In this document: positions 1 to 4,992 of the stretch, in pieces | How positions within the stretch are numbered: position 1 is the first letter of the stretch | Layout of the letters: the number at the start of each line of letters is the position of its first letter | Virus record (IMG/VR): IMGVR_UViG_2703718815_000007 | From: a virus | Lineage: Duplodnaviria > Heunggongvirae > Uroviricota > Caudoviricetes | DNA: 4,992 nt | Direction: 5' to 3' (one strand) | The notes under the pieces: generated by a model | Seen by the model: the letters and a program-made list of their open reading frames with translations, nothing else | What the model was told of the DNA's origin: nothing | Database searches by the model: none | Program-made: the position numbers and the translations under genes

Positions 1-94
1 AATAGCGGATTTTTATAAATTAGTGTTTTTTGCTGTTTCATAATGTGCCACGTTGTTCATTATGTTTTTGATTTTTAAGTTCATTGCAATTTTT

Positions 95-114
95 CTTGTT
101 CCAGCTTGTTCCAC
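95..114. repeat. 10-bp tandem direct repeat CTTGTTCCAG / CTTGTTCCAC (9/10 identical)
   Basis: Read directly from sequence; contains TTGTTCCA, the reverse complement of TGGAACAA found twice downstream of int. Confidence 0.7.
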
Positions 115-138
115 GTTGTACCCCCTTGTGCAATGATC

Positions 139-162
139 GGTGTAGTTAATGGTGTAGTTAAT
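139..162. repeat. perfect 12-bp tandem direct repeat GGTGTAGTTAAT x2 abutting the int start codon
   Basis: 139-150 and 151-162 are identical. Position suggests an operator or arm-type site, but function is not shown. Confidence 0.75.
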
Positions 163-163
163 T

Positions 164-1414
164 GTGATGACCGGATTCAAAATTATGAGCAGAGCACTTA
201 ACAAACTGAGCGATACACAGCTAAGAAAAATCAACGGCACACCAGCCCCAAAAACCACATTTCTTAATGACGGTGGAAACCTGAGCGTCAGGCATTCCAC
301 CAGCGGCCTGTTAACCTGGTATTTCACCTACAGGGCAGGAGCTGGACGCCAGGTATCACCGGAACGCCTGAAGCTGGGAAATTATCCTGATCTGAGCCTG
401 AAAGCAGCCAGGGAAAAAGCGGCACAGTGTCGCGCATGGCTGGCAGAAGGAAAAAATCCACGCCATGAGCTTAATTACTCCATACAGGAAGCACTAAAGC
501 CGGTAACGGTGGGCGATGCGATCAGCTACTGGCTGGAAATGCACGTAAAGGAAAACCGTGTCGATTACGTATGCCTGAAAAGCCGCCTTAATAATCACGT
601 CATACAGCATATTGGCAATATGCCACTGGATAAATGCGAGTTACGTCACTGGCTGGCCTGTTTTGACCGGATACGCAAAAAATCCCCCGTAACATCTGGC
701 CACATGATGCAGGCGTGTAAACAGGCGCTTAAGTTCTGCCGTAAACGTCGCTACGCAGTCAGTAACGTTCTGGATGATCTCAACGTGGTGGACGTTGGCA
801 AAAAGCCGGGCATAAGCGAACGCGTGCTAAGTAACAAAGAACTGGGCGAATTATTACAGGCACTGGATAAAAAAATATTCCCGCCCTACTACAGCGCGCT
901 AATCCGCCTCCTGATTGTGTTCGGCTGCCGAACCGGAGAACTGAGATTGTCGGAGATCAGGGAGTGGGATTTTAAGGAAATGCTCTGGACAGTACCGAAG
1001 GAGCACAGCAAAACGAAGGTCGCCATATTCAGGCCAATACCGGAAAGTATTTTACCGTTCGTCACACAGCTGGTGGAGCAGAACCGACACACAGGGCTAT
1101 TACTCGGGGAACTGAAACAGGAAGCCAGCGTGTCGCAATACGGCAGATTCACACACAAAAAATTAAACCATCCTCACTGGTCACTACACGATATACGGCG
1201 CACGTTTACCACGATGCTGAACGATTTAGGCGTGGATCCACATATTGTCGAGCAACTTACCGCCCACCAGATGCCAGGGATGCAGCGAGTCTATAACCAC
1301 TCCCGTTATCTCGATGCGAAACGTAATGCGCTGGACATGTGGACAGAGCGGTTAGAGATACTGGCGGGTACTCACGAAAACGTAACCACACTGCCAATAG
1401 CCAGAGAAATATAA
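164..1414 (+). CDS. int: tyrosine site-specific integrase, P4-type (N-terminal arm-binding domain plus catalytic domain)
   Basis: 416-aa ORF. N-terminus LSDTQLRK...DGGNLSV...GNYPDLSLKAAREKA matches the P4-family arm-binding pattern (LTDxxIRK...DGGGLYL...G.YP.VSLAEAR). Catalytic motifs present: GCRTGELRLSEI (TGxRxxE box), HDIRRT (HxxR), RVYNHSRYLDAKRNALDMW (YN..Y nucleophile region). No strong SD before any start; in-frame ATGs at 164, 167 and 185. ATG 185 (MSRALNKLSDTQ) gives the more typical spacing before the LSD motif, so the true start may be 185. Confidence 0.92.
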   Translation: MMTGFKIMSRALNKLSDTQLRKINGTPAPKTTFLNDGGNLSVRHSTSGLLTWYFTYRAGAGRQVSPERLKLGNYPDLSLKAAREKAAQCRAWLAEGKNPRHELNYSIQEALKPVTVGDAISYWLEMHVKENRVDYVCLKSRLNNHVIQHIGNMPLDKCELRHWLACFDRIRKKSPVTSGHMMQACKQALKFCRKRRYAVSNVLDDLNVVDVGKKPGISERVLSNKELGELLQALDKKIFPPYYSALIRLLIVFGCRTGELRLSEIREWDFKEMLWTVPKEHSKTKVAIFRPIPESILPFVTQLVEQNRHTGLLLGELKQEASVSQYGRFTHKKLNHPHWSLHDIRRTFTTMLNDLGVDPHIVEQLTAHQMPGMQRVYNHSRYLDAKRNALDMWTERLEILAGTHENVTTLPIAREI

Positions 1415-1437
1415 TTTTTTTCGTGATTTTTCAGAAC

Positions 1438-1544
1438 GGACACAACGTGGAACAACGAGACACAACGACGAACAACGGCAAACAATCTGGAACAAATCTG
1501 ATTATCTATGATTATTTCTGATTAACTCCCTATAAGTCTGATTT
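1438..1544. repeat. helically phased short-repeat array (10/20-bp periodicity) just downstream of int
   Basis: Two 20-bp units, 1438-1457 GGACACAACGTGGAACAACG and 1458-1477 AGACACAACGACGAACAACG (17/20). TGGAACAA at 1448-1455 and 1488-1495. TCTGATT at 1497, 1517, 1537 (exact 20-bp spacing) plus TATGATTA at 1507. Candidate protein-binding array; function is inference. Confidence 0.6.
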
Positions 1545-1600
1545 TCTGGTGGTTTACTGTTTTTTTGTACATTGGCGAATCAATCTTAAAAATATGTAAA

Positions 1601-1630
1601 AAAGGCGTAAATGCAGAATTTTACGCCTTT
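1601..1630. terminator. intergenic hairpin, bidirectional terminator-like (better U-tract on the minus strand)
   Basis: 11-bp stem AAAGGCGTAAA (1601-1611) with TTTACGCCTTT (1620-1630), 8-nt loop. Plus strand followed by TTTGTATCC (weak U-tract); minus strand followed by TTTTTTACATATTTTT (strong U-tract). Confidence 0.5.
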
Positions 1631-1699
1631 GTATCCAAATGAATCAAAATAGTTTTTTTCTAATTGCGCCTATTTCAGCGACGAACACCACATCACTGT

Positions 1700-1790
1700 T
1701 TGCCATTCCATAAACACCCTGACACAATCCGACACAACCCAACCCAATAACCCACCCAATGACTCTTTAAGAAACAACAAAGGGGGAATT
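1700..1790 (+). promoter_or_regulatory. alpA upstream region: CA-rich tract with GACACAA direct repeats, possible weak promoter, strong SD
   Basis: GACACAATCC/GACACAACCC at 1721-1740 (10-bp spacing), CCCAAT x2 at 1743-1748 and 1755-1760. Possible TTGCCA (1700-1705)-17-CACAAT (1723-1728), which is weak. SD AAGGGGG at 1780-1786, 4 nt before GTG 1791. Confidence 0.3.
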
Positions 1791-1979
1791 GTGTTAAGCA
1801 CAGATCGCTTTATACGTGAAAAAGAATGTCAGCAACTTACAGGCCTGAGCCGTTCATGTCGGTACCGCCTGGAAAAAACCGGACAATTCCCATCACGGCG
1901 TAAGCTCGGCGGTCGTTCCGTTGGCTGGTCTTTATCCGAAGTTCTGGCATGGAAGGAAAGCTGCGAGGCAGTTCACTAA
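1791..1979 (+). CDS. alpA: AlpA/Vis-family small HTH regulator (prophage transcriptional regulator / excisionase-like)
   Basis: 62-aa ORF with GTG start and strong SD. Sequence ...CQQLTGLSRSCRYRLEKTGQFPSRRKLGGRSVGWSLSEVLAWKES fits the AlpA-family pattern (HTH followed by ...G.RSVGW...EV..W). Placement immediately after a P4-type int is typical. Family call is by recollection, not search. Confidence 0.8.
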   Translation: MLSTDRFIREKECQQLTGLSRSCRYRLEKTGQFPSRRKLGGRSVGWSLSEVLAWKESCEAVH

Positions 1980-1984
1980 TCAGG

Positions 1985-2005
1985 CTGGCGGCACACAGCC
2001 GCCAC
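1985..2005 (+). other. GC-rich stem-loop immediately after the alpA stop, without a U-tract
   Basis: 7-bp stem TGGCGGC (1986-1992) with GCCGCCA (1998-2004), loop ACACA. No T-run on either side, so not a canonical intrinsic terminator. Confidence 0.4.
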
Positions 2006-2031
2006 CCATCCACTAATACAGAGATCTAACC

Positions 2032-3312
2032 ATGAATACTGGATATTCTCCCGAACAAGGGCGGGGCTTCGTTCGTCCTGAAAAACAGAATCTGCAAAAT
2101 TTTGCCGAAATTATTCCGGTTATTTCCGGCCTTACTGGCGGGAGTGAAACCAATATTGTTAACGCCAGAGCGTTGCAGATGTTTGATGATAAAAAGGGAG
2201 TAAATTTAACTTACACCCCTGACGGCAATCAGAATATGAGCATTATCTCTGAGTCAGGTTTCTACAAACTAATAAAAACAAAAAGCGCCCCGTTGCCGGA
2301 GCGCCTTTGTGAACAATTAACCTACTGCGCAAAAAATGAATCTGAGCAGTGGGATTATATCAACCGTGTGGTGAAGCGCCACTATTGCCGGATAACAGGC
2401 AAAACAAAGGCGACCGCAAAAGGGTCGCCAGTGGGAACAAGGGAAAACAAAAGCATCACCAACAATGCCACATTTGCGGCTGGTGGGCAATGTGATCAGT
2501 CAGATTTGGTTCGTTCCAAGGTTTGCAACGAGAGTTTTTTCCTGCGCTCTTTAAGGAATTTCTCAAGAGCAAACGAACAAGGTGCGAATCTTTCTGATTC
2601 ATGCTCTATCTTTCTGCGCCGTCTTTTCCGTGTCGGTGATAATGTTTTGGTCAATTCTTTATCGGTCATTGTGTTGTCCTGCATAGCAATGCGCCGTAAT
2701 ACCTTACACCACGGCGCTGGTGATGGTTATTCCTGCTCTTTGGCCTTGCGACGCTGGCGGTATTCAACTTCTCGCTTTAATGCTGCTGTTACAAACTGCC
2801 CTGTACTTTCACCAGGCATTTTTACCGCCTCAACATTGTTCATAACTTCATGCGGAACCCTTGCCGCAACTGTTTGTGATTTTGCGTTTACTGCTTTTGT
2901 TGCCATGTTGTGTACCCCTTACAAAAAACAAATGCAGTATGCAGGAAAAAAAATAAGTGTTCAACACTTGACGTGTTTAACACCAGGGCTTAAATTGGTG
3001 TTCAACACCTTACTGATGCAAGGTGCAGAAACGACGAAACCCGGCAGTGCGCTAACACTAACCGGGCTTCTAACCACCAACGATAGAAAGCGTATCGAGG
3101 TAGCTATGAGAAATTATACCAGACACCCGCAAGGGCGGGACTCGTACAACCTGAATAAATACATCTGGCGTTTTATCGCCCTGAGCACGGCACAACCGCG
3201 CGTGATTACCATTGAGGCCACCAGCGAACAGGAAGCGCGTCAGCAATCTCCTGATGGCTGCGTGATGGTATTCGCTGCCCGTATTCGTCAGGGGGTACGC
3301 CATGTGCAATAA
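2032..3312 (+). CDS. uncertain 426-codon open frame, probably not a single gene; the first ~130 codons look protein-like, the middle looks like antisense read-through, the last 68 codons are the separate Icd/Kil-like ORF
   Basis: Seen: no stop in this frame from 2032 to 3312. Codons ~135-290 are Cys/Ser/Leu/Arg/Phe-rich, and this frame is wobble-aligned antisense to two minus-strand ORFs with their own RBS, promoter and terminators. The segment MSIISESGFYKLIKTKSAP resembles the Bro-N/antirepressor ISE.GLY.LI..S motif, but that is a weak by-eye resemblance. Two minus-oriented terminator hairpins lie inside it. Confidence 0.25.
   Translation: MNTGYSPEQGRGFVRPEKQNLQNFAEIIPVISGLTGGSETNIVNARALQMFDDKKGVNLTYTPDGNQNMSIISESGFYKLIKTKSAPLPERLCEQLTYCAKNESEQWDYINRVVKRHYCRITGKTKATAKGSPVGTRENKSITNNATFAAGGQCDQSDLVRSKVCNESFFLRSLRNFSRANEQGANLSDSCSIFLRRLFRVGDNVLVNSLSVIVLSCIAMRRNTLHHGAGDGYSCSLALRRWRYSTSRFNAAVTNCPVLSPGIFTASTLFITSCGTLAATVCDFAFTAFVAMLCTPYKKQMQYAGKKISVQHLTCLTPGLKLVFNTLLMQGAETTKPGSALTLTGLLTTNDRKRIEVAMRNYTRHPQGRDSYNLNKYIWRFIALSTAQPRVITIEATSEQEARQQSPDGCVMVFAARIRQGVRHVQ
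2271..2304 (-). terminator. candidate intrinsic terminator for leftward transcription (distal of two)
   Basis: GC-rich imperfect stem 2285-2292 with 2297-2304 (7 of 8 pairs), loop TTGC. On the minus strand it is followed by TTTTTGTTTTTATT (complement of 2271-2284). On the plus strand it is followed only by CTTTGTG. Confidence 0.4.
2401..2429 (-). terminator. candidate intrinsic terminator for the leftward RHH cassette (proximal)
   Basis: Perfect 7-bp stem GGCGACC (2409-2415) with GGTCGCC (2423-2429), 7-nt loop. On the minus strand it is followed by TTTGTTTT (complement of 2401-2408). It lies 66 nt beyond the stop of the 62-aa minus ORF. Confidence 0.55.
2496..2684 (-). CDS. small highly basic protein of unknown function, second gene of the leftward cassette
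   Basis: 62-aa ORF MQDNTMTDKELTKTLSPTRKRRRRKIEHESERFAPCSFALEKFLKERRKKLSLQTLERTKSD. The internal ATG at 2669 has AGGA 7 nt upstream, so the product is probably 57 aa. Protein-like K/E/R-rich composition, same strand as and just downstream of the RHH gene, followed by a terminator. No family recognised. Confidence 0.4.
   Translation of the reverse strand: MQDNTMTDKELTKTLSPTRKRRRRKIEHESERFAPCSFALEKFLKERRKKLSLQTLERTKSD
2727..2906 (-). CDS. Arc/MetJ-like ribbon-helix-helix DNA-binding protein, candidate repressor of the switch region
   Basis: 59-aa ORF, hand-translated (below the track's length cutoff): MATKAVNAKSQTVAARVPHEVMNNVEAVKMPGESTGQFVTAALKREVEYRQRRKAKEQE. Fits RHH layout: beta-strand (VAARVPHEV), helix A, G-x-S/T turn (PGESTG), helix B (QFVTAALKREVE), basic tail. 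SD AAGGGG 8 nt upstream of the ATG. Fold assignment is by eye. Confidence 0.6.
   Translation of the reverse strand: MATKAVNAKSQTVAARVPHEVMNNVEAVKMPGESTGQFVTAALKREVEYRQRRKAKEQE
2936..2964 (-). promoter_or_regulatory. candidate sigma70 promoter for the leftward RHH cassette
   Basis: On the minus strand: TTGAAC (complement of 2959-2964, inside operator site 1), 17-bp spacer, CATACT (complement of 2936-2941). This gives a leader of about 23 nt carrying the AAGGGG SD. Confidence 0.35.
2955..3009. promoter_or_regulatory. operator array: three palindromes sharing the core GTGTT-N-AACAC
   Basis: Site 1 at 2955-2969 AAGTGTT-C-AACACTT (7-bp arms); site 2 at 2973-2983 GTGTT-T-AACAC; site 3 at 2997-3009 GGTGTT-C-AACACC (6-bp arms). 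The sites overlap both candidate promoters. Confidence 0.65.
2968..2996 (+). promoter_or_regulatory. candidate sigma70 promoter for the rightward icd-like/replication operon
   Basis: TTGACG (2968-2973), 17-bp spacer, TAAATT (2991-2996). Operator site 2 sits in the spacer and site 3 at the predicted start. The 5' UTR would be about 100 nt to ATG 3106. Confidence 0.4.
3106..3312 (+). CDS. small protein, first gene of the rightward operon; possibly Icd/Kil-like (positional analogue of P4 kil)
   Basis: 68 aa: MRNYTRHPQGRDSYNLNKYIWRFIALSTAQPRVITIEATSEQEARQQSPDGCVMVFAARIRQGVRHVQ. SD GAGG 5 nt upstream. The in-frame ATG at 3016 has no SD and lies about 13 nt from the predicted start, so it is disfavoured. 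The Icd-like label is from memory of annotations in P4-like prophages and is low-certainty. Confidence 0.5.
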   Translation: MRNYTRHPQGRDSYNLNKYIWRFIALSTAQPRVITIEATSEQEARQQSPDGCVMVFAARIRQGVRHVQ

Positions 3313-3769
3313 CACCCGTCCGGACGCAGCCGCCGAAGCCATCAAAACGCTGATGCACGCGCTGATTGATATTTCTGTTATCGCAGACAAGGCGCATAAG
3401 CACGCCACCAGCGAAACAGAATATGCCGGGGCTTTCGTTCCTCACTCACTGGCTGTTATGCAATTTAGTGCTGATATGGCACTGAATGAGGCCAGGGCTA
3501 TCCTGATTGCTGATTGTGAAAATGGGGGGGGGGTTATGCGTGATGATCGTTTTAATGCCCTGAAACAGGAATTTTATGGCGCACCGGATGATACAGGCGA
3601 TGCGTTGCTGGTTGTTAATGACCTGATAAAGGCCGCATGTTTTTTAATTGGAACCGCTGAACATTCAGGAACCGGCAACGATATTCTTATTATTGCGTCG
3701 GATTATGCTGAATATGTGGCAGAGGCGCGTTACAGAAGAAAATTCCCGGAGAATGTAAGCCATGTGTGA
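3302..3769 (+). CDS. hypothetical protein (155 aa), translationally coupled to the upstream ORF; contains an in-frame G10 tract
   Basis: ATG 3302 overlaps the upstream stop (3310-3312). Strong SD AGGGGG at 3290-3295, 6 nt upstream. Protein-like composition. No family recognised. Confidence 0.65.
   Translation: MCNNTRPDAAAEAIKTLMHALIDISVIADKAHKHATSETEYAGAFVPHSLAVMQFSADMALNEARAILIADCENGGGVMRDDRFNALKQEFYGAPDDTGDALLVVNDLIKAACFLIGTAEHSGTGNDILIIASDYAEYVAEARYRRKFPENVSHV
3524..3533 (+). repeat. homopolymeric G10 tract inside the 155-aa ORF (encodes GGG)
   Basis: Ten consecutive G read directly. G9 or G11 would give a stop within about 10 codons. Confidence 0.9.
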
Positions 3770-3995
3770 TATTTACAATGACACAGTAGACCGTGCATAC
3801 CGTGCTCTTGCTTACAGTGAAAACATGCTTGAAATATTGTGCTTATGGCTTGAAACGCTTGGCGATAATGAAAGAGATAAACGCAACAGCAATATTGCGA
3901 CGGCGTTAATAACGCTTCTTGAGCCGGTAATAATGGAACTACAAGAAATAGACCTTTTGCACGACAGATATAAAGAACAACACACCGGGAAATAA
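3762..3995 (+). CDS. hypothetical protein (77 aa)
   Basis: ATG 3762 overlaps the upstream stop (3767-3769). GGAGA is 9 nt upstream. Acidic, helix-prone sequence. No family recognised. Confidence 0.55.
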   Translation: MCDIYNDTVDRAYRALAYSENMLEILCLWLETLGDNERDKRNSNIATALITLLEPVIMELQEIDLLHDRYKEQHTGK

Positions 3996-4000
3996 AAACC

Positions 4001-4300
4001 ATGAAACAGAAAATTTCTGGCTTTACTGCCAGCGGCCCCGCTCGGCCTGAAATCCGCCCCGGCGATATTTTCCGGGATAACTACGGCGGCACGGTAACGA
4101 TTAAAAGCGTGGCGGGACGGTGCGTTACTTACCGCCGTGATGGGTACGGCTATGACTGTGTGATGCCTGTTTATCAGTTCCGGCGTGATTTTTCACTGAT
4201 ACAGGCCACACCACGCAAACAGCCCACCAGCAACGCAAAGGCACGGGCAAATATTCAGAAAATGAAAAGCATGATTAACGCATTCAGGGGCAAAAAATGA
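4001..4300 (+). CDS. hypothetical protein (99 aa) with a basic C-terminal tail
   Basis: Starts 5 nt after the upstream stop; its stop overlaps the next start (ATGA at 4297-4300). Core GDIFRDNYGGTVTIKSVAGRCVTYRRDGYGYDCVMPVYQF looks like a small beta-rich domain, followed by a K/R-rich tail. No family recognised. Confidence 0.6.
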   Translation: MKQKISGFTASGPARPEIRPGDIFRDNYGGTVTIKSVAGRCVTYRRDGYGYDCVMPVYQFRRDFSLIQATPRKQPTSNAKARANIQKMKSMINAFRGKK

Positions 4301-4992
4301 AACTGGCACCGAACTTAAAAAAACAGCCACACGACAAAATGACCGAAGTCATTATTTTTGCGGGTAGTGATGCCTGGGCGCACGCGAAACAGTGGCAGGA
4401 ACAGGACGGGCGACTTGCTGGCGACAACGTGCCACCTGTATGGCTTGGAGACAGCCAGCTTGACGAACTGGCAGACCTGAAAATTATCGACGATGGTCGC
4501 TATTGTGTCCGGCTATACAAGGCAGGCCACATCAAGCCGTCAAATATTAATGCCATCGGGCAAAAACTGGCGGCGGCAGGTGTACGGGATGCGAATTATT
4601 ACCCTGAGGGAATGCACAGCCAGAAGCTGGAGAACTGGCACGACTACCTGCAACGGATCCGCGAACAGGCAGAGCGCGGGGAAATACTTACTGACGAGCA
4701 ATACAGCCAGCGAAAAACCACGCTACCAATGAGTATTGGATCTACAGGGTACGACACACAGCTTGATTATGTCGTTAAGGGCGTTATTCCGGCTAATTCA
4801 TTGTGCAGCACATACGGCGCGAGCGGTTCTTATAAATCGTTCCTCGCGTGTTCCTGGGCGTGTCATGTTGCCACGGGGCGCCACTGGGGAGGCCGCAGGG
4901 TTGCGCATGGTTCGGTGATGTATGTTGTCGGTGAAGGTGGCATTGGTGTCCCCCGCCGTATCAGGGCATGGGAAATCGTTAATGATGAACGG
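4297..4992 (+). CDS. replication protein, 5' partial (runs off window): possible Toprim-like N-terminal region fused to a RepA/AAA_25-like P-loop NTPase
   Basis: Hand-translated 232 codons with no stop to the window end. SD AGGGG 6 nt upstream. C-terminal part YVVKGVIPANSLCSTYGASGSYKSFLACSWACHVATGRHWGGRRVAHGSVMYVVGEGG matches the RepA/AAA_25 pattern (...G..GSGKSFLAL..A.AVATGR.W.GR.V..G.VLY...E). The N-terminal region has E...DDG spacing that may be Toprim-like; that part is tentative. Confidence 0.8.
   Translation, partial: MKLAPNLKKQPHDKMTEVIIFAGSDAWAHAKQWQEQDGRLAGDNVPPVWLGDSQLDELADLKIIDDGRYCVRLYKAGHIKPSNINAIGQKLAAAGVRDANYYPEGMHSQKLENWHDYLQRIREQAERGEILTDEQYSQRKTTLPMSIGSTGYDTQLDYVVKGVIPANSLCSTYGASGSYKSFLACSWACHVATGRHWGGRRVAHGSVMYVVGEGGIGVPRRIRAWEIVNDER

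Follow-up and report, generated by a model that had tools for sequence, protein, structure and literature searches.

The locus and its repeats

The window, the whole stretch of 4,992 nucleotides that was analysed, is by its sequence the left end of an integrated PICI satellite related to EcCICFT073, and it starts at the left attachment site (Table 1). The window is a mosaic, and none of the loci fetched is identical to it. It stops short of the right arm; a related locus, L004, which is 98.3% identical over positions 1-2000 and has its attB in common with the window, serves as proxy for the absent right end, and right arms are described from relatives only. Genes carried by relatives include int, alpA, an Icd-like gene, a DUF4222 gene, primase/helicase, capsid and terS. 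The island of CFT073 is itself a relative, with an Int 87% and an AlpA 97% identical to those of the window.

Table 1. Features at the left end of the element (window coordinates)
Feature	Position	Strand	Basis or remark
attL identity block / crossover core AATAGCGGAT	1..10	.	same 10-mer at attL and attR of L004
putative element-side core-type Int site TTTTATAAATTAGTG	11..25	+	first element-specific sequence; tentative assignment
core-proximal A-unit pair ATGTGCCACG TTGTTCATTA	43..62	+	sequence matches to the 14-mer family
int-proximal att-arm A array, 4 units in exact 10-bp register: TTGTTCCAGC TTGTTCCACG TTGTACCCCC TTGTGCAATG	96..135	+	holds the 106-119 repeat arm
B, doubled 12-mer GGTGTAGTTAAT x2, probable Int arm-type sites	139..162	+	period 12, 93% match; conserved placement
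int, P4-type tyrosine integrase, 409 aa from ATG185	185..1414	+	Pfam Arm-DNA-bind_3 (PF13356, N-terminal arm-binding) 3e-18; Phage_integrase (PF00589, catalytic) 1.8e-16
A array of 6 units in exact 10-bp register, opposite in orientation to the att-arm arrays	1436..1495	-	holds the 1442-1455 repeat arm
predicted sigma-70 promoter of alpA (TTGCCA, 17 nt, TG-n-CACAAT)	1700..1728	+	prediction only
two promoter-proximal A units, GACACAA x2, 10 bp apart	1721..1737	-	over the predicted alpA -10 and start site
alpA, 62-aa winged-helix excisionase-type regulator, proposed A-unit binder	1791..1979	+	Pfam Phage_AlpA (PF05930) 2.7e-18

An in-frame GTG lies at window position 164; RefSeq relatives are annotated from the equivalent of ATG185. 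Judged by its AlphaFold model (pLDDT 89.9), AlpA is a winged helix of the excisionase type: the closest solved folds are the GIsul2 excisionase (8c3t, TM 0.79/0.85), RdfS and TorI.

The original prediction singled out a perfect 14-bp inverted repeat around int together with further motifs of one family. Every one of these lies exactly where it had been placed: TTGTTCCACGTTGT at 106-119 is 100% complementary to ACAACGTGGAACAA at 1442-1455, and CCACGTTGTTC is found at 48-58, TTGTTCCA at 96-103, TGGAACAA at 1448-1455 and 1488-1495, and GACACAACG at 1439-1447 and 1459-1467. The left copy of the 14-mer ends 45 bp before GTG164 (66 bp before ATG185); the right copy begins 28 bp past the int stop codon (1412-1414). 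The family is far above chance. With up to three mismatches allowed, the 14-mer has nine matches where 0.63 are expected, all of them within 43-129 (+) or 1442-1495 (-); same-strand pairs of TTGT[TG][TC][CG] exactly 10 bp apart number seven, against 0.012 expected from 500 dinucleotide shuffles (maximum 1). Tandem Repeats Finder, too, detects the periodicity, with period 10 at 95-129 and period 10/20 at 1435-1495.

The common element is a short unit, TTGT(T/G)(C/T)C, here called A, repeated at a strict 10-bp phase. One two-unit segment (TTGTTCCACG plus TTGT), present once in the left-arm array and once in the inverted array 3' of int, accounts for the 14-bp inverted repeat. Its perfection holds in elements of the window/L004 type and of the CFT073 type; in most relatives the copies differ by 1-2 nt. 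The exact 10-bp register embraces four, six and two A units in the window and three in the right arm of relatives; neither this phasing nor the pair at 1721-1737 figured in the original prediction. As the original prediction proposed to check, the motif does recur at the far end of related elements: right-arm arrays, co-oriented with that of the left arm, are seen in L001, L004, L005, L006 and L007.

The other copies are conserved as well. The six-unit array occurs in every type-1 AlpA relative examined; across 48 distinct int-alpA spacers its unit cores (AACAA/ACAAC) are conserved while the spacers between units vary, and the predicted alpA -35 is invariant. Phased equivalents of the promoter-proximal pair are retained in diverged relatives, for example GGGAACAATA CGACACAATA AGACACC in L041, and type-2 relatives have GTGTTCG x2 at the position of the core-proximal pair. 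In a survey covering elements of 10-15 kb, arrays of at least three phased TTGT were confined to both att arms, the int-alpA spacer and a site upstream of the HK97-type capsid operon (L004, L007). A units lie in the int-alpA spacer and over the predicted -10 of PalpA, and in relatives before a capsid operon; the promoters concerned are predicted ones.

Other repeat families share the spacer: TGATTA, three to four times at 1497-1547, and AATATC repeats in type-2 elements. Scans for promoters and terminators gave nothing decisive for Pint; a hairpin at 1601-1630 makes no obvious int terminator, because its T-run is on the minus strand. Rfam has no family over the int flanks, with one sub-threshold symR-like match elsewhere.

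Attachment site and probable integrase arm sites

The core identity block was placed from relatives and from the empty site. AATAGCGGAT is the sole direct repeat that links the left junction of L004 with its right end (attL 13001, attR 27866). L001 has AATATCGTGA at the homologous core position, and this sequence is single-copy in the empty abgR-smrA site of K-12, which sets the element junctions. CFT073 is integrated between roxA and phoQ, with the core GGACATATTT. The adjoining sequence at 11..25 is kept beside three different cores; it pairs with the right-end sequence as an imperfect inverted repeat flanking the core, which in CFT073 reads TGATAAAA-GGACATA-TTTTATCA.

As positions 1-10 are the attL crossover core, the motif cluster upstream of int sits in the int-proximal att arm. 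This part of the original prediction, an att-arm architecture, is well supported, and the alternative idea that the motifs bound an int cassette is not. At the far end of relatives the composite module, an A array with B some 10 bp beyond it, is found again, in the same orientation and at a conserved distance from the core. In some 90 loci B has no copies outside the left and right arms. Over five att specificities the distance from the core to its centre is +142 to +147 on one side and -85 to -90 on the other, a geometry that agrees with the doubled arm repeats of P4 and the HE-PICIs. The B units are probably arm sites for Int, as their placement and sequence suggest. Strict IHF consensus was sought in both arms and is absent from them.

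A separately mobile or exchangeable int cassette with the 14-bp repeat as its ends is very improbable: the repeat is perfect and brackets int closely, both CFT073 copies carry the same C-to-T variant, and the right-arm B motif and the int stop are each followed by a T-rich string resembling GCGATTTTT, but the exactness is lost in most relatives, each copy is internal to a longer phased array, no direct duplication of a target site lies outside the arms (CCAGC left, CGAGA right), type-2 relatives with a homologous int have no array directly after it, and int, arm and alpA are always collinear.

Relatives and the candidate binders

The original prediction named Int, AlpA or both as binders of the flanking motifs. 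The choice can be narrowed by asking which protein each repeat follows among relatives. Across about 110 related loci, B variants follow beta-strand residues of the Int arm-binding domain, and the A unit varies with the AlpA recognition helix (TTGTTCC/TTGTGTC versus TTGTTCG). Whatever the type of AlpA, an Int with NLSVRHSTSGLL is paired with GTGTAGT(T/C)AAT, one with NLSVKYLTSGKL with GTGTAGTCACT, and one with GLEIKHSKGGKL with GTGTGGTCAGT. Conversely, the AlpA helix LSR(S/T)CRYR is paired with arm units TTGTTCC, TTGTGTC or TTGTTTC and never with TTGTTCG, while the helix VCRTTRYE is paired with TTGTTCG, whatever the Int signature. Type-2 alpA genes adjoin phased GTTCG/CGAAC units in three different contexts. 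Phased units and a doubled motif are found in the same layout in two distant contexts (L110 and L112), a likeness that by itself does not tell which protein binds which repeat.

AlpA is accordingly the best-supported candidate for the flank motif, which follows AlpA type and not the Int arm-binding domain; the probable sites of Int are the adjacent doubled GGTGTAGTTAAT, outside the motifs of the original prediction. The A unit switches once among the clades sampled, between type-1 and type-2 AlpA; therefore the link between A and AlpA amounts to one main evolutionary contrast with contextual support. Linked genes other than alpA could have switched at that point too. No type-1 alpA was found beside an unrelated integrase by exact-protein look-up or by an alpA-only DNA search in E. 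coli, so that no cleaner contrast between AlpA and Int was available; the look-up gave ten contexts, 10/10 with the same integrase at abgR. A word-indexed search for AlpA homologues yielded 19 proteins, and a search of genome contigs with Int yielded a single Shigella locus and no added diversity.

A second perspective supposes that the TTGT arrays are themselves arm-type sites of the integrase, alone or with the doubled 12-mer, and that the copy 3' of int lets Int regulate alpA or its own transcript. The TTGT arrays resemble typical arm-type sites in being short direct repeats and in occupying both arms; Int residues 1-28 also vary between clades that differ in the A unit, and P4 has additional arm repeats at and inside int. 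However, the Int arm domain changes between clades I and I' and again between II and III; the A unit stays constant over both steps, and it is the doubled 12-mer that changes exactly there. The beta-strand segment NLSVRHSTSGLL occurs unchanged alongside TTGTTCC arms and alongside TTGTTCG arms. An array upstream of the capsid operon has no ready explanation if an integrase is the binder; at a late promoter, a transcription factor is the more natural occupant. Doubled 12-mers, moreover, are the arm repeats in P4, CP4-57 and the HE-PICIs (PMC10111431). We regard the integrase as an unlikely owner of the arrays, with a chance that is small and still worth keeping in mind.

The arrays might instead be bound by some other co-segregating factor, a second island protein or a host nucleoid protein, with AlpA acting elsewhere. 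The assignment to AlpA is indirect, and the spacer holds the further repeat families listed above, TGATTA and AATATC, which argues that more than one binder acts there. Against this, the motif of a host factor would not shift with AlpA type, and the strict consensus of IHF is in neither arm. alpA is the only DNA-binding gene that always adjoins the arrays; genes past alpA vary at loci with the same array. A third binder of this sort has, in our estimate, a slim chance.

Proposed role of AlpA

We return to the reading in which the A units are operators of AlpA, acting as a winged-helix excisionase and activator. Covariation and placement make this, on balance, the probable one. Each att arm carries an A array and B. 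In this reading B would serve the N-terminal domain of the P4-type integrase as its arm-type site; the two arms together would offer it four half-sites, two on each, which is also the arrangement of P4. AlpA would bind in the manner of other recombination directionality factors, head-to-tail along direct repeats spaced by one helical turn, and would bend the arms so that Int could assemble an excisive complex. The inverted six-unit array 3' of int and the two-unit site over the predicted alpA promoter would allow AlpA to control its own promoter.

Work on EcCICFT073 bears on these steps: AlpA is reported to activate PalpA, a positive autoregulation, and alpA is required for induction; overexpression of alpA leads to excised circles in an int-dependent manner (PMC6092414). 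Direct repeats one helix turn apart are described for directionality factors, and binding at att and at promoters for Apl (PMC7498355).

Several features count against AlpA as the binder. The arrays, as candidate sites of a directionality factor, lie in both arms; classically such sites are in one arm. The promoter-proximal units cover the predicted -10 and start site, and an operator there usually represses, yet AlpA is reported to activate. The six-unit array is distant, with about 200 bp between it and the predicted -35 downstream. Relative to the gene that follows, arrays are oriented (-) at alpA and (+) at the capsid operon. Finally, the Pint region has an A array, yet a Pint reporter of EcCICFT073 was reported to be unaffected by AlpA (PMC6092414), which also bears on the possible autoregulation of int raised in the original prediction.

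A more ambitious version would make the AlpA arrays a single physical switch for excision, alpA lock-on and packaging, with an extra role for the array 3' of int. We consider it speculative and doubtful as a whole. Were it true, arrays in both arms would license excision, those at the alpA promoter would lock the switch on, and the array before the capsid operon in cf-PICI relatives would turn on packaging. The inverted six-unit array may then pair with the left-arm array, looping out int; alternatively, an AlpA-dependent leftward transcript from TATATT at 1405-1410 (-) may oppose int after excision.

AlpA is the master activator of Gram-negative PICIs, and in the literature searched no DNA target is reported for it. 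Neither an AlpA nor an Int binding site is given there for EcCICFT073, and a search for the motif, like one for AlpA sites mapped in PICIs, brought up nothing relevant. The present comparison proposes a concrete candidate operator, TTGT(T/G)(C/T)C at 10-bp phase for type-1 AlpA and GTTCG for type 2. The placement of the arrays, in both arms, at the alpA promoter and before the capsid operon, makes it directly testable whether AlpA is excisionase, activator or both.

Relation to known systems

The control region is of an ordinary kind whose sequence had not been spelled out before, and the general picture of how integrative elements work is unchanged. EcCICFT073, the prototype Gram-negative PICI, has the same arrays in the same places and differs in integration site and core.

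The attP-int region of P4, with the arm repeats of Pierson and Kahn and with Vis as excisionase and regulator, likewise combines an Arm-DNA-bind_3 integrase with an AlpA-family excisionase. Doubled 12-bp arm repeats are co-oriented on both sides of the core, at about -76/+134 in P4 and -87/+145 here; the downstream pair abuts the int start, and the P4 pairs are annotated 'attP arm sequence repeat'. The repeat itself differs, TGGGGGCAYAWW in P4 versus GGTGTAGTTAAT here; no 10-bp-phased TTGT arrays lie beside the P4 arm repeats; and vis is far from int, whereas here alpA lies directly downstream of int, on the same strand. The alignment with P4 suggested in the original prediction therefore bears out a homologous architecture of doubled arm repeats and does not extend to the TTGT arrays. 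A scan of P4 for phased arrays found only three CCACTTAAAG units, annotated as ori type 2 repeats, which we take to be P2 Cox boxes. CP4-57 has a doubled TAGGCCCA before intA, but no TTGT arrays.

The small DNA-binding proteins 186 Apl, P2 Cox, KplE1 TorI, lambda Xis and ICE RdfS offer another comparison; the AlpA model superposes on RdfS and TorI. Dual-purpose directionality factors with sites at att and at promoters couple excision to transcription (PMC7498355, PMC11963761). Apl and Cox repress, in contrast to the activation reported for AlpA at its own promoter.

The AlpA of Pseudomonas aeruginosa was rejected as a model. There a multi-helix protein inserts an N-terminal segment into the RNA exit channel as an antiterminator, and a single GGGACG element (ABE) lies within the promoter, between -35 and -10; helices H1-H8 are described, and residues 128-142 contact DNA (PMC9371919). 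That architecture is not shared by the AlpA of the window, which is a winged helix only, of 62 aa.

The HE-PICIs belong to the same satellite class and have an int-alpA integration zone. Their attP carries a doubled 12-bp motif, tgTGTATTGCa x2, co-oriented at -81/+132 from the attP centre; its authors, too, proposed Int arm domains or AlpA as the binder, called the motif unique to HE-PICIs, and did not describe flanking phased arrays (PMC10111431). EcCICFT073-type islands differ in having a variant of the doubled motif, whose covariation speaks for Int, and a second repeat family linked to AlpA. The P4-type doubled arm repeat is thereby extended to the EcCICFT073 family, and the beta-strand signatures that accompany its variants provide candidates in Int, at the level of residues, for arm-site specificity.

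Phased repeat arrays around int

The 14-bp inverted repeat reported to bracket int, with a motif family recurring on both flanks, is present in the sequence at exactly the coordinates first given; its two copies are perfect reverse complements. At up to three mismatches the 14-mer matches the window nine times (0.63 expected), all nine confined to 43-129 on the plus strand or 1442-1495 on the minus strand. Same-strand TTGT[TG][TC][CG] pairs at exactly 10 bp number seven, against 0.012 in 500 dinucleotide shuffles. Together with the 10-bp register, these figures make the observation real and non-random. The 'inverted repeat' itself arises because two arrays of TTGT(T/G)(C/T)C units ('A units'), opposite in orientation, have one two-unit segment in common. 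Among relatives, the cores of the A units are conserved and the spacers variable.

Features of the window
Feature	Position	Detail
attL core	1-10	AATAGCGGAT
int-proximal arm	11-163
A array	96-135	four units, strict 10-bp register
14-mer, left copy	106-119	TTGTTCCACGTTGT
Doubled 12-mer (B)	139-162	GGTGTAGTTAAT x2, follows the 4-unit array
P4-type integrase	185-1414	Arm-DNA-bind_3 + Phage_integrase
A array	1436-1495	six units, strict 10-bp register
14-mer, right copy	1442-1455	ACAACGTGGAACAA
Second phased family	1497-1547	(T/A)CTGATTA, 3-4 copies at 10 bp
Hairpin	1601-1630	AAAGGCGTAAA-N8-TTTACGCCTTT, perfect 11-bp stem
A units	1721-1737	GACACAA x2, over predicted alpA -10
AlpA	1791-1979	62 aa
ORF (mechanical list)	2032-3312	426 aa
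SymR-like match	3033-3105 (-)	sub-threshold Rfam match
ORF	3302-3769	155 aa
Ten-G run	3524-3533
DUF4222 protein, then RepA-like helicase		downstream ORFs

Attachment arms

The E. coli relatives, islands of 10-15 kb with genes for capsid and small terminase as well, are capsid-forming PICIs. The prototype EcCICFT073 is related to the window (Int 87%, AlpA 97% identical). Positions 1-10 are exactly the junction repeat of L004, a related locus 98.3% identical to window 1-2000; the window therefore begins at the attL core, and the stretch that follows is the int-proximal arm. The motif recurs at the opposite end of the island in each of five relatives (L001, L004, L005, L006 and L007): a 3-unit TTGT array, then a doubled 12-mer, co-oriented with the left-arm module. 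The att-arm architecture of the original prediction is thereby upheld for the upstream cluster. B is confined to the left and right arms in about 90 loci; measured from the core, its centre falls between +142 and +147 on one side and between -85 and -90 on the other across five att specificities. We hold the description in terms of arms and arrays with high confidence.

The closest known systems are P4 attP/int/Vis, the doubled motif of HE-PICIs, and the dual-function directionality factors Apl, Cox and TorI. P4 shares the layout of the arms described here, its annotated 'attP arm sequence repeats' being pairs of tandem 12-mers that flank the core at about -76 and +134. In HE-PICIs a doubled TGTATTGC lies at -81 and +132 (PMC10111431); CP4-57 has TAGGCCCATTGA TAGGCCCAACGA ahead of intA. 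The testable features of a P4-type attP, and those of a directionality-factor operator array, were found in the region. It does not belong to the Pseudomonas AlpA antiterminator system.

Cores differ among the islands. The L001 island lies between mcaS/abgR and smrA, and its junctions, as judged against the empty K-12 site, are at AATATCGTGA; the CFT073 core, GGACATATTT, lies between roxA and phoQ. Integrases 99.5-99.8% identical occur at two chromosomal sites with different cores (window 1-10 and L001 12001-12010), the former adjoining an MFS-transporter gene beside ygaZ, the latter at abgR/mcaS to smrA; this suggests that target choice is relaxed or dual.

Which protein reads which motif

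Two protein signatures, the AlpA recognition helix and the Int beta-strand segment that follows DGG, served together with the DNA motifs to sort about 100 loci; a third Int clade, of ten loci, was handled separately.

Covariation of protein segments and DNA motifs
Protein segment	DNA motif	Occurrence
Int NLSVRHSTSGLL	B = GTGTAGT(T/C)AAT	all 34 motifs detected
Int NLSVKYLTSGKL	B = GTGTAGTCACT	all 10 motifs detected
Int GLEIKHSKGGKL	B = GTGTGGTCAGT	L007 and 9/9 L100-L109 loci with left flank
AlpA LSR(S/T)CRYR (type 1)	arm units TTGTTCC, TTGTGTC or TTGTTTC	never TTGTTCG
AlpA VCRTTRYE (type 2)	arm units TTGTTCG

The B variant tracks the Int segment irrespective of AlpA type, and the arm A unit tracks the AlpA helix irrespective of Int signature. 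Three contrasts, two with Int changed and AlpA constant and one with AlpA changed and the Int strand constant, are consistent with B as the Int arm site and A as the AlpA site. Beside type-2 alpA genes lie phased CGAAC/GTTCG units, in three different sequence contexts. In the distant locus L110, whose AlpA helix reads ICRTTRFL and whose Int signature is different again, phased units of the TTCG type occur along with GGTGTAGTCAT x2.

In whole elements, phased TTGT arrays of at least three units have, outside the arms and the int-alpA spacer, a single further location: ahead of the HK97-type capsid operon of L004 and L007, a placement in keeping with a transcription factor. In its model (pLDDT 89.9) AlpA folds as a winged helix, and the nearest structures are the GIsul2 excisionase, RdfS and TorI. 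Direct repeats one helical turn apart are the typical sites of recombination directionality factors, and promoter control is a second role of some of them (186 Apl, P2 Cox, P4 Vis) (PMC7498355; PMC11963761). The AlpA of EcCICFT073 switches on the alpA promoter and is needed for induction, and its overexpression yields excised circles in an int-dependent manner (PMC6092414).

AlpA is thus the probable reader of the A arrays, an assignment made with moderate confidence because the sampled tree has just one A-unit switch, because no type-1 alpA turned up beside an unrelated integrase, and because of several weaknesses at the promoters, which are predictions only. The promoter-proximal A units fall on the predicted -10, from where repression would be expected, yet the effect reported for AlpA is activation; some 200 bp separate the 6-unit array from the predicted -35 downstream of it; the arrays do not all face the same way with respect to the gene that follows; and a Pint reporter in EcCICFT073 showed no AlpA effect. 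Int and/or AlpA had been proposed as binder of these motifs. Of the two, AlpA is the better supported, as the A unit tracks its helix; that Int itself binds the A arrays is unlikely, since both the covariation and the late-operon array contradict it. Some other co-segregating factor is a less probable binder still. That int is a cassette bounded by the inverted repeat is very improbable: the exact repeat is not conserved among relatives, its copies sit inside arrays, target duplication is absent and type-2 relatives lack any array after int, so the region is no transposable module of that kind.

The observed att boundaries, together with the phasing, geometry, conservation and covariation of the two repeat families, lead to a proposed mechanism: Int N-domains would occupy the four B half-sites, and AlpA would polymerise head-to-tail along the A units in both arms, shaping them for excisive recombination; on the int-3' array and the promoter-proximal pair it would exert feedback on alpA. 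As B lies 23-46 bp ahead of ATG185, int might in addition be autoregulated through Int bound there. Such autoregulation is reported for P4 and KplE1.

Against the literature searched, three things appear new: a specific operator consensus for PICI AlpA, as predicted here from sequence; its proposed occurrence at promoters as well as in the two arms; and the extension of the doubled arm motif, with covarying Int residues, to EcCICFT073-type islands.

Further observations

An identical 3-unit array, TTGTTCGTGG TTGTTCCAGG TTGTTCGGTG, stands in the gap that precedes the HK97-type capsid/portal/terminase operon in these cf-PICI relatives (L004 20581-20610; L007 element coordinates 7790-7819), a candidate AlpA-dependent late promoter. 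In the third Int clade an accessory ORF comes between int and alpA. In L100-L108, which belong to it, a terminator-like hairpin 7-40 bp upstream of alpA includes a pair of GTTCG units at 10-bp spacing; L101 has this pair flipped (CGAAC x2).

The (T/A)CTGATTA family directly follows the AlpA-type array and is poorly conserved among relatives; AATATC repeats occupy a comparable place in type-2 elements. The int-alpA spacer hairpin, kept among relatives, has a T-run on the minus strand and so resembles a terminator for leftward transcription; no leftward gene to match it was evident there.

The 426-aa ORF, with a weak Bro-N match at its start and no other, overlaps oppositely oriented genes annotated in relatives (YlcI/YnfO family, Icd-like) and is probably not one real gene. 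Where the window has the 155-aa ORF, relatives have two shorter ORFs; the ten-G run inside that ORF is possibly prone to slippage, or else an error of assembly. The match to SymR antitoxin RNA reaches 32.8 bits, below the gathering score of 61 (E = 0.002), and falls between the YlcI/YnfO-like and Icd-like genes, in a zone to which PICI immunity RNAs have been tentatively assigned (PMC10111431).

Follow-up and report, generated by a model that had tools for sequence, protein, structure and literature searches.

Between the integrase gene (int) and alpA of a viral stretch of 4,992 nucleotides (hereafter the window), short motifs recur every 10 or 20 bp, and the question that this locus raises is what would bind such an array and why it lies there. 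A sequence-only reading had placed the repeats at 1438-1544 and proposed three interpretations: arm-type or excisionase sites, iterons of a replication origin, or a regulatory region bent by a nucleoid protein. The whole 5-kb window belongs to the EcCICFT073 family of Gram-negative phage-inducible chromosomal islands (PICIs): it is the left end of one such island, which sits in comM/yifB. The left junction of the window, AATAGCGGAT..., matches the comM/yifB junction of two relatives (L003 and L004), which places attL at the very start of the window, with the core and presumed crossover region at 1-10; the matching attR, AATGGCGGAT, adjoins the 3' part of yifB in a third relative (L015). A search of 5426 complete E. 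coli genomes found close relatives in 1850 of them, with insertions at a number of sites (abgR/smrA, comM/yifB, roxA, tqsA, and allE), and the region had no match among phage records. The int gene (185-1414, plus strand) encodes a P4-type tyrosine integrase with Arm-DNA-bind_3 and Phage_integrase domains, and alpA (1791-1979, plus strand) encodes a 62-amino-acid member of the Pfam family Phage_AlpA, a winged helix of the excisionase type. Further along lie a Bro-N-like open reading frame (ORF), an Icd-like ORF, a DUF4222 gene, and several small ORFs, together with the start of a RepA-type helicase gene (AAA_25). The experimentally studied prototype, EcCICFT073, belongs to the same family and has the same architecture; it has the same Int and AlpA proteins as L009, and 60 of the 62 AlpA residues (97%) agree with those of the window.

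Read in a 10-bp register, positions 1438-1497 (plus strand) resolve into six units, GGACACAACG TGGAACAACG AGACACAACG ACGAACAACG GCAAACAATC TGGAACAAAT, each carrying an ACAAY box in exact phase (family consensus tGrAACAAyg). The tetramer ACAA occurs six times at exact 10-bp spacing from 1442 (span, 1442-1495). In 1,000 dinucleotide-preserving shuffles of the window, the longest 10-bp-spaced chain of any 4-mer was two (893 shuffles) or three (107 shuffles), so the periodicity is not due to chance. Tandem Repeats Finder reported arrays of period 10 and period 20 at 1435-1495, and a separate repeat search also found repeat families there. The recurrence every 10 or 20 bp that had been described between int and alpA is therefore real, and its details held up as well: the two 20-bp units (1438-1457 and 1458-1477) are identical at 17 of 20 positions when counted by hand, and TCTGATT lies at 1497-1503, 1517-1523, and 1537-1543, with ATGATT also at 1508.

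The sequence-only reading had named a lack of periodic conservation in homologous elements among the results that would count against it. We compared 72 loci, drawn from E. coli genomes and from viral contigs of IMG/VR, and among them were 54 distinct int-alpA spacers; an integrase search of genome contigs gave one locus only, and a scan of viral contigs returned mostly close relatives. All 54 spacers contained five or six units in strict phase, and the periodicity was kept even where BLAST no longer aligned the flanks. Self-identity of the first 90 nucleotides after int peaked at shifts of 10 and 20 (0.47 and 0.44, against a background of ∼0.28). Across the 54 spacers the ACAA core carried 1.7 to 2.0 bits of information and the remaining positions 0.2 to 1.0 bits, and the number of units varied in whole 10-bp steps only, one relative having gained exactly one 10-bp unit. 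Conserved cores, variable positions in between, and changes by whole units together form the conservation pattern of binding sites. With at least three adjacent sites one helical turn apart, the array also has the direct-repeat arrangement of excisionase/regulator operator arrays.

Judged by conservation, the stretch 1438-1544 spans two different things: the conserved ACAAY part (1438-1497) and a lineage-specific TGATT part (1498-1544). Just 3 of the 54 distinct spacers contain the latter, which looks as if a 10-bp unit had been triplicated locally (CTGATTATCT ATGATTATTT CTGATTAACT; 1498-1527, plus strand). The sole TGATT copy with a conserved counterpart is the last one (TATAAGTCTGATTTT), and that counterpart is, in the relatives, a site matching the IHF consensus. 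Against this consensus (WATCAANNNNTTR), the best match in the window is a degenerate one with two mismatches (AATCAGACTTATA; 1531-1543, minus strand), whereas 51 of the 54 distinct spacers have a site with no or one mismatch, at a fixed place 22 to 31 bp past the last box. The DNA past the array is AT-rich (27 to 29% GC at 1500-1650), and the array itself, at 40% GC, is not especially so. A crude wedge model predicted a curvature of 7 to 17 degrees per 30 bp over the array versus 29 to 31 degrees at 1558-1600. Intrinsic curvature of the repeats was rejected on these grounds, as the same model puts the bend in 1550-1640, outside the repeats. The suggestion of a region bent by a nucleoid protein thus survives in part: it stands for an accessory element, given the IHF consensus in 51 of 54 relatives (degenerate in the window) and the predicted curvature of 1550-1640, and does not extend to the array, for which no curvature is predicted.

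Between the array and alpA, an inverted-repeat search identified a conserved hairpin terminator at 1601-1630 (AAAGGCGTAAA-N8-TTTACGCCTTT), whose stem shows compensatory changes among the relatives (GGCGTAAA/TTTACGCC versus GGCATAAA/TTTATGCC). Six T residues follow this stem on the minus strand and only three on the plus strand, and the hairpin may terminate leftward transcription at least as well as transcription of int. Two further observations concern the sequence just left of the boxes. A leftward promoter-like sequence there (TTCTGA-17-TATATT) was considered as a box-activated promoter and dismissed, because its distance to the boxes varies and some relatives have a 20-bp insertion at that point. 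Relatives of a second clade (L006, L007, L010-L013, and L017) carry a perfect 16-bp palindrome, CAGTATGCGCATACTG, 20 to 45 nucleotides after the int stop codon and before the first box; it is absent from the window.

If the boxes are binding sites, the integrase is one candidate for their binder. Just upstream of int lies a different repeat: a 12-mer, GGTGTAGTTAAT, in two tandem copies (139-162, plus strand), which recurs co-oriented in the attR arm of relatives. Across 35 loci this doubled 12-mer co-varied with the first ∼45 residues of Int, falling into TTAAT (23 loci), CACT/CATT (10 loci), and CAAT/TTAAT (2 loci) classes, and a fourth Int N-terminal class (L090) has two copies of TGTGTGGTCAGT. 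The change in the 12-mer was repeated at attR, ∼10 to 14 kb away from int. It is therefore the doubled 12-mer that is likely to be the integrase arm-type site. The ACAAY box, in contrast, was unchanged across the first three classes and nearly so in the L090 class (TTGTTTG/CTGTTCG). Since the box stays constant while the Int N-terminal class changes, the boxes are very probably not arm-type sites, and their binder is likely to be something conserved across the islands.

The proposal of arm-type sites is not supported for the array, as the 12-mer and not the box tracks the Int N-terminal domain at both ends. Nor is the array placed as arm-type sites are: it lies ∼1.4 kb from the att core and beyond int, not within a few hundred base pairs. 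One might still regard it as additional arm-type sites in a distant arm of attP, given that the same box occurs in attL and attR and that one arm repeat of phage P4 is annotated inside its int gene. We consider this very unlikely, because the arm-binding domain of the integrase co-varies at both ends with the 12-mer rather than with a box that hardly changes among the Int classes, and because a pattern search found no 12-mer near this array past int.

To locate the box elsewhere, we scanned with a position-weight matrix (PWM) built from the six array units only. Strictly phased clusters of at least three boxes occurred inside islands only: in both att arms (attL and attR), in the array itself, at the alpA promoter, and ahead of the capsid operon; the scan found none in ∼100 kb of flanking host and prophage DNA. 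The attL arm of the window contains three core-proximal boxes in 10-bp phase at 31-60 (minus strand; reverse complement TGAAACAGCA, TGGCACATTA, ATGAACAACG), which include a PWM hit at 51-60 and are conserved in relatives, and four more in 10-bp phase at 94-133 (minus strand; reverse complement TGGAACAAGA, TGGAACAAGC, GGGTACAACG, TTGCACAAGG). The latter four are inverted with respect to the int-distal array at 1438-1497, and positions 106-119 form a perfect 14-nucleotide inverted match with 1442-1455. Between the two clusters sits an IHF-consensus-like site with one mismatch (AATCAAAAACATA; 60-72, minus strand), found at the same position in 9 of 10 relatives scanned. Boxes also occupy the attR arm (19303-19332 in L001, 19700-19729 in L002, two strong and one weaker in EcCICFT073, and others in L015 and L016), and in both att arms the box clusters abut the doubled 12-mer. 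The motif thus lies beside integrase arm-type and IHF sites in attL of the window and beside the arm-type sites in attR of the relatives.

Outside the att arms, a promoter-like site for alpA (TTGCCA-17-CACAAT with TG upstream; 1700-1728, plus strand), of which all 54 distinct spacers hold a similar element, is overlapped by two PWM-detected boxes (TGACACAATC CGACACAACC; 1720-1739, plus strand) that cover the −10 and start region, and EcCICFT073 has three phased boxes there. The larger relatives that encode a capsid have another phased cluster, of three to four boxes (TTTGTTCGTG GTTGTTCCAG GTTGTTCGGT; 18382-18411 in L003 and 2440-2469 in L016), which comes after a terminator, ∼200 bp upstream of the capsid operon. 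This location suggests that the box-binding protein also controls packaging genes.

Could the array act without any protein, as an A/C-rich RNA element in the int 3' untranslated region or as intrinsically bent DNA? Its position between the int stop codon and the terminator means that it is probably transcribed. We nevertheless regard both possibilities as extremely unlikely. The att-arm boxes have the opposite orientation, which would make same-sense transcription of them improbable; no Rfam family matched over the array; conservation follows a 10-nucleotide period and the unit is reused irrespective of strand; and the crude wedge model assigns the array the lower curvature given above.

A better candidate is encoded by the island itself. 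AlpA is nearly invariant across the elements of the family and is 42% identical to the Vis protein of P4. An AlphaFold model of AlpA (pLDDT 90) most closely matched the GIsul2 excisionase (8c3t; TM 0.79), followed by MerR-type winged helices, the RdfS excisionase, TorI, BldC, and Pukovnik Xis, so that the predicted fold is that of an excisionase-type winged helix. Proteins of this type occupy direct repeats in a head-to-tail arrangement with one site per turn, and their binding is cooperative and bends the DNA (PMC7498355, PMC11963761). Published work on EcCICFT073 AlpA reports that it switches on the island and triggers excision, functions that fit boxes at a promoter and in both att arms; with its Phage_AlpA domain and these structural matches, the protein has the makings of a small winged-helix regulator of the excisionase type. 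The other small DNA-binding candidate in the island, a ribbon-helix-helix (RHH; YlcI/YnfO) protein encoded on the minus strand at 2727-2906, has no box cluster at its own promoter according to the PWM.

Of the three interpretations first proposed, excisionase sites are the best supported: the repeats are direct and one turn apart, the box stands beside the arm-type sites in attL and attR and again at the alpA promoter, and the island encodes an AlpA with the excisionase winged-helix fold. We infer, from co-occurrence and by analogy, that the array probably consists of six head-to-tail operators, one per turn, to which a small DNA-bending protein encoded by the island, most likely AlpA, would bind cooperatively; we hold this assignment with somewhat more than even confidence.

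Several observations weigh against AlpA. Two other alleles, at 55 to 66% identity, go with boxes that are only slightly different (TTGTTCG and TTGTTTG), AlpA otherwise hardly varies, and the assignment draws on co-occurrence and analogy. A Pint reporter in EcCICFT073 did not respond to AlpA (PMC6092414), despite four boxes just upstream of int in that island. The promoter-proximal boxes cover the −10 element, where bound proteins more typically repress than activate, although activation is what has been reported, and the array lies ∼200 bp and a terminator away from the alpA promoter, so that a direct role in activation is not obvious. The int-distal position is also not universal, as islands with a second AlpA allele do not have the array there. 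In these islands (L018, 2567-2984, and L019, 2497-2917; AlpA at 55 to 58% identity), int is followed by no ACAAY array but by a terminator and then a different phased repeat (AATATC three times at 10 bp), and CGAACA boxes lie downstream of the alpA −10 element. We found no mapped AlpA binding site in the searchable literature. The P. aeruginosa antiterminator AlpA was rejected as a model, being a different protein with a different site that has the name alone in common: it is Q-like, acts at a single GGGACG element between −35 and −10, and is larger than the 62-residue AlpA of the window, with at least eight helices and DNA-contact residues at 128-142 (PMC9371919), and the predicted alpA promoter (1700-1728) lacks GGGACG between its −35 and −10 elements.

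The main rival to AlpA is a host factor that recognizes phased repeats, either a response regulator of the OmpR/PhoB type or a nucleoid protein such as H-NS or Fis, in which case the array would tie the island to host physiology or to silencing. Consistent with such a factor, the box does not vary among islands whose integrases and replication modules differ, the spacer past the array is AT-rich and predicted to be curved, and most relatives have the IHF-consensus site next to it. The unit TGAAACAACG may also resemble the half-sites of OmpR/PhoB-type regulators. In addition, H-NS silences the alpA promoter of the prophage CP4So (PMC8034616). We nonetheless think a host factor unlikely, because the phased clusters are confined to islands and absent from ∼100 kb of flanks, because fixed sites beside the arm sites in both att arms are the signature of a recombination directionality factor, and because the array, at 40% GC, has no predicted curvature.

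Short tandem repeats with AT-rich DNA behind them also invite comparison with a replication origin, and the TGTTC core of the box is similar to the type I iteron of P4, TGTTCACC. The origin of these islands, however, has been mapped downstream of pri/rep, where two sets of iterons flank an AT-rich region (PMC6092414), and we found origin-like structures downstream of the replication gene in L001 (14838-15030), L003 (16591-16807), and L101 (about 11005-11240). The iterons there change with the type of replication protein: AAAGTGAGG accompanies the RepA-type helicase in L001, CTGTTCACC accompanies the P4-like primase in L003 and is identical to the P4 type I iteron, and EcCICFT073 has TGTCTACC. 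The array, on the other hand, stays unchanged across the three iteron types, being 99.5% identical between the window, with its RepA-type helicase, and L003, with its primase; it is, moreover, in the wrong place and forms a single co-oriented set. These results contradict the earlier suggestion of origin iterons and guard against a tempting misreading. That the array is an iteron set, or a cis-replication region like crr of P4, seems to us to have an almost negligible probability.

Turning back to AlpA operators, we asked which known systems resemble this arrangement. By analogy, the array most likely belongs to a known class, the operator arrays of excisionase/regulator proteins of the Apl, Cox, Vis, and Xis type, with Apl of phage 186 as the closest precedent. 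Apl has seven operators between pR and pL and five at attP, each a 6-bp direct repeat, at 10- to 11-bp spacing (PMC7498355). As in the island, Apl and Cox (of P2) act at short direct repeats one turn apart in arrays of five to seven, with one array in an att arm, adjoining sites for integrase and IHF, and another outside att at a regulatory region, and like AlpA each is a small protein to which excisionase and transcription-regulator functions are ascribed (PMC7498355). The systems differ in that the arrays for Apl and Cox are flanked by a lytic and a lysogenic promoter that face each other, and serve to repress them, whereas the extra array of the island lies 3' of int, before a terminator and ∼200 bp from the promoter of alpA, whose product is reported to be an activator and belongs to a separate sequence family (Phage_AlpA).

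P4 offers a second comparison. Its tandem 12-bp arm repeats (TTGGGGGCAT twice on each side of the core), just upstream of int, have the geometry of the doubled GGTGTAGTTAAT. In the passages of PMC7498355 and PMC2603039 that cite the work on Vis, this protein has its binding region between int and the core, bends the DNA, is required for excision, and regulates promoters elsewhere. Beside the tandem arm repeats of P4 (L014, 3966-4006, int strand) we noted four motifs in 10-bp phase (cGTCC, cTTCC, tGTCC, and aATCC), a layout like that of the four boxes beside the 12-mers in the window; by analogy, these may be Vis boxes. P4 differs in the sequence of its box and in having no phased array downstream of int. 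The lambda Xis sites X1, X1.5, and X2 are likewise three head-to-tail sites in ∼10-bp phase by an arm-type site, bound by a winged-helix excisionase that forms a micro-filament, but they lie in one arm only, and there is no second array. Lambda X1 (ATGTTGTGTTT) has GTTGTGT in common with the reverse complement of the box. Cross-recognition by lambda Xis was nonetheless set aside and stays a low-probability lead, since the lambda site scored only 5.4 bits against the box matrix and lay outside any phased cluster. Finally, helper-embedded PICIs have a doubled attP motif, tgTGTATTGCa twice (Tommasini et al. 2023, PMC10111431), which, like the doubled GGTGTAGTTAAT, is 11 to 12 bp long and occurs once per attP arm, co-oriented. 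Its counterpart here is the arm-type 12-mer and not the array; those authors did not find the doubled motif in other PICIs and did not describe the phased box (PMC10111431), and our own literature search found no description of such a phased array for these islands.

How might a protein with these sites work? At the attL and attR boxes, beside the arm-type and IHF sites, AlpA would act as a recombination directionality factor; at the boxes of the alpA promoter it would regulate its own gene; and in some relatives the same box upstream of the capsid operon would provide a further site. The six-box array just 3' of int, oriented opposite to the attL boxes, would be an operator cluster outside att on which the protein polymerizes and bends DNA, in most relatives probably assisted by the adjacent IHF site. 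For this int-distal array we infer several candidate roles: it could serve as a high-affinity site for nucleation or titration of AlpA, control transcription of int and alpA, remodel the AT-rich and predicted-curved DNA at 1550-1640, or pair with the inverted attL array and loop out int.

The last of these roles can be put more boldly, as can a different one. The six-box array and the inverted four-box attL array, 1.3 kb apart and flanking int, might pair through AlpA filaments into a loop that encloses int and couples excision to int and alpA expression; or else the boxes might sense an excisionase-like protein of a helper phage, making the array the trigger site of island induction. The idea of helper sensing arises because GTTGTGT is common to the box and lambda X1 and because alpA has a phage-encoded inducer. 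We rate this pair of proposals as improbable.

AlpA is the master switch of Gram-negative PICIs, and our analysis supplies a candidate operator for it (tGrAACAAyg in 10-bp phase), a candidate regulon that takes in both att arms (attL and attR), the int-distal array, and the alpA promoter as well as, in some islands, the capsid operon, and, separately, a candidate arm-type site for the integrase. All three candidates hold in EcCICFT073, where genetics exist, so that the link which AlpA makes between excision and activation, and the way in which helper phages trigger AlpA, can be tested directly.

A few minor features of the window deserve mention. The 426-amino-acid ORF at 2032-3312 is probably not a single gene: the 5' part bears a weak likeness to Bro-N, relatives have an Icd-like gene annotated where the last 68 codons (3106-3312) lie, and the RHH gene is located inside the ORF on the opposite strand. 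A poly-G tract of 10 G residues at 3524-3533, within a 155-amino-acid ORF (3302-3769), varied from 7 to 11 G among 41 relatives, and the annotation of relatives shows two separate small ORFs there; the tract could be a slippage-prone or phase-variable junction or a sequencing-error hot spot. Last, a match to the SymR antitoxin RNA at 3033-3105 (minus strand), weak and under the Rfam gathering score (32.8 bits, E = 0.002), lies directly upstream of the Icd-like ORF that starts at 3106 and is antisense-adjacent to it.

Follow-up and report, generated by a model that had tools for sequence, protein, structure and literature searches.

Hairpin asymmetry in a phage-inducible chromosomal island

Three terminator-like hairpins (H1, H2 and H3) lie between the integrase gene and the replication genes of this locus, and they raise the question of which strand each of them serves and whether transcription could pass them in the other direction. 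The 5-kb window (the whole 4,992-nucleotide stretch of DNA that was analysed) is identified by its gene content as a phage-inducible chromosomal island (PICI) of the EcCICFT073 type, an E. coli phage satellite: downstream of int lie alpA, in the same orientation, and a primase/replication module, with homology to the CFT073 island. The gene order is rightward int, alpA and a BRO-N relic, leftward orf62 and a YlcI/YnfO gene, and rightward icd through to the primase, with Pfam and NCBIfam matches for int, alpA (PF05930), YlcI/YnfO, the icd-like gene, DUF4222 and an AAA_25 primase/helicase. The CFT073 locus (L023) adjoins roxA and is alignable across the region; the island at this site has an identical layout, and H1, H2 and H3 are all found there. 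The tyrosine integrase gene int (185..1414, plus strand) matches Pfam Arm-DNA-bind_3 and Phage_integrase, and its relatives are annotated as integrase and adjoin roxA. The alpA gene (1791..1979, plus strand) matches PF05930 with E = 2.7e-18. An alpA promoter, TTGCCA-17-CACAAT with a TG, is predicted from its consensus match at 1700..1728 on the plus strand by the promoter scan and is kept in relatives.

For EcCICFT073 itself, helper-phage-dependent induction and packaging have been demonstrated; PalpA is autoactivated by AlpA, a reporter fused to the ORF downstream of alpA requires AlpA, and Pint is outside AlpA control, int and alpA being separately regulated (PMC6092414). For Gram-negative PICIs in general, AlpA turns the island on, the repressor is not known and the mechanism is open (PMC6092414). 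An antiterminator role of AlpA is known only in P. aeruginosa (PMC7969949). A PDB sequence search detected no similarity between the window AlpA and the solved P. aeruginosa antiterminator AlpA; the sole PDB sequence match was 8c3t, an "AlpA family phage regulatory protein". No literature connecting PICIs, alpA and antitermination was found.

The hairpins lie where the sequence-only reading had placed them (H1, 1601-1630; H2, 2285-2304; H3, 2409-2429), with the tails it described and, each time, a strong T-tract on the minus strand. The d'Aubenton-Carafa terminator discriminant was computed for the whole window on both strands, with d > 0 counted as positive. Three sites in the window are positive, all on the minus strand: H2 (d = 52.0), H3 (13.9) and H1 (2.1). 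The plus strand has zero positive sites, its best value being d = -14.2, and the top two sites of a built-in terminator scan are H2 and H3, both on the minus strand. Against a null of 60 dinucleotide-preserving shuffles, which yielded a mean of 0.03 positive sites per shuffle on the plus strand and 0.23 on the minus strand, three positive sites were reached in 0/60, and the maximum shuffle d was 20.7. A search of Rfam 15 at E<=1 gave no match within 1601-2429; the sole Rfam match in the window is a sub-threshold SymR-like one (3033-3105, minus strand). The plus strand is A-rich, which makes T-runs on the minus strand somewhat likelier from composition alone. The relatives compared below often share ancestry, so that locus counts exceed the number of independent events.

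The leftward operon and the hairpins at its end

The first gene of the leftward operon is a YlcI/YnfO-family (RHH-like) gene, a putative repressor (2727..2906, minus strand; NCBIfam NF041551, E = 2.1e-16), which is annotated in relatives and has homologues in other genera as well. A literature search on YlcI/YnfO returned nothing useful. The second gene, orf62 (2496..2684, minus strand, from the ORF list), matched no family in Pfam or NCBIfam and is annotated in relatives as a 57-aa hypothetical protein (WP_000130015.1). Repeats, the promoter scan and hexamers read from the sequence delimit a divergent control region (2936..3009), in which three palindromic boxes, GTGTT(C/T)AACAC, occur at 2957, 2973 and 2998. 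The boxes would act as operators, and two promoters are predicted: P_R (TTGACG-17-TAAATT, 2968-2996, plus strand) and a weak P_L on the minus strand (TTGAAC 2964-2959 and CATACT 2941-2936), which matches the consensus at 8/12 positions. Of the genes recognised in the rightward replication operon, the icd-like gene (3106..3312, plus strand; NCBIfam NF033153, E = 1e-19) comes first. In Edwardsiella, Pectobacterium, Xenorhabdus and Klebsiella, relatives of the RHH-like gene have only the gene and promoter in common with this locus and not the downstream hairpins, and those loci are therefore unusable for covariation.

H2 (2272..2308, minus strand) is predicted to be a strong one-way intrinsic terminator. 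Its stem, read on the minus strand from 2304 to 2285 (arms 2285-2292 and 2297-2304; discriminant site 2281-2308), runs into a T-tract that is the complement of 2272-2284. On the minus strand the hairpin folds at -15.4 kcal/mol with a U.G pair, versus -10.0 kcal/mol on the plus strand, where the same position is a C.A mismatch. The minus tail, TTTTTGTTTTTA, has a T-score of 5.21 and the plus tail, CTTTGTGAAC, one of 1.72; the minus-strand d of 52.0 compares with -37.4 on the plus strand. Throughout the 23 variants of H2, the U.G pair on the minus strand corresponds to a C.A mismatch on the plus strand. Two-sided stem changes (C-G to U-A, C-G to A-U) and an inserted pair are observed among them, a minus-strand T-tract of T5-T7 is present in all 23, and most have an energy of ~-15 kcal/mol on the minus versus ~-11 kcal/mol on the plus strand. 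The hairpin was found at 82/85 loci, and the homology of the leftward module stops at its T-tract in four left-hand contexts, namely a truncated BRO-N, an intact BRO-N, an alpA-like gene and an antA/antB gene. A position of H2 inside the ancestral BRO-N coding sequence was rejected, as intact BRO-N homology ends at 2274, where the T-tract begins.

H3 (2399..2429, minus strand) is likewise a predicted one-way intrinsic terminator, with a stem read on the minus strand from 2429 to 2409 (arms 2409-2415 and 2423-2429; ~-13 kcal/mol on either strand) and a T-tract that is the complement of 2399-2408. The minus tail, TTTGTTTTGCC, has a T-score of 3.91, and the plus tail, AGTGGGAAC, one of 0.32; d is 13.9 on the minus strand, and the plus strand offers no candidate. 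Across five arm haplotypes, 100% of cells are paired in the minus orientation versus 91.4% in the plus. In the minus orientation, both partners have changed in 2 pairs, and 3 cells are G.U pairs that mismatch on the plus strand; this level of covariation was equalled by 6/500 shuffles. All variants retain the minus-strand T-tract, and none has a T-rich plus tail, not even those in which an intact BRO-N runs up to the hairpin. H3 lies 66 nt past the orf62 stop codon and H2 another 100 nt on.

Based on the compensatory changes, the minus-only G.U pairs and the T-tracts conserved in relatives, both hairpins are assigned to the minus strand, and H3 and H2 are the predicted intrinsic terminators of the leftward operon. 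Each has, on that strand, a stem with an immediate U-tract, a downstream position and compensatory changes; no variant of either carries the plus-strand U-tract expected of a bidirectional terminator, including those beside a convergent BRO-N. One or the other lies downstream of the leftward operon in every relative examined (H2 alone in 45 loci, both in 32, H3 alone in a few). H2 is the predicted family-wide terminator, and H3 an extra one of this subtype. The earlier proposal that leftward transcription is stopped before alpA is supported for H3 and H2, on the sequence-based grounds of minus-only terminator features, covariation and position past the operon. Its description of the terminators as tandem fits the 32 loci that have both, but not the 45 with H2 alone or the few with H3 alone.

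H1 and alternative readings of the hairpins

H1 (1598..1636) occupies the int-alpA spacer and is two-faced: an A6 run (1598-1603) is followed by the arms GGCGTAAA (1604-1611) and TTTACGCC (1620-1627), which enclose a loop (1612-1619), and then by TTTGTATCC. The stem-loop alone folds at ~-10 kcal/mol on the plus strand and ~-9 kcal/mol on the minus strand. The T-score is 3.06 for the plus tail TTTGTATCC and 4.51 for the minus tail TTTTTTACATATTTTT; the discriminant is marginal on the minus strand (d = +2.1) and -20.7 on the plus strand, where the tail is intermediate, with only TTTGTAT. Among 76 relatives, 96.6% of H1 cells are paired in the plus orientation versus 86.4% in the minus. The 11 arm haplotypes of these relatives contain 11 G.U cells in the plus versus 2 in the minus orientation, and one compensatory pair change, G-C to A-U. 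At least one plus-only G.U pair occurs in the stem at 62/76 loci, across five stem positions, and these pairs become A.C mismatches in minus-strand RNA. The fold is more stable on the plus strand in 19/26 variants, and in the commonest haplotypes the minus-strand stem reaches only about -6 to -7 kcal/mol. Covariation in H1 was not significant against column shuffles (70/500), so that its strand assignment comes from the G.U asymmetry only. The A6 run is invariant in 80/80 regex matches, and 70/76 loci retain the plus TTT tail, the other 6/76 having lost it. Alignment reading and the promoter scan revealed no convincing sigma-70 promoter 5' of H1 on the plus strand, and none on the minus strand between alpA and H1.

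H1 is more likely to be the int 3' hairpin of a rightward message, possibly two-faced, although the evidence is weak. As a plus-strand RNA structure in relatives, it would mark or stabilise the int mRNA 3' end and insulate alpA; in this window, the perfect stem and T6 run could also stop stray leftward transcripts. The sequence-only reading had made H1 the third part of a leftward barrier, which does not agree with the 62/76 relatives that need plus-only G.U pairs in the stem. It had also let rightward transcription read through from int, a claim that is not sustained, as H1 separates int and alpA and the two are separately regulated in EcCICFT073 (PMC6092414).

Three other readings of the hairpins were weighed. 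In the one that concerns H1 itself, which we consider rather unlikely, H1 is mainly a minus-strand or a truly bidirectional terminator that shields int from antisense transcripts, and the plus-strand G.U pattern is a sampling accident. Such a role retains some probability because none of the 80 regex matches varies in the A6 run, whereas 6/76 loci have no plus T-run; the discriminant (2.1 on the minus versus -20.7 on the plus strand) and the non-significant covariation also point this way. Against this stand the weakened minus stem of the commonest haplotypes (about -6 to -7 kcal/mol), the 11 versus 2 G.U cells and the lack of a minus-strand promoter found between alpA and H1. The fuller form of this idea, in which all three hairpins are one leftward barrier for alpA and int, rightward read-through proceeds from both genes and induction works in part through collision with the repressor operon, appears unlikely. 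It is consistent with the invariant A6 run 5' of H1, with the minus-only discriminant result for all three hairpins in this window, and with the convergence of the alpA promoter and P_L, which as consensus predictions only would give a transcript overlap of ~650 nt (2281-2929). It conflicts with the degraded H1 stem in the minus-strand RNA of 62/76 relatives, with the separate regulation of int and alpA in EcCICFT073 (PMC6092414) and with the presence of a single leftward terminator, not a tandem pair, in most relatives. Finally, that the hairpins are protein-binding palindromes, recombination scars or chance structures is highly improbable. The exact location of H2 at a deletion/recombination junction with the BRO-N relic speaks for such a reading. 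Against it, stem changes in H2 and H3 are compensated, their G.U pairs are specific to one strand and their T-tracts are conserved; both hairpins lie at the operon 3' end in every context, and three such sites were never produced by shuffles.

Rightward passage and a model of induction

On the plus strand, a stop-free frame from the ORF list (ORF3, 2032..3312) starts 53 nt past alpA and runs into icd. From a conserved N-terminus it runs through the BRO-N relic (2170-2274), H2 and H3, continues antisense to orf62 and the RHH-like gene, and crosses the operator-like boxes before entering icd in frame. The three plus frames contain 21, 1 and 21 stops, and 0/2000 shuffles were equally open; for 2032-3312, 0 stops are observed versus 7.4 expected (conditional null P = 2e-4). 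The frame is open in 56/70 distinct relative intervals, also at loci where the repressor allele differs, as in O157:H7, and it is stop-free across three repressor alleles. With the observed substitutions placed at random, P(no stop) was 0.001-0.007 in 7/8 relatives tested and 0.14 in the closest. The N-terminal motif shows synonymous third-position changes, and ORF3 is 247-474 aa long in all 56 loci that have this motif. ORF3 could encode a real protein instead of serving read-through. Annotation of the region is uneven: O157:H7 PA20 and other genomes list the long plus ORF and omit the leftward genes, and still others label the region as a BRO-N or icd-like pseudogene. The location of H2 and H3 inside a long plus frame that relatives keep stop-free suggests that rightward transcripts pass through both. 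Rightward read-through is thus plausible from alpA, given this frame and the lack of terminator features in H2 and H3 on the plus strand; from int, as noted above, it is not supported.

The best explanation, which we regard as probable, is a PICI in which the minus-only terminators H3 and H2 end the leftward operon, plus-strand transcription passes from alpA, and H1 is a separate element. What was observed directly is the layout of the locus, the difference between the strands, the covariation, the limits of the modules and the lack of stops in the plus frame. We infer actual termination, read-through and the role of translation. Leftward transcripts of the YlcI/YnfO (RHH-like)-orf62 operon would terminate at H3 and then at H2, of which H2 coincides exactly with the left border of the module. 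On the plus strand, the same DNA would be read as codons of the long frame; owing to these stop-free codons, the missing U-tract and the C.A mismatch of H2, transcripts from the alpA promoter would be expected to pass H2 and H3, cross the repressor operon in antisense orientation and continue to the icd-primase genes. More tentatively, and with considerable doubt, AlpA-activated transcription may form one translated message that extends through H2 and H3, over the repressor operon with its three operator boxes in antisense, and into icd and the primase gene. The replication genes would then be turned on without lifting P_R repression, the stop-free frame letting ribosomes trail the polymerase. 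Trailing ribosomes would shield the transcript from Rho and help the polymerase past head-on collisions and bound repressor, and an antisense RNA of ~72 nt with its 3' end at H2 could keep leaky read-through low.

The candidate antisense RNA unit (2305..2362, minus strand) comprises an extended -10 element, TGATATAAT (complement of 2354-2362), a predicted start near 2347-2350 and a conserved block, GCGCAGTAGGTTAATTGTTCACAAAGG (complement of about 2305-2331), and it ends at H2. The extended -10 is invariant amid varying flanks, and in 33 loci its distance from H2 is constant at 47 nt. The RNA is predicted to fold at -29.8 kcal/mol (z = -5.8) into a 5' stem-loop, the single-stranded conserved block and the terminator. 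No Rfam family matched the candidate, and no trans target of the conserved block stood out among the translation-start regions of the element; within the element, only the plus transcript, at the cis-antisense site, would pair with it strongly. Identity with Esr41 was rejected, as Esr41 is encoded on SpLE1. It is conceivable, though we would not expect it, that H3 alone ends the leftward operon and H2 ends this separate ~72-nt RNA, which would start between the hairpins and pair with alpA read-through transcripts. The invariance of TGATATAAT between varying flanks, its fixed spacing, its occurrence together with H3 in 32 loci, the predicted structure and the single strong partner all favour this arrangement, as does a TATAAT in the different upstream segment of one relative (L099). 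It is weakened by the lack of a -35 element and of an Rfam family and by 45 loci in which H2 directly follows the operon with no such promoter; moreover, the 32 loci are probably of one ancestry, and the conserved block could instead reflect plus-frame coding. A separate RNA can coexist with the favoured explanation of minus-only terminators and passage from alpA.

The terminators themselves are ordinary, and it is their setting that counts. Between alpA and the replication genes lie a leftward YlcI/YnfO operon with three operator-like boxes, one-way terminators, a stop-free frame and a possible antisense RNA, which together yield a specific and testable model in which translated read-through induces the island. 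If true, this model would account for the way AlpA "activates" Gram-negative PICIs and reveal which module supplies their missing repressor.

The locus has its gene order in common with EcCICFT073 and other Gram-negative PICIs, as well as, in relatives, the roxA-side insertion site; the EcCICFT073 paper describes no terminators, leftward operon or repressor and calls the global repressor "unclear" (Fillol-Salom et al. 2018, PMC6092414). Like canonical Rho-independent terminators at operon ends, H2 and H3 consist of a GC-rich stem with a short loop, followed directly by a U-tract, and they lie past the last gene on the same strand, with covariation in relatives. Unlike these, they are strictly one-way and are placed inside a conserved stop-free frame of the opposite strand, and H3 is one-way even where a convergent BRO-N ends right there in relatives. 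Bidirectional terminators, seen by full-length RNA profiling in E. coli, combine a 5' A-tract and a 3' U-tract around one hairpin and are usually found between convergent genes. H1 resembles them in its 5' A6, 3' TTT and symmetric stem, readable from both sides, but sits between co-directional genes and has a weak plus tail; H2 and H3 have no second U-tract. Lambda OOP RNA is a short antisense RNA that pairs with cII mRNA, and in the P1 c4/icd-ant system icd must be translated to avoid Rho-dependent termination. The candidate ~72-nt RNA, which has no sequence or Rfam similarity to these, would resemble OOP in its predicted own promoter, strong terminator and position facing a rightward operon. 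The icd-like gene here lies behind a structured leader, and for icd in P1 it is known that transcription can depend on translation upstream. Switches that work by interference between convergent promoters are known from coliphage 186 (pR/pL) and Enterococcus pCF10 (PQ/PX). Here too, the predicted promoters oppose each other and their transcripts would overlap, one arm carrying a repressor-like gene and the other lytic or replication genes. In contrast to both switches, the predicted promoters are ~1.2 kb apart and the asymmetry would come from one-way terminators.

Probable terminators of the leftward module

The d'Aubenton-Carafa terminator discriminant (d, where d > 0 is terminator-like) was run over both strands of the whole window. 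Positive values were obtained at exactly three sites, all on the minus strand: hairpins H2 (2281-2308, d = 52.0), H3 (2409-2429, d = 13.9) and H1 (1601-1630, d = 2.1, which is marginal). On the plus strand of the window no site has d > 0 (the best value is -14.2), and H1 scores -20.7 in that orientation. In 60 dinucleotide-preserving shuffles, the mean number of positive sites was 0.03 for the plus strand and 0.23 for the minus strand, and three sites were seen in none; the strand bias comes in part from the A-rich plus strand. The two top-ranked sites of a second terminator scan were likewise the minus-strand H2 and H3. Re-reading of the window confirmed the three hairpins and tails described in the sequence-only reading, which had taken them together as a barrier to leftward transcription that permits rightward read-through from int and alpA, and had proposed that transcriptional interference with the RHH repressor gene could belong to the induction logic.

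For H3 and H2, the proposal that leftward transcripts are stopped is supported in relatives (from E. coli genomes, plus 69 IMG/VR loci located by way of AlpA) by minus-only G.U pairs, compensatory changes and kept T-tracts. The arms of H3 occur as GGCGACC/GGTCGCC, GGCCACC/GGTGGCC and TGCGACC/GGTCGCA, and two further haplotypes have G.U pairs that are possible in the minus-strand RNA only. In the minus orientation, 100% of H3 cells are paired, with two pairs changed on both sides (matched by 6 of 500 shuffles); in the plus orientation, 91.4% are paired. The minus T-tract of H3 is kept in all relatives. None of them has a T-rich plus tail, and this includes E41 and O121, in which the intact 192-aa BRO-N gene ends directly before the hairpin. 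H2 has 23 variants among the relatives, with tails of T5-T7 in every one. Its stem contains a minus-strand U.G pair that reads as a mismatched C.A on the plus strand, two-sided changes from C-G to U-A and from C-G to A-U, and one inserted pair, and in most variants the fold is stabler on the minus strand (approximately -15 vs -11 kcal/mol). On this comparative evidence, H3 and H2 probably act as genuine terminators for minus-strand RNA.

The boundary of the leftward module lies at H2; the module consists of a minus-strand YlcI/YnfO-family, RHH-like gene (2727-2906; NF041551, E = 2.1e-16) followed by orf62 (2496-2684, minus strand). A relic of a BRO-N gene, intact with 192 aa in relatives E41, O121 and UMNF18, occupies 2170-2274. 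Homology of the window to the intact genes ends at 2274 and the H2 T-tract starts at 2275, which rules out H2 as ancestral BRO-N coding sequence. Three further contexts were seen in other elements, with the module again starting at the H2 T-tract: about 157 nt past an intact BRO-N gene, 28 nt past an alpA-like gene and just past an antA/antB gene. In the O157:H7 type, a leftward operon with a different RHH allele and without H3 ends directly at an H2-like hairpin; thus, as read from these alignments, H2 is the 3' end of the leftward unit family-wide and H3 is an addition in the subtype of the window. The description of tandem terminators holds for the window and not for the family: 82 of 85 loci have an H2-like hairpin and about 33 have H3.

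Between H3 and H2, the minus strand carries an extended -10 element, TGATATAAT (complement of 2354-2362), which is invariant among relatives while its flanks vary, lies at a fixed 47 nt from H2 and is found together with H3 in 32 loci. The RNA of ~72 nt predicted from it (minus strand, 2348 to 2276) folds into a 5'-terminal stem-loop, a conserved block that stays single-stranded, and the H2 terminator (z = -5.8). Rfam gave no match for it, and its sole partner in the element is the overlapping plus transcript. This small RNA ending at H2 is a candidate only.

Island identity and control region

On the plus strand, the window encodes int (185-1414), alpA (1791-1979; PF05930, E = 2.7e-18), an ORF with a weak Bro-N match that starts at 2032, and an icd-like gene (3106-3312), followed on the same strand by small ORFs, a DUF4222 gene and an AAA_25 primase/helicase gene. 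The same layout is present, at approximately 90% identity, in E. coli genomes adjoining roxA. Because CFT073 is among these genomes, the window is assigned by similarity to the EcCICFT073-type phage-inducible chromosomal islands (PICIs). In EcCICFT073, AlpA switches on the alpA promoter as well as a fusion to the ORF that follows alpA, Pint is not activated by AlpA, and no repressor is known (PMC6092414). Identity to the E. coli relatives is uneven: alpA and the BRO-N relic are near-identical, and the int-alpA spacer and repressor region differ by 10-20% (alignment of 1700-2400 vs the flanks), a mosaic pattern that suggests recombination between island subtypes.

Three palindromic boxes, GTGTT(C/T)AACAC, at 2957, 2973 and 2998 (span 2957-3009) bracket a predicted rightward promoter (2968-2996) and overlap a weak predicted leftward one. 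Given these boxes around predicted promoters, the YlcI/YnfO protein is a plausible putative repressor, for which the boxes are likely the operators. In the adjacent icd leader, a hairpin at 3040-3066, CCCGGCAGTG...CACTAACCGGG, shows compensatory changes in FDAARGOS_1283, and a sub-threshold SymR-like Rfam match (32.8 bits vs a gathering score of 61) lies antisense to the leader at 3033-3105 on the minus strand. The leader element could be a C4/CI-like immunity RNA upstream of icd.

The hairpin between int and alpA

H1, in the int-alpA spacer, is flanked by an invariant A6 run on the 5' side and TTTG(T/C)A on the 3' side. The arms of H1 have 11 haplotypes in 76 loci. In these, G.U pairs fall at five stem positions (11 cells) in the plus-strand RNA and in 2 cells only in the minus-strand RNA, where at least one H1 pair is an A.C mismatch in 62 of the 76 loci. 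Paired cells amount to 96.6% in the plus orientation vs 86.4% in the minus. The plus fold stays near -10 kcal/mol and is the stabler in 19 of 26 variants; the minus fold drops to -6 or -7 kcal/mol in the commonest haplotypes. One pair shows a full change from G-C to A-U, and covariation in H1 is not significant against a shuffle control (70/500). Because the G.U and pairing pattern among relatives favors the plus-strand RNA, H1 is best read as a hairpin at the 3' end of the int message, probably insulating alpA. This reading agrees with int and alpA being regulated separately in EcCICFT073. Read-through from int is not supported, nor is H1 as part of the same leftward barrier. H1 may nevertheless act bidirectionally, since the A6 run is invariant and the stem is perfect in the window.

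Repeats of the ACAACG type form an array downstream of int (1437-1495), in a T- and G-poor stretch (A31 C18 G15 T7 in 1430-1500), with inverted copies (GTTCCACGTTGT) upstream of int at 40-125; they may be integrase arm-type sites. In the alpA leader (1722-1765), CACAA and CCCAAT motifs are repeated just downstream of the predicted -10, and relatives carry the block ACTCTTTAAGAAA unchanged. The motifs may be AlpA-binding or translational control elements.

An open plus-strand frame through H2 and H3

Directly past the alpA stop, a GC-rich hairpin (about 1985-2006, GGCGGC...GCCGCC, -17.3 kcal/mol) has a U-tract on neither strand; it is kept in the O157:H7-type island. From 2032 to 3312, one plus-strand frame runs for 426 codons without a stop. 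It passes H2 and H3, lies antisense to the two leftward genes, crosses the control region and enters icd in frame, and the deletion junction at 2274/2275 leaves it open. The three plus frames contain 21, 1 and 21 stops in 1980-3105, and none of 2000 shuffles was as open. Under a conditional null in which both minus-strand proteins were kept and only the non-coding parts were shuffled, P(no stop) is 2e-4, and the two leftward genes alone explain a factor of only 0.31.

The plus frame is kept open in relatives far beyond chance. In 56 of 70 distinct intervals between alpA and icd, one stop-free plus frame spans 80% or more of the length (median 97%); this frame usually closes either in frame with icd or 23 nt upstream of the gene. 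When the observed substitutions were placed at random in relatives and new stops were counted, about 4-6 stops were expected in seven relatives that are 14-19% diverged, with P(no stop) of 0.001-0.007; the closest relative, at 7.5% divergence, gives a value of 0.14. The N-terminal motif of the frame, YSPEQGRGFVRP (general form M-x3-Y-[ST]-P-E-x-G-R-G-F-[VA]-R-P), is conserved in 56 loci with synonymous third-position changes, and the ORF from the motif ATG is 247-474 aa long in all 56. The O157:H7 type, with its different repressor allele, shows the same openness, and in other genera open antisense segments likewise cover the RHH-like gene. Annotation of this stretch is inconsistent. The record of E. 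coli O157:H7 PA20 (L024, 2997-3740) lists a hypothetical protein of 247 aa for the long plus ORF and omits the leftward orf62 and RHH genes; in five further loci (L001, L019, L025, L096 and L097), the stretch appears as a BRO-N, hypothetical or icd-like pseudogene, or as an over-long Icd-like protein.

Rightward read-through from alpA is plausible: the discriminant gives no plus-strand terminator in the window, and the stop-free frame is new, independent support. The frame would stay open so that ribosomes can translate the alpA read-through transcript and thereby protect it from Rho. The terminators themselves are known kinds of element, and the literature searched has no description of one-way terminators placed within a conserved antisense frame in a PICI. 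In the P1 c4/icd-ant system, icd translation is needed for downstream transcription, which provides a precedent for translation shielding a read-through transcript in the island.

Follow-up and report, generated by a model that had tools for sequence, protein, structure and literature searches.

What is the function of a DNA tract made up mostly of C and A, placed immediately upstream of an alpA gene? The question is raised by a stretch of 4,992 nucleotides, hereafter the window, taken from the Caudoviricetes record IMGVR_UViG_2703718815_000007 of IMG/VR. The initial annotation had noticed the strand asymmetry of the tract and the repetition of short motifs within it, and had proposed either a regulator-binding motif linking the control of int and alpA, or a structured leader.

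On its plus strand, the window encodes a tyrosine integrase (int, 185–1414), featuring an Arm-DNA-bind_3 N-terminal domain and a Phage_integrase domain according to Pfam and to the RefSeq annotation of relatives, a 62-aa Phage_AlpA protein (alpA, 1791–1979; Pfam 2.7e-18) and a zone of small genes; farther along, a DUF4222 gene and the start of an AAA_25/RepA-type helicase gene are found (Pfam). Parts of the window are matched by 1850 of 5426 complete E. coli genomes. The best matches are islands annotated with identical gene order, including relatives of EcCICFT073 and of the capsid-forming EcCIEDL933; over these islands, among which that of clone D i14, coverage is 84–97% and identity 84–95%. 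The shared gene order identifies the window as the left end of an E. coli-type, Gram-negative phage-inducible chromosomal island (PICI or cf-PICI), and it shows the corresponding layout: int and alpA co-oriented at the left end, small genes, a replicase and a specific att site. Its first bases match the junction of a related island (L003), adjoining ilvG/yifB. For the relatives EcCICFT073 and EcCIEDL933, helper-phage induction and packaging are documented in the accessible text of the original reports (PMC6092414; 10.1101/2022.09.08.507074). Comparisons were based on 49 distinct int-alpA spacers, from E. coli genomes and IMG/VR contigs; with AlpA as query, a contig search returned 3 loci and a search for homologous proteins 19 near relatives.

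The compositional bias is evident. Positions 1681–1760 contain 30 A, 33 C, 5 G and 12 T, and their 79% C+A is the highest value among all 80-nt windows of the sequence (mean 0.52, sd 0.087). As 17 of the 80 bases are G or T, the description "almost entirely C and A" is slightly overstated. GACACAA lies on the plus strand at 1721 and 1731 within the tract, as reported, and at 1439 and 1459 after int, and the only other copy in the window lies at 4503 on the minus strand. The two CCCAAT motifs, at 1743 and 1755, are likewise in place and have no further copies in the window. GACACAAC, reported at 1439 and 1459 downstream of int, is present there and once more at 1731; these being its only positions, the copy at 1721 is GACACAAT, which is compatible with the earlier wording.

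The tract comprises the core sigma-70 promoter of alpA and, following it, a 55-nt untranslated leader. The promoter, PalpA, consists of a -35 hexamer TTGCCA (1700–1705, plus strand; 5/6) and, after 17 nt, of CACAAT (1723–1728) with an upstream TG: the resulting extended -10 element, TGaCACAAT (1720–1728), holds the first GACACAA (unit 1721–1728). Promoter scanning of the window selected 5 sites, against 4.0 expected in shuffled sequences, which is no enrichment; since the scan alone means little, the assignment leans on conservation and on start-site data. TTGCCA is invariant in 49/49 distinct relatives, and the arrangement TTGCCA-N17-(C/A)ACAAT is kept in all of them, as TG+CACAAT in 33 and as AACAAT in 16; DNA upstream of the -35 hexamer and the 17-nt spacer diverge between sub-families.

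For the alpA homologue of EDL933 (EDL933_RS08635), Cappable-seq has defined at least 3 primary 5' ends (PMC10469882 supplementary file 6), among those listed being 1,681,879 (7/8 conditions), 1,681,887 (5/8) and 1,681,896 (1/8) (PMC10469882). The main one corresponds to position 1980 of locus L120, the third A of cGACACA, 8 nt past AACAAT, and the second lies 6 nt past the CACAAT of the next decamer; the main start of this relative thus shows the spacing of 6–8 nt from the -10 that is expected of a sigma-70 promoter. Transferring the EDL933 offset (PMC10469882) by homology would place the alpA start of the window near A1736 (plus strand; the A of GACACA^AC), inside the second GACACAA. A promoter outside the tract, which the initial annotation had indicated as an outcome that would disprove its proposal, is not what these data indicate, as the published EDL933 start falls within the homologous tract. 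That the first GACACAA is an extended -10 element, and that the second straddles the transcription start, had been missed.

Superimposed on the promoter is a degenerate tandem repeat of 10 bp, GACACAATnn, in 3–4 units, spanning 1711–1760 on the plus strand, i.e. about -25 to +25, and supported by lag-10 autocorrelation, by a motif matrix and by relatives; we propose it as a set of putative boxes for AlpA, the candidate recombination directionality factor (RDF). The units are TAAACACC at 1711, GACACAAT at 1721, GACACAAC at 1731 and AACCCAAT at 1741; a further unit, CACCCAAT at 1753, also on the plus strand, is 2 nt out of phase with the other decamers. The strand asymmetry of the tract results from the arrangement of the decamers head to tail, all copies being in one orientation.

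When the promoters of relatives are aligned by anchoring them on the block ACTCTTTAAGAAA, four types are distinguished, made up of units of RACNCAATnn. Type I, that of the window, reads GACACAATcc GACACAACcc AACCCAATaa cCCACCCAAT; type Ib, GACACAATcc GACGCACCac AACACAATag GACACCAAAT; type II, GACACAATca GACACATccc AACGCAATag AACACGAAAT; and type III, found in EDL933 and Sakai, GGAACAATac GACACAATaa GACACCTGAT, with exactly one 10-nt unit fewer. The periodic RACNCAAT pattern is retained in all four. In type I the highest autocorrelation is shared by lags of 10 and 12, and in each of the other three types it belongs to a lag of 10 alone; for lag 10, p is 0.013 in the window and at most 0.0008 in the other three types. 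The C+A excess, by comparison, is not conserved, being 0.80, 0.75, 0.70 and 0.63 in the four promoter types: the feature kept among relatives is the periodic unit, not the composition. Conservation is not uniform along the repeat. The second box (1731–1738) is the most variable piece among close relatives, where GACGCACC, GACCCAAC, GACTTAAC and GACCTAAC are found, and in a few of them 5-nt deletions break the phase with downstream units.

A structured leader, the second possibility initially put forward, finds no support. Folding of the 98-nt leader RNA reaches a minimum energy of -12.4 kcal/mol, where shuffled sequences average -13.0 (z = +0.23), and in Rfam no match to positions 1400–2000 is found, even at E <= 1; a structured RNA leader or riboswitch was rejected on these grounds. 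The leader (1736–1790, plus strand) is C/A-rich and unstructured, and measures 43–46, 50 or 54–55 nt in relatives. Its nearly invariant portion is the block ACTCTTTAAGAAA (1762–1774, plus strand), identical in 47/49 distinct relatives and directly 5' of the ribosome-binding site; the Shine-Dalgarno sequence AGGGGG and the GTG start codon of alpA (1781–1793, plus strand) are conserved in alignments.

An unfolded tract might still act at the RNA level: it could enhance translation, be bound by a small RNA rich in G and U, e.g. GcvB, or offer a loading site to Rho. C/A-rich leaders are known both as translation enhancers and as GcvB targets, and this leader, besides being unstructured, is poor in G (7 in 55 nt) and ends with an A-rich stretch before a strong ribosome-binding site. 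Pairing with the R1 region of GcvB, however, is predicted at -16.2 kcal/mol, worse than the shuffled-leader mean of -20.1: 87% of shuffled leaders do equally well or better, the rank is 383 among 493 windows, and the pairing is not conserved among relatives, so that a GcvB target was discarded. For Rho loading, a leader of 55 nt is short. More generally, an RNA-level role would leave unexplained the 10-nt periodicity, the units at 1711 and 1721 upstream of the start and the match to the att-arm DNA arrays described below, and the C+A richness is not conserved; we give it little credit. A minus-strand ORF of 43 aa (1670–1801) was also dismissed, because the 5- and 10-nt indels found among relatives would shift its frame.

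Units of the same kind occur elsewhere in the window. After the int stop codon, an array of six units (1439–1497, plus strand) features ACAAY cores in exact 10-bp phase, with ACAA at 1442, 1452, 1462, 1472, 1482 and 1492; all relatives retain this phase and the core, including L005, whose flanks are altered, and one relative has an additional 10-nt unit. Upstream of int, four phased units on the minus strand (GGAACAAG twice, GGTACAAC and TGCACAAG; 95–132; matrix score 28.8 bits) cover about -14 to -50 of the int promoter and reach the TG of its extended -10 element (TGcAATGAT, 129–137). They are conserved in relatives, and a near-copy is found at the right end of EcCICFT073. A distal motif block (32–59, minus strand; 16.9 bits) lies closer to the att core. 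Phased runs of at least 4 cores were absent from all of 2000 Markov-1 simulated windows (0/2000), compared to one six-core and one four-core run in the real one. As in arrays of RDF sites, the repeats are direct, in one orientation, at about one helical turn.

Beside the units at 95–132 and 32–59, a second repeat is found: a 12-bp doublet of GGTGTAGTTAAT (139–162, plus strand), within which falls the int start, A144, as located by homology to the EDL933 start 1,680,288 (PMC10469882). The doublet probably corresponds to Int arm-type sites, by analogy with P4 and KplE1 and by its recurrence at the right end of EcCICFT073. In this island both ends carry a common module, phased units followed by two copies of GGTGTAGTTAAT.

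A predicted hairpin, GGCGTAAA/TTTACGCC (1604–1627, no strand assigned), separates the post-int array from PalpA. From its sequence and from relatives, it is a putative terminator for int and/or for the opposite strand; its 5' A-run is invariant among relatives, and its 3' T-run is weak and variable. No promoter was found for a minus-strand small RNA ending at this hairpin.

To evaluate the resemblance between these places, a motif matrix was trained on post-int arrays only, leaving the 95–132 units out of the training set. In the window, the matrix selects the array itself, the PalpA triple at 1711/1721/1731 (20.7 bits) and the two clusters upstream of int, all the rest scoring at most 6.1 bits. 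The triple starting at 1721, with 15.9 bits, is equalled in 0.7% of simulated 5-kb windows and in 0.04% of composition-matched shuffles of the tract. Single units scoring at least 8.5 bits number 16 in the window: 9 in the array and int arm, 4 scattered elsewhere and 3 in the tract region (1721, 1731 and 1771), these last in one 10-bp register. Over the whole 11.7 kb of EcCICFT073, only four clusters reach 12 bits, namely the attL arm, the post-int array, PalpA and the attR end, and the same pattern is found in type II and type III relatives.

The proposal of a motif common to int and alpA is thus borne out by statistics and comparison as far as phased ACAAY units are concerned, but GACACAAC itself is not the conserved form: what is conserved is ACAAY at a 10-bp phase. 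Likewise, of the suggested regulator-binding motif linking the two genes, the part that stands is the presence of phased clusters at linked places; the binding is putative.

These distributions also bear on the possibility that the tract is promoter and leader only, its decamers being slipped-strand relics of a -10-containing unit, and that no protein binds the set. The first box is fully accounted for as an extended -10 element; there is free variation, including indels of 5 and 10 nt, in the second box and in leader length; C+A content falls from 0.80 to 0.63 across types; the staggered EDL933 starts track successive -10-like hexamers; and the likeness to the post-int array may be a by-product of a short A/C-rich core. 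Relics of this sort would not easily explain why, over the 11.7 kb of an island, phased matrix matches are found at four places only, all functionally linked, nor the composition-matched probability of 0.0004, nor the retention of RACNCAATA about 20–30 nt before the invariant block in four types despite nearby divergence. Moreover, a more distant island (L013) independently repeats its own arm motif before alpA. Overall, we consider a promoter devoid of boxes unlikely, although by no means negligible.

If a protein does bind, AlpA is the natural candidate. Its AlphaFold model (pLDDT 87.6) has as best PDB match the excisionase of GIsul2 (8C3T, TM 0.83), which is also the match by PDB sequence (1.3e-6); other fold matches are RdfS, TorI and Pukovnik Xis. 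The element therefore encodes an excisionase-fold winged-helix protein. The accessible text of the EcCICFT073 report (PMC6092414) states that AlpA raises expression from its own promoter region, and that its overexpression leads to int-dependent excision and to replication. Literature searches retrieved no footprint, gel shift or ChIP for a PICI AlpA, no mapped PICI AlpA site and no identified helper inducer; term searches of the accessible text of PMC6092414 and 10.1101/2022.09.08.507074 returned no alpA promoter elements, start site or operator.

Our preferred reading, to which we assign a probability of roughly 0.55, is that the decamers are AlpA boxes, coupling excision with alpA autoregulation at a sigma-70 PalpA starting at about A1736. 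Elsewhere in the island the motif is found only at the recombination arms and just after int, and for this reason the units are most likely docking sites for AlpA. AlpA would bind them head to tail and cooperatively along a single face of the helix, in the manner of Xis, TorI, Cox and Apl; boxes in the att arms would serve excision, and those located at about -25 to +3 of PalpA, with weaker ones to +25, would make alpA autoregulated and tied to the recombination machinery. Our results or published data establish the promoter, the start site used in a relative, the periodicity, the AlpA fold and the limited set of places where the motif occurs; AlpA as the binder, and the sign of its effect, we infer.

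More distant relatives also bear on the binder. Islands L013 and L015 feature GTTCG-type units such as ATGGTTCGAT, and L013, which has a different AlpA variant, carries its arm units again, this time inverted, before its own alpA. In the three families compared, the unit ends differently (GTTCC vs GTTCG), and its last base tracks the AlpA helix (SRSCR vs CRTTR); with n=3, this weakly suggests that it follows the AlpA recognition helix rather than similarity of the Int N-domain. In L015, L117 and L118, where an extra gene lies between int and alpA, no such boxes were found before alpA.

Several observations count against AlpA boxes. The motif is of low information, with a core of ACAA, and the tract has its best copy in the -10 hexamer, which sigma-70 alone explains. 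The second box is variable among close relatives, and PalpA of type Ib falls under the matrix threshold. Sites at about -25 to +25 predict repression, yet AlpA is reported, in the accessible text of PMC6092414, to activate PalpA; in the same text AlpA is without effect on Pint, even though the -35 region of that promoter is overlapped by four units.

A bolder reading takes the boxes as the induction switch of this PICI family instead of an ordinary operator: an excisionase-fold protein would polymerise along the spacer and through the start, turning transcription on and not off. The protein could be AlpA, or a helper-phage inducer working as a Cox-like cross-activator; it might act by promoter remodelling of the MerR type, or on RNA polymerase held at successive -10-like hexamers, and the same filament would form the excisive complex on the att arms and on the six-unit array after int. 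We regard such a switch as rather improbable.

Another possibility is that the units are bound, as sites of the arm type, not by AlpA but by the N-terminal domain of Int; by covering the -10 and the start, Int would silence alpA in the integrated state. Int does possess an Arm-DNA-bind_3 domain, sites of the lambda arm type are likewise tandem direct repeats of about 10 bp, and the position of the boxes fits repression. EcCICFT073 Pint, although overlapped at its -35 by four units, is unaffected by AlpA in the accessible account, and the N-terminus of P4 Int represses Pint (Piazzolla 2006, as cited in the accessible text of PMC2951348). However, the second repeat, two copies of GGTGTAGTTAAT once per arm, already offers four sites for a tetramer, and sits where the annotated arm doublets of P4 and the P' sites of KplE1 IntS sit; tandem units beside the -35 of KplE1 are RDF sites (PMC2951348); and the last base of the unit follows, weakly at n=3, the AlpA helix and not the Int N-domain. 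Binding of Int to the decamers seems to us an outside chance. In our view the ACAAY units most likely belong to AlpA, and the 12-bp doublets to Int, because of the AlpA fold, the autoregulation and excision data, the KplE1 layout and the units of distant islands.

Two other proteins were considered. The first is a helper-phage factor switching on alpA, e.g. an excisionase-like or Cox-like phage protein. P2 Cox activates, via phased boxes, the P4 promoter upstream of vis, the alpA homologue, and there P4 has three boxes in 10-bp phase (CTTTAAGTGG). Lambda and phi80 helper prophages raise alpA transcription independently of SOS, according to the accessible published text, and an AlpA-family protein can replace a phage Xis (PMC11773190). 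The matrix, on the other hand, has no match at lambda Xis sites, and the boxes lie over and downstream of the -10, unlike Cox boxes, which are upstream at PLL; a helper factor as the main ligand is very improbable. The second is a replication protein, for which the repeats would be iterons: P4 type 1 iterons (TGTTCACC), in the ori/crr repeats, have a TGTTC core, adjoin attP and lie upstream of vis. Relatives with identical arrays, in contrast, carry three replicases (a RepA-family helicase, a DUF927 protein and a P4-family primase), and the PICI origin is reported downstream of pri (PMC10111431). As the arrays do not co-vary with replicase type, Rep iterons were rejected, and we attach to them a practically negligible probability.

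Virulence and defence genes travel among enterobacteria on Gram-negative PICIs and capsid-forming PICIs, and AlpA is the master switch of these islands. A placed promoter and a proposed four-site set of boxes (attL arm, attR arm, post-int array and PalpA) constitute a testable lead, and give handles on autoregulation, on excision control and on the action of the inducer provided by the helper. That an excisionase may double as a regulator via phased repeats is already well established in P2, 186, P4 and KplE1; the present result therefore adds local detail and no new concept.

Comparison with known systems helps to delimit the proposal. The P. aeruginosa AlpA antiterminator is called by the same name, and there too a promoter carries a -10-like hexamer at its start site. 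It is, however, a larger protein with a 21Q-like fold, contacting DNA through residues 128–142, and recognizes a single GGGACG element between -35 and -10 (PMC9371919). Being a different, unrelated Q-like protein, it is not a homologue of the 62-aa PICI AlpA: the name is a coincidence, and antitermination of this type was rejected.

Lambda Xis is closer in its mode of binding. Its micro-filament (X1-X1.5-X2) features head-to-tail, cooperative winged-helix binding at a phase of about 10 bp, on sites of uneven quality, and X1 contains TGTTGTGT, which resembles the reverse complement of GACACAAC. Lambda sites differ in being limited to one arm and in playing no part at a promoter, and sequence similarity between Xis and AlpA is remote.

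The layout of the KplE1 (CPS-53) attL has been demonstrated experimentally: the RDF TorI binds a distal pair of units and, directly against the intS -35, three tandem GTTCG units in 10-bp phase, the -10 and the start being covered by arm sites of IntS (Panis et al. 2010, PMC2951348). The window is similarly organized, with tandem units by the int -35, a distal block, a doublet over the int start and the int promoter within attL, and distant PICI relatives even carry the GTTCG core. The motif of the window, in contrast, is GTTCC/GTTGT (ACAAY). The matrix scores none of the TorI, lambda Xis or P4 sites, so that they were rejected as instances of the same motif, and the parallel with KplE1 is therefore one of architecture, not of sequence. 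Moreover, the TorI gene is at the other prophage end and no TorI boxes are described at its own promoter, and TorI represses intS, whereas AlpA is without effect on Pint in the accessible EcCICFT073 data.

P4 Vis, P2 Cox and 186 Apl are, like AlpA, small winged-helix RDFs, associated with phased direct repeats at att and at a switch promoter; Vis is in addition a Phage_AlpA member (1.7e-20) and regulates the promoter from which it is made. Their sites have been mapped experimentally, and those of the window are putative; they mostly repress from promoter-overlapping sites, and PICI AlpA is reported, in the accessible text, to activate. The P4 arm repeats (GGGGGCA) and boxes are also unlike the window motif in sequence.

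The nearest systems are EcCICFT073 and EcCIEDL933, which belong to the same element family, with int, alpA and the intergenic region 77–99% identical, and in which, according to the accessible text of PMC6092414 (Fillol-Salom 2018) and 10.1101/2022.09.08.507074, both AlpA and helper phages elicit a response of the alpA promoter region; promoter elements, start and operator are what the present analysis adds to them by inference. Taken with its putative AlpA binding, the arrangement is most likely a further example, by analogy, of the excisionase-regulator class to which P2 Cox, 186 Apl, P4 Vis and KplE1 TorI belong.

Three copies of an 11-bp palindrome, GTGTT(C/T)AACAC, are found at 2957-2967, 2973-2983 and 2998-3008, where they bracket a promoter-like sequence, TTGACG-17-TAAATT (2968-2996), in the interval separating a leftward YlcI/YnfO-like ORF (2727-2906) from the rightward icd-like operon. 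The observed number of matches to the palindrome was reached in none of 200 shuffles, and the first 11 nucleotides of the regulator gene alpA (1791-1801) constitute a further copy with a single mismatch. Judging from this arrangement, the palindromes at 2957-3008 and the promoter-like sequence look like a putative repressor-operator switch, although whether Gram-negative PICIs have a global repressor is reported as unclear. In an Rfam search, the SymR antitoxin RNA family matched weakly at 3033-3105 on the minus strand, immediately upstream of the icd-like gene start and antisense to it; at 32.8 bits (E = 0.0019), this match does not reach the gathering score of 61.

Two ORFs of this part of the window deserve comment. 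A 426-aa ORF (2032-3312, plus strand) was rejected as a real gene, being an artefact of a stop-free frame; in related islands, the annotation of the corresponding stretch begins with a gene of Bro-N/antirepressor type, and two small genes that run leftward are placed within it. The 155-aa ORF at 3302-3769 contains a run of ten Gs (3524-3533), and since the matching stretch is annotated as two shorter genes in the relatives, the run may be a slippage-prone tract, or the ORF may be a fusion.

Further elements were recognized between the phased array that follows the integrase gene int and the alpA promoter. A block, TTTACTG..TTTTTTGTACATTGGCGAATCA.TCTTAAAAA, located at 1555-1600 between the array and a hairpin, is conserved across all sub-families, and could be a candidate promoter or small RNA. 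The hairpin itself, GGCGTAAA/TTTACGCC, within 1598-1630, features on its 5' side a run of six As, invariant in the relatives, and on its 3' side a weak and variable T-run; minus-strand transcripts would be terminated by it better than those of int. A minus-strand promoter for transcripts ending at this hairpin was searched for, and none was found. L013, a more distant island with a different AlpA variant, carries a different phased array after int (within 2618-2690 of L013), formed by AATATC at 2618, 2628 and 2638, and then at 2679; one AATATC is also present close to the alpA promoter region of L013.

Just 5' of the alpA ribosome-binding site, ACTCTTTAAGAAA (1762-1774) is identical in 47 of the 49 distinct int-alpA spacers compared. 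It resembles the enhancer in the leader of T7 gene 10, CUUUAAGAA, and is also similar to the P2 Cox-type boxes, CTTTAAGTGG, found upstream of vis in P4.

Each att arm contains one doublet of the 12-bp sequence GGTGTAGTTAAT, as seen at 139-162 in the window and at the right end of the complete related island EcCICFT073 (L009, reverse-complemented), at a distance from the core of about 130 bp on the int side and about 90 bp on the opposite side. According to a published study (PMC10111431), a "doubled motif", TGTATTGC, occurs only in helper-embedded PICIs; the doublets described here mirror it, although with a different sequence, so that the doubled-motif architecture is more widespread than that study reported.

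Follow-up and report, generated by a model that had tools for sequence, protein, structure and literature searches.

In the phage-inducible chromosomal islands (PICIs) of Gram-positive bacteria, the SaPIs, the operon for excision and replication is governed by a divergent master repressor of the Stl/Rpr type whose gene lies next to the integrase side (PMC6092414). In the islands of Gram-negative bacteria AlpA is the known regulator and its activation the established trigger; AlpA overexpression alone is sufficient to induce the prototype EcCICFT073, and induction is accounted for by AlpA with no repressor needed (PMC6092414). Gram-negative PICIs are widespread, and no repressor had previously been identified for them, the laboratory prototype included. 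The existence of such a repressor is termed "unclear" in the searchable literature, and our literature search returned no later paper tying Gram-negative PICIs to an RHH repressor. The 'repressor' described for EcCIMP1 is a PerC-like protein and not part of the module studied here. Immunity of phage P4 is RNA-based, the equivalent promoter being constitutive, and its immunity region consists of P_LE, the CI RNA and the nested kil/eta; C4/isrK immunity RNAs have also been reported in some PICIs (PMC10111431). The immI region of phage P22 is organised around the RHH repressors Mnt and Arc, the sar antisense RNA and ant (PMC2629481).

The stretch of DNA analysed here (the window, 4,992 nucleotides) carries int, alpA, a Bro-N-like segment, a DUF4222 gene and a RepA-type helicase gene. 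A PICI was taken to be an element with int, alpA, a replication module and late/packaging genes, running in one direction over about 10-15 kb and having a dedicated attachment site. The right half of the element lies beyond the window end, and its late and packaging genes were judged from two closely related E. coli elements, L114 and L001, which carry SSB, capsid and terS genes further along. The element is a Gram-negative PICI, and the interval 2907-3105 its control region. A preliminary description of the locus had taken P4 as the frame for the element, which does not hold: the P4-like capsid-size genes sid/delta/psu and the alpha primase-helicase are absent from the window and from the related islands L001, L114 and L116, where capsid/terS genes or full head modules are found in their place. 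The 1-kb region has a match in 1684 of the 5426 complete E. coli genomes, at up to 7 places in a single genome, and a phage collection searched at the DNA and protein level yielded almost nothing similar (a single 16.5-kb 'induced prophage'). The module also occurs in the prototype EcCICFT073, where the sites read GTGGGCCACAC and the strand QALKA. In the current CFT073 annotation the small genes of the module are late-added locus tags (C_RS30120, which is ylcI, and C_RS30125) and may for that reason have been overlooked.

Table 1. Features of the control region and its surroundings (window coordinates)
Feature	Coordinates	Strand	Remarks
Stop-free frame, 426 codons	2032..3312	+	Bro-N-like start; antisense through the 62-aa ORF and ylcI; in frame into the Icd-like gene
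62-aa basic ORF, possibly second gene of the leftward unit	2496..2684	-	phrog_21027, E = 2e-13
ylcI/ynfO-family gene, 59 aa, proposed RHH repressor	2727..2906	-	ORF list, domain search
Remnant of decayed ancestral operator O_L	2927..2937		window AACAAATGCAG keeps 3/11 positions only
Leftward promoter P_L, TTGAAC-17-CATACT	2936..2964	-	-35 at 2959-2964, -10 at 2936-2941; predicted start near 2929
Putative operator O1, AAGTGTTCAACACTT	2955..2969		perfect 7+1+7; over P_L -35, abuts P_R -35
Rightward promoter P_R, TTGACG-17-TAAATT	2968..2996	+	promoter scan, 9/12 matches; predicted start near 3003
Putative operator O2 (O_R1), GTGTTTAACAC	2973..2983		in P_R spacer; first G common with the -35
Putative operator O3 (O_R2), GGTGTTCAACACC	2997..3009		directly 3' of P_R -10, spans the predicted start
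Hairpin CACCTT-N8-AAGGTG	3006..3025	+	repeat search; at the predicted 5' terminus of the P_R RNA
SymR-like cis-antisense RNA	3033..3109	-	covers the Icd-like gene's Shine-Dalgarno (3097-3100) and ATG (3106)
Icd-like, P4-Kil-like gene, 68 aa	3106..3312	+	NCBIfam NF033153; phrog_6196, phrog_1743; first gene of the rightward operon
Extended -10 of the antisense RNA, TGGTATAAT	3113..3121	-	within the initial codons of the Icd-like ORF; read from sequence
Rest of rightward operon	3302..4992	+	155-aa ORF, 77-aa ORF, DUF4222 gene (4001-4300), RepA-type AAA_25 helicase

The preliminary description had placed three palindromes with a common half-site over two divergent promoters, between a 59-aa leftward gene and a rightward operon with a RepA-like gene, and all of these components were recovered by sequence inspection, repeat search, promoter scan and domain search (Table 1). 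The exact pattern GTGTTNAACAC occurs at three places in the 4992 bp, all of them within the gap 2907-3105, where the sites belong to a single repeat family, spaced by 16 and 25 bp. When up to one mismatch is allowed, four matches are obtained against 0.29 expected, a number reached in 0 of 200 shuffles. The fourth, at the alpA start codon (1791-1801, one mismatch), was rejected as an operator because relatives of other classes are without a matching extra copy. The three candidate sites sit on a back-to-back promoter pair, of which the leftward member agrees with the consensus at 8 of 12 positions, a weak match lying under the scan threshold.

We compared 58 distinct versions of the gap from Enterobacterales. 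Its layout is fixed and conserved across genera, and the 11-bp site varies between elements. The P_R -35 is kept in 58/58, a -10 hexamer of the form nAnnnT follows 16-18 bp away in 57/58, and 44 of the 58 retain the P_L -10, [CT]ATACT. A site at the O2 position is present in almost all relatives, with a sequence specific to each element; the O3 position, 22-26 bp from O_R1, is likewise kept in almost all, and O1 is confined to the QT[VI]AA specificity class. In most relatives O_L covers the P_L -10 and start, GTGnnnnnCAG being fused to the -10 TAT. In the window O_L has decayed, and the presumed autoregulatory site is O1, over the P_L -35, instead. The term palindrome fits the specificity class of the window, whose operator form is GTGTT[C/T]AACAC (11 bp), and fails family-wide: there the site is GTG-N5-CAC, its core often asymmetric, and is usually repeated in direct orientation. 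A hairpin of different sequence occupies in the relatives the place of the one that begins the predicted P_R transcript.

Taking these features together with those described below, we propose, with a probability of roughly 0.78, that the region is a PICI switch in which a YlcI/YnfO RHH dimer occupies the operators, represses the operon and regulates itself, complemented by an antisense-RNA lock. The N-terminal strand of the dimer would read the 11-bp GTG-N5-CAC sites, the variable residues 12 and 14 facing the DNA with the invariant S10 and R16 alongside. Two of the sites would act on the P_R core, one in the spacer beside the -35 and the other at the -10 edge and transcription start; because of this placement, their occupancy should shut off the Icd/Kil-like and replication operon. 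The third, over the P_L -35, would mediate negative autoregulation of ylcI. We infer binding by YlcI, the direction of regulation, and the state, quiescent or induced, in which it is expressed.

The rightward operon is tightly packed, with neighbouring genes overlapping or nearly abutting. Its RepA-type AAA_25 helicase gene starts at 4297 and is cut by the window end. The long stop-free frame that leads into the Icd-like gene also crosses the operators and the leader, and the other two frames have about five stops each in the gap. In 54 of the 58 distinct modules ylcI is wholly covered in antisense by one open frame; in several Xenorhabdus loci a downstream start is mis-assigned ('MLWLTY...' products), which touches the frame labels of this stop count and leaves the operators unaffected. 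More speculatively, repression might be lifted when the long rightward frame is transcribed under AlpA and translated, in antisense through ylcI and in the manner of P4 eta.

Control at this locus had been presumed to be purely protein-based, a view that the SymR-like antisense RNA lying within the interval does not support. The Rfam model symR (RF01809) matches the window with 32.8 bits, below its gathering score of 61, and matches five relatives with 28-40 bits, also under 61. The aligned region folds on the minus strand only (-29.3 vs -3.3 kcal/mol), into a structure of 23 pairs, 15 of which show compensatory changes. A covariance model derived from the island RNAs recovered the genuine SymR of E. 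coli K-12 with 35.9 bits (E = 8e-7), and this reciprocal match supports homology of the island RNA to SymR despite the sub-threshold Rfam score. By eye, the aligned relatives have a TAnnnT hexamer a few bases upstream of the 5' helix of the RNA, and the 3' hairpin is followed by a U-rich tail. Transcribed from a putative promoter within the initial codons of the Icd-like gene, the RNA would act as a translational lock on that gene.

The presence of an RNA lock also fits a reading in which YlcI binds the sites as a Cro-like, transient post-induction regulator or activates the promoter of its own gene, quiescence being kept mainly by the antisense RNA and the lack of AlpA. That the equivalent P4 promoter is constitutive and controlled by RNA (PMC10111431), and that AlpA overexpression alone induces EcCICFT073 (PMC6092414), would agree with it. 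We nevertheless consider this reading unlikely, since ylcI is the sole regulator transcribed against otherwise unidirectional genes, as is usual for a maintenance repressor, the sites in the P_R spacer and at its start are in repressor positions, and the many orthogonal specificity classes are reminiscent of immunity regions.

The leftward 59-aa protein belongs to the YlcI/YnfO family (NCBIfam NF041551, 59.7 bits vs a cut-off of 30), and its E. coli homologues carry the same annotation in RefSeq. A literature search on YlcI/YnfO returned no functional data. The RHH fold that had been suggested for it is found in the AF2 model (pLDDT 81, modelled as a monomer), which has a strand-helix-helix of about 45 residues; the best structural matches are the antitoxin RHH domains of TacA, Rv0298, CopA, HicB and VapB12. 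Residues 11-17 alternate between polar and hydrophobic, and G32, E33 and S34, invariant in 37 homologues, correspond to the G-x-S/T turn that opens helix B. Residues Q9, N11 and R13 of Arc make base contacts, and hhalign places YlcI residues 12, 14 and 16 on them, the register being right and the match weak (probability 4.9%). Pfam yielded no RHH match to the window protein at E <= 1, and a profile search of PDB sequences gave nothing relevant; the remote family member P0152 lies exactly at the Pfam RHH_1 cut-off (20.5 bits), and others match HicB or PSK_trans_fac weakly. Judging from the model, the 59-aa protein is an RHH fold.

As the top structural matches are antitoxin domains and a small ORF lies downstream of ylcI in E. 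coli-type elements, YlcI could bind the sites within a self-contained autoregulated cassette, for instance an RHH antitoxin with the 62-aa ORF as small partner. This is very improbable: two of the three sites are on the core of the divergent promoter and not on that of ylcI itself, the C-terminus of YlcI is a basic tail only, without a toxin-binding extension, and the downstream ORF is not conserved family-wide, being restricted to E. coli-type elements regardless of operator class.

Alignment of the intergenic region across relatives, proposed earlier as a check on half-site covariation, gave a constant layout in which the sites change together with YlcI residues 12 and 14. Among 64 distinct modules with 13 operator cores, adjusted mutual information with the core was 0.91 for residues 12+14 and 0.68 for 11+13+15; helix A reached 0.60, the C-terminus 0.35 and the downstream gene 0.26. 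Since the protein gene and the sites are physically adjacent, some covariation is expected from linkage alone; the argument leans on how the protein segments rank and on the recombinants. The strand KKLEA is found with the same operator in otherwise diverged proteins (Xenorhabdus vs E. coli-type), and QT[VLI]AA with the same operator in three lineages. Single-step changes of strand and core are also seen (KKLEA/GCTGA, KKIDV/TCTGA and KR[IF]D[AV]/TCCGA). As an exception, modules L027 and L029 are identical at residues 11-15 and differ at 2-3 bases of the core; their N-terminal arms differ. We regard the covariation as strong indirect evidence that YlcI binds the sites, acts as a repressor of the rightward operon and controls its own expression.

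That the sites are read by AlpA (the known regulator of the islands), by the Icd-like protein (labelled 'transcriptional repressor' in phrog_6196 and phrog_1743), by the replication protein or by a host protein, with YlcI a mere companion, is hardly credible, because residues 12 and 14 of YlcI track operator class best, AlpA alleles are shuffled relative to it, the same Icd-like gene stands behind several classes, the sites occupy fixed promoter positions and not a replication origin, and the PHROG label was probably carried over from the old annotation of the P4 'cI gene product', given that the P4 record names that ORF transcriptional repressor and the ORF falls in phrog_1743.

The switch reading of the preliminary description is supported in part, by non-random sites over promoters, the RHH fold and covariation; its purely protein-based and P4-like aspects are not supported. 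We infer that the module serves as an immunity/maintenance switch. If specificity follows a two-residue code, the exchange T12K/A14E would move it toward GTGGCTGACAC, and K12R/E14D in a KKLEA protein would move it to GTGTCCGACAC. Orthogonal classes, if true, would allow a genome to harbour more than one island with no cross-repression among them. The finding proposes a function for the uncharacterised YlcI/YnfO family, offers a natural collection of putative repressor-operator pairs that are mutually orthogonal and follow a simple code of two residues, and would extend the SymR RNA family far past the symER locus. Tentatively, and with more doubt than confidence, we extend the proposal to YlcI/YnfO proteins as the missing master repressors of Gram-negative PICIs, EcCICFT073 included, with more than 12 orthogonal classes set largely by two beta-strand residues, a SymR-like RNA alongside and an eta-like antisense override.

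With the SymR/SymE type I toxin-antitoxin system of E. coli the locus shares the two-domain secondary structure of the RNA; the target there is the AbrB-fold SymE and here an Icd/Kil-like gene, and no LexA control is evident at the island locus. The likeness to SaPI Stl/Rpr lies in a divergent repressor gene near the integrase side of a phage satellite, whereas the putative repressor here has about 59 aa. We know of no homology between Stl and the island RHH protein, nor of a phage-encoded inducer of the latter.

Judged from its sequence, the island resembles the P22 immI region in having a small RHH protein divergent from the operon, operators over core promoters and a short antisense RNA. 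The target gene of sar is in the controlled operon. P22, however, has one 17-21-bp operator and the island three 11-bp sites; the controlled gene there is the antirepressor ant, and here the genes are an Icd/Kil-like one and those for replication; sar stands against a SymR-like RNA; and Arc has no significant sequence similarity to YlcI (hhalign probability 4.9%). The resemblance may be seen as a functional analogy only.

As to P4, the contrast drawn earlier is right in part. The C4, isrK and c4-a1b1 RNAs have no match in the window at E <= 1 (the P4 control scored 74.9 bits for the C4-family CI RNA, 60.8 for isrK/seqA and 44.1 for c4-a1b1), the structured RNA is here on the opposite strand, P4 is without a YlcI gene or GTG-N5-CAC sites, and its alpha primase is replaced in the window by a RepA-type helicase. 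The first rightward gene is nonetheless common ground: the C-terminal part of the P4 'cI ORF' (residues 73-137, the eta/kil region) and the Icd-like protein both fall in phrog_1743. The gene order matches as well: an alpA/vis homologue precedes a long ORF of the Bro network, after which come an internal promoter, a short Kil-like product from the C-terminal end and the replication genes. The long stop-free frame is likewise conserved. A common eta/kil-like layout links the control regions of PICIs and P4.

The preliminary description placed three palindromes with a common half-site in the gap between the two divergent genes (2907-3105). Repeat and pattern searches of the sequence confirm them: the exact pattern GTGTTNAACAC occurs at these three proposed operators (O1 to O3) and nowhere else in the window, and when up to one mismatch is tolerated, four matches are obtained versus 0.29 expected, a number that none of 200 shuffles reaches. 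A copy one mismatch from the operator, GTGTTAAGCAC, lies at the alpA start codon (1791-1801); it is apparently a coding-sequence coincidence, as other operator classes have no equivalent extra site. The sites had also been described as overlapping divergent promoters. The rightward one, P_R, is supported by a promoter scan, being the sole sigma-70-like site reported in 2650-3350; the leftward one, P_L, is present but agrees at only 8 of 12 positions.

Coordinates of the main features of the window
Feature	Position	Strand	Remark
Tyrosine integrase (int)	185-1414		
AlpA	1791-1979		
Bro-N-like segment	from 2032		
Small ORF, 62 aa	2496-2684	-	very basic, phrog_21027
ylcI, 59 aa	2727-2906	-	
P_L	complement of 2936-2964	-	TTGAAC-17-CATACT
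O1	2955-2969		AAGTGTTCAACACTT; covers -35 of P_L
P_R	2968-2996	+	TTGACG-17-TAAATT
O2	2973-2983		GTGTTTAACAC; fills P_R spacer, first G common with -35
O3	2997-3009		GGTGTTCAACACC; starts directly 3' of -10, spans expected P_R start near 3003
SymR-like RNA region	3033-3121	-	
Extended -10	complement of 3113-3121	-	TGGTATAAT; seven bases before RNA 5' end
Icd-like gene	3106-3312	+	first of tightly packed rightward set
155 aa, 77 aa, DUF4222		+	follow in the same set
RepA-type AAA_25 helicase	from 4297	+	same set

A set of 112 related loci was gathered from IMG/VR and from reference genomes, and the layout of the gap is constant: a site over the P_L -10 (fused to CAGTAT), an A/T-rich stretch, the P_R -35 TTGAC(G), an abutting site, the -10 and, at 22-26 bp from the site before it, another site. 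In the window the ancestral site over the P_L -10 has decayed (2927-2937, AACAAATGCAG vs GTGTTCAACAG in QTIAA relatives), and QT[VI]AA lineages carry in its place an extra palindrome over the P_L -35. While its position is kept, the 11-bp site itself varies between elements, each element having two to four copies of a version of its own, and it varies with residues 11-15 of YlcI, the product of the leftward gene. Classes beyond the ten tabulated also exist. In most, the core is asymmetric; the copies usually point the same way, and one is sometimes inverted. The palindromic form is a trait of the QT[VLI]AA class to which the window belongs, and does not extend to the family as a whole. At one locus (L059, 1501-2420) two tandem ylcI genes, 740 bp apart and with strands QTVAA and QMTTV, are each preceded by their own matching operators; either the control module was duplicated here or two islands meet at this point.

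YlcI residues 11-15 and the associated operator
Residues 11-15	Operator
QT[VLI]AA	GTGTT[CT]AACAC
[KR]KLEA	GTGGCTGACAC
KKIDV	GTGTCTGACAC
KR[IF]D[AV]	GTGTCCGACAC
QSVTA	GTGTAAGACAC
QSLKS / QALKA	GTGG[AG]CCACAC
QKIHA	GTGGAACAC
QKLQ[AT]	GTGGAGTCCAC
QKMSA	CTGGGTGCCAG
QMTTV	GTGTATTTCAC

We quantified this covariation in 64 distinct modules with 13 operator cores (the variable N5 of GTG-N5-CAC). Adjusted mutual information with the core is highest for YlcI residues 12+14 (0.91), followed by the whole strand 11-15 (0.81), the inward-facing residues 11+13+15 (0.68), helix A (0.60), the N-terminus (0.55), the C-terminus (0.35) and the downstream gene (0.26). Recombinant modules argue against mere linkage as its source: the same Icd-like gene is found behind several operator classes, AlpA alleles are shuffled with respect to class, proteins sharing the C-terminal half of the window's YlcI but having another strand go with other operators, and KKLEA proteins go with one and the same site in Xenorhabdus and in E. 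coli-type elements, although their helix A is not the same in the two. The GTG..CAC triplets of the site do not vary, and in parallel neither do YlcI residues N7, K9, S10 and R16. L027 and L029 are a partial exception, as these two loci have a common strand and different cores; their N-terminal arms also differ. From the ranking and the recombinants, YlcI most probably reads GTG-N5-CAC sites through its beta-strand.

In the ribbon-helix-helix (RHH) repressor Arc, the base-contacting residues are Q9, N11 and R13. The RHH layout attributed to the 59-aa protein was examined by structure prediction. YlcI belongs to NCBIfam YlcI_YnfO_N and gives no Pfam RHH match; nevertheless, an AF2 model from 37 homologues (pLDDT 81) has helices at 19-28 and 35-58, hhalign places K9-P31 on Arc K6-E28, with residues 12, 14 and 16 opposite Q9, N11 and R13, the RHH turn G32-E33-S34 is invariant in the homologues, and a remote family member scores Pfam RHH_1 exactly at cut-off. 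Together these support a predicted RHH fold.

The preliminary description had compared the switch with that of P4. Gene order follows the zones described for Gram-negative phage-inducible chromosomal islands (PICIs; PMC10111431), namely Integration / Bro / Replication / Late, and the prototype EcCICFT073 carries the same module (YlcI/YnfO, C_RS30120; a 199-bp gap; Icd-like, C_RS30125; DUF4222; primase); judged by sequence, the element is therefore a PICI and not a P4-like satellite. Further downstream, its E. coli relatives encode SSB, PerC, capsid and terminase, and one copy is embedded within a prophage terminase gene, an arrangement reported as 'helper-embedded PICI' (PMC10111431). The close E. 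coli relative L001 (NZ_CP122620.1, 8117-23923), inside a prophage terminase large-subunit gene, has a full head module and is of the helper-embedded, capsid-forming type. The 1-kb region is matched in 1684 of 5426 complete E. coli genomes, and a protein identical to the window's YlcI is found in Edwardsiella hoshinae.

Other features of the window were recorded. The 62-aa ORF after ylcI is kept in E. coli-type elements regardless of operator class and absent from other genera. An ACAAC-type unit (34-130 and 1442-1495 regions) occurs in six copies at 10-bp spacing directly after int and in inverted copies upstream of it, including a perfect 14-nt pair (106-119 / 1442-1455); these are probably arm-type integrase or AlpA binding sites. 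A ten-G run (3525-3534) within the 155-aa ORF, where L001 has two separate genes and PHROGs separate N- and C-terminal half families, could be a slippage/phase-variation site or a sequencing-prone tract.

An RNA layer has to be added to the switch. symR is the one Rfam family matched in the window (minus strand, 3105-3033), and its 32.8 bits fall short of the gathering score, 61; five relatives give the same sub-threshold match, always antisense to the rightward leader. When 52 aligned leaders were folded, the minus strand reached -29.3 kcal/mol vs -3.3 kcal/mol for the plus strand, the minus-strand structure having 193 G-U cells that would be A-C mismatches on the opposite strand, and RNAalifold on 30 diverse sequences gave 23 pairs, 15 with compensatory changes. 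A covariance model built from island RNAs only matches annotated K-12 SymR at full length (E = 8e-7) and has no match in P4. The relatives inspected have a TAnnnT hexamer within a few bases 5' of the 5' helix and, after the 3' hairpin, a U-rich tail. The region is conserved across genera and takes in both the start of the Icd-like gene and its ribosome-binding site. The island RNAs form a large, apparently undescribed extension of the SymR family; the arrangement is that of SymR, with the Icd-like gene as target instead. The Rfam int-alpA motif (RF02996) is found above threshold in a Xenorhabdus relative (L023, 5519-5587), and in the window gives no match at E <= 1.

P4 carries C4/isrK RNAs on the sense strand within its 'cI ORF', whereas an Rfam search did not find them in the window. 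Residues 73-137 of that ORF (eta/kil region) and the Icd-like protein both match phrog_1743; as the P4 record still labels the 'cI ORF' 'transcriptional repressor', the PHROG repressor label on the Icd-like family probably stems from there. A stop-free rightward frame of 426 codons (2032-3312, +) begins at the Bro-N segment, reads ylcI in antisense, takes in the operators and leader and enters the Icd-like gene in frame. In 54 of 58 distinct modules an equivalent frame spans the entire ylcI gene on its antisense side, the other two frames having about 5 stops on average in the gap alone. It mirrors the nested eta/kil of P4, where translation from an upstream alpA-linked promoter overrides immunity (PMC10111431). 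By this likeness we speculate that AlpA-driven read-through would bypass P_R repression and interfere with ylcI expression.

On the comparative evidence, the core of the preliminary description (an RHH protein, its operators and the replication operon) appears well supported; element type, RNA layer and general site form need correction. For Gram-negative PICIs, AlpA is known as activator and the global repressor has been called unclear (PMC6092414); their zones and C4/isrK RNAs have been treated without any RHH repressor (PMC10111431). In openly accessible work we found none joining PICI with ribbon-helix-helix in the context of island control, and that naming both EcCICFT073 and 'repressor' does not identify the island's own. 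The nearest known switch in logic is P22 immI: a variant of a familiar kind of switch would operate here in an element family without a previously recognised repressor.

Follow-up and report, generated by a model that had tools for sequence, protein, structure and literature searches.

The closest described counterpart of the locus considered here is the nested eta/kil gene of satellite phage P4, in which eta is a frame of 197–214 codons (a 214-codon frame abuts vis) that carries an ASH domain and is associated with sense-strand RNA immunity (CI/C4, seqA), without a gene on the opposite strand. There is an internal constitutive promoter, Kil is a truncated in-frame form, and translation of Eta prevents termination (PMC10111431, citing Forti et al. 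1999, J Bacteriol 181:5225). The "Bro zone" of the Gram-negative phage-inducible chromosomal islands (PICIs; PMC10111431) and the model island EcCICFT073 (PMC6092414) offer a second comparison, being of the same island type and gene order as the DNA analysed here, with AlpA as the activator; in EcCICFT073, AlpA activated a reporter fusion to the gene that follows alpA (PMC6092414). According to that 2018 paper, similarity to P4 proteins is limited to AlpA, Pri-Rep and Int, and a global repressor is unclear (PMC6092414). The published PICI descriptions that we found (PMC10111431, PMC6092414) make no mention of a minus-strand YlcI operon, of type-specific operators, of an antisense sRNA or of homology to Kil.

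The window (the whole stretch of viral DNA that was analysed, 4,992 nucleotides) has the gene order int, alpA, long-frame locus, small ORFs, DUF4222 and primase, and its DNA is 93% identical to that of roxA-adjacent islands. By gene order and similarity, we take it to be an EcCICFT073-type PICI of E. coli, with helper dependence and packaging genes falling outside the window. Its long frame is like P4 eta/kil in several respects. Specifically, both lie just past an AlpA-family gene (vis in P4), run through an internal promoter and immunity determinants, and end in a cell-killing or division-inhibitor ORF of ~65 aa that in P4 is, and here is predicted to be, expressed alone from the internal promoter as well. 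Furthermore, the window frame starts 5′ of the predicted internal promoter (2968–2996) and in frame with the short ORF, and in both cases a replication/primase operon comes next.

The differences are just as instructive. Unlike P4 eta, the window frame runs across two whole genes and two terminators of the opposite strand, protein-type operators and the gene of a candidate antisense sRNA. P4 eta is reported to be coupled translationally to vis, whereas the window frame is not coupled to alpA because its ATG (2032) lies 52 nt past the alpA stop (1979), behind a stable hairpin and with a weak SD; in other architectures, the gap from the upstream gene to the long frame is an overlap or is short (−8 to +19 nt). 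No match to ASH (PF10554) is present in the window, nor did an Rfam search of it return a C4/isrK (P1/P4-type) RNA at E ≤ 1, and the immunity mechanism of P4 as such therefore does not apply; two relatives (L047 and L048) do carry isrK and C4, placed within this frame as they are in P4 eta. The link to P4 holds at the profile level only: the C-terminal ORFs belong to the same family, NF033153, with 73.1 bits for P4 Eta residues 161–208 and 70.3 bits for the window tail against the same cut-off of 25, BLASTP against P4 Eta gave no significant pairwise similarity, and P4 was not matched by tblastn against the phage collection. Within that limit, we think that the 426-codon frame is probably the equivalent, in this island, of eta/kil in P4, carrying ribosomes across the immunity cassette into kil and the replication genes.

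Genes and signals on the two strands

The elements of the locus, in order of position, are these:

2032–3312, plus strand: Eta-like long reading frame, 426 codons with an ATG start, beginning just 3′ of alpA and ending together with the nested Kil/Icd-like gene
2032–2430, plus strand: N-terminal segment, Bro-N-like but decayed, from which ~20 residues that relative P0016 has are deleted in frame
2281–2308, minus strand: intrinsic terminator, the distal one of the RHH operon and located within the long frame; 12-bp stem with 7 GC pairs, then TGTTTTTATT
2409–2429, minus strand: proximal intrinsic terminator of the RHH operon; 7-bp stem with 6 GC pairs, then TTTGTTTTGC
2496–2684, minus strand: second gene of the minus-strand operon, basic, 62 aa as listed; phrog_21027, 2e-13
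2727–2906, minus strand: YlcI/YnfO-family small protein (NF041551 and phrog_949; the "RHH" gene of an earlier reading), candidate immunity repressor, antisense to and wholly inside the long frame
2946–2953: A8 homopolymer in the spacer, where 1-nt length variants break the frame in a few relatives
2957–2967, 2973–2983 and 2998–3008: three palindromic operator-like repeats, GTGTTYAACAC, that bracket the plus-strand promoter
2968–2996, plus strand: predicted sigma-70-like promoter inside the long frame (TTGACG, 17 nt, TAAATT)
3028–3105, minus strand: candidate cis-antisense sRNA of ~78 nt, lying opposite the leader and SD of the Kil/Icd-like gene; terminator hairpin at 3040–3066
3106–3312, plus strand: nested Kil/Icd-like gene of 68 aa, which shares the reading frame of the long ORF and has a separate SD
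3113–3121, minus strand: extended −10 promoter element TGGTATAAT for the candidate sRNA, within codons 3–6 of the Kil/Icd-like gene, as read from the sequence

An earlier reading of the window from its letters and ORF list (the sequence-only reading) had described frame 1 as open from 2032 to 3312 and antisense to two minus-strand ORFs. The ORF list bears this out, giving 426 aa from an ATG, and the two opposing ORFs, of 62 and 59 aa, exist and match families. The open run from stop to stop is 431 codons, compared with 116 on average, and 223 at most, when region 1980–3320 was shuffled 300 times with its doublets preserved. The minus-strand terminators and the promoter and operator region that the frame was said to cross have all been located, the hairpins reported at 2271–2304 and 2401–2429 corresponding to terminator-like minus-strand hairpins at 2308–2281 and 2429–2409, and the wobble positions common to the plus and minus frames follow from the coordinates (every third-codon position is at coordinate mod 3 = 0). 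The middle third had been called rich in Cys, Ser, Leu and Arg; these residues are indeed enriched (32%, vs 23% in neighbouring genes), although the excess is modest. The suspicion that the frame is probably not one gene was well founded, in that a simple single gene is excluded and the minus genes are real, and it was also right that an alpA read-through transcript would run antisense to the RHH gene.

The 59-aa product of the first minus-strand gene scores 59.7 bits against the YlcI/YnfO model NF041551 (cut-off 30) and so belongs to that family; we infer an RHH fold for it from the label that it was given earlier and from the sequence pattern. Around 15 diverged alleles of this gene are found, each with its own operator repeats, and the second gene is likewise represented by several diverged alleles at the same position. 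Although listed at 62 aa, the second ORF likely begins at Met6 (window 2669) to give 57 aa, a start that has an AGGA SD upstream and is backed by relatives and by PGAP, which annotates a 57-aa CDS in L002 and CFT073. A genome-wide scan with a narrow RHH alignment returned 4 loci only.

At the downstream end, the last 68 codons had been proposed as a separate small ORF, and they are preceded by a GAGGT SD (3097–3101) in addition to giving the NF033153 match described above. This short C-terminal ORF is, on its family assignment, a Kil-type cell-division or killing peptide. The ATG at 3016 was considered as the Kil start, which would give 98 aa (like the 93-aa PHROG 6196), and was rejected, the codon being GCG in L001.

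Selection on the plus frame

Full-length homologues had been named in the sequence-only reading as a finding that would speak against its view of the frame, and they are numerous. Across their full length they measure 421–474 aa with 67–89% identity, one of them occurs on at least 1000 contigs, and EcCICFT073 has a 428-codon version at the same position together with another YlcI allele. Of 5426 complete E. coli genomes, 1698 match at least part of a 1701-bp locus query; the architecture is found as well in E. ruysiae, Citrobacter, Edwardsiella and Dryocola, and a Klebsiella-type element at 37% identity repeats it. The naming of the locus by PGAP varies, from a 300–470-aa "Icd-like protein" to a "BRO-N pseudogene missing its C-terminus" to no annotation at all.

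Most of 83 distinct relatives have no stop in the frame over the 800 nt 5′ of the Icd ATG, and the other plus frames have 12–20 stops each over the same 800 nt; the exclusion of stops is limited to the long frame. The frame is closed in a few relatives (A-run variants, L085, L115 and L083), and A7 stands in place of the window's A8 (2946–2953) in L014, L035 and L041. Throughout the relatives, the long frame fills the gap between the upstream gene and kil, and in an L005-type architecture that lacks the Bro-N-like part, it still begins directly after alpA.

The promoter/operator spacers lie outside the minus-strand genes and are non-coding. In 13 unrelated spacer types, which may be partly dependent in that the last ~75 nt are common to them, only 2 of the frame's 828 codons are stops, each of them at −22, where ~65 would be expected. 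The other plus frames of the same 13 types have 130 stops in 1656 codons, and the in-phase minus frame of the spacers is not open (21 stops). Phase is kept by spacer lengths of 140, 191, 194, 197, 200 and 206 nt, all of them in phase, and in 11 of the 13 types the frame is fused in phase to kil. Out-of-phase lineages still have 278–401 open codons, the frame ending 22 nt 5′ of the Icd ATG. An RHH frame extended at its N terminus might have cast the open spacer as its shadow; this was rejected, since 8 of 14 types have stops in such a frame.

Within the minus-strand genes, a similar picture emerges from sentinel sites, defined as minus-gene codons in which a synonymous change would make a plus-frame stop and evaluated against an analytic null that is exact; on int and primase, which served to calibrate it, the observed values matched those expected. 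The stop-making base is found at 0/48 and 0/17 of these sites, against expectations of 12.7 and 4.3, and none of 235 distinct variants in the minus genes creates a stop in the plus frame. YlcI loci without a detectable Icd neighbour were considered as negative controls and proved unusable because the same long antisense frame is present there. As judged by these comparisons among relatives, selection is shown to keep the plus frame free of stops over the whole gap from alpA to the replication genes, and only its last 68 codons (Kil/Icd-like) are shown to be constrained as protein.

Operator-like repeats, predicted internal promoter and candidate antisense RNA

The operator-like repeat GTGTTYAACAC has 7 matches where 0.21 would be expected, and other immunity types have different repeats at the same positions. 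Across these types the −35 element TTGAC(G/A) is kept, and the best reading of the predicted promoter at 2968–2996 is as the counterpart of P_LE of P4, which would drive kil and the replication genes. A near-operator on the alpA start codon (1791–1801) was considered as a sign of RHH control of alpA; it is probably a chance occurrence because it is absent from other immunity types.

The sole match in the Rfam search of the window is a symR-like element at 3028–3105. The candidate RNA resembles SymR/SymE (RF01809) as a ~77-nt two-hairpin cis-antisense RNA that arises beside the start codon of its target and lies over the SD; it differs in that its 32.8 bits fall under the gathering threshold of 61, so that it is not a member of that family, and in that its target is Kil/Icd-like rather than SymE. 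The element has nine compensatory pairs and is 96.5% paired, a result found in 0 of 500 shuffles, and a strand test gives 502/520 pairs on the minus strand vs 420/520 on the plus strand, with an MFE of −36.2 vs −22.3 kcal/mol. Its putative extended −10 element, TGGTATGAT or TGGTATAAT, is almost invariant among 61 variants.

It is also worth considering the immI region of P22 (mnt / P_ant / arc-ant / sar RNA), in which a small RHH-type repressor is divergent from the promoter that it controls and a short cis-antisense RNA lies over the ribosome-binding site of the downstream gene. By arrangement, the window would share with it the divergent small repressor and the antisense RNA that covers a ribosome-binding site. 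Unlike the window, P22 immI is not known to contain a long frame on the strand opposite its repressor gene.

Proposed ribosome passage and competing explanations

An eta/kil-type frame laid over an antisense immunity operon suggests how the island might pass from quiescence to induction. In the quiescent state, the YlcI-type protein bound to its operators would repress the internal promoter, and the antisense sRNA would block translation of any leaky kil mRNA. On induction, a helper phage would bring AlpA into play and AlpA-dependent upstream transcription would enter the long frame, where ribosomes loaded at 2032 would read through the antisense genes, the operators and the sRNA target. The ~1.1-kb stretch, being translated, would not be open to Rho termination; the passing ribosomes would melt the leader structure, and transcription and translation would together reach kil and the tightly packed replication ORFs downstream. 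In addition, the alpA-side transcript would converge on the repressor operon as its antisense, which should reduce repressor expression. On this reading, the act of translating the frame would weigh more than the 426-aa product. An effect on termination has indirect support in that stops are selected against while the amino acids are not constrained. We infer the translation of the frame, the read-through from the alpA promoter and the dependence on Rho. A model of translation only does not predict the fusion to kil in 11/13 spacer types, and this fusion hints that the fused product may matter.

The 426-aa protein may itself be what is selected, as a regulator of the Bro network in which a tolerant linker joins an N-terminal domain to the Kil/Icd-like one. 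Only alpA-side transcripts would yield it, with a short Kil coming from the internal promoter; we regard this as unlikely, although it accounts for the in-phase fusion. It is favoured by relatives in which the same frame bears a Bro-N domain that is still intact (52.9 bits, passing the threshold, in P0016, which is longer by 20 aa) or an ASH domain (P0006), and P4 Eta is described as a Bro-network protein (PMC10111431). Against it, the N-terminal segment in the window lacks a ~20-residue stretch that the Bro-N-positive relative has. Residues 1–133 reach 16.8 bits against Pfam Bro-N (PF02498), under the gathering cut-off of 25.6, and PHROG Ant/anti-repressor matches cover aa 49–91 of the long frame. 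Across the first ~130 codons, N/S is 0.57 (p = 0.21), so that selection on the amino acids is not significant; the values elsewhere are 0.11 for alpA and 0.19 for the Icd-like tail (p = 2.5e-10). Furthermore, the middle third is wholly different between immunity types and weakly constrained, AlphaFold on 29 close homologues, with a shallow alignment, gave a pLDDT of 26.7 and no confident fold, and a frame that ends 22 nt short of kil persists in some lineages (at least 9 L084-type loci, L050 and Edwardsiella).

We find it harder still to credit the proposal of the sequence-only reading that this is a shadow ORF, or an over-call by a gene caller, that is never translated and is open through the wobble common with the minus genes and the shortness of the spacers; to us this is very improbable. 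The geometry of the wobble is real, the amino-acid-level constraint in the overlap sits on the minus-strand genes, the long frame is often left unannotated by PGAP, and the chance of an open shadow frame for the two minus genes of the window is ~0.28 and ~0.81. Even ylcI of the DLP12 prophage locus in K-12 has no shadow stops within the gene itself, but in that control (n = 1) the shadow frame is 90 codons only and closes just outside the gene. The proposal also fails on the near absence of stops from unrelated spacers, on the missing stop-making synonymous codons across diverged alleles, and on spacer lengths that keep phase while the frame always fills the gap to kil.

Least credible of all, and barely worth entertaining, is the other option of the sequence-only reading, a genuine gene of ~130 aa that follows alpA and whose stop has been lost in this element, an idea that fits the weak Bro-N/Ant similarity of the ~130 N-terminal residues and the minus-strand terminator near 2430, but not the relatives examined, none of which stops near 2430, with a frame continuous down to 67% identity, nor the L005 type that keeps the long frame without the Bro-N-like part, nor the lack of clear purifying selection on these codons.

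We return to the frame as a counterpart of eta/kil. A bolder version of that reading holds that the plus frame is translated purely for ribosome escort of AlpA-driven transcription, in a case of bidirectional coding with both strands demonstrably under selection, and that the antisense operon is the missing immunity and repressor system of the Gram-negative PICIs, existing in at least a dozen specificity types and swappable with the RNA immunity cassette of P4. We offer this tentatively, as a proposal whose chances we place slightly short of even.

Recognised as a nested frame of the eta/kil type that covers an antisense operon, the locus would gain one consistent annotation. It offers the PICIs a candidate repressor that is paired with matching operators in many specificity types, alongside a candidate antisense sRNA and a homologue of Kil, and it suggests a concrete route by which induction through AlpA might override immunity. 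More broadly, it is a natural and statistically clean example of a frame that selection keeps open without conservation of its product, over genes on the opposite strand, and as such it bears on the debate about antisense overlapping genes and on how the coupling of transcription and translation may shape sequence.

The long frame and its relatives

The plus-strand frame at 2032–3312 has the anatomy that a sequence-only reading had described: two minus-strand ORFs in a shared wobble phase, two minus-strand terminator hairpins, and a Shine-Dalgarno sequence (SD) in front of the last 68 codons (the Icd-like tail, or kil). The open stretch, at 431 codons, exceeds that found in all 300 shuffles (maximum 223). 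The main features and their family matches are as follows.

164–1414: tyrosine integrase gene (int)
1791–1979: AlpA-family gene (PF05930, 66 bits)
2032–3312, plus strand: long frame, 426 codons
Long-frame N-terminal residues 49–91: Bro-N/Ant, sub-threshold (16.8 bits, cut-off 25.6)
2496–2684, minus strand: gene 2 (phrog_21027, E = 2e-13)
2727–2906, minus strand: RHH gene, candidate repressor, YlcI/YnfO family (NF041551, 59.7 bits, cut-off 30)
3106–3312, plus strand: Icd-like tail (NF033153, 70.3 bits, cut-off 25)

The N-terminus of the long frame is without ~20 residues found in a related protein, P0016, whose version passes the Bro-N threshold, and AlphaFold gave no confident fold for the product, for which the alignment was shallow. 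The sequence-only reading held that this was probably not one gene and named full-length homologues in related elements as what would refute it; such homologues are plentiful. A protein search returned 1885 matches, with dozens of full-length homologues (421–474 aa, 67–89% identity), of which one is present on at least 1000 contigs; shorter versions (305–375 aa) likewise cover the entire middle third. We collected 137 loci through YlcI or Icd-like ORF anchors, such that the middle of the plus frame played no part in their selection. Most of the 83 distinct sequences are free of Icd-frame stops in the 800 nt upstream, compared with 12–20 stops in each other plus frame, and the E. coli island EcCICFT073 has a 428-codon version around another YlcI allele. 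PGAP gives the same frame four treatments (loci L001 3037–3564, L002 2218–2625, L003 1321–1858 and L149 8714–9853): a "BRO-N ... missing C-terminus" pseudogene (an in-frame fragment), a 135-aa extended Icd-like protein, a "hypothetical protein" pseudogene, and, in CFT073, no plus-strand feature.

Selection for openness and selection on protein

That the frame is a passive shadow ORF, as had also been proposed, is countered by both the embedded genes and the spacer beyond them, which show that openness is selected. Given the shared wobble, a plus-frame stop within a minus gene needs a T-ending codon before Tyr, His or Gln, a C- or T-ending codon sufficing before Tyr; these positions are sentinel sites. 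An analytic synonymous-codon null correctly predicts the shadow stops seen in int, primase and further real genes (~3 per 100 codons) and fails for the embedded minus genes. All 12 RHH alleles (<80% identity) are open, with a stop-making base at 0 of 48 sentinel sites (12.7 expected), as are all 10 alleles of gene 2 (0 of 17; 4.3 expected). The codons at these sites vary synonymously (TCA/TCG, CCG/CCA/CCC, GGG/GGA), and the absence of stops is therefore not simple identity by descent; for the six RHH alleles below 60% identity alone, the product of probabilities is still 1.3e-3.

The spacer from the RHH start to the Icd ATG consists of ~200 nt of promoter and operator DNA in 13 mutually dissimilar types. 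There, 2 of 828 codons are stops in the frame that continues the RHH shadow frame, both at −22, against 130 of 1656 in the other two plus frames. A longer RHH gene casting this shadow is ruled out by 21 stops in the in-phase minus frame. Phase is kept by all spacer lengths (140, 191, 194, 197, 200 and 206 nt), with two groups of exceptions. An A8 run (2946–2953) is A7 in three loci (L014, L035, identical to L129, and L041), so that the long frame breaks ~150 nt upstream of the Icd ATG, which may result from a sequencing error, a recent inactivation or a slippage-based switch of the read-through frame. In the second group (the L084 type and L050), 278–401 codons are open and the frame ends 22 nt before the Icd ATG. 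In a single control, K-12 DLP12, ylcI belongs to a lambdoid late region and its shadow frame shuts just outside the gene, at 90 codons.

Openness is distinct from constraint on the encoded protein. Among close variants of the minus genes, substitutions that were synonymous on the minus strand and non-synonymous on the plus numbered 25 of 177 possible (rate 0.14), the reverse class 13 of 267 (0.05), and those synonymous on both strands 121 of 512 (0.24), while 0 of 235 distinct variants made a plus-frame stop. Thus, amino-acid constraint sits on the minus proteins, and for the plus frame only openness is maintained. In the unoverlapped N-terminal part, N/S is 0.57 (p = 0.21) with no third-position excess; by the same method alpA gives 0.11 and the Icd-like tail 0.19 (both p < 1e-9). 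The picture suggested by these comparisons is of a long frame selected for translatability, in which selection on protein is confined to the last 68 codons. The frame stays fused to kil in 11 of the 13 spacer types, and this fusion leaves room for a functional long isoform, in which the long-frame product itself matters.

Immunity cassettes and a candidate antisense RNA

The immunity cassette of the window is predicted to be protein-based. Every RHH allele is paired with three palindromic repeats of its own, which are placed around a conserved −35, TTGAC(G/A), at positions that are themselves conserved, and across types the repressor alleles and repeats co-vary; this pairing reads as the signature of immunity specificity types. 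An operator copy with one mismatch (GTGTTAAGCAC) at 1791–1801, on the alpA GTG start, is probably due to chance, because other immunity types are without their own operator motif upstream.

A structured element occupies the region between the predicted internal promoter (2968–2996, plus strand) and the Icd ATG; its best Rfam match, on the minus strand and below threshold, is SymR. An almost invariant extended −10 (TGGTATAAT or TGGTATGAT, window 3121–3113) is positioned for an RNA start at ~3105. The 3′ hairpin covaries, with 9 compensatory pairs among ~9 sequence variants, and is followed by a minus-strand U-rich tract. Pairing is 96.5% on the minus strand (83 G·U pairs) versus 80.8% for the plus-strand mirror, and all 20 of 20 sequences fold more stably as the minus strand. 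The SymR-like match, extended −10, compensatory pairs and minus-strand stability support a candidate cis-antisense sRNA of ~78 nt that would cover the SD and leader of kil.

It is informative to compare this arrangement with satellite phage P4, in which eta is a Bro-network gene coupled to an alpA homologue and carrying both the CI/seqA immunity RNAs and an internal promoter that is constitutive; Kil corresponds to a truncated, in-frame version of Eta, whose translation blocks termination and so lets transcripts from the late promoter continue (PMC10111431, citing Forti et al. 1999). The eta frame occupies 8168–8812 in the P4 record, adjoining ORF88/vis; its C-terminus passes NF033153, as does the tail in the window, and the Pfam ASH domain makes up its middle. 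In two relatives, L047 and L048, a single long frame passes YlcI in antisense and then crosses isrK and C4 elements, which follow the order of P4 eta; these long frames therefore form one family with exchangeable immunity cassettes. Both immunity systems (YlcI, and isrK-like plus C4/CI RNA elements) thus share one frame at L047 2508–2693 and L048 2030–2693, L048 having two C4 copies; the isrK-like/C4 counterparts in P4 (L141) are at 8420–8692. Unlike P4, the window sets its long-frame ATG behind a gap of 52 nt, with a stable hairpin and only a weak SD, which counts against the P4 mechanism having been copied unchanged, as does the fusion to kil in 11 of 13 spacer types. This GC-rich hairpin (1983–2007; GGCGGC-ACACA-GCCGCC core, no U-tract; −17.3 kcal/mol, z = −3.8) follows the alpA stop and could be a processing, attenuator or pause site governing entry into the long frame.

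The host element and a proposed mechanism

The element is recognizable as a Gram-negative phage-inducible chromosomal island (PICI) by its gene layout, by 93% DNA identity to E. coli roxA-adjacent islands, and by the experimentally studied EcCICFT073, which has the same layout and site. In a DNA search, 1698 of 5426 complete genomes matched at least part of a 1701-bp query. Downstream of the long frame, short plus-strand ORFs that overlap or are closely packed form a chain, accompanied by a DUF4222 gene and the first part of a primase. The 376-nt int-alpA intergenic region accompanies no window match to the Rfam int-alpA RNA (RF02996) at E ≤ 1; matches are present in relatives (L145 5461–5529, L047 5943–6010).

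Several other features were observed. GGAACAA occurs five times in the window (1.0 expected), with two minus-strand copies upstream of int (96–112), two plus-strand copies just downstream (1449–1495) and a fifth at 2434; the first four copies make inverted sets inside ACAAC-rich repeats (1441–1500), and they may serve as arm-type sites for the integrase or as binding sites for AlpA. Downstream of int, a hairpin at 1601–1635 (GGCGTAAA...TTTACGCC) with a flanking A-run and T-run, near a minus-strand promoter-like site (1647–1618), may be a bidirectional terminator or an intergenic RNA start. A run of 10 G (3524–3533) just before an internal ATG (3536) lies inside a 155-aa ORF (3302–3769) that in relatives is annotated as two ORFs of ~75–79 aa (L001 4115–4354, 4347–4580); PHROGs holds a fused family (phrog_2512) plus half families (phrog_5146, phrog_24341), and the run could be a slippage site fusing or splitting the two ORFs.

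Both the PICI Bro zone and nested eta/kil genes have precedents. The literature that could be searched gave no description of a repressor operon fully embedded antisense in an eta/kil-type frame, nor of the operator types, antisense sRNA or Kil homology of EcCICFT073-type islands; a 2018 paper called the global repressor "unclear" and listed only three P4 homologues (PMC6092414), and later papers give YlcI and Icd-like merely as accessory genes. In EcCICFT073, expression of a reporter joined to the gene that follows alpA depends on AlpA (PMC6092414), consistent with the mechanism proposed here, the fused gene "ORF3" being only a candidate for the long frame. We propose that the RHH protein would repress the internal promoter and the sRNA would block translation of kil, whereas AlpA-driven transcripts would be translated from 2032 across the cassette. 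Such translation would shield the transcript from Rho and open the leader, and the read-through transcript, antisense to the repressor operon, would interfere with that operon.

Follow-up and report, generated by a model that had tools for sequence, protein, structure and literature searches.

What the small open reading frames between a kil-like gene and a replication gene encode is the question raised by positions 3302-4300 of the window, the 4,992-nucleotide stretch of viral DNA analysed here. A sequence-only reading had placed three translationally coupled ORFs of 155, 77 and 99 amino acids in this interval, and both their coordinates and their start/stop overlaps were recovered exactly as it had given them. 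The stop of the preceding Icd-like gene (3312) overlaps the ORF155 start (3302) by 11 nt, and the ORF155 stop (3769) overlaps the ORF77 start (3762) by 8 nt (ATGTGTGA). A 5-nt spacer separates the ORF77 stop at 3995 from the ORF99 start at 4001, while the ORF99 stop at 4300 and the rep start at 4297 overlap in an ATGA. The expected plausible Shine-Dalgarno sequences were found ahead of the starts as G-rich motifs, comprising AGGGGG (3290-3295), a run of ten G residues (G10, 3524-3533), GGAG (3748-3751) and AGGGG (4286-4290), along with a weak GGGA (3987-3990) ahead of ORF99. Translational coupling is likewise supported, as the arrangement is conserved over about 80 relatives. Because the ORFs match PHROG families 2512, 2196 and 285 (E 1e-30 to 1e-75) as well as Pfam, return pooled dN/dS ratios of 0.28-0.39 indicative of purifying selection, and have related sequence in 1218 of 5426 complete E. 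coli genomes (approximately one-fifth, EHEC O157:H7 among the carriers), they are real and not chance reading frames. All three ORFs thus stand as genes, but their number does not: ORF155 is two genes, and the interval holds four satellite-specific small genes in a coupled chain of Icd-like gene, N, C, O77 (ORF77), RgdR (ORF99) and replicase.

This chain probably forms the central part of the early (replication) operon in a phage-inducible chromosomal island (PICI) of Escherichia, of the EcCICFT073/OI-51 type. The satellite context proposed earlier is borne out by the gene set of the window, namely int at its left end (164-1414), alpA (1791-1979; AlpA, Pfam 66 bits), the Icd-like gene, the small ORFs and a RepA-type helicase, and by its relatives, which are PICIs, capsid-forming ones among them. 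A left-end int and alpA followed by a same-strand operon with pri/rep is the Gram-negative PICI layout. The Icd-like (“kil-like”) gene, which encodes 68 amino acids on the + strand (3106-3312; NCBIfam NF033153, 70.3 bits against a cut-off of 25), heads the coupled chain; its annotation is shared by the relatives' copies, and its frame returns dN/dS values of 0.18-0.46. Its start is placed at 3106 because 2908-3105 gives no coding signal (dN/dS 0.77), and the 426-aa frame at 2032-3312 was rejected as one long protein. At the other end, the + strand replicase gene (4297-4992; RepA-family helicase, Pfam AAA_25 5e-21, phrog_2850) is represented by its 5' part, the window end falling within rep; in relatives it is annotated “helicase RepA family protein”. 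Gram-negative PICIs are delimited by a size of about 10-15 kb, a dedicated attachment site and packaging or capsid-redirection genes, with no full phage. The related loci lie at PICI attachment sites and carry capsid/terS genes or full capsid modules. These include L001, of about 10.5 kb with capsid, decoration and terS genes, and L002, of about 15 kb with a cf-PICI-like head module. EcCICFT073 and EcCIEDL933/OI-51 share with the window the order int, alpA, hypothetical small ORFs, rgdR and pri/rep (PMC6092414), whereas the replicase of the window is a RepA-type helicase allele, unlike those of the comparison operons. AlpA is the activator in characterised Gram-negative PICIs, and helper-phage induction and transfer have been published for EcCICFT073 and others (PMC6092414).

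The region upstream of the operon sets the window further apart from the EcCICFT073/OI-51 operons, in that it has a divergent gene for a 59-aa YlcI/YnfO protein, three palindromes and a candidate SymR-like antisense RNA; neither the YlcI/YnfO-palindrome arrangement nor the SymR-like RNA is described in the PICI literature compared here. The palindromes, GTGTT(C/T)AACAC (2957-3008), are candidate operators that surround a sigma70-like promoter on the + strand (2968-2996). The triple is shared by 20 loci, with no copies elsewhere in 1.2 Mb. The candidate cis-antisense sRNA, on the - strand at 3027-3105, is complementary to the Shine-Dalgarno and start region of the Icd-like gene. Its match to the Rfam SymR family scores 32.8 bits (E 0.002), below the gathering score of 61. 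An extended -10 element (TGGTATAAT), shared by 29 haplotypes, is read just upstream of where the candidate sRNA would begin, and the putative terminator hairpin is kept through compensatory changes.

ORF155 is an in-frame fusion of the neighbouring genes N and C, which are joined because the poly-G tract at their junction happens to be 10 residues long. N occupies the N-terminal half (3302-3535, + strand, about 78 codons; phrog_5146 matches residues 1-73), and C the C-terminal half (3536-3769, + strand, 77 aa, from ATG 3536; phrog_24341 matches residues 79-154). In relatives with G8, G9 or G11, N is a separate gene of 79-86 aa. L001 carries N as its own CDS, and C is a 77-aa CDS of its own in both L001 and L002, while C is missing from about 20 related loci. 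Both products are acidic (pI 5.1 for N). The AlphaFold2 (AF2) model of ORF155, with a pLDDT of 50, is too poor for a fold search; at this low confidence N is modelled as a two-helix hairpin (helices 9-37 and 39-73) and C as three helices.

The G10 homopolymer (3524-3533, + strand) lies on the N-stop/C-start junction, where it encodes a Gly3 linker and is positioned as a Shine-Dalgarno sequence for ATG 3536. Among 103 relatives, the tract ranges from G4 to G11 between invariant flanks; 35% of relatives are fused, 43% are split with an ATGCGTGA overlap, and 22% are in the third frame. With G8 or G11 the N stop lies inside ATGCGTGA and C begins at the same ATG, and with G9 N is extended by 9 codons. 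Folding of the RNA around the tract gave no unusual stability (z = +0.86). A homopolymer is error-prone, and a single G separates the window from its closest annotated relative, which has G11 and two separate CDSs. ORF155 might accordingly result from a mistake in sequencing or assembly, or from a frameshift that arose recently, with one or both halves decaying as pseudogenes. This is highly improbable: more than 100 protein clusters of diverse origin contain fused versions 154 or 155 aa long, as do several EHEC genomes that were finished independently; purifying selection acts on both halves (dN/dS 0.28 for N and 0.29 for C), and both reading frames are intact at every tract length. The tract itself invites a different alternative. 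Homopolymeric-tract contingency loci undergo slipped-strand phase variation in Neisseria, Haemophilus and Campylobacter, and the poly-G may similarly be a selected switch between an N-C fusion and coupled or uncoupled genes, diversifying the satellite, for example, towards different helpers. As in contingency loci, an uninterrupted G7-G11 tract lies in coding sequence and differs in length between otherwise identical alleles: it persists in lineages whose flanking genes share 56-80% protein identity, and varies among loci with identical 450-nt flanks (clusters G7/G8, G9/G10/G11 and G7/G9). Furthermore, 56 of the 70 G/C runs of at least 7 in 802 kb sit at the N/C junction, and another seven at a second site inside an alternative O77 gene. 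This second tract occurs in eight loci, including one with G5; the protein is intact at G5 and G8 but cut short at G7 and G9. Unlike at contingency loci, no tract length at the N/C junction abolishes either polypeptide or switches a product ON or OFF, and only fused and separate proteins alternate. The length distribution also lacks a frame preference, with a single peak at G8 (27 loci with G7, 42 with G8 and 23 with G9) and without 3-nt periodicity; neutral slippage would produce this pattern when both polypeptides come from each frame. Six EHEC-type complete genomes have G7 throughout, and E. coli has functional mismatch repair, which also counts against a switch. A literature search on homopolymers or phase variation in PICIs found nothing relevant. 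That both tracts are selected contingency loci, making early accessory proteins reversibly fused or separate, or ON or OFF, is unlikely; were it so, coupled translation means that the switch could also retune expression of the downstream RgdR and replicase.

The third gene of the chain, O77 (3762-3995, + strand; phrog_2196, E 1e-37), encodes an acidic 77-aa protein (pI 4.6) under comparable constraint (dN/dS 0.30), whose 486 database relatives are every one named “hypothetical”. It is an exchangeable cassette, replaced in many loci by a 69-aa distant homologue or by other ORFs. N, C and O77 are satellite-specific. PADLOC, Pfam and NCBIfam gave no matches for them; tblastn against 50,697 phage genomes gave none for ORF155, ORF77 or ORF99; and sequence and profile searches of the PDB with these three reached a best E of about 1. 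A literature search on functions of the ORFs found nothing relevant. Having similar lengths and ATGCGTGA-type junctions, N, C and O77 were considered as paralogues, which was rejected following BLASTP and hhalign (probabilities <1%). A 9-kDa CP-933C protein from a proteomics paper is likewise none of these genes because its upstream intergenic region is 406 nt.

The last small gene can be assigned to a family, contrary to the sequence-only reading, which recognised none. ORF99 (4001-4300, + strand) is a member of the RgdR/DUF4222 family: its match to Pfam DUF4222 (PF13973) spans residues 16-68 and scores 85.2 bits, the cut-off being 27. With the DUF4222 protein that O157:H7 has at the rgdR position it shares 70% identity overall and a nearly identical core (residues 20-68). 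RgdR is ECs1581 of E. coli O157:H7 Sakai (OI-51/CP-933C) and C1493 of CFT073, with a pI of 10.1 and a conserved core at residues 20-68; this PICI-encoded protein activates LEE1 and the T3SS, represses motility and binds DNA non-specifically (PMC3378721). Every E. coli PICI analysed in the published survey encodes it (PMC6092414). Like published RgdR, ORF99 has 99 residues, is very basic (pI 10.5) and is encoded directly upstream of a PICI replicase. The earlier suggestion of anti-host cargo fits ORF99 only, through a family member that alters host type III secretion and motility (PMC3378721). The RGD tripeptide at residues 20-22, from which RgdR takes its name, influences activity, and the inactive ED1a RgdR, with C20, is restored by C20R (PMC3378721). 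ORF99 has P20-G21-D22 and not RGD, “RPGD” being common to many relatives, and its identity lies below the >77% of the published orthologues; thus, T3SS and motility activity is not assured. Additionally, the host of the window may lack the LEE. The ORF99 model predicts an SH3-like Tudor/KOW barrel (residues 23-68) followed by a basic C-terminal helix (78-96), and Foldseek returned no PDB match for it at E<=1e-3. Compared with Spt5/NusG KOW, CarD RID and the UvrD C-terminal Tudor domain, identity is only ~15% in a very common fold, and ORF99 has no NGN or other partner domain; its likeness to RNA polymerase- or nucleic acid-binding Tudor/KOW domains is accordingly a functional analogy only. A DUF4222 profile search of 1.8 billion representatives yielded only 77 matches, nearly all stand-alone small proteins. 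Two large “multi-repeat” matches were dismissed as Rib-repeat artefacts, and a single DUF4222 protein with a primase zinc ribbon looks like a frameshift fusion.

P4 offers a parallel in Cnr, a small protein whose gene immediately precedes that of the primase-helicase alpha and which modulates both copy number and binding of the initiator. By this token RgdR might be a cofactor of the satellite replicase, and so perhaps might the small proteins encoded ahead of it, a reading that we regard as rather improbable. It draws on position: in the window, as in 78 of 79 related loci, the DUF4222 gene immediately precedes the replicase and overlaps its start in an ATGA. Complete genomes show the same adjacency beside primase and DUF927 replicases, and so does a more distant lineage (P0410). 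The left operon of P4 (kil, eta, cI, epsilon, orf151, cnr, alpha) is also alike: it too is the early operon of a satellite, begins with a kil-type gene, continues with small ORFs that have 8-nt start/stop overlaps, and carries a small protein gene (ORF106/cnr) immediately ahead of the primase-helicase. DNA binding by RgdR (PMC3378721) would suit such a role. However, homology to P4 was rejected, as BLASTP gave no alignment of ORF99 with Cnr or of ORF155 with ORF151. The Pfam families of P4 proteins (DUF5375 for Cnr and the “Derepression” family for epsilon, ORF151 having no Pfam match) were not found in the window proteins, and with no similarity to epsilon, ORF151 or Cnr the derepression role once suggested is not supported. 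RgdR stands ahead of replicases of unrelated types, which makes a specific partnership between the two proteins unlikely; the shuffling of N, C and O77 does not follow replicase class; and the published RgdR phenotypes, seen in the absence of the replicase, are transcriptional (PMC3378721). Among the roles that the sequence-only reading had raised were anti-host and helper-hijacking ones, under which N, C and O77 would counter host defence systems or would obstruct or divert the helper phage; it had also named two observations that would count against its suggestions. Of these, homology to a known replication accessory protein turned up for none of the ORFs; the other, absence from related elements, was seen in part, since many otherwise related elements lack C and ORF77 or have something else in their place, which makes these two exchangeable cassettes and not core functions. 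Small, acidic proteins absent from true phage genomes and exchanged between conserved junctions follow a pattern typical of conflict genes. Nevertheless, this role is rather unlikely, since none of the three has a PADLOC, Pfam, NCBIfam or PDB match, and windowed dN/dS is <1 in all windows except the nearly invariant first codons of C, with no diversifying selection. Moreover, published E. coli PICI interference is reported to map to the packaging module through Rpp (PMC6739421).

The best explanation, to which we assign as a whole a probability of about 0.6, combines the four-gene coupled chain, the poly-G fusion, the identity of RgdR and roles inferred for the products. C would be initiated from the G-run as ribosome-binding site in every tract state. 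The natural fusion offers a Rosetta-stone hint that N and C work together; if they do, tethering them would consequently be neutral, and because the tract lengths form one peak at G8 without 3-nt periodicity, all three frames seem equally tolerated. RgdR most likely binds nucleic acid or the transcription machinery with low specificity and would be made in fixed ratio with the replicase; the raised LEE1 expression and reduced motility published for it would be side effects felt by the host. For N, C and O77, which are acidic and, in the N-C model, helical, the most likely role is to bind proteins of the host or of the helper phage when the satellite is induced.

The kind of element is already known, and the poly-G fusion and fission adds a modest new detail. 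The polymorphism leads to inconsistent annotation, with one CDS or two reported for the same genes. Were the tracts contingency loci after all, a satellite in a mismatch repair-proficient enterobacterium would be diversifying its response to different helper phages. Handles for experiments come from the slippery G-run that joins two genes in ORF155, from the Tudor/KOW-like barrel modelled for RgdR and its coupling to the replicase, and from the candidate antisense-RNA and operator region behind which the operon begins. Among the carriers of the operon is EHEC O157:H7, where rgdR influences virulence-gene expression.

The window corresponds to the left half of a phage-inducible chromosomal island (PICI) of Escherichia, with a tyrosine integrase gene (int; 164-1414), alpA (1791-1979; Pfam Phage_AlpA, 66 bits), a 59-residue YlcI/YnfO-family gene on the minus strand (2727-2906) and a chain of coupled genes. 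This chain opens with an Icd-like gene (3106-3312; NCBIfam "host cell division inhibitor", 70 bits), the "kil-like gene" of the sequence-only reading, continues through ORF155 (3302-3769), ORF77 (3762-3995) and ORF99 (4001-4300), and reaches the start of a RepA-family helicase gene (rep; AAA_25) from 4297 onward. Both the element type and its gene families were already known. The closest matches in complete E. coli genomes share 92-95% identity and are sited in islands of approximately 10-15 kb, which run on into SSB, capsid/decoration/terS genes or a complete head module. Of 5426 complete E. coli genomes, 1218 match the 999-bp interval from 3302 to 4300, 500 of them over at least 80% of its length. 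Repeats containing ACAAC occur on both sides of int (96-130, 1442-1495), spaced 10 nt apart just downstream of the gene and inverted upstream of it; among them is a perfect inverted repeat of 14 nt (TTGTTCCACGTTGT / ACAACGTGGAACAA). Together with related GACACAA repeats upstream of alpA (1714-1738), they probably serve as sites bound by Int arms or AlpA.

The sequence-only reading had described three translationally coupled ORFs of unrecognised family, and this observation is partly confirmed. Its coordinates and start/stop overlaps are all correct: the Icd-like gene overlaps ORF155 by 11 nt (3302/3312), ORF155 overlaps ORF77 by ATGTGTGA (3762/3769), a 5-nt spacer separates ORF77 from ORF99 (3995/4001), and ORF99 overlaps rep in ATGA (4297/4300). 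The ORFs are genuine genes, because each has an end-to-end PHROG match (phrog_2512, phrog_2196 and phrog_285), their order and overlaps recur in 80 IMG/VR loci, and pooled pairwise dN/dS among roughly 30-50 distinct alleles is 0.28 for the N half of ORF155, 0.29 for its C half, 0.30 for ORF77 and 0.39 for ORF99. They number four rather than three, however, as ORF155 is two genes, N (3302-3535) and C (3536-3769). The annotation of L001, the closest annotated relative, divides this DNA into CDSs of 80 and 77 residues that overlap in ATGCGTGA, and the single relevant difference is one G within the homopolymer at the N/C junction, which is G10 in the window (3524-3533) and G11 in L001. PHROGs likewise holds families for N (5146) and C (24341) in addition to that for the whole ORF (2512).

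The length of this tract is highly variable. Among 56 copies from IMG/VR, E. coli and the window it was G4 in 3, G7 in 18, G8 in 17, G9 in 11, G10 in 5 and G11 in 2, while 50 metagenome contigs retrieved by flank pattern gave G7 in 9, G8 in 25, G9 in 12, G10 in 1 and an interrupted run in 3. With both samples pooled, 35% of tracts are in frame, fusing N to C through a linker of two to three glycines; in 43%, N ends inside the ATGCGTGA overlap; and in the G9 copies (22%), N continues in the third frame to the C-terminal sequence ...LCVMIVLMP, its stop falling 27 nt beyond the ATG of C. Loci with no mismatch in 450 flanking nucleotides differ in tract length (7, 7, 7, 7 and 8; 11, 10 and 9; 7, 7 and 9; 8 and 9), and thus the tract evolves much faster than its surroundings. 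The fetched loci (802 kb) contain 70 runs of at least 7 G or C, and 56 of these are at this one site. The fusion is not an error, nor is it an isolated case, given that more than 100 database clusters consist of fused proteins of 154 and 155 residues and that six EHEC-type complete genomes all carry the fused G7 state, four of them with identical flanks.

The distribution of tract lengths has one peak, at G8, and lacks 3-nt periodicity, which suggests that all three frames are tolerated. An internal contrast supporting this is provided by a second poly-G tract (G5-G9), inside a 69-residue distant homologue that replaces ORF77 in some PICIs and seen in eight loci (L003:3517, L016:3890, L030:2405, L036:3809, L039:3480, L043:3602, L069:6566 and L080:4008), where G7 or G9 truncates the protein and six of the eight carry the G5 or G8 that keeps the frame intact. 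A third poly-G site lies further downstream in two relatives, as CGCGATAATTAC-G8/G10-ATATGCC (L016:8448, L059:8905). At the N/C junction the G-run ends 2 nt 5' of the ATG of C and, since it can act as a Shine-Dalgarno sequence, C would be made in every tract state, while a glycine tether between the two proteins would be harmless. That N and C would tolerate being joined is a Rosetta-stone hint that they act together. The toggling of N and C between fused and separate states by this hypermutable tract, of which no prior description was found in literature searches, is probably neutral.

The absence of a recognised family does not hold for ORF99, which matches Pfam DUF4222 at 85 bits and, on this evidence, is assigned to the RgdR family. 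The sole characterised DUF4222 protein is RgdR (ECs1581) from O-island 51/CP-933C of E. coli O157:H7 (PMC3378721; review PMC10877973), a protein of 99 residues with a pI of about 10. It is an activator of LEE1 and type III secretion and a repressor of motility, and its DNA binding is non-specific and of low affinity (PMC3378721). ORF99 shares 70% identity with the DUF4222 protein that occupies the rgdR position in an O157:H7 OI-51-type island, with the core almost unchanged. Published mutagenesis has shown that residue 20, of the RGD motif, modulates both type III secretion activation and DNA binding (PMC3378721), and residues 20-22 read RGD in the O157:H7 protein and PGD in ORF99 (window 4058-4066). 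It is therefore uncertain whether the secretion phenotype carries over to this allele, which may behave differently. The earlier interpretation is partly supported: the ORFs are satellite cargo, and one member, RgdR, modulates the host, but no evidence was obtained for derepression or helper-hijacking roles.

New here are the coupling of DUF4222 to the replicase and a structural model of ORF99. The DUF4222 stop and replicase start overlap as ATGA in 78 of 79 related loci, regardless of whether the replicase is a RepA helicase of 466-471 residues or a primase type of ~582-605 or ~707 residues, and in complete genomes DUF4222 also adjoins "DNA primase family" and DUF927 replicases. The AF2 model, built from a diversified alignment of 59 sequences (mean pLDDT 80; >90 for residues 20-70), is an SH3-like barrel of five strands, the last of them preceded by a short helix, and a basic helix follows at 78-96. 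The main rival explanation is a replication role like that of Cnr in phage P4, whose left operon is alike in architecture, with small ORFs overlapping by 8 nt and cnr (ORF106) directly upstream of the primase-helicase alpha, as RgdR precedes the replicase. However, no sequence relationship was found between the window ORFs and the P4 left-operon proteins: Cnr belongs to DUF5375, epsilon to the "Derepression" family, and P4 ORF151 has no similarity to ORF155. Accordingly, RgdR is at most a positional analogue of Cnr. A replication role of that kind is the less likely reading.

The regulatory surroundings lie outside 3302-4300 but govern its genes. Between the divergent YlcI/YnfO gene and the Icd-like operon, three copies of the palindrome GTGTT(C/T)AACAC (2957, 2973 and 2998; span 2957-3008), spaced by 16 and 25 nt, lie around a sigma70-like promoter (2968-2996). 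This set of three recurs in 20 fetched loci but is found at no other place in 1.2 Mb, and it looks like the operators of a PICI repressor not yet described. A candidate cis-antisense sRNA runs on the minus strand from 3105 to about 3027 (3027-3121 with its promoter), where Rfam SymR matches over the full model at a sub-threshold score (32.8 bits against a gathering score of 61; E 0.002). The 5' end of this RNA is preceded, at a distance of 7 nt, by a perfect extended -10, TGGTATAAT (3113-3121, reverse complement), and TGGTATGAT or TGGTATAAT is retained in 29 of 29 related haplotypes. The second of its two stem-loops is a terminator hairpin with a U-tail, kept among these haplotypes by wholesale compensatory replacement (GCCCGG...CCGGGU, GCCCCG...CGGGGU, GCCCUGCGAGUG...CACUUGCGGGGC). 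The candidate is complementary to the Shine-Dalgarno and start region of the Icd-like gene, a layout resembling a type I toxin-antitoxin pair or the P1 c4/icd system. In some related PICIs the Icd-like gene is preceded instead by a genuine C4 antisense RNA (70-74 bits) and isrK (L014:3198-3386, L027:2846-3050), so the control module is itself exchangeable. Given the 11-nt overlap of N with the Icd-like gene and the coupling along the whole chain, an antisense RNA acting on the first cistron could, in principle, dampen every gene in it.

Antisense to ylcI, a 426-codon open frame (2032-3312, plus strand) extends from just 3' of alpA into the Icd-like gene. Its residues 44-91 give weak Bro-N/anti-repressor matches and similar long frames are present in most relatives; dN/dS gave no coding signal in 2908-3105. 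Within it, the minus strand has two strong hairpins resembling terminators (2281-2308 and 2409-2429), at which the leftward ylcI transcription unit, including a 62-residue ORF (2496-2684), probably stops.

The products of N, C and ORF77 are acidic (pI 5.1, 4.7 and 4.6), and a low-confidence AF2 model of N-C (pLDDT 50) is helical, with two long helices in N and three in C. A common origin of the three was rejected, as neither BLASTP nor hhalign detected a relationship. None has a Pfam, NCBIfam, PADLOC or PDB match or occurs in the 50,697 phage genomes searched, and their database relatives are all "hypothetical" proteins from Escherichia or Shigella. C is absent from about 20 of 80 related loci and ORF77 absent or replaced in about 25-30; other small cassettes stand in for them, such as a 121-residue gene between N and C in the related locus L002 and a 70-residue gene 5' of N in O157. 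Their presence is independent of replicase class, except that the 707-residue primase type usually has N alone. Windowed dN/dS is below 1, apart from the almost invariant first codons of C. Some 45 nt on each side of the N/C junction are nearly invariant while gene interiors diverge (over the first 12 codons of C, dS is 0.01, vs about 1.0 mid-gene), although the innermost invariance is partly a product of the search patterns used. This contrast, together with the likeness of the junction sequences GTACGCCATGTGCAATA and GTAAGCCATGTGTGATA (3295-3311 and 3755-3771), suggests that conserved gene boundaries are sites at which recombination shuffles cassettes. Restricted to satellites, often missing or replaced and not tied to replicase class, N, C and ORF77 are exchangeable, satellite-specific accessory cassettes, and the most economical guess is that their products would bind host or helper proteins during induction.

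What the first reader, a model, noticed from the sequence alone, without database searches (positions are those of the whole stretch)
2496..2906. RHH gene followed by a very basic 57-62 aa ORF: regulator pair, antitoxin-toxin-like layout, or a spurious second ORF
Seen: the RHH ORF (2906..2727) is followed on the same strand, after a 42-57 bp gap, by an ORF encoding a KRRRRK-containing basic protein with AGGA 7 nt before its second ATG, then the terminator. An RHH-first two-gene layout recalls antitoxin-toxin cassettes, but the second protein does not resemble RelE/ParE/CcdB by eye. It could be a nucleic-acid-binding accessory protein, or simply 3' UTR.
Basis: partly seen in the sequence, partly recalled or inferred. 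Interest (0 to 1): 0.4.

Follow-up and report, generated by a model that had tools for sequence, protein, structure and literature searches.

The report
Small basic gene beside satellite repressor
The second small ORF is a real, conserved 57-residue protein gene, co-transcribed with the probable repressor of an E. coli phage satellite (PICI); it is not a toxin, and both genes lie antisense inside a long reading frame that is kept free of stop codons.

Summary
A 59-aa YlcI/YnfO-family gene (2906..2727, minus strand) is followed, after a 57-nt spacer containing a hairpin, by a basic ORF and then an intrinsic terminator.

The ORF is real, with its conserved start at the second ATG (2669), giving 57 aa. 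Across 67 unique alleles, substitutions are filtered by whether they are synonymous in this frame (p=0.018), not in the overlapping antisense frame (p=0.82). Its ATG and AGG are invariant. In a sample found by DNA pattern it was intact in 67 loci, cleanly absent in 7-8, and never decayed.

It is not a toxin-antitoxin pair. The same ORF sits behind at least three upstream-gene types and eight operator specificities. The upstream gene stands alone in Salmonella and Xenorhabdus.

The window is an E. coli phage-inducible chromosomal island (PICI). The upstream protein is probably its repressor: three GTG-N5-CAC operators co-vary with its recognition residues.

ORF2 is an optional, Escherichia-restricted cargo gene. 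It encodes a disordered Arg/Lys-rich segment plus one amphipathic helix. Its biochemical function is unknown.

Unexpectedly, both genes lie antisense inside an alpA-coupled long ORF (2032..3312) ending in an Icd-like domain. This resembles phage P4 eta/kil, and the frame is kept stop-free across genera.

The parts
2727..2906 (-). YlcI/YnfO-family small DNA-binding protein (59 aa), probably RHH; likely the island's immunity repressor.
   Evidence: NF041551 E 2.1e-16, phrog_949 E 4.7e-22. Purifying selection acts in this frame, p=1.4e-7. Residues 10-16 co-vary with the operator core. AF2 model: extended segment, helix 19-28, GEST turn, helix 35-58.
2691..2717 (-). Conserved GC-rich hairpin (GCGCCGT...ACGGCGC) inside the invariant 57-nt RHH-ORF2 spacer. 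It has no U-tract, so it is not a terminator.
   Evidence: The basal 5-7 bp are kept, and several variants change to G.U pairs that work only in the sense RNA. Its function was not tested.
2677..2680 (-). Shine-Dalgarno-like AGGA for ORF2, 7 nt upstream of the ATG.
   Evidence: AGG is invariant in all 43 spacer variants, while the 7 nt between it and the ATG vary.
2496..2669 (-). ORF2: 57-aa basic protein (MTDKELTKTLSPTRKRRRRKIEHESERFAPCSFALEKFLKERRKKLSLQTLERTKSD). The conserved start is the second ATG. The upstream ATG at 2684 would give the 62-aa form.
   Evidence: phrog_21027 E 2e-13. 43 protein clusters. Core pN/pS 0.26. Synonymous-in-ORF2 effect p=0.018 against antisense p=0.82. Intact in 67 of 67 loci where present. 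PGAP calls it WP_000130015.1 in CFT073. AF2: disordered N-terminal part plus one helix.
2478..2492 (+). Conserved 15-mer GGCTGGTGGGCAATG containing a Chi octamer (2479-2486), 4 nt past the ORF2 stop codon.
2399..2429 (-). Intrinsic terminator of the RHH-ORF2 transcript (GGCGACC-loop-GGTCGCC plus TTTGTTTTGC). It is unidirectional. In compact relatives its U-tract abuts the start codon of the long antisense ORF.
2957..3009 (.). Three operator-like repeats GTGTT(C/T)AACAC (2957-2968, 2973-2984, 2998-3009) of the form GTG-N5-CAC, between the divergent promoters.
   Evidence: The central 5 nt co-vary with RHH residues 10-16 in at least 8 types.
2936..2964 (-). Inferred leftward promoter for RHH-ORF2 (TTGAAC, 17 nt, CATACT; TATACT in relatives).
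   Evidence: Read from the sequence. It falls below the scan threshold, so this is inference only.
2968..2996 (+). Promoter-like site TTGACG-17-TAAATT for the rightward Icd-like/replication operon, overlapped by the operators.
2032..3312 (+). Long ORF (426 codons) running antisense through ORF2, the spacer, RHH and the promoter region into the Icd-like domain. It is an analogue of P4 eta. Its 5' part is a Bro-N/Ant-like remnant.
   Evidence: The frame is stop-free over RHH..ORF2 in 95 of 98 unique relatives. 317 nt that are non-coding on the minus strand are open, P=0.0028. A conserved SD and ATG follow alpA directly. There is no amino-acid-level selection in this frame over ORF2 or RHH.
3106..3312 (+). 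Icd-like protein (68 aa), nested in the same frame as the long ORF. It is the counterpart of P4 Kil.
   Evidence: NF033153 E 1e-19. The P4 ORF 8168-8584 matches the same model at E 7.8e-21.
1791..1979 (+). alpA, the PICI activator, convergent with RHH-ORF2.
   Evidence: PF05930 E 2.7e-18. Its role is taken from PMC6092414.

Best explanation
The window is the regulatory zone of an E. coli phage-inducible chromosomal island (PICI) of the EcCICFT073/EcCIEDL933 type. Its closest relative sits inside a prophage terminase gene.

Shown:
- ORF2 is a genuine 57-codon gene.
- It lies on one strand behind the YlcI/YnfO (RHH-type) gene, with no terminator between them and one intrinsic terminator after it.
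- It has its own conserved SD and ATG.
- Selection acts on its amino-acid sequence.
- It is optional and confined to Escherichia/Shigella.

Inferred:
- The RHH protein is the island's immunity repressor. It would bind three GTG-N5-CAC operators, shutting off the rightward Icd-like/replication operon and regulating its own promoter.
- ORF2 is a cargo gene riding on this constitutively expressed 'quiescent-state' transcript.
- Its product has a disordered Arg/Lys-rich segment and one conserved amphipathic helix (PC-FALE-FLKEY). It most likely tethers to nucleic acid through the basic tract and contacts a partner protein through the helix.
- It would act as an accessory factor of the silent island, for example in modulating or excluding a phage. 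It does not act as a partner of the RHH protein or as a toxin.

The same DNA has a second job. On the opposite strand it forms part of a long ORF that starts at a strong SD and ATG just after alpA. This ORF runs through ORF2, RHH and the promoters, and in most E. coli elements continues in frame into the Icd-like domain. Only its openness is under selection. By analogy with P4 eta/kil, ribosomes translating it after alpA activation would carry transcription through the convergent repressor operon into the replication genes.
For: ORF2 is a real gene:
- pN/pS is 0.26 in the ORF2 frame over core codons 24-45, against 0.54-1.41 in the other five frames.
- In a logistic model of 347 possible changes over 67 unique alleles, being synonymous in ORF2 matters (p=0.018). 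Being synonymous in the antisense frame does not (p=0.82). The RHH positive control gives p=1.4e-7 and 0.87.
- ATG and AGG are invariant in 43 spacer variants, while the bases between them vary.
- Loci fished with a flanking DNA 15-mer gave 67 intact copies, 7-8 clean absences and no decayed copy.
- Protein-ascertained loci were 180 of 180 open, with one C-terminal frameshift.
- PGAP annotates the gene in CFT073.
- It is present in 1503 of 5426 complete E. coli genomes.

ORF2 is restricted and optional:
- One hit among the representatives of 185,579 species.
- Ten representatives among 1.8 billion proteins.
- RHH stands alone in Salmonella and Xenorhabdus; Klebsiella has an 84-aa ORF instead.
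- Two loci carry other 63-69-aa ORFs in the same slot that share the KFALD-F motif.

Shape: AF2 gives a disordered N-terminal part and one helix, with pLDDT 92 over residues 41-50.

RHH as repressor: three repeats lie between the divergent promoters, and the operator core co-varies with RHH residues 10-16 in at least 8 types.

Long antisense ORF.

Homology to P4 eta/kil through the Icd-like domain. The P4 mechanism is as described in PMC10111431.

PMC6092414 states that a global repressor of Gram-negative PICIs is 'unclear'.
Against: - There is no direct evidence of transcription, translation or activity of ORF2.
- The selection signal is modest (p about 0.02) and the alleles are phylogenetically related.
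- Third codon positions of ORF2 and the antisense ORF coincide. Periodicity, in-frame indels and openness of ORF2 therefore do not by themselves separate the two frames. Given the protein sequences, the antisense frame over ORF2 would be open by chance in 44-90% of synonymous recodings.
- The basic tract is not fixed in position. P0049 has it at the C-terminus. The N-terminal half shows no frame-specific constraint (pN/pS 0.67).
- No family, structure or defence-system match gives a function.
- The leftward promoter is weak by consensus and was not found by the scan.
- The long ORF is not in frame with the Icd-like gene in about a third of unique E. coli relatives, nor in Salmonella.
Confidence: 0.6

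Rival explanations
1. Type II toxin-antitoxin cassette: the RHH protein is the antitoxin and autorepressor, and ORF2 is a small toxin.
For: The gene order (RHH first, small second gene, single terminator) matches the TA layout. The basic ORF2 protein could in principle be harmful.
Against: - No hit to any toxin family in Pfam, NCBIfam, PADLOC or PDB sequences.
- The predicted product is a disordered tract plus one helix, not a toxin fold.
- The same ORF2 alleles follow YlcI-type genes of eight specificities, Arc-like genes and 150-aa upstream genes with different C-termini. A specific neutralising interface is therefore unlikely.
- RHH occurs without any second gene in Salmonella, Xenorhabdus and 7-8 E. 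coli loci.
- The genes are separated by an invariant 57-nt structured spacer rather than being coupled.
- The operators sit on a divergent promoter pair that controls the replication operon.
Confidence: 0.04
2. ORF2 is not translated. It is a 'shadow' frame of the long antisense ORF, or simply the 3' UTR of the RHH mRNA.
For: - PGAP leaves it unannotated in the closest relative and in many genomes, or annotates the opposite strand instead.
- Wobble positions of both frames coincide, so a shadow frame could stay open fairly easily.
- In-frame indels are equally explained by the antisense ORF.
Against: - Substitution filtering follows the ORF2 code, not the antisense code.
- The base opposite the G of ORF2's ATG is a wobble position of the antisense codon. 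It is invariant while that codon's first base varies.
- AGG is invariant at SD distance.
- The core motif FALE-FL-K is kept in distant alleles, and in different cargo ORFs with different DNA.
Confidence: 0.1
3. The main function of the ORF2 segment is at the RNA level. It lengthens the RHH transcript so that this transcript is antisense to the 5' part of the alpA-coupled long ORF up to its start codon. This would add antisense pairing or transcriptional interference. The peptide would be secondary.
For: - The transcript ends at a terminator whose U-tract abuts the long ORF's ATG.
- The transcription units are convergent.
- The conserved spacer hairpin has G.U variants compatible only with the sense RNA.
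Against: - Elements without ORF2 keep the same terminator and still overlap the long ORF's 5' end, so ORF2 is not needed for the overlap.
- Amino-acid-level selection on ORF2 is not explained by a purely RNA role.
- This rival is compatible with the best explanation rather than exclusive of it.
Confidence: 0.15
4. ORF2 is an N/Nun-like arginine-rich-motif RNA-binding protein. It would act on the adjacent hairpin (autoregulation) or on helper-phage nut RNA (exclusion or antitermination).
For: An Arg-rich tract RKRRRRK lies near the N-terminus, followed by a helix. A conserved RNA hairpin lies immediately upstream. That HK022 Nun is a prophage-expressed ARM protein is from my own knowledge, not tested here.
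Against: - The basic tract varies in sequence and position among homologues (KKQRKN; KGQRKK; C-terminal RRRKK in P0049).
- The hairpin has a 5-7 bp base and a loop of 5 or more nt. It is not a boxB-type 5-bp stem with a GNRA-like pentaloop, and its fold is not better than shuffles (z=-0.63).
- There is no homology to N or Nun.
Confidence: 0.08

Closest known systems
Phage P4 vis-eta/kil region (nested genes with an internal promoter; immunity region of the satellite)
   Same: - A long ORF begins at the end of the alpA/vis homologue.
- It ends in an Icd-like domain (NF033153 in both).
- A shorter C-terminal product is expressed from an internal promoter-like site.
- It lies upstream of the primase operon.
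- The P4 mechanism (translation of eta prevents termination) is as summarised in PMC10111431.
   Different: - P4 immunity is RNA-based (CI/seqA). No C4/isrK-type Rfam match is found here.
- This island instead carries a divergently transcribed protein operon (RHH plus ORF2), embedded antisense within the long ORF, with protein operators. This is not annotated in P4.
- The amino-acid sequence of the long ORF is unconstrained over that stretch.
Gram-negative PICIs EcCICFT073 / EcCIEDL933 (Fillol-Salom et al. 2018, PMC6092414) and helper-embedded PICIs (PMC10111431)
   Same: - Same gene order: int, alpA, Bro zone, Icd-like, DUF4222, primase.
- ORF2 and the RHH gene are present in CFT073 itself and in O157:H7.
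- The nearest relative is inserted in a prophage terminase gene.
   Different: Those papers describe AlpA as the activator and call a global repressor 'unclear'. In the texts I read, they do not describe the RHH-ORF2 operon, its operators or its antisense nesting.
P22 immI Arc/Mnt and other RHH phage repressors
   Same: - A small RHH-type repressor with short repeated operators at divergent promoters.
- Arc-like proteins (phrog_228; weak Mnt/NikR matches) replace the YlcI-type gene in some relatives.
   Different: The RHH fold of the YlcI/YnfO protein is not confirmed. There is no ant gene downstream. The second gene, ORF2, has no counterpart in immI.
Type II toxin-antitoxin modules with RHH antitoxins (RelBE, ParDE, CcdAB, omega-epsilon-zeta)
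   Same: The gene order is small DNA-binding protein first, small second gene, with likely autoregulation.
   Different: See the membership test. There is no toxin family match, no obligate pairing, and a structured 57-nt spacer. The operators control a second, divergent operon.

Membership tests
Type II toxin-antitoxin module | The second gene encodes a member of a known toxin family or fold. | tested here: not met
   No hits in Pfam, NCBIfam, PADLOC or PDB sequences. AF2 predicts a disordered tract plus a single helix.
Type II toxin-antitoxin module | Antitoxin and toxin form an obligate, co-evolving pair. | tested here: not met
   ORF2 alleles combine freely with at least 8 YlcI specificities, Arc-like genes and 150-aa upstream genes. 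The upstream gene occurs alone.
Type II toxin-antitoxin module | Toxicity of the second product is neutralised by the first. | not testable with these tools
   Requires expression experiments.
YlcI/YnfO family (NCBIfam NF041551) - first gene | Score above the curated cutoff over the N-terminal domain model. | tested here: met
   59.7 bits against a cutoff of 30, residues 9-50, model positions 1-42 of 42.
Ribbon-helix-helix superfamily - first gene | Beta-strand, helix, G-x-S/T turn and helix topology, with structural similarity to solved RHH proteins. | tested here: inconclusive
   AF2 gives an extended segment 10-17, helix 19-28, PGEST turn and helix 35-58. Foldseek against PDB has no hit below E=4. 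hhalign to the Arc-like replacements gives probability 31% in the expected register. The Arc-like set weakly matches Mnt and NikR.
phrog_21027 (unknown function) - ORF2 | Significant match to the profile. | tested here: met
   E 2e-13, residues 6-52 of the 62-aa form, profile positions 1-49 of 65.
P4 eta/kil-type nested gene - long plus-strand ORF | C-terminal Icd-like domain shared with P4 Eta/Kil. | tested here: met
   NF033153: window E 1e-19, and 2e-18 for the 426-aa ORF. P4 ORF 8168-8584 E 7.8e-21.
P4 eta/kil-type nested gene - long plus-strand ORF | The long ORF starts at or next to the stop of the vis/alpA homologue (translational coupling). | tested here: met
   In compact relatives, and in Salmonella, the SD GGGGGAG and ATG lie within about 10 nt of the alpA stop. 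In this window a Bro-N remnant is fused in, and the ATG is 53 nt after alpA. P4 eta overlaps vis.
P4 eta/kil-type nested gene - long plus-strand ORF | RNA immunity factor (CI/seqA; Rfam C4 or isrK) inside the ORF. | tested here: not met
   At E<=1, Rfam gives only a sub-threshold symR-like hit (32.8 bits against a gathering score of 61) on the opposite strand.
P4 eta/kil-type nested gene - long plus-strand ORF | Translation of the long ORF prevents premature transcription termination. | not testable with these tools
   Only the indirect signature is seen: the frame is kept stop-free without amino-acid constraint.
Lambda N / HK022 Nun arginine-rich-motif proteins - ORF2 | A conserved N-terminal ARM and a cognate boxB-type hairpin. 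| tested here: not met
   The basic tract is variable and displaced in homologues. The hairpin is not boxB-like, and its fold z-score is -0.63.

The most novel reading that the evidence does not exclude
The YlcI/YnfO (RHH-type) protein is the long-sought master or immunity repressor of Gram-negative PICIs, and it exists in at least eight operator specificities. Its operon, with ORF2 as optional cargo, is nested antisense inside a translated, alpA-coupled eta-like ORF whose only constraint is to stay open. Induction would then be a head-on contest: ribosome-protected transcription from the alpA promoter against the convergent repressor operon. ORF2 would be a dual-use sequence, protein-coding on one strand and a translated 'spacer' on the other.
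Probability: 0.4. Interest if true: 0.75.

Novelty: new variant of a known kind. Interest (0 to 1): 0.5.

Why it matters
PICIs are abundant satellites in E. coli. This module is present in 28% of complete E. coli genomes. How the Gram-negative PICIs are kept silent has been described as unclear.

The analysis produces a concrete, testable candidate for the repressor, its operators and its immunity types. It also identifies a small orphan protein that automated annotation treats inconsistently: unannotated, 'hypothetical', or overwritten by an opposite-strand call.

The region is also a clean natural example of antisense-overlapping reading frames. One strand is selected for its protein sequence and the other only for the absence of stop codons. 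This is relevant to gene-calling practice and to models of translation-coupled antitermination in satellites. ORF2's own biochemical role remains open.

Tried and rejected
- **Stop-codon read-through.** RHH and ORF2 are in the same frame with no stop in the window's spacer. Rejected because relatives L007, L010 and L013 have in-frame stops in the spacer.
- **In-frame indels and third-position periodicity as proof of coding.** Set aside after finding that the antisense long ORF shares wobble positions and also requires 3n indels. Replaced by the two-frame substitution model.
- **Counting antisense-stop-creating changes against a consensus.** This worked for ORF2 (0 of 14). It is unreliable for the more divergent RHH set (5 of 20), so direct stop counts were used instead.
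- **Remote homology for ORF2.** Pfam, NCBIfam, PADLOC and a PDB profile search gave nothing. tblastn against phages gave nothing. The search of 1.8 billion representatives returned only the same small family plus two repetitive long proteins.
- **Fold search.** Not run for ORF2, because a single helix is not informative. For RHH it gave nothing significant.
- **Rfam.** No C4/isrK/CI-type RNA.
- **Kissing interaction.** The spacer-hairpin loop and the Icd leader share a 7-nt complement. This was judged chance-level and not pursued.
- **Literature.** No paper in the library names these proteins.
Full report
**1. Observation**

The window reads as described.
- A 59-codon ORF lies on the minus strand at 2906..2727.
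- A second minus-strand ORF at 2684..2496 is 62 codons from the first ATG, or 57 from the second ATG at 2669.
- AGGA sits 7 nt before the second ATG.
- The protein contains a TRKRRRRKI tract.
- A stem-loop at 2429..2409 is followed by TTTGTTTTGC.

The first protein is a YlcI/YnfO-family member (NF041551, 59.7 bits against a cutoff of 30; phrog_949). The second has no Pfam or NCBIfam match but hits phrog_21027, a family of unknown function, at E 2e-13.

**2. Context**

The window carries, in order:
- a tyrosine integrase (164-1414);
- AlpA (1791-1979);
- a Bro-N/Ant-like remnant starting at 2032;
- the two minus-strand genes;
- an Icd-like gene (3106-3312);
- a DUF4222 gene and an AAA_25 (RepA-type) replication helicase.

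This is the layout of Gram-negative phage-inducible chromosomal islands. The same module is present in CFT073, home of the prototype EcCICFT073. There PGAP annotates ORF2 as hypothetical protein WP_000130015.1. It is also present in O157:H7. In the 99.8%-identical relative, and in another relative, the island sits inside a prophage terminase gene. That is the helper-embedded configuration described in PMC10111431. The spacer plus ORF2 segment occurs in 1503 of 5426 complete E. coli genomes, with up to six copies per genome.

**3. Is ORF2 a gene?**

A protein search found 43 clusters of 57-72 residues at 62-100% identity, all from Escherichia or Shigella. They share the start MTDKE (the second ATG), a variable basic tract and a conserved core ERFAPC-FALE-FLKEY.

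Across 15 unique coding sequences, Nei-Gojobori pN/pS over core codons 24-45 is 0.26 in the ORF2 frame and 0.54-1.41 in the other five frames. The N-terminal half shows no frame preference (0.67).

This needed a stricter test. One antisense frame is also open (section 5), and its third codon positions coincide with those of ORF2. Periodicity, in-frame indels and mere openness therefore do not discriminate between the two frames.

I classified all 347 possible single-base changes in codons 1-46 by whether each is synonymous in ORF2 and in the antisense frame. I then asked which ones are seen among 67 unique alleles.
- Synonymous in both frames: 33 of 60 observed.
- Synonymous only in ORF2: 9 of 22.
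- Synonymous only in the antisense frame: 8 of 32.
- Synonymous in neither: 68 of 233.

In a logistic model with a transition term, the ORF2 term is significant (p=0.018) and the antisense term is not (p=0.82). The same test on the upstream gene, used as a positive control, gives p=1.4e-7 and 0.87.

Independent support comes from three directions.
- The ATG and an AGG at Shine-Dalgarno distance are invariant in 43 spacer variants, while the bases between them vary. The base opposite the G of the ATG is a wobble position of the antisense codon, yet it never changes.
- Loci retrieved with a flanking DNA 15-mer, and therefore blind to the state of the ORF, gave 67 intact copies, 7-8 loci where the spacer plus ORF2 is cleanly missing, and none with a decayed copy.
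- Among 180 protein-ascertained loci, only one has a C-terminal frameshift.

I conclude that ORF2 is a real gene (about 85% confidence) whose product is 57 residues.

**4. What kind of pair is it?**

The upstream gene is interchangeable. The same ORF2 and the same 57-nt spacer follow three types of upstream gene:
- YlcI-type genes of at least eight kinds;
- Arc-like genes (phrog_228);
- a 150-residue YlcI-like gene.

ORF2's N-terminal and tail variants assort freely with these types.

In Salmonella and Xenorhabdus islands the YlcI-type gene stands alone before the convergent alpA. In Klebsiella it is followed by an unrelated 84-codon ORF. Two E. coli-type loci carry other 63-69-codon ORFs in the slot that share only a KFALD-F motif.

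In alleles with the third tail type, the spacer plus ORF2 unit is flanked by a direct repeat of the 3' end of the upstream gene (AAAGAGCAGGAATAG). The ORF2-less loci look like the recombination product between those repeats.

Together with the absence of any toxin-family match, this rules out a toxin-antitoxin reading for practical purposes. Read-through fusion of the two same-frame ORFs is excluded by in-frame stops in the spacer of several relatives.

The upstream protein looks like a repressor. Three repeats GTGTT(C/T)AACAC lie between a rightward promoter-like site (TTGACG-17-TAAATT, 2968-2996) and the inferred leftward promoter. Across relatives the repeats keep the form GTG-N5-CAC in the same positions. 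Their central five bases change together with residues 10-16 of the protein, the segment expected to be the DNA-reading strand. Examples:

| Protein residues | Operator |
|---|---|
| QTVAA | GTGTTGAACAC |
| QALKA | GTGTGGCCCAC |
| KKLEA | GTGTCAGCCAC |
| QSVTA | GTGTAAGACAC |

This is the pattern of immunity specificities. [quoted passage not shown] I found no paper naming this protein in that role.

The RHH fold itself is only moderately supported.

**5. The opposite strand**

The plus strand has a 426-codon ORF (2032-3312). It runs antisense through ORF2, the spacer, the upstream gene and the promoter region, and ends as the Icd-like protein.
- Over the RHH..ORF2 segment this frame has no stop in 95 of 98 unique relatives, while the other two antisense frames have 1-15 stops.
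- It is also open in the ORF2-less loci and in the loci with different cargo.
- Given the encoded proteins, synonymous recoding leaves it open in only 5-45% of trials per lineage.
- The 317 nt that are non-coding on the minus strand are stop-free with P=0.0028.

In compact relatives the ORF starts at a strong SD and ATG (GGGGGAGTGATGGCACATAAAACAAAGGCGACC) within about 10 nt of the alpA stop. The same arrangement holds in Salmonella. Klebsiella and Xenorhabdus also have a single open frame from the alpA side across the antisense of the YlcI gene.

Phage P4 has the counterpart. The ORF downstream of vis (8812/8584..8168) carries the same Icd-like domain (E 7.8e-21) and overlaps the end of vis. 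As summarised in PMC10111431:
- this P4 gene, eta, contains an internal constitutive promoter;
- Kil is its C-terminal short form;
- translation of full-length Eta from the upstream late promoter prevents termination.

The PICI ORF therefore looks like an eta analogue. The differences are two. No C4/isrK-type immunity RNA is detected. And a protein repressor operon is embedded antisense within it.

Over that stretch the long ORF shows no amino-acid-level constraint. What is selected appears to be translatability. In about a third of unique E. coli relatives, and in Salmonella, the ORF ends in the leader rather than in frame with the Icd-like gene. The fusion is therefore not essential.

**6. 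What ORF2 probably does**

AlphaFold predicts a disordered first half containing the basic tract, then a single helix with highest confidence over ALEKFLKERR.

The family is tiny: ten representatives among 1.8 billion proteins, and one hit among the representative genomes of 185,579 species. In one homologue the basic cluster has moved to the C-terminus, while the PC-FALE-FLKEY core is unchanged.

The most economical reading is an optional cargo gene expressed from the repressor's transcript in the quiescent island. Its conserved helix would contact a partner, and its movable basic tract would give nucleic-acid affinity. Genes co-transcribed with prophage repressors are often exclusion or modulation functions; that comparison rests on general knowledge, not on a test made here.

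An RNA-level contribution cannot be excluded and is not exclusive. It would work by extending the antisense overlap with the long ORF up to its start codon, where the ORF2 terminator ends.

An N/Nun-like RNA-binding role is weakly supported. The basic tract is not conserved, and the adjacent hairpin is not boxB-like.

**7. Verdict**

The finding is real, and its 'spurious ORF' and 'toxin' readings are rejected.
- ORF2 on its own is a lineage-restricted orphan of unknown function, of moderate interest.
- The surrounding architecture is more interesting: a candidate PICI repressor with co-varying operators, nested antisense in an eta-like ORF kept open across genera. It is directly testable.
- I rate the whole as a new variant of a known kind (P4-type satellite regulatory region), with interest 0.5.

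Noticed in passing
window 297-304(-), 1069-1076(+), 2479-2486(+), 3218-3225(-), 3405-3412(-), 4224-4231(-): There are six exact Chi octamers (GCTGGTGG) in 4992 nt, against 0.14 expected from shuffles; 0 of 200 shuffles reach 6. The E. coli average is roughly one per 4.5 kb (my own knowledge). The copy at 2479-2486 is conserved in relatives just past the ORF2 stop. This may protect concatemeric or linear island DNA from RecBCD.
   Followed up: partly
window 3033-3105 (-): The minus-strand RNA across the Icd-like ribosome-binding site and start codon folds into two strong hairpins (-36.5 kcal/mol, z=-6.1, 0 of 200 shuffles as stable). It gives a sub-threshold symR-like Rfam hit (32.8 bits against a gathering score of 61). 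It is a candidate cis-antisense RNA against the Icd-like gene, or alternatively a structured plus-strand leader.
   Followed up: partly
window 2032-3312 (+); L007, L010, L013, L009, L303 near the alpA stop: A long ORF antisense to the repressor operon is kept stop-free in 95 of 98 unique relatives. It starts at a conserved SD and ATG right after alpA in several genera, and it resembles P4 eta/kil. Gene callers annotate it inconsistently: as 'Icd-like', as a 'BRO-N pseudogene', as a 247-514-aa hypothetical protein, or not at all.
   Followed up: yes
window 2957-3009 and the equivalent regions of relatives: The operator repeats GTG-N5-CAC occur in at least eight sequence types. These types co-vary with residues 10-16 of the YlcI/YnfO protein, which implies immunity-type diversification among E. 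coli PICIs.
   Followed up: yes
L264, L291, L193, L203, L210, L231, L254 (IMG/VR loci); L005 tail: Natural ORF2-less alleles have the RHH stop joined directly to CCCACCAGCAAGCCAGCACACTGATCACATTGCCC. In alleles with the 'KEQE*' tail, the spacer plus ORF2 unit is bounded by a direct repeat of the RHH 3' end. This suggests gain or loss by recombination between the repeats.
   Followed up: partly
L001 1-4539; L300 1-1741: In the closest relatives the island's integrase directly follows a truncated prophage terminase large-subunit gene. This indicates a helper-embedded PICI of the kind described in PMC10111431. The window itself starts only 163 nt before int, so its own insertion site is not visible.
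   Followed up: no
window 2032-2420 (+): The 5' part of the long ORF is only a weak, partial Bro-N/Ant match (Pfam E 0.0094; phrog anti-repressor hits about 1e-5). It appears to be a remnant fused in frame to the eta-like ORF. PGAP marks the equivalent in relatives as a C-terminally incomplete pseudogene.
   Followed up: partly
L304 2692-2946; L263 and L218 cargo ORFs: The slot behind the repressor gene carries different small orphan ORFs in other lineages: 84 aa in Klebsiella, and 63-69 aa with a KFALD-F motif in two IMG/VR loci. None has a family match.
   Followed up: partly

Follow-up and report, generated by a model that had tools for sequence, protein, structure and literature searches.

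A length-variable poly-G run at the boundary of two small genes in the early operon of a putative Escherichia coli phage satellite

The island and its early operon

The stretch of DNA analyzed here (the window; 4,992 nt) is an entire 4,992-bp draft WGS contig (LOIP01000090.1; assembly GCA_001607335.1) that ends inside repA. The position of this end suggests an assembly break at a sequence common to another island copy in the same genome; in complete E. coli genomes, the junction described below is present in up to four copies per genome. An integrase gene lies at one end of the window and is followed by an alpA regulator, several small ORFs, and the island's own replication module, represented by a helicase gene (4297-4992) that the contig end truncates (Table 1). 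The resulting arrangement (int, alpA, small ORFs, replication gene) matches that of Gram-negative PICIs of the EcCICFT073 type (Fillol-Salom et al, 2018; PMC6092414), and we assign the island to this type of phage satellite. Its full-length relatives, found in E. coli TW10590 and clone D i14, measure ~10.5 kb and go on with ssb, major-capsid-like, decoration-like, and terS-like genes. The Icd-like gene, the 155-aa ORF, gene C, the DUF4222 gene, and the RepA-type gene are all encoded on the plus strand and linked by ATG/stop overlaps; the 155-aa ORF, which comprises the modules termed A and B below, thus belongs to the predicted early operon of the satellite. Unlike the window, the PICIs in published accounts (PMC6092414, PMC11773190) are described without any mention of a poly-G junction, and our literature searches, these papers included, gave no earlier description of the tract.

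Table 1. Coordinates of genes and sequence features in the window
Feature	Position	Strand	Remarks
Tyrosine integrase of the island	164-1414	+	Pfam Phage_integrase and Arm-DNA-bind_3
AlpA-family regulator	1791-1979	+	Pfam Phage_AlpA
YlcI/YnfO-family gene	2727-2906	-	
Sigma-70-like promoter candidate of the icd-A-B-C-DUF4222-repA operon	2968-2996	+	Consensus match only
Icd-like gene, first of the operon	3106-3312	+	11-nt overlap of its stop with the ATG of A
Fused A-B ORF, 155 aa	3302-3769	+	Matches phrog_2512 (154-aa fused family)
Module A, 74 codons to ...CEN	3302-3523	+	Stand-alone gene of 73-92 aa in split homologues; phrog_5146
G10 homopolymer	3524-3533	+	In the fused frame, Gly-Gly-Gly and the first base of Val; SD-like for gene B
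Module B, 77 aa, MRDDRFNALK...	3536-3769	+	ATG at 3536-3538; stand-alone in split homologues; phrog_24341
TGATGA, tandem +1-frame stops	3541-3546	+	End A in the G8/G11 states; 8-nt ATGCGTGA overlap
TGA stop of A in the G9/G12 states	3561-3563	+	28-nt overlap with B
Gene C, 77 aa, phrog_2196	3762-3995	+	Joined to B by the 8-nt overlap ATGTGTGA
DUF4222 gene	4001-4300	+	
RepA-type helicase/primase, N-terminal part	4297-4992	+	AAA_25; ATGA overlap; cut by the contig end

Several further features surround the operon. On the minus strand, positions 3033-3105 give a full-length but sub-threshold match to the Rfam model of the SymR antitoxin sRNA (RF01809; 32.8 bits versus a gathering score of 61; E = 0.0019). 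The match is antisense to the leader directly upstream of the Icd-like start codon and may represent a cis-antisense regulator of that gene, the first in the operon. The predicted operon promoter occupies the interval that separates the Icd-like gene from the divergent ylcI/ynfO gene, and three operator-like palindromes within 2951-3013 flank its -35 and -10 hexamers (GTGTTCAACAC at 2957-2967 and 2998-3008; GTGTTTAACAC at 2973-2983). Just 3' of int, at 1442-1496, lie ACAAC-containing repeats with a 10-bp periodicity (ACAACGTGGA / ACAACGAGAC / ACAACGACGA / ACAACGGCAA), related copies of which are found at 1714-1738 and, in inverted orientation and of the GTTCCACGTTGT type, 5' of int at 47-56 and 108-119. 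These repeats may be arm-type binding sites of the integrase or binding sites of AlpA. In addition, a 426-codon frame is open from position 2032 and runs uninterrupted, in the same frame, into the Icd-like gene (2032-3312), overlapping in antisense both the ylcI/ynfO gene and a minus-strand ORF of 62 aa. The N-terminal part of this frame shows a weak Bro-N match (E = 0.0095), and in relatives PGAP calls the corresponding stretch incomplete pseudogenes.

A G10 run within a fusion of two small genes

A run of exactly ten G occupies positions 3524-3533 of the plus strand, in the context TGT GAA AAT GGGGGGGGGG TT ATG CGT GAT GAT, and is internal to the 155-aa ORF (3302-3769), so that these coordinates confirm what the first-pass annotation had stated about its location. 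No other G/C run of at least 6 is found in the whole 4,992-nt window, and none of 200 dinucleotide-preserving shuffles produced a G10. When the tract is shortened to G9 in silico, the ORF stops 10 codons past the run (...ENGGGLCVMIVLMP*, stop at 3561-3563); when it is lengthened to G11, the ORF stops 3 codons past the run (...ENGGGGYA*, stop at 3541-3543). Both results agree with the earlier statement that such changes end translation within about ten codons. A point absent from the first-pass annotation is the ATG at 3536-3538, which is located 2 nt 3' of the run and begins a 77-aa ORF that is intact whatever the tract length. Relative to this ATG, the G10 occupies positions -12 to -3.

Comparison with homologues indicates that the 155-aa ORF is a fusion of two genes of ~77 aa each, A and B. 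Annotated homologues consist either of one CDS of 154/155 aa or of two overlapping CDSs of ~79-86 aa and 77 aa, and in DNA alignments of fused versus split homologues the run length is the sole difference. For example, the G7 homologues of O157 TR01, 2013C-4187, and Z1323 are fused, the G8 homologue of STEC299 comprises two genes with the 8-nt overlap ATGCGTGA, and the G9 homologue of PEC178 comprises two genes with a 28-nt overlap. In the fused states (G7/G10), A and B are joined through a Gly2-3-Val linker; in the G9/G12 states, A ends in an alternative 10-residue tail. PHROGs places the fused, A-only, and B-only proteins in separate families (phrog_2512, phrog_5146, and phrog_24341), with no assigned function.

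Both halves of the fusion appear to be maintained as proteins. Nearly all split loci retain an intact B, which is 73 or 77 aa long. The dN/dS values of ~0.27-0.32 for A and ~0.24-0.30 for B point to purifying selection on both halves in every frame class, the class-specific values being weakly discriminating because the tract state changes faster than substitutions build up. Searches of Pfam, NCBIfam, PADLOC, and PDB profiles for a function of A, B, or C gave no match. A relationship of A, B, and C as tandem paralogues, which would make the fusion a pseudo-dimer, was ruled out by hhalign probabilities of 0.2-1.7%. The AlphaFold2 model of the fused protein, computed from a 40-sequence alignment, is all-helical with the linker at residues 74-80; it is of low confidence (pLDDT 51.8, pTM 0.42) and too poor for a fold search.

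Tract lengths in viral contigs, metagenomes, and E. coli genomes

To survey tract length, we used a pattern scan that tolerates any 4-16 bases between the invariant flanks. It yielded 90 viral-contig loci and one Shigella locus; in a genome collection with one genome per species, the single match was Shigella flexneri, with G8. The set of IMG/VR loci, E. coli loci, and the window (n = 97) contains G7 in 26 cases, G8 in 36, G9 in 19, G10 in 5, and G11 in 2, as well as 9 interrupted tracts of the forms GGGGGTGG, GGGGTGGG, GGGGGGGGTGG, and GGGGAGGGGGGG. An independent metagenome scan (n = 53) has its mode at G8 as well (27 loci), with 10 G7, 12 G9, one G10, and 3 interrupted tracts. Pooled over 150 loci, lengths of 7, 8, 9, 10, 11, and 12 nt are represented 36, 69, 31, 6, 4, and 4 times, respectively, with the reservation that some tract lengths in public assemblies may be homopolymer errors. 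Expressed as frame classes, 73 of these loci have the 8-nt overlap, 42 are fused, and 35 have the 28-nt overlap. The tract is pure in 92% of the 150 loci and interrupted in ~8%, and no tract shorter than 7 with these flanks is found among them, even though tracts of 2-18 would have matched the pattern. The split state with the 8-nt overlap is enriched (49% versus 33% expected), and the frame is therefore not entirely neutral.

The first-pass annotation had proposed comparing tract length in homologous elements, and this comparison uncovered lengths of G7-G12 with all three reading frames. It had also named a pattern that would speak against a variable tract, namely homologues with an interrupted tract that encodes the same residues and no length variation in deep sequencing. 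Among the homologues, interruptions occur in only ~8% of loci, and length varies extensively.

We further searched 5,426 complete E. coli genomes with short queries that carry the invariant flanks. The junction is present in 737 of them (~14%). Exact matches number 371 for G7, 165 for G8, 94 for G9, 15 for G10, and 3 for G11; in these counts clonal STEC inflates G7, multi-copy genomes may count repeatedly, and homopolymers may be miscalled in some of the long-read assemblies. As a natural state, G10 is genuine: E. coli 042, one of the 15 complete genomes with G10, encodes it as a single 155-aa CDS, and proteins of 155 aa with the motif ENGGGV make up 50 of the best 120 protein clusters, some of which have ~200 member sequences. 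With a share of 2-4%, G10 is nevertheless a minority state, and the window carries a minority fused variant.

The run changes length faster than its flanks

Tract length varies even where the surrounding sequence does not. Of 18 groups of loci with identical 470-nt flanks, 8 hold mixed tract lengths, which indicates that the tract behaves as a hypermutable run. Pairs of loci agree in length in 22 of 33 cases at zero flank differences and in 4 of 33 at one to five differences, the agreement expected by chance being 0.29. For example, E. coli 042 (G10) and O157 TR01 (G7) are 98.7% identical over 1,665 nt. The window itself has G11 in its closest whole-element relative (TW10590), G8 in its nearest A-B DNA relatives, and fused proteins of the G7 type as its closest protein matches (97% identity). 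Such differences among near-identical relatives imply that length changes far faster than point substitutions accumulate. Tract purity, at 92%, contrasts with a pS of 0.3-0.38, but synonymous sites are also invariant in the adjacent 48 nt of B. Like an SSR locus, the junction has an uninterrupted repeat within coding sequence (G10 in ORF 3302-3769) and a repeat number that varies among close relatives.

An alternative junction, A'-B (CAGGGGGGTAAACATG, e.g. in L232), carries a G6 run of near-fixed length, with one length change in 23 loci; three of the 23 have a T-to-G substitution. Slippage depends steeply on run length, and the near-fixed G6 junction fits this dependence. A G4 form, in which A and B are fused in frame, was observed in L189 and two other loci, with the junction GAATATGGGGTTATG and an AAT-to-TAT change.

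A second length-variable poly-G tract (G5-G10) lies mid-gene in C', an alternative allele of the third small ORF, 98-99 nt past the stop of B and in two diverged flank contexts. It was seen in L002 (2065-2073; G9) as well as in L008, L033, L036, L048, L060, L066, L067, L076, L260, L273, L291, L292, L298, and L309; gene C of the window (3762-3995) is without any G-run. C' is in frame only at G5, G8, and G11; of 15 contig copies, 10 are out of frame, and the match spans suggest the same for ~11 of 15 copies in complete genomes. A dedicated scan of viral contigs for C' gave no loci beyond the 8 already in the set. Since no start codon follows the C' tract, a Shine-Dalgarno (SD) role cannot explain this run, and mutational bias or selection for mutability can therefore keep such runs. 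A common mutational equilibrium would account for the similarity of the A/B-junction and C' tracts, and so would selection for mutability.

The run as a predicted Shine-Dalgarno sequence and the ancestral junction

The G-run occupies the place of the predicted SD sequence of B. Its computed pairing with the 3' end of 16S rRNA (anti-SD) amounts to -11.1 kcal/mol and is the strongest in the operon, the other values ranging from -4.3 to -10.7; the pairing energy plateaus at runs of at least seven G, and longer runs permit better spacing to the ATG. Over codons 1-16 of B (3536-3583), all six four-fold sites are invariant in 38 distinct sequences, compared with a four-fold heterozygosity of 0.25-0.35 in the rest of B and of 0.33 at the 3' end of A. 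For segments that contain the run and the start codon, predicted folding is weaker than for shuffles (z +0.9 to +1.05). Together, the open fold and the invariant early sites are a signature of an open, independently used initiation region of B.

Translationally coupled gene pairs have an SD-like sequence inside the upstream gene, which the computed anti-SD pairing points to here, and a downstream ORF conserved as an independent gene, which is the case for B. They also have a start codon that overlaps the upstream stop. This overlap is absent from the window, where G10 creates an in-frame fusion, and is present as ATGCGTGA in the G8/G11 homologues (73 of 150 loci).

Loci ascertained through only one of the modules have more conventional junctions. 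In A-ascertained loci, A is joined to other downstream modules by an ordinary SD and overlaps of 8-11 nt. At the junction CAAGGGGCGCACCATGCATGA, the downstream protein (MHDDRYF...) is a diverged B; further junctions with other modules are GGAGGTGGTGAGCCATGAATAA and AATGGCGGGGGCGATTATGCGAAATAA, and at the latter A ends in ...ENGGGDYAK*, in the frame of the G8 state (...ENGGGYA*). B-ascertained loci include B behind a different upstream gene, with the junction CAGGGGGGTAAACATGCGTGA. A representative search of 1.84 billion proteins recovered only 49 clusters, so that the family is narrow, and offered no functional lead. The diverged homologues in these clusters are mostly A-only or B-only, and the B-only proteins begin exactly at Met79 after the run. 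Given the ordinary two-gene junctions and the A-only and B-only diverged relatives, the arrangement of two genes with an 8-nt overlap (G8/G11), which is the commonest state, is probably also the ancestral one.

Some BLAST matches in E. coli genomes are partial and break off close to the junction (ORF positions 194/195, 206, 239, and 303). The invariant stretch at 3536-3583 may thus additionally act as a linker for recombination that exchanges A and B modules.

Interpretation of the junction

We favor, as the probable though by no means certain explanation, a slippage-prone run at the A/B boundary that is at once the tail of A and the SD of B, and whose frame states are tolerated and drift. The run would supply the Gly codons of the C-terminal tail of A together with the SD for B, and replication slippage would alter its length. 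Lengths of 8 or 11 give two genes with the 8-nt ATGCGTGA overlap, lengths of 9 or 12 two genes with the 28-nt overlap, and lengths of 7 or 10 the fusion. The A core and the whole ORF of B survive in every frame, and B could begin at its own ATG; all three states would therefore be tolerated. The fused and split forms would then be functionally equivalent, and the states would drift rapidly. The analysis shows the tract and its polymorphism, the effect of its length on the frame, both halves intact and under purifying selection, and A and B as separate genes in diverged relatives; we infer that slippage is the mechanism, that B is initiated independently, and that fused and split products are functionally equivalent.

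ON/OFF switching, a further hallmark of an SSR contingency locus, is not found at this junction, since the A core, the B ORF, and its ATG are intact in three frames. Slippage thus appears to toggle between fusion and separation of A and B rather than to switch either of them ON or OFF. The first-pass annotation had suggested that an OFF state could lower expression of the downstream genes. This idea finds no support: lengths that would count as OFF make up 72% of the 150 loci, more than any other in nature, and at these lengths the ORF resolves into A and B, with B keeping its ATG and the G-run SD. The tract probably has little polar effect on repA. As for the comparison with contingency tracts made in the same annotation, the slippage-prone and length-variable character of the run stands, but frame changes switch neither gene off.

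The SD role would account for only part of the pattern. An SD requires only 4-6 purines, and a GGAGG core would be at least as good. As 4-6 purines suffice, the SD role alone does not explain why pure G7-G11 runs are found in 92% of loci while synonymous divergence elsewhere has reached ~0.3-0.38.

An alternative is a true phase-variation locus, in which selection would keep the run pure for its mutability and the products would alternate stochastically between fused A-B and separate A and B. We regard this as unlikely, while giving it some weight. The same standing applies to its extension, in which C' would be switched ON/OFF in some islands too and satellite behavior, e.g. helper interaction or replication timing, would be diversified. 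Besides the purity of 92% of 150 tracts despite a synonymous divergence of 0.3-0.38, a tract length uncoupled from phylogeny, an equally variable second poly-G tract without SD role in a neighboring gene allele, and the presence of the junction in 737 of 5,426 complete E. coli genomes speak in its favor. However, no tract state abolishes A or B, and the length distribution is smooth and unimodal without a 3-nt periodicity, as a mutational equilibrium predicts. Interrupted, locked variants exist in split frames, and a G4 fused form exists too; moreover, the SD role and the constraint on the initiation region are a simpler cause of the G-richness. That the early operon carries one or two poly-G contingency loci, at the A/B junction and in C', seems to us distinctly unlikely. 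If it did, subpopulations would arise stochastically that differ in the fusion of A and B and in whether C' is ON or OFF, as a form of bet-hedging in the conflict between satellite, helper, and host; no earlier SSR phase variation would then have been described for a phage satellite or for an MMR-proficient enterobacterium.

The two other readings concern the window's own sequence and the expression of the locus. The G10 could have arisen by miscalling of the homopolymer or in assembly, in which case the true element would have G9 or G11 and hence two genes. The window is indeed a single draft contig that breaks inside repA, its exact protein occurs in no other assembly, so that the G10 of this allele is without an independent replicate, its closest whole-window relative has G11 and its nearest A-B DNA relatives G8, and G10 is rare (2-4%). 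We nonetheless consider an artefact improbable, given that G10 is found in 15 complete genomes including E. coli 042, that 155-aa proteins with ENGGGV constitute 50 of the best 120 protein clusters, and that the closest proteins (97% identity) are also fused, albeit of the G7 type. Less likely still, and in our view very improbable, is programmed recoding, by which RNA-polymerase slippage or ribosomal frameshifting would yield fused and separate products from one template. Long homopolymers are in principle slippery for polymerases, and recoding could buffer the tolerance of all three DNA frames. Recoding sites, however, usually conserve one out-of-frame arrangement, whereas here the three frame classes comprise 73, 42, and 35 of 150 loci, and diverged relatives have ordinary two-gene junctions without the run. 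A search for stimulatory or conserved RNA structure flanking the run found none (z -0.81 to +1.05). In E. coli, moreover, the documented cases of efficient transcriptional slippage mostly concern A/T runs.

Relation to known systems and implications

Homopolymer slippage, SSR polymorphism, and fusion or fission of genes by frameshift are already known phenomena. Homopolymeric poly-G/poly-C contingency loci are known from Neisseria, Haemophilus, Campylobacter, Helicobacter, and Bordetella. Examples are gonococcal pgtA and tracts of B. pertussis (PMC2193922, PMC1891110). With such loci the junction shares an uninterrupted coding G-run of at least 7, variation in length among close strains, and the resulting frame shifts. 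It differs from them in that the frame change sets fused versus separate proteins and leaves no gene OFF, and in its host, MMR-proficient E. coli, where such switches are rare.

A second parallel is provided by the coupled overlapping gene pairs of phage and satellite operons, which have ATGA or ATGNNTGA junctions and an SD inside the upstream gene. The G8/G11 junction ATGCGTGA has the same 8-nt architecture as the B-to-C junction ATGTGTGA of the window and as the junctions that link A and B to other modules, and a purine-rich SD lies in the last codons of the upstream gene, as in coupled pairs. Unlike in such pairs, the SD is a pure G7-G12 run instead of a GGAGG-type sequence, the junction is mutationally unstable, and the window has an in-frame A-B fusion in place of coupling. 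In Helicobacter pylori, ORFs are split or fused at poly-G/C tracts by homopolymer frameshifts. The junction resembles this fusion and fission, as single-base slippage would turn two ORFs into one and back; here, by contrast, the downstream ORF keeps its own start signals, both arrangements are plausibly functional, and the tract resides in a mobile satellite.

Roughly every seventh complete E. coli genome carries the junction, which is annotated inconsistently as one gene or two. Three PHROGs families correspond to one locus, and a hypermutable gene boundary explains these discrepancies in annotation. Caution is therefore advisable in both directions, in that split forms are not to be taken for pseudogenes, nor fused forms for novel proteins. 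If the fused and split states are equivalent, a pure-G Shine-Dalgarno would make a gene junction unstable yet harmless. If they differ functionally, the locus would add to the few cases of slipped-strand variation in E. coli and would make the small proteins encoded ahead of the PICI replication gene experimentally accessible.

Follow-up and report, generated by a model that had tools for sequence, protein, structure and literature searches.

The reading frame that runs off the 3′ end of the analyzed DNA (hereafter the window, 4,992 nt in length) encodes Rep, the replication initiator-helicase of an EcCICFT073-type phage-inducible chromosomal island (PICI). Its Walker A motif has a tyrosine where the canonical motif has a glycine, and we consider it likely that this motif works, the tyrosine being an ordinary variant of the subfamily in a protein that is presumably active. 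Across a large branch of the phage and satellite helicases, in which every catalytic residue is kept, tyrosine is usual at this position, which is why we read it as a family variant. The features of rep and of its upstream neighbor that the argument requires are the following.

4001..4300, + strand: DUF4222 gene, directly 5′ of rep
4297..4992, + strand: rep, 5′ part, 232 codons, open to the window end; full-length homologues have 465-471 aa
4297..4689, + strand: N-terminal module of about 131 aa, common to the EcCICFT073 (D5-type) and EcCIEDL933 (DUF927-type) Reps
4753..4974, + strand: in-window part of the RecA-fold AAA_25 ATPase domain, residues 153-226 (PF13481; Foldseek match to RepA)
4816..4839, + strand: Walker A/P-loop, G174-A-S-G-S-Y179-K180-S181, with Tyr at the canonical Gly site
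4831-4833 and 4834-4836, + strand: codons of Tyr179 and Lys180, respectively
4933..4935, + strand: Glu213 (GAA), candidate catalytic glutamate, opposite the RepA 'AED' Glu in the alignment and invariant in either P-loop class

The ATG of rep at 4297 overlaps the stop codon (TGA) of the DUF4222 gene in the sequence ATGA (4297-4300). Translation of the window places GASGSYKS in frame at nt 4816-4839 (ggc gcg agc ggt tct tat aaa tcg), and in a phmmer alignment with RSF1010 RepA (PDB 1g8y) these eight residues pair with SPGGAGKS of that protein, so that Tyr179 occupies the site of the canonical Gly before the Lys. The first-pass annotation had described the motif in this way, and both the translation and the RepA alignment agree with it. 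Compared with the canonical GxxxxGK[ST], Gly1, Lys7 and Ser8 are present and Tyr179 stands at position 6. Each of the 120 listed homologues (60-95% identity) has G[AP]SGSYKS (GASGSYKS in 112 and GPSGSYKS in 8), and the tyrosine is thus neither a chance occurrence nor a sequencing error.

Membership of Rep in the AAA_25 family is well marked. The fragment within the window matches Pfam AAA_25 (PF13481) with 75.6 bits against a cut-off of 27 (E 5e-21), over a span of residues 153-226 that therefore includes the Walker A motif, and the full-length homologue in E. coli TW10590, whose island locus (L001) is 92% identical to the window at the nucleotide level, scores 151.3 bits. The annotation given to rep is 'helicase RepA family protein'; some sources name the protein 'DNA primase', and PHROG 2850, which matches it end to end, is labeled 'unknown function'. 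Among NCBIfam models we found none specific for the protein, and the RadA models stayed below threshold (25 and 23 bits versus 259 and 361). Nor does Rep belong to the RecA/UvsX/RadA recombinases, as it has only the P-loop pattern in common with UvsX. An AF2 model of the full-length homologue P0001 (pLDDT 93.6) comprises an N-terminal alpha/beta module (1-126), a RecA-type core, in which a strand (169-174) leads through the P-loop into a helix (180-193), and a C-terminal unit of three helices and a beta-hairpin (410-470). When Foldseek matches were ranked by target coverage, RSF1010 RepA structures (PDB 1g8y, 1nlf, 1olo) came first, with a TM of 0.71-0.74 on the target, followed by Twinkle, T7 gp4, RAD51 and KaiC; the core as modeled is therefore close in predicted fold to a solved member of its own family. 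A Toprim-like fold is predicted for the N-terminal module, in which the canonical acidic residues of Toprim (catalytic Glu, DxD) are not evident. The C-terminal domain may be read as a winged helix that presumably reads iterons. Taken together, Rep would be a three-part protein, in which a Toprim-like N-terminal module precedes a RecA-fold helicase akin to RSF1010 RepA and to the T7 gp4/Twinkle class, and the C-terminal domain would recognize the origin iterons just downstream.

To describe the residue at Walker A position 6 across the wider family, we ran an exhaustive phmmer search of representatives, one per 50%-identity cluster (32,024 hits), and built an alignment from the ATPase domains of the top 150 hits, all with E <= 1e-43, of which 142 cover the motif. 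Position 6 in these 142 representatives is Y in 50, F in 38, G in 41, L in 6, C in 3, A in 2 and R in 1, one further row being a misaligned fragment, while the following Lys and Ser/Thr are each present in 100% of them. Tyr or Phe is thus the commonest state, in 88 of 142 representatives drawn from the best 150 of 32,024 hits. That the tyrosine might be an accepted family variant had been one of several suggestions made initially, and together with the tyrosine of all 120 close homologues these counts bear it out. Bulky residues common at this position in active homologues had been named in advance as the finding that would remove the anomaly; the sequence part of this is what the family alignment shows. 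The tyrosine motif is unusual among P-loop NTPases in general and ordinary in its own subfamily. Position 6 is moreover labile and does not define one degenerate lineage, as on a rough neighbor-joining tree Fitch parsimony counts no fewer than 20 switches between Gly, aromatic and other states. Along the order of its tips, Y freely alternates with F, and Gly turns up inside the aromatic clade as aromatics do inside the Gly clade. The position with the highest mutual information with the P-loop aromatic (0.55) is residue 152, in an S-x-G-[YFW]-D motif 27 residues upstream of Tyr179. We considered it as a packing partner of the tyrosine and set it aside, since the covariation falls mostly within one clade and has exceptions both ways (13 aromatic P-loops lack S-x-G-[YFW]-D and 3 Gly P-loops have it), and is therefore judged largely phylogenetic.

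The interchange of Y, F and L at position 6 suggests that the side chain serves in hydrophobic packing and that the tyrosine hydroxyl is dispensable. This bears on the idea that the P-loop tyrosine is a site of regulatory phosphorylation or another modification that switches the helicase on or off. If modified, a hydroxyl beside the phosphate-binding Lys would be in a good position to keep nucleotide from binding; however, Phe is nearly as common as Tyr (38 versus 50), Leu is also found, and Y and F alternate between neighboring tips of the tree. We consider a modification switch extremely unlikely, and a phospho-tyrosine switch in particular was rejected because Phe and Leu substitute freely for a residue whose hydroxyl can be dispensed with.

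In an ATPase that has degenerated, it is usually the Lys, the catalytic Glu, the Walker B acid or the Arg finger that has gone. We compared conservation at these and related positions between the 88 aromatic-class and the 41 Gly-class representatives (129 in all), with the following results.

K180: 88/88 in the aromatic class, 41/41 in the Gly class
E213: 87/88 in the aromatic class, 41/41 in the Gly class
D275: 87/88 in the aromatic class, 41/41 in the Gly class
H314: 85/88 in the aromatic class (the rest gaps), 41/41 in the Gly class
H315: 85/88 in the aromatic class (the rest gaps), 41/41 in the Gly class
R325: 85/88 in the aromatic class (the rest gaps), 41/41 in the Gly class

S/T181, T276, E286, N287 and G317 are likewise invariant or nearly so in both classes. 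K180, S181 and E213 lie within the window and align with RepA, which places both the Walker A Lys-Ser/Thr pair and a candidate catalytic Glu in the sequence at hand. D275 (Walker B), H314/H315 (gamma-phosphate sensor) and R325, a putative Arg finger, fall beyond the window end and are present in the full-length homologues from TW10590 and P0001.

These data weigh on a reading in which Rep binds ATP in a degenerate or regulatory module and acts as a nucleotide-gated switch or as a scaffold, with no hydrolysis to drive unwinding and with host DnaB as the unwinding enzyme. The motif does depart from GxxxxGK[ST] at a position reported to be exclusively Gly (PMC11959459), and a regulatory rather than catalytic role had been put forward in the first-pass annotation on the basis of the tyrosine. 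However, the catalytic Glu, the Walker B Asp, the sensor His residues and the candidate Arg finger are equally invariant, or nearly so, in both P-loop classes, the iterons that adjoin rep fit an initiator-helicase, and primase-helicase fusions and phage replisome genes have the tyrosine variant too, among them the helicase-primase of phages that have their own DNA polymerase. We therefore consider a purely regulatory module very unlikely.

The nearest non-island relatives of the helicase module, P0121 (68% identity) and P0123 (49%), both have Y at position 6 and the architecture Zn_Ribbon_Prim + Toprim_3 + AAA_25. A tblastn search of the helicase module against phage genomes matched 1106 records, in six of which we read the Walker A motif.

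Jerseyvirus vB_SenS-Ent1, helicase-primase: GESGTYKS
Kagunavirus (one), helicase-primase: GESGTYKS
Vibrio phage 1244: GATGTFKT
Mycobacteriophage Minerva, gp147: GRWGTSKS
Mycobacteriophage Veritas: GPPGIGKS
Corynephage phi673: GPSGVGKS

Phage vB_SenS-Ent1 has its own DNA polymerase, and the Y-type protein, encoded by SEP1_gp43, is its sole annotated primase-helicase. Minerva gp147, with Ser at position 6 and Trp at position 3, is another deviation from the canonical motif. Searches of the literature turned up no paper with the motif strings and no assay of an aromatic-class AAA_25 protein, and the only solved structures found with the family profile were of the Gly-type RepA (E 4e-11).

How a bulky residue may be accommodated at position 6 can be considered in the light of a survey of P-loop NTPase structures, in which Walker A residues 4-7 alternate between alpha-R and alpha-L conformations and together make up a backbone-amide nest, with position 6 alpha-L and 'exclusively' Gly in the surveyed set (PMC11959459). 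The statement in the first-pass annotation that this glycine is required for backbone-phosphate contacts holds only in part, since Gly is indeed favored at an alpha-L position (PMC11959459) but the contact itself is made by a backbone NH, which any residue supplies. A side chain at position 6 thus does not remove the phosphate contacts, although the alpha-L conformation and the prevalence of Gly imply that a bulky residue carries some conformational cost and needs room. In Rep, Lys180 and Ser181 would bind the phosphates and Mg2+, the backbone amides of the loop would provide the phosphate nest, and the side chain of Tyr179 would point away from the phosphate and pack as a hydrophobic group. 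We likewise infer that Rep is an ATPase and helicase, presumably hexameric.

An aromatic residue at position 6 has a precedent outside the family. To our knowledge, T4 UvsX is the only characterized RecA-fold enzyme with such a residue. Its Walker A motif is GPSKSFKS (sequence of PDB 3io5), and it is an active ssDNA-dependent ATPase (PMC3016280). UvsX and Rep are both RecA-fold ATPases with the pattern G-x-S-x-S-[FY]-K-S; however, UvsX forms recombinase filaments and is no ring helicase, and a specific sequence relationship to Rep was not detectable. The aromatic common to the two is best read as convergent.

A further suggestion of the first-pass annotation was altered nucleotide handling. 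The aromatic, in an active helicase, would then change the preference for NTP or dNTP, product release, or the extent of hydrolysis, with ATP taken to AMP as in T4 UvsX. Such an effect would make the Y/F class a mechanistic subclass, and would be compatible with an ordinary, active family variant while adding to it. In its favor, position 6 is otherwise almost always Gly (PMC11959459), UvsX yields both ADP and AMP (PMC3016280), and the aromatic has been kept across a large clade that also carries S-x-G-[YFW]-D. Against this, the frequent flips among G, Y, F, L, C, A and R with the rest of the active site unchanged look like near-neutral tolerance. A link between the UvsX Phe and AMP formation would also be speculative by analogy; the stacking of adenine in UvsX is attributed to Tyr99 and not to the P-loop Phe (PMC3016280), and other UvsX proteins have a canonical motif (PMC12890299). 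On balance, altered handling seems unlikely to us. A broader proposal treats aromatic position 6 as the mark of a class of RecA-fold motors with a mechanism of its own and altered nucleotide chemistry, with separate origins in T4 UvsX and in a large clade of phage and satellite helicases. The side chain would then reshape the phosphate nest and thereby affect substrate preference, product release or hydrolysis beyond ADP, and the switches from G to Y or F would represent functional tuning and not neutral drift. We regard this proposal as quite unlikely.

The ordinary, presumably active variant that we favor is found in a mobile element whose nature is clear from its gene order. Matches to part of the window are present in 1850 of 5426 complete E. 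coli genomes, with at least 80% of it covered in 312, and the best of these matches are ~92-95% identical. The annotations of these best matches are integrase, HTH regulator, YlcI/YnfO, Icd-like, DUF4222 and 'helicase RepA family protein'. In E. coli TW10590, the island lies between abgR and smrA, and its helicase, of 471 aa, is followed by ssb and by genes for a major capsid protein, a head decoration protein and a small terminase. Colinearity with the prototype island EcCICFT073, at 37930-48654 of its locus (L004), extends over window 11-3300 at 85% and 3482-4650 at 75% nucleotide identity (blastn), and the order int - alpA - small ORFs - DUF4222 - rep is that of EcCICFT073-type islands. Three further features of the window bear on this assignment.

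164..1414, + strand: tyrosine integrase (Pfam Arm-DNA-bind_3 and Phage_integrase; synteny with EcCICFT073)
1791..1979, + strand: AlpA-family regulator (Pfam Phage_AlpA, E 2.7e-18)
4640..4660, + strand: approximate mosaic breakpoint inside rep, where nucleotide similarity to EcCICFT073 stops (~4650) and the AAA_25 module follows

We also considered a capsid-forming PICI (cf-PICI) and dropped this identity because of the colinearity with EcCICFT073 and the small size of the morphogenetic module in TW10590.

Several observations were made in the remainder of the window. An unusually long open frame of 426 codons follows alpA (2032-3312, + strand), with a 396-codon frame at the same place in TW10590 (8023-9213). 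In the 426-codon frame, a match to a known family (PHROG 6196, 'transcriptional repressor', E 1e-50) is confined to the last ~90 residues, at about the place where RefSeq annotates an Icd-like gene in TW10590; residues 44-91 have faint anti-repressor (Ant) matches, and the middle of the frame is antisense to a YlcI/YnfO-like gene (2727-2906, minus strand). This frame is probably a chance fusion of frames and not a single gene. Within the same region, the TW10590 island, elsewhere 88-94% identical, lacks a counterpart of window 2766-3039, which seems to be a local replacement among the regulatory genes. Upstream of int, the 75 nt at 89-163 have an 80% match at the far right end of EcCICFT073 (L004 ~49053-49127), adjoining phoQ, which is consistent with an att-site repeat common to the islands.

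The mosaic breakpoint, a site of recombination inside rep, precedes the P-loop by ~165 nt and marks where the exchange of the helicase module begins. The first ~131 residues of Rep are 62% identical to the EcCICFT073 Pri-Rep; past the breakpoint, EcCICFT073 continues with D5_N/DUF5906/Pox_D5, EcCIEDL933 (L011 14038-16170) with DUF927, and the island in the window with AAA_25. This swap fits the report of four Pri-Rep alleles among E. coli PICIs (PMC6092414). Directly 3′ of rep in TW10590 (11838-12030), a locus outside the window, at least 6 copies of a AAAAGTGAGG iteron occur in direct and inverted orientation, in two sets that flank a central stretch. Two iteron sets after rep are the layout described for origins of Gram-negative PICIs (PMC6092414), and this segment is probably the replication origin of the island.

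The AAA_25 Rep can be compared with several known replication systems. It has in common with RSF1010 RepA, a hexameric replicative helicase, the Pfam family and fold described above, and the Lys-Ser pair, the Glu after strand 2, the Walker B Asp and the His-His sensor align between the two proteins. RepA differs in its canonical SPGGAGKS and in being a bare 279-aa ATPase that lacks the N- and C-terminal modules, at an identity of ~18%. RSF1010 RepA works with a separate primase and initiator. The closest relatives of the island helicase module are the primase-helicases with Zn-ribbon, Toprim and AAA_25 domains, in a T7 gp4-like layout, including the 'replicative helicase-primase' of Jerseyvirus and Kagunavirus, which have the same aromatic P-loop and catalytic residues as Rep. 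These fusions include a recognizable Zn-ribbon and Toprim_3 primase, whereas the island Rep has only the short Toprim-like module and, in addition, the C-terminal domain read as a winged helix. The Pri-Reps of EcCICFT073 and EcCIEDL933 share with it the island type, the gene position after DUF4222, the homologous N-terminal module of ~130 aa and iterons at the downstream origin region, but their helicase modules (D5_N/DUF5906/Pox_D5 and DUF927) are unrelated to AAA_25. Functional work on E. coli PICI replication concerns these other alleles. A rep-ori plasmid test was performed with EcCICFT073, whose Rep is D5-type (PMC6092414), and the published replication experiments, including those in a cf-PICI preprint, used the EcCICFT073 and EcCIEDL933 alleles; as the EcCIEDL933 Rep is DUF927-type, the AAA_25 allele is not covered by them.

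The Walker A tyrosine is no sign of a new system or function; the gene is a PICI rep allele that is widespread and has been annotated before. Its N-terminal module, common to three unrelated types of Rep helicase, is arguably the more interesting feature of rep. For the annotation of such genes, our results indicate that a strict GxxxxGK[ST] pattern misses or mislabels the ATP site of many phage and satellite replication helicases, including the helicase-primases of Jersey- and Kagunavirus and one Rep allele of E. coli PICIs. They also indicate that at least one RecA-fold lineage, that of Rep, can do without the 'obligatory' second P-loop glycine; the position toggles repeatedly there between Gly and Tyr, Phe or Leu, and this toggling provides a natural series for probing what the glycine contributes.
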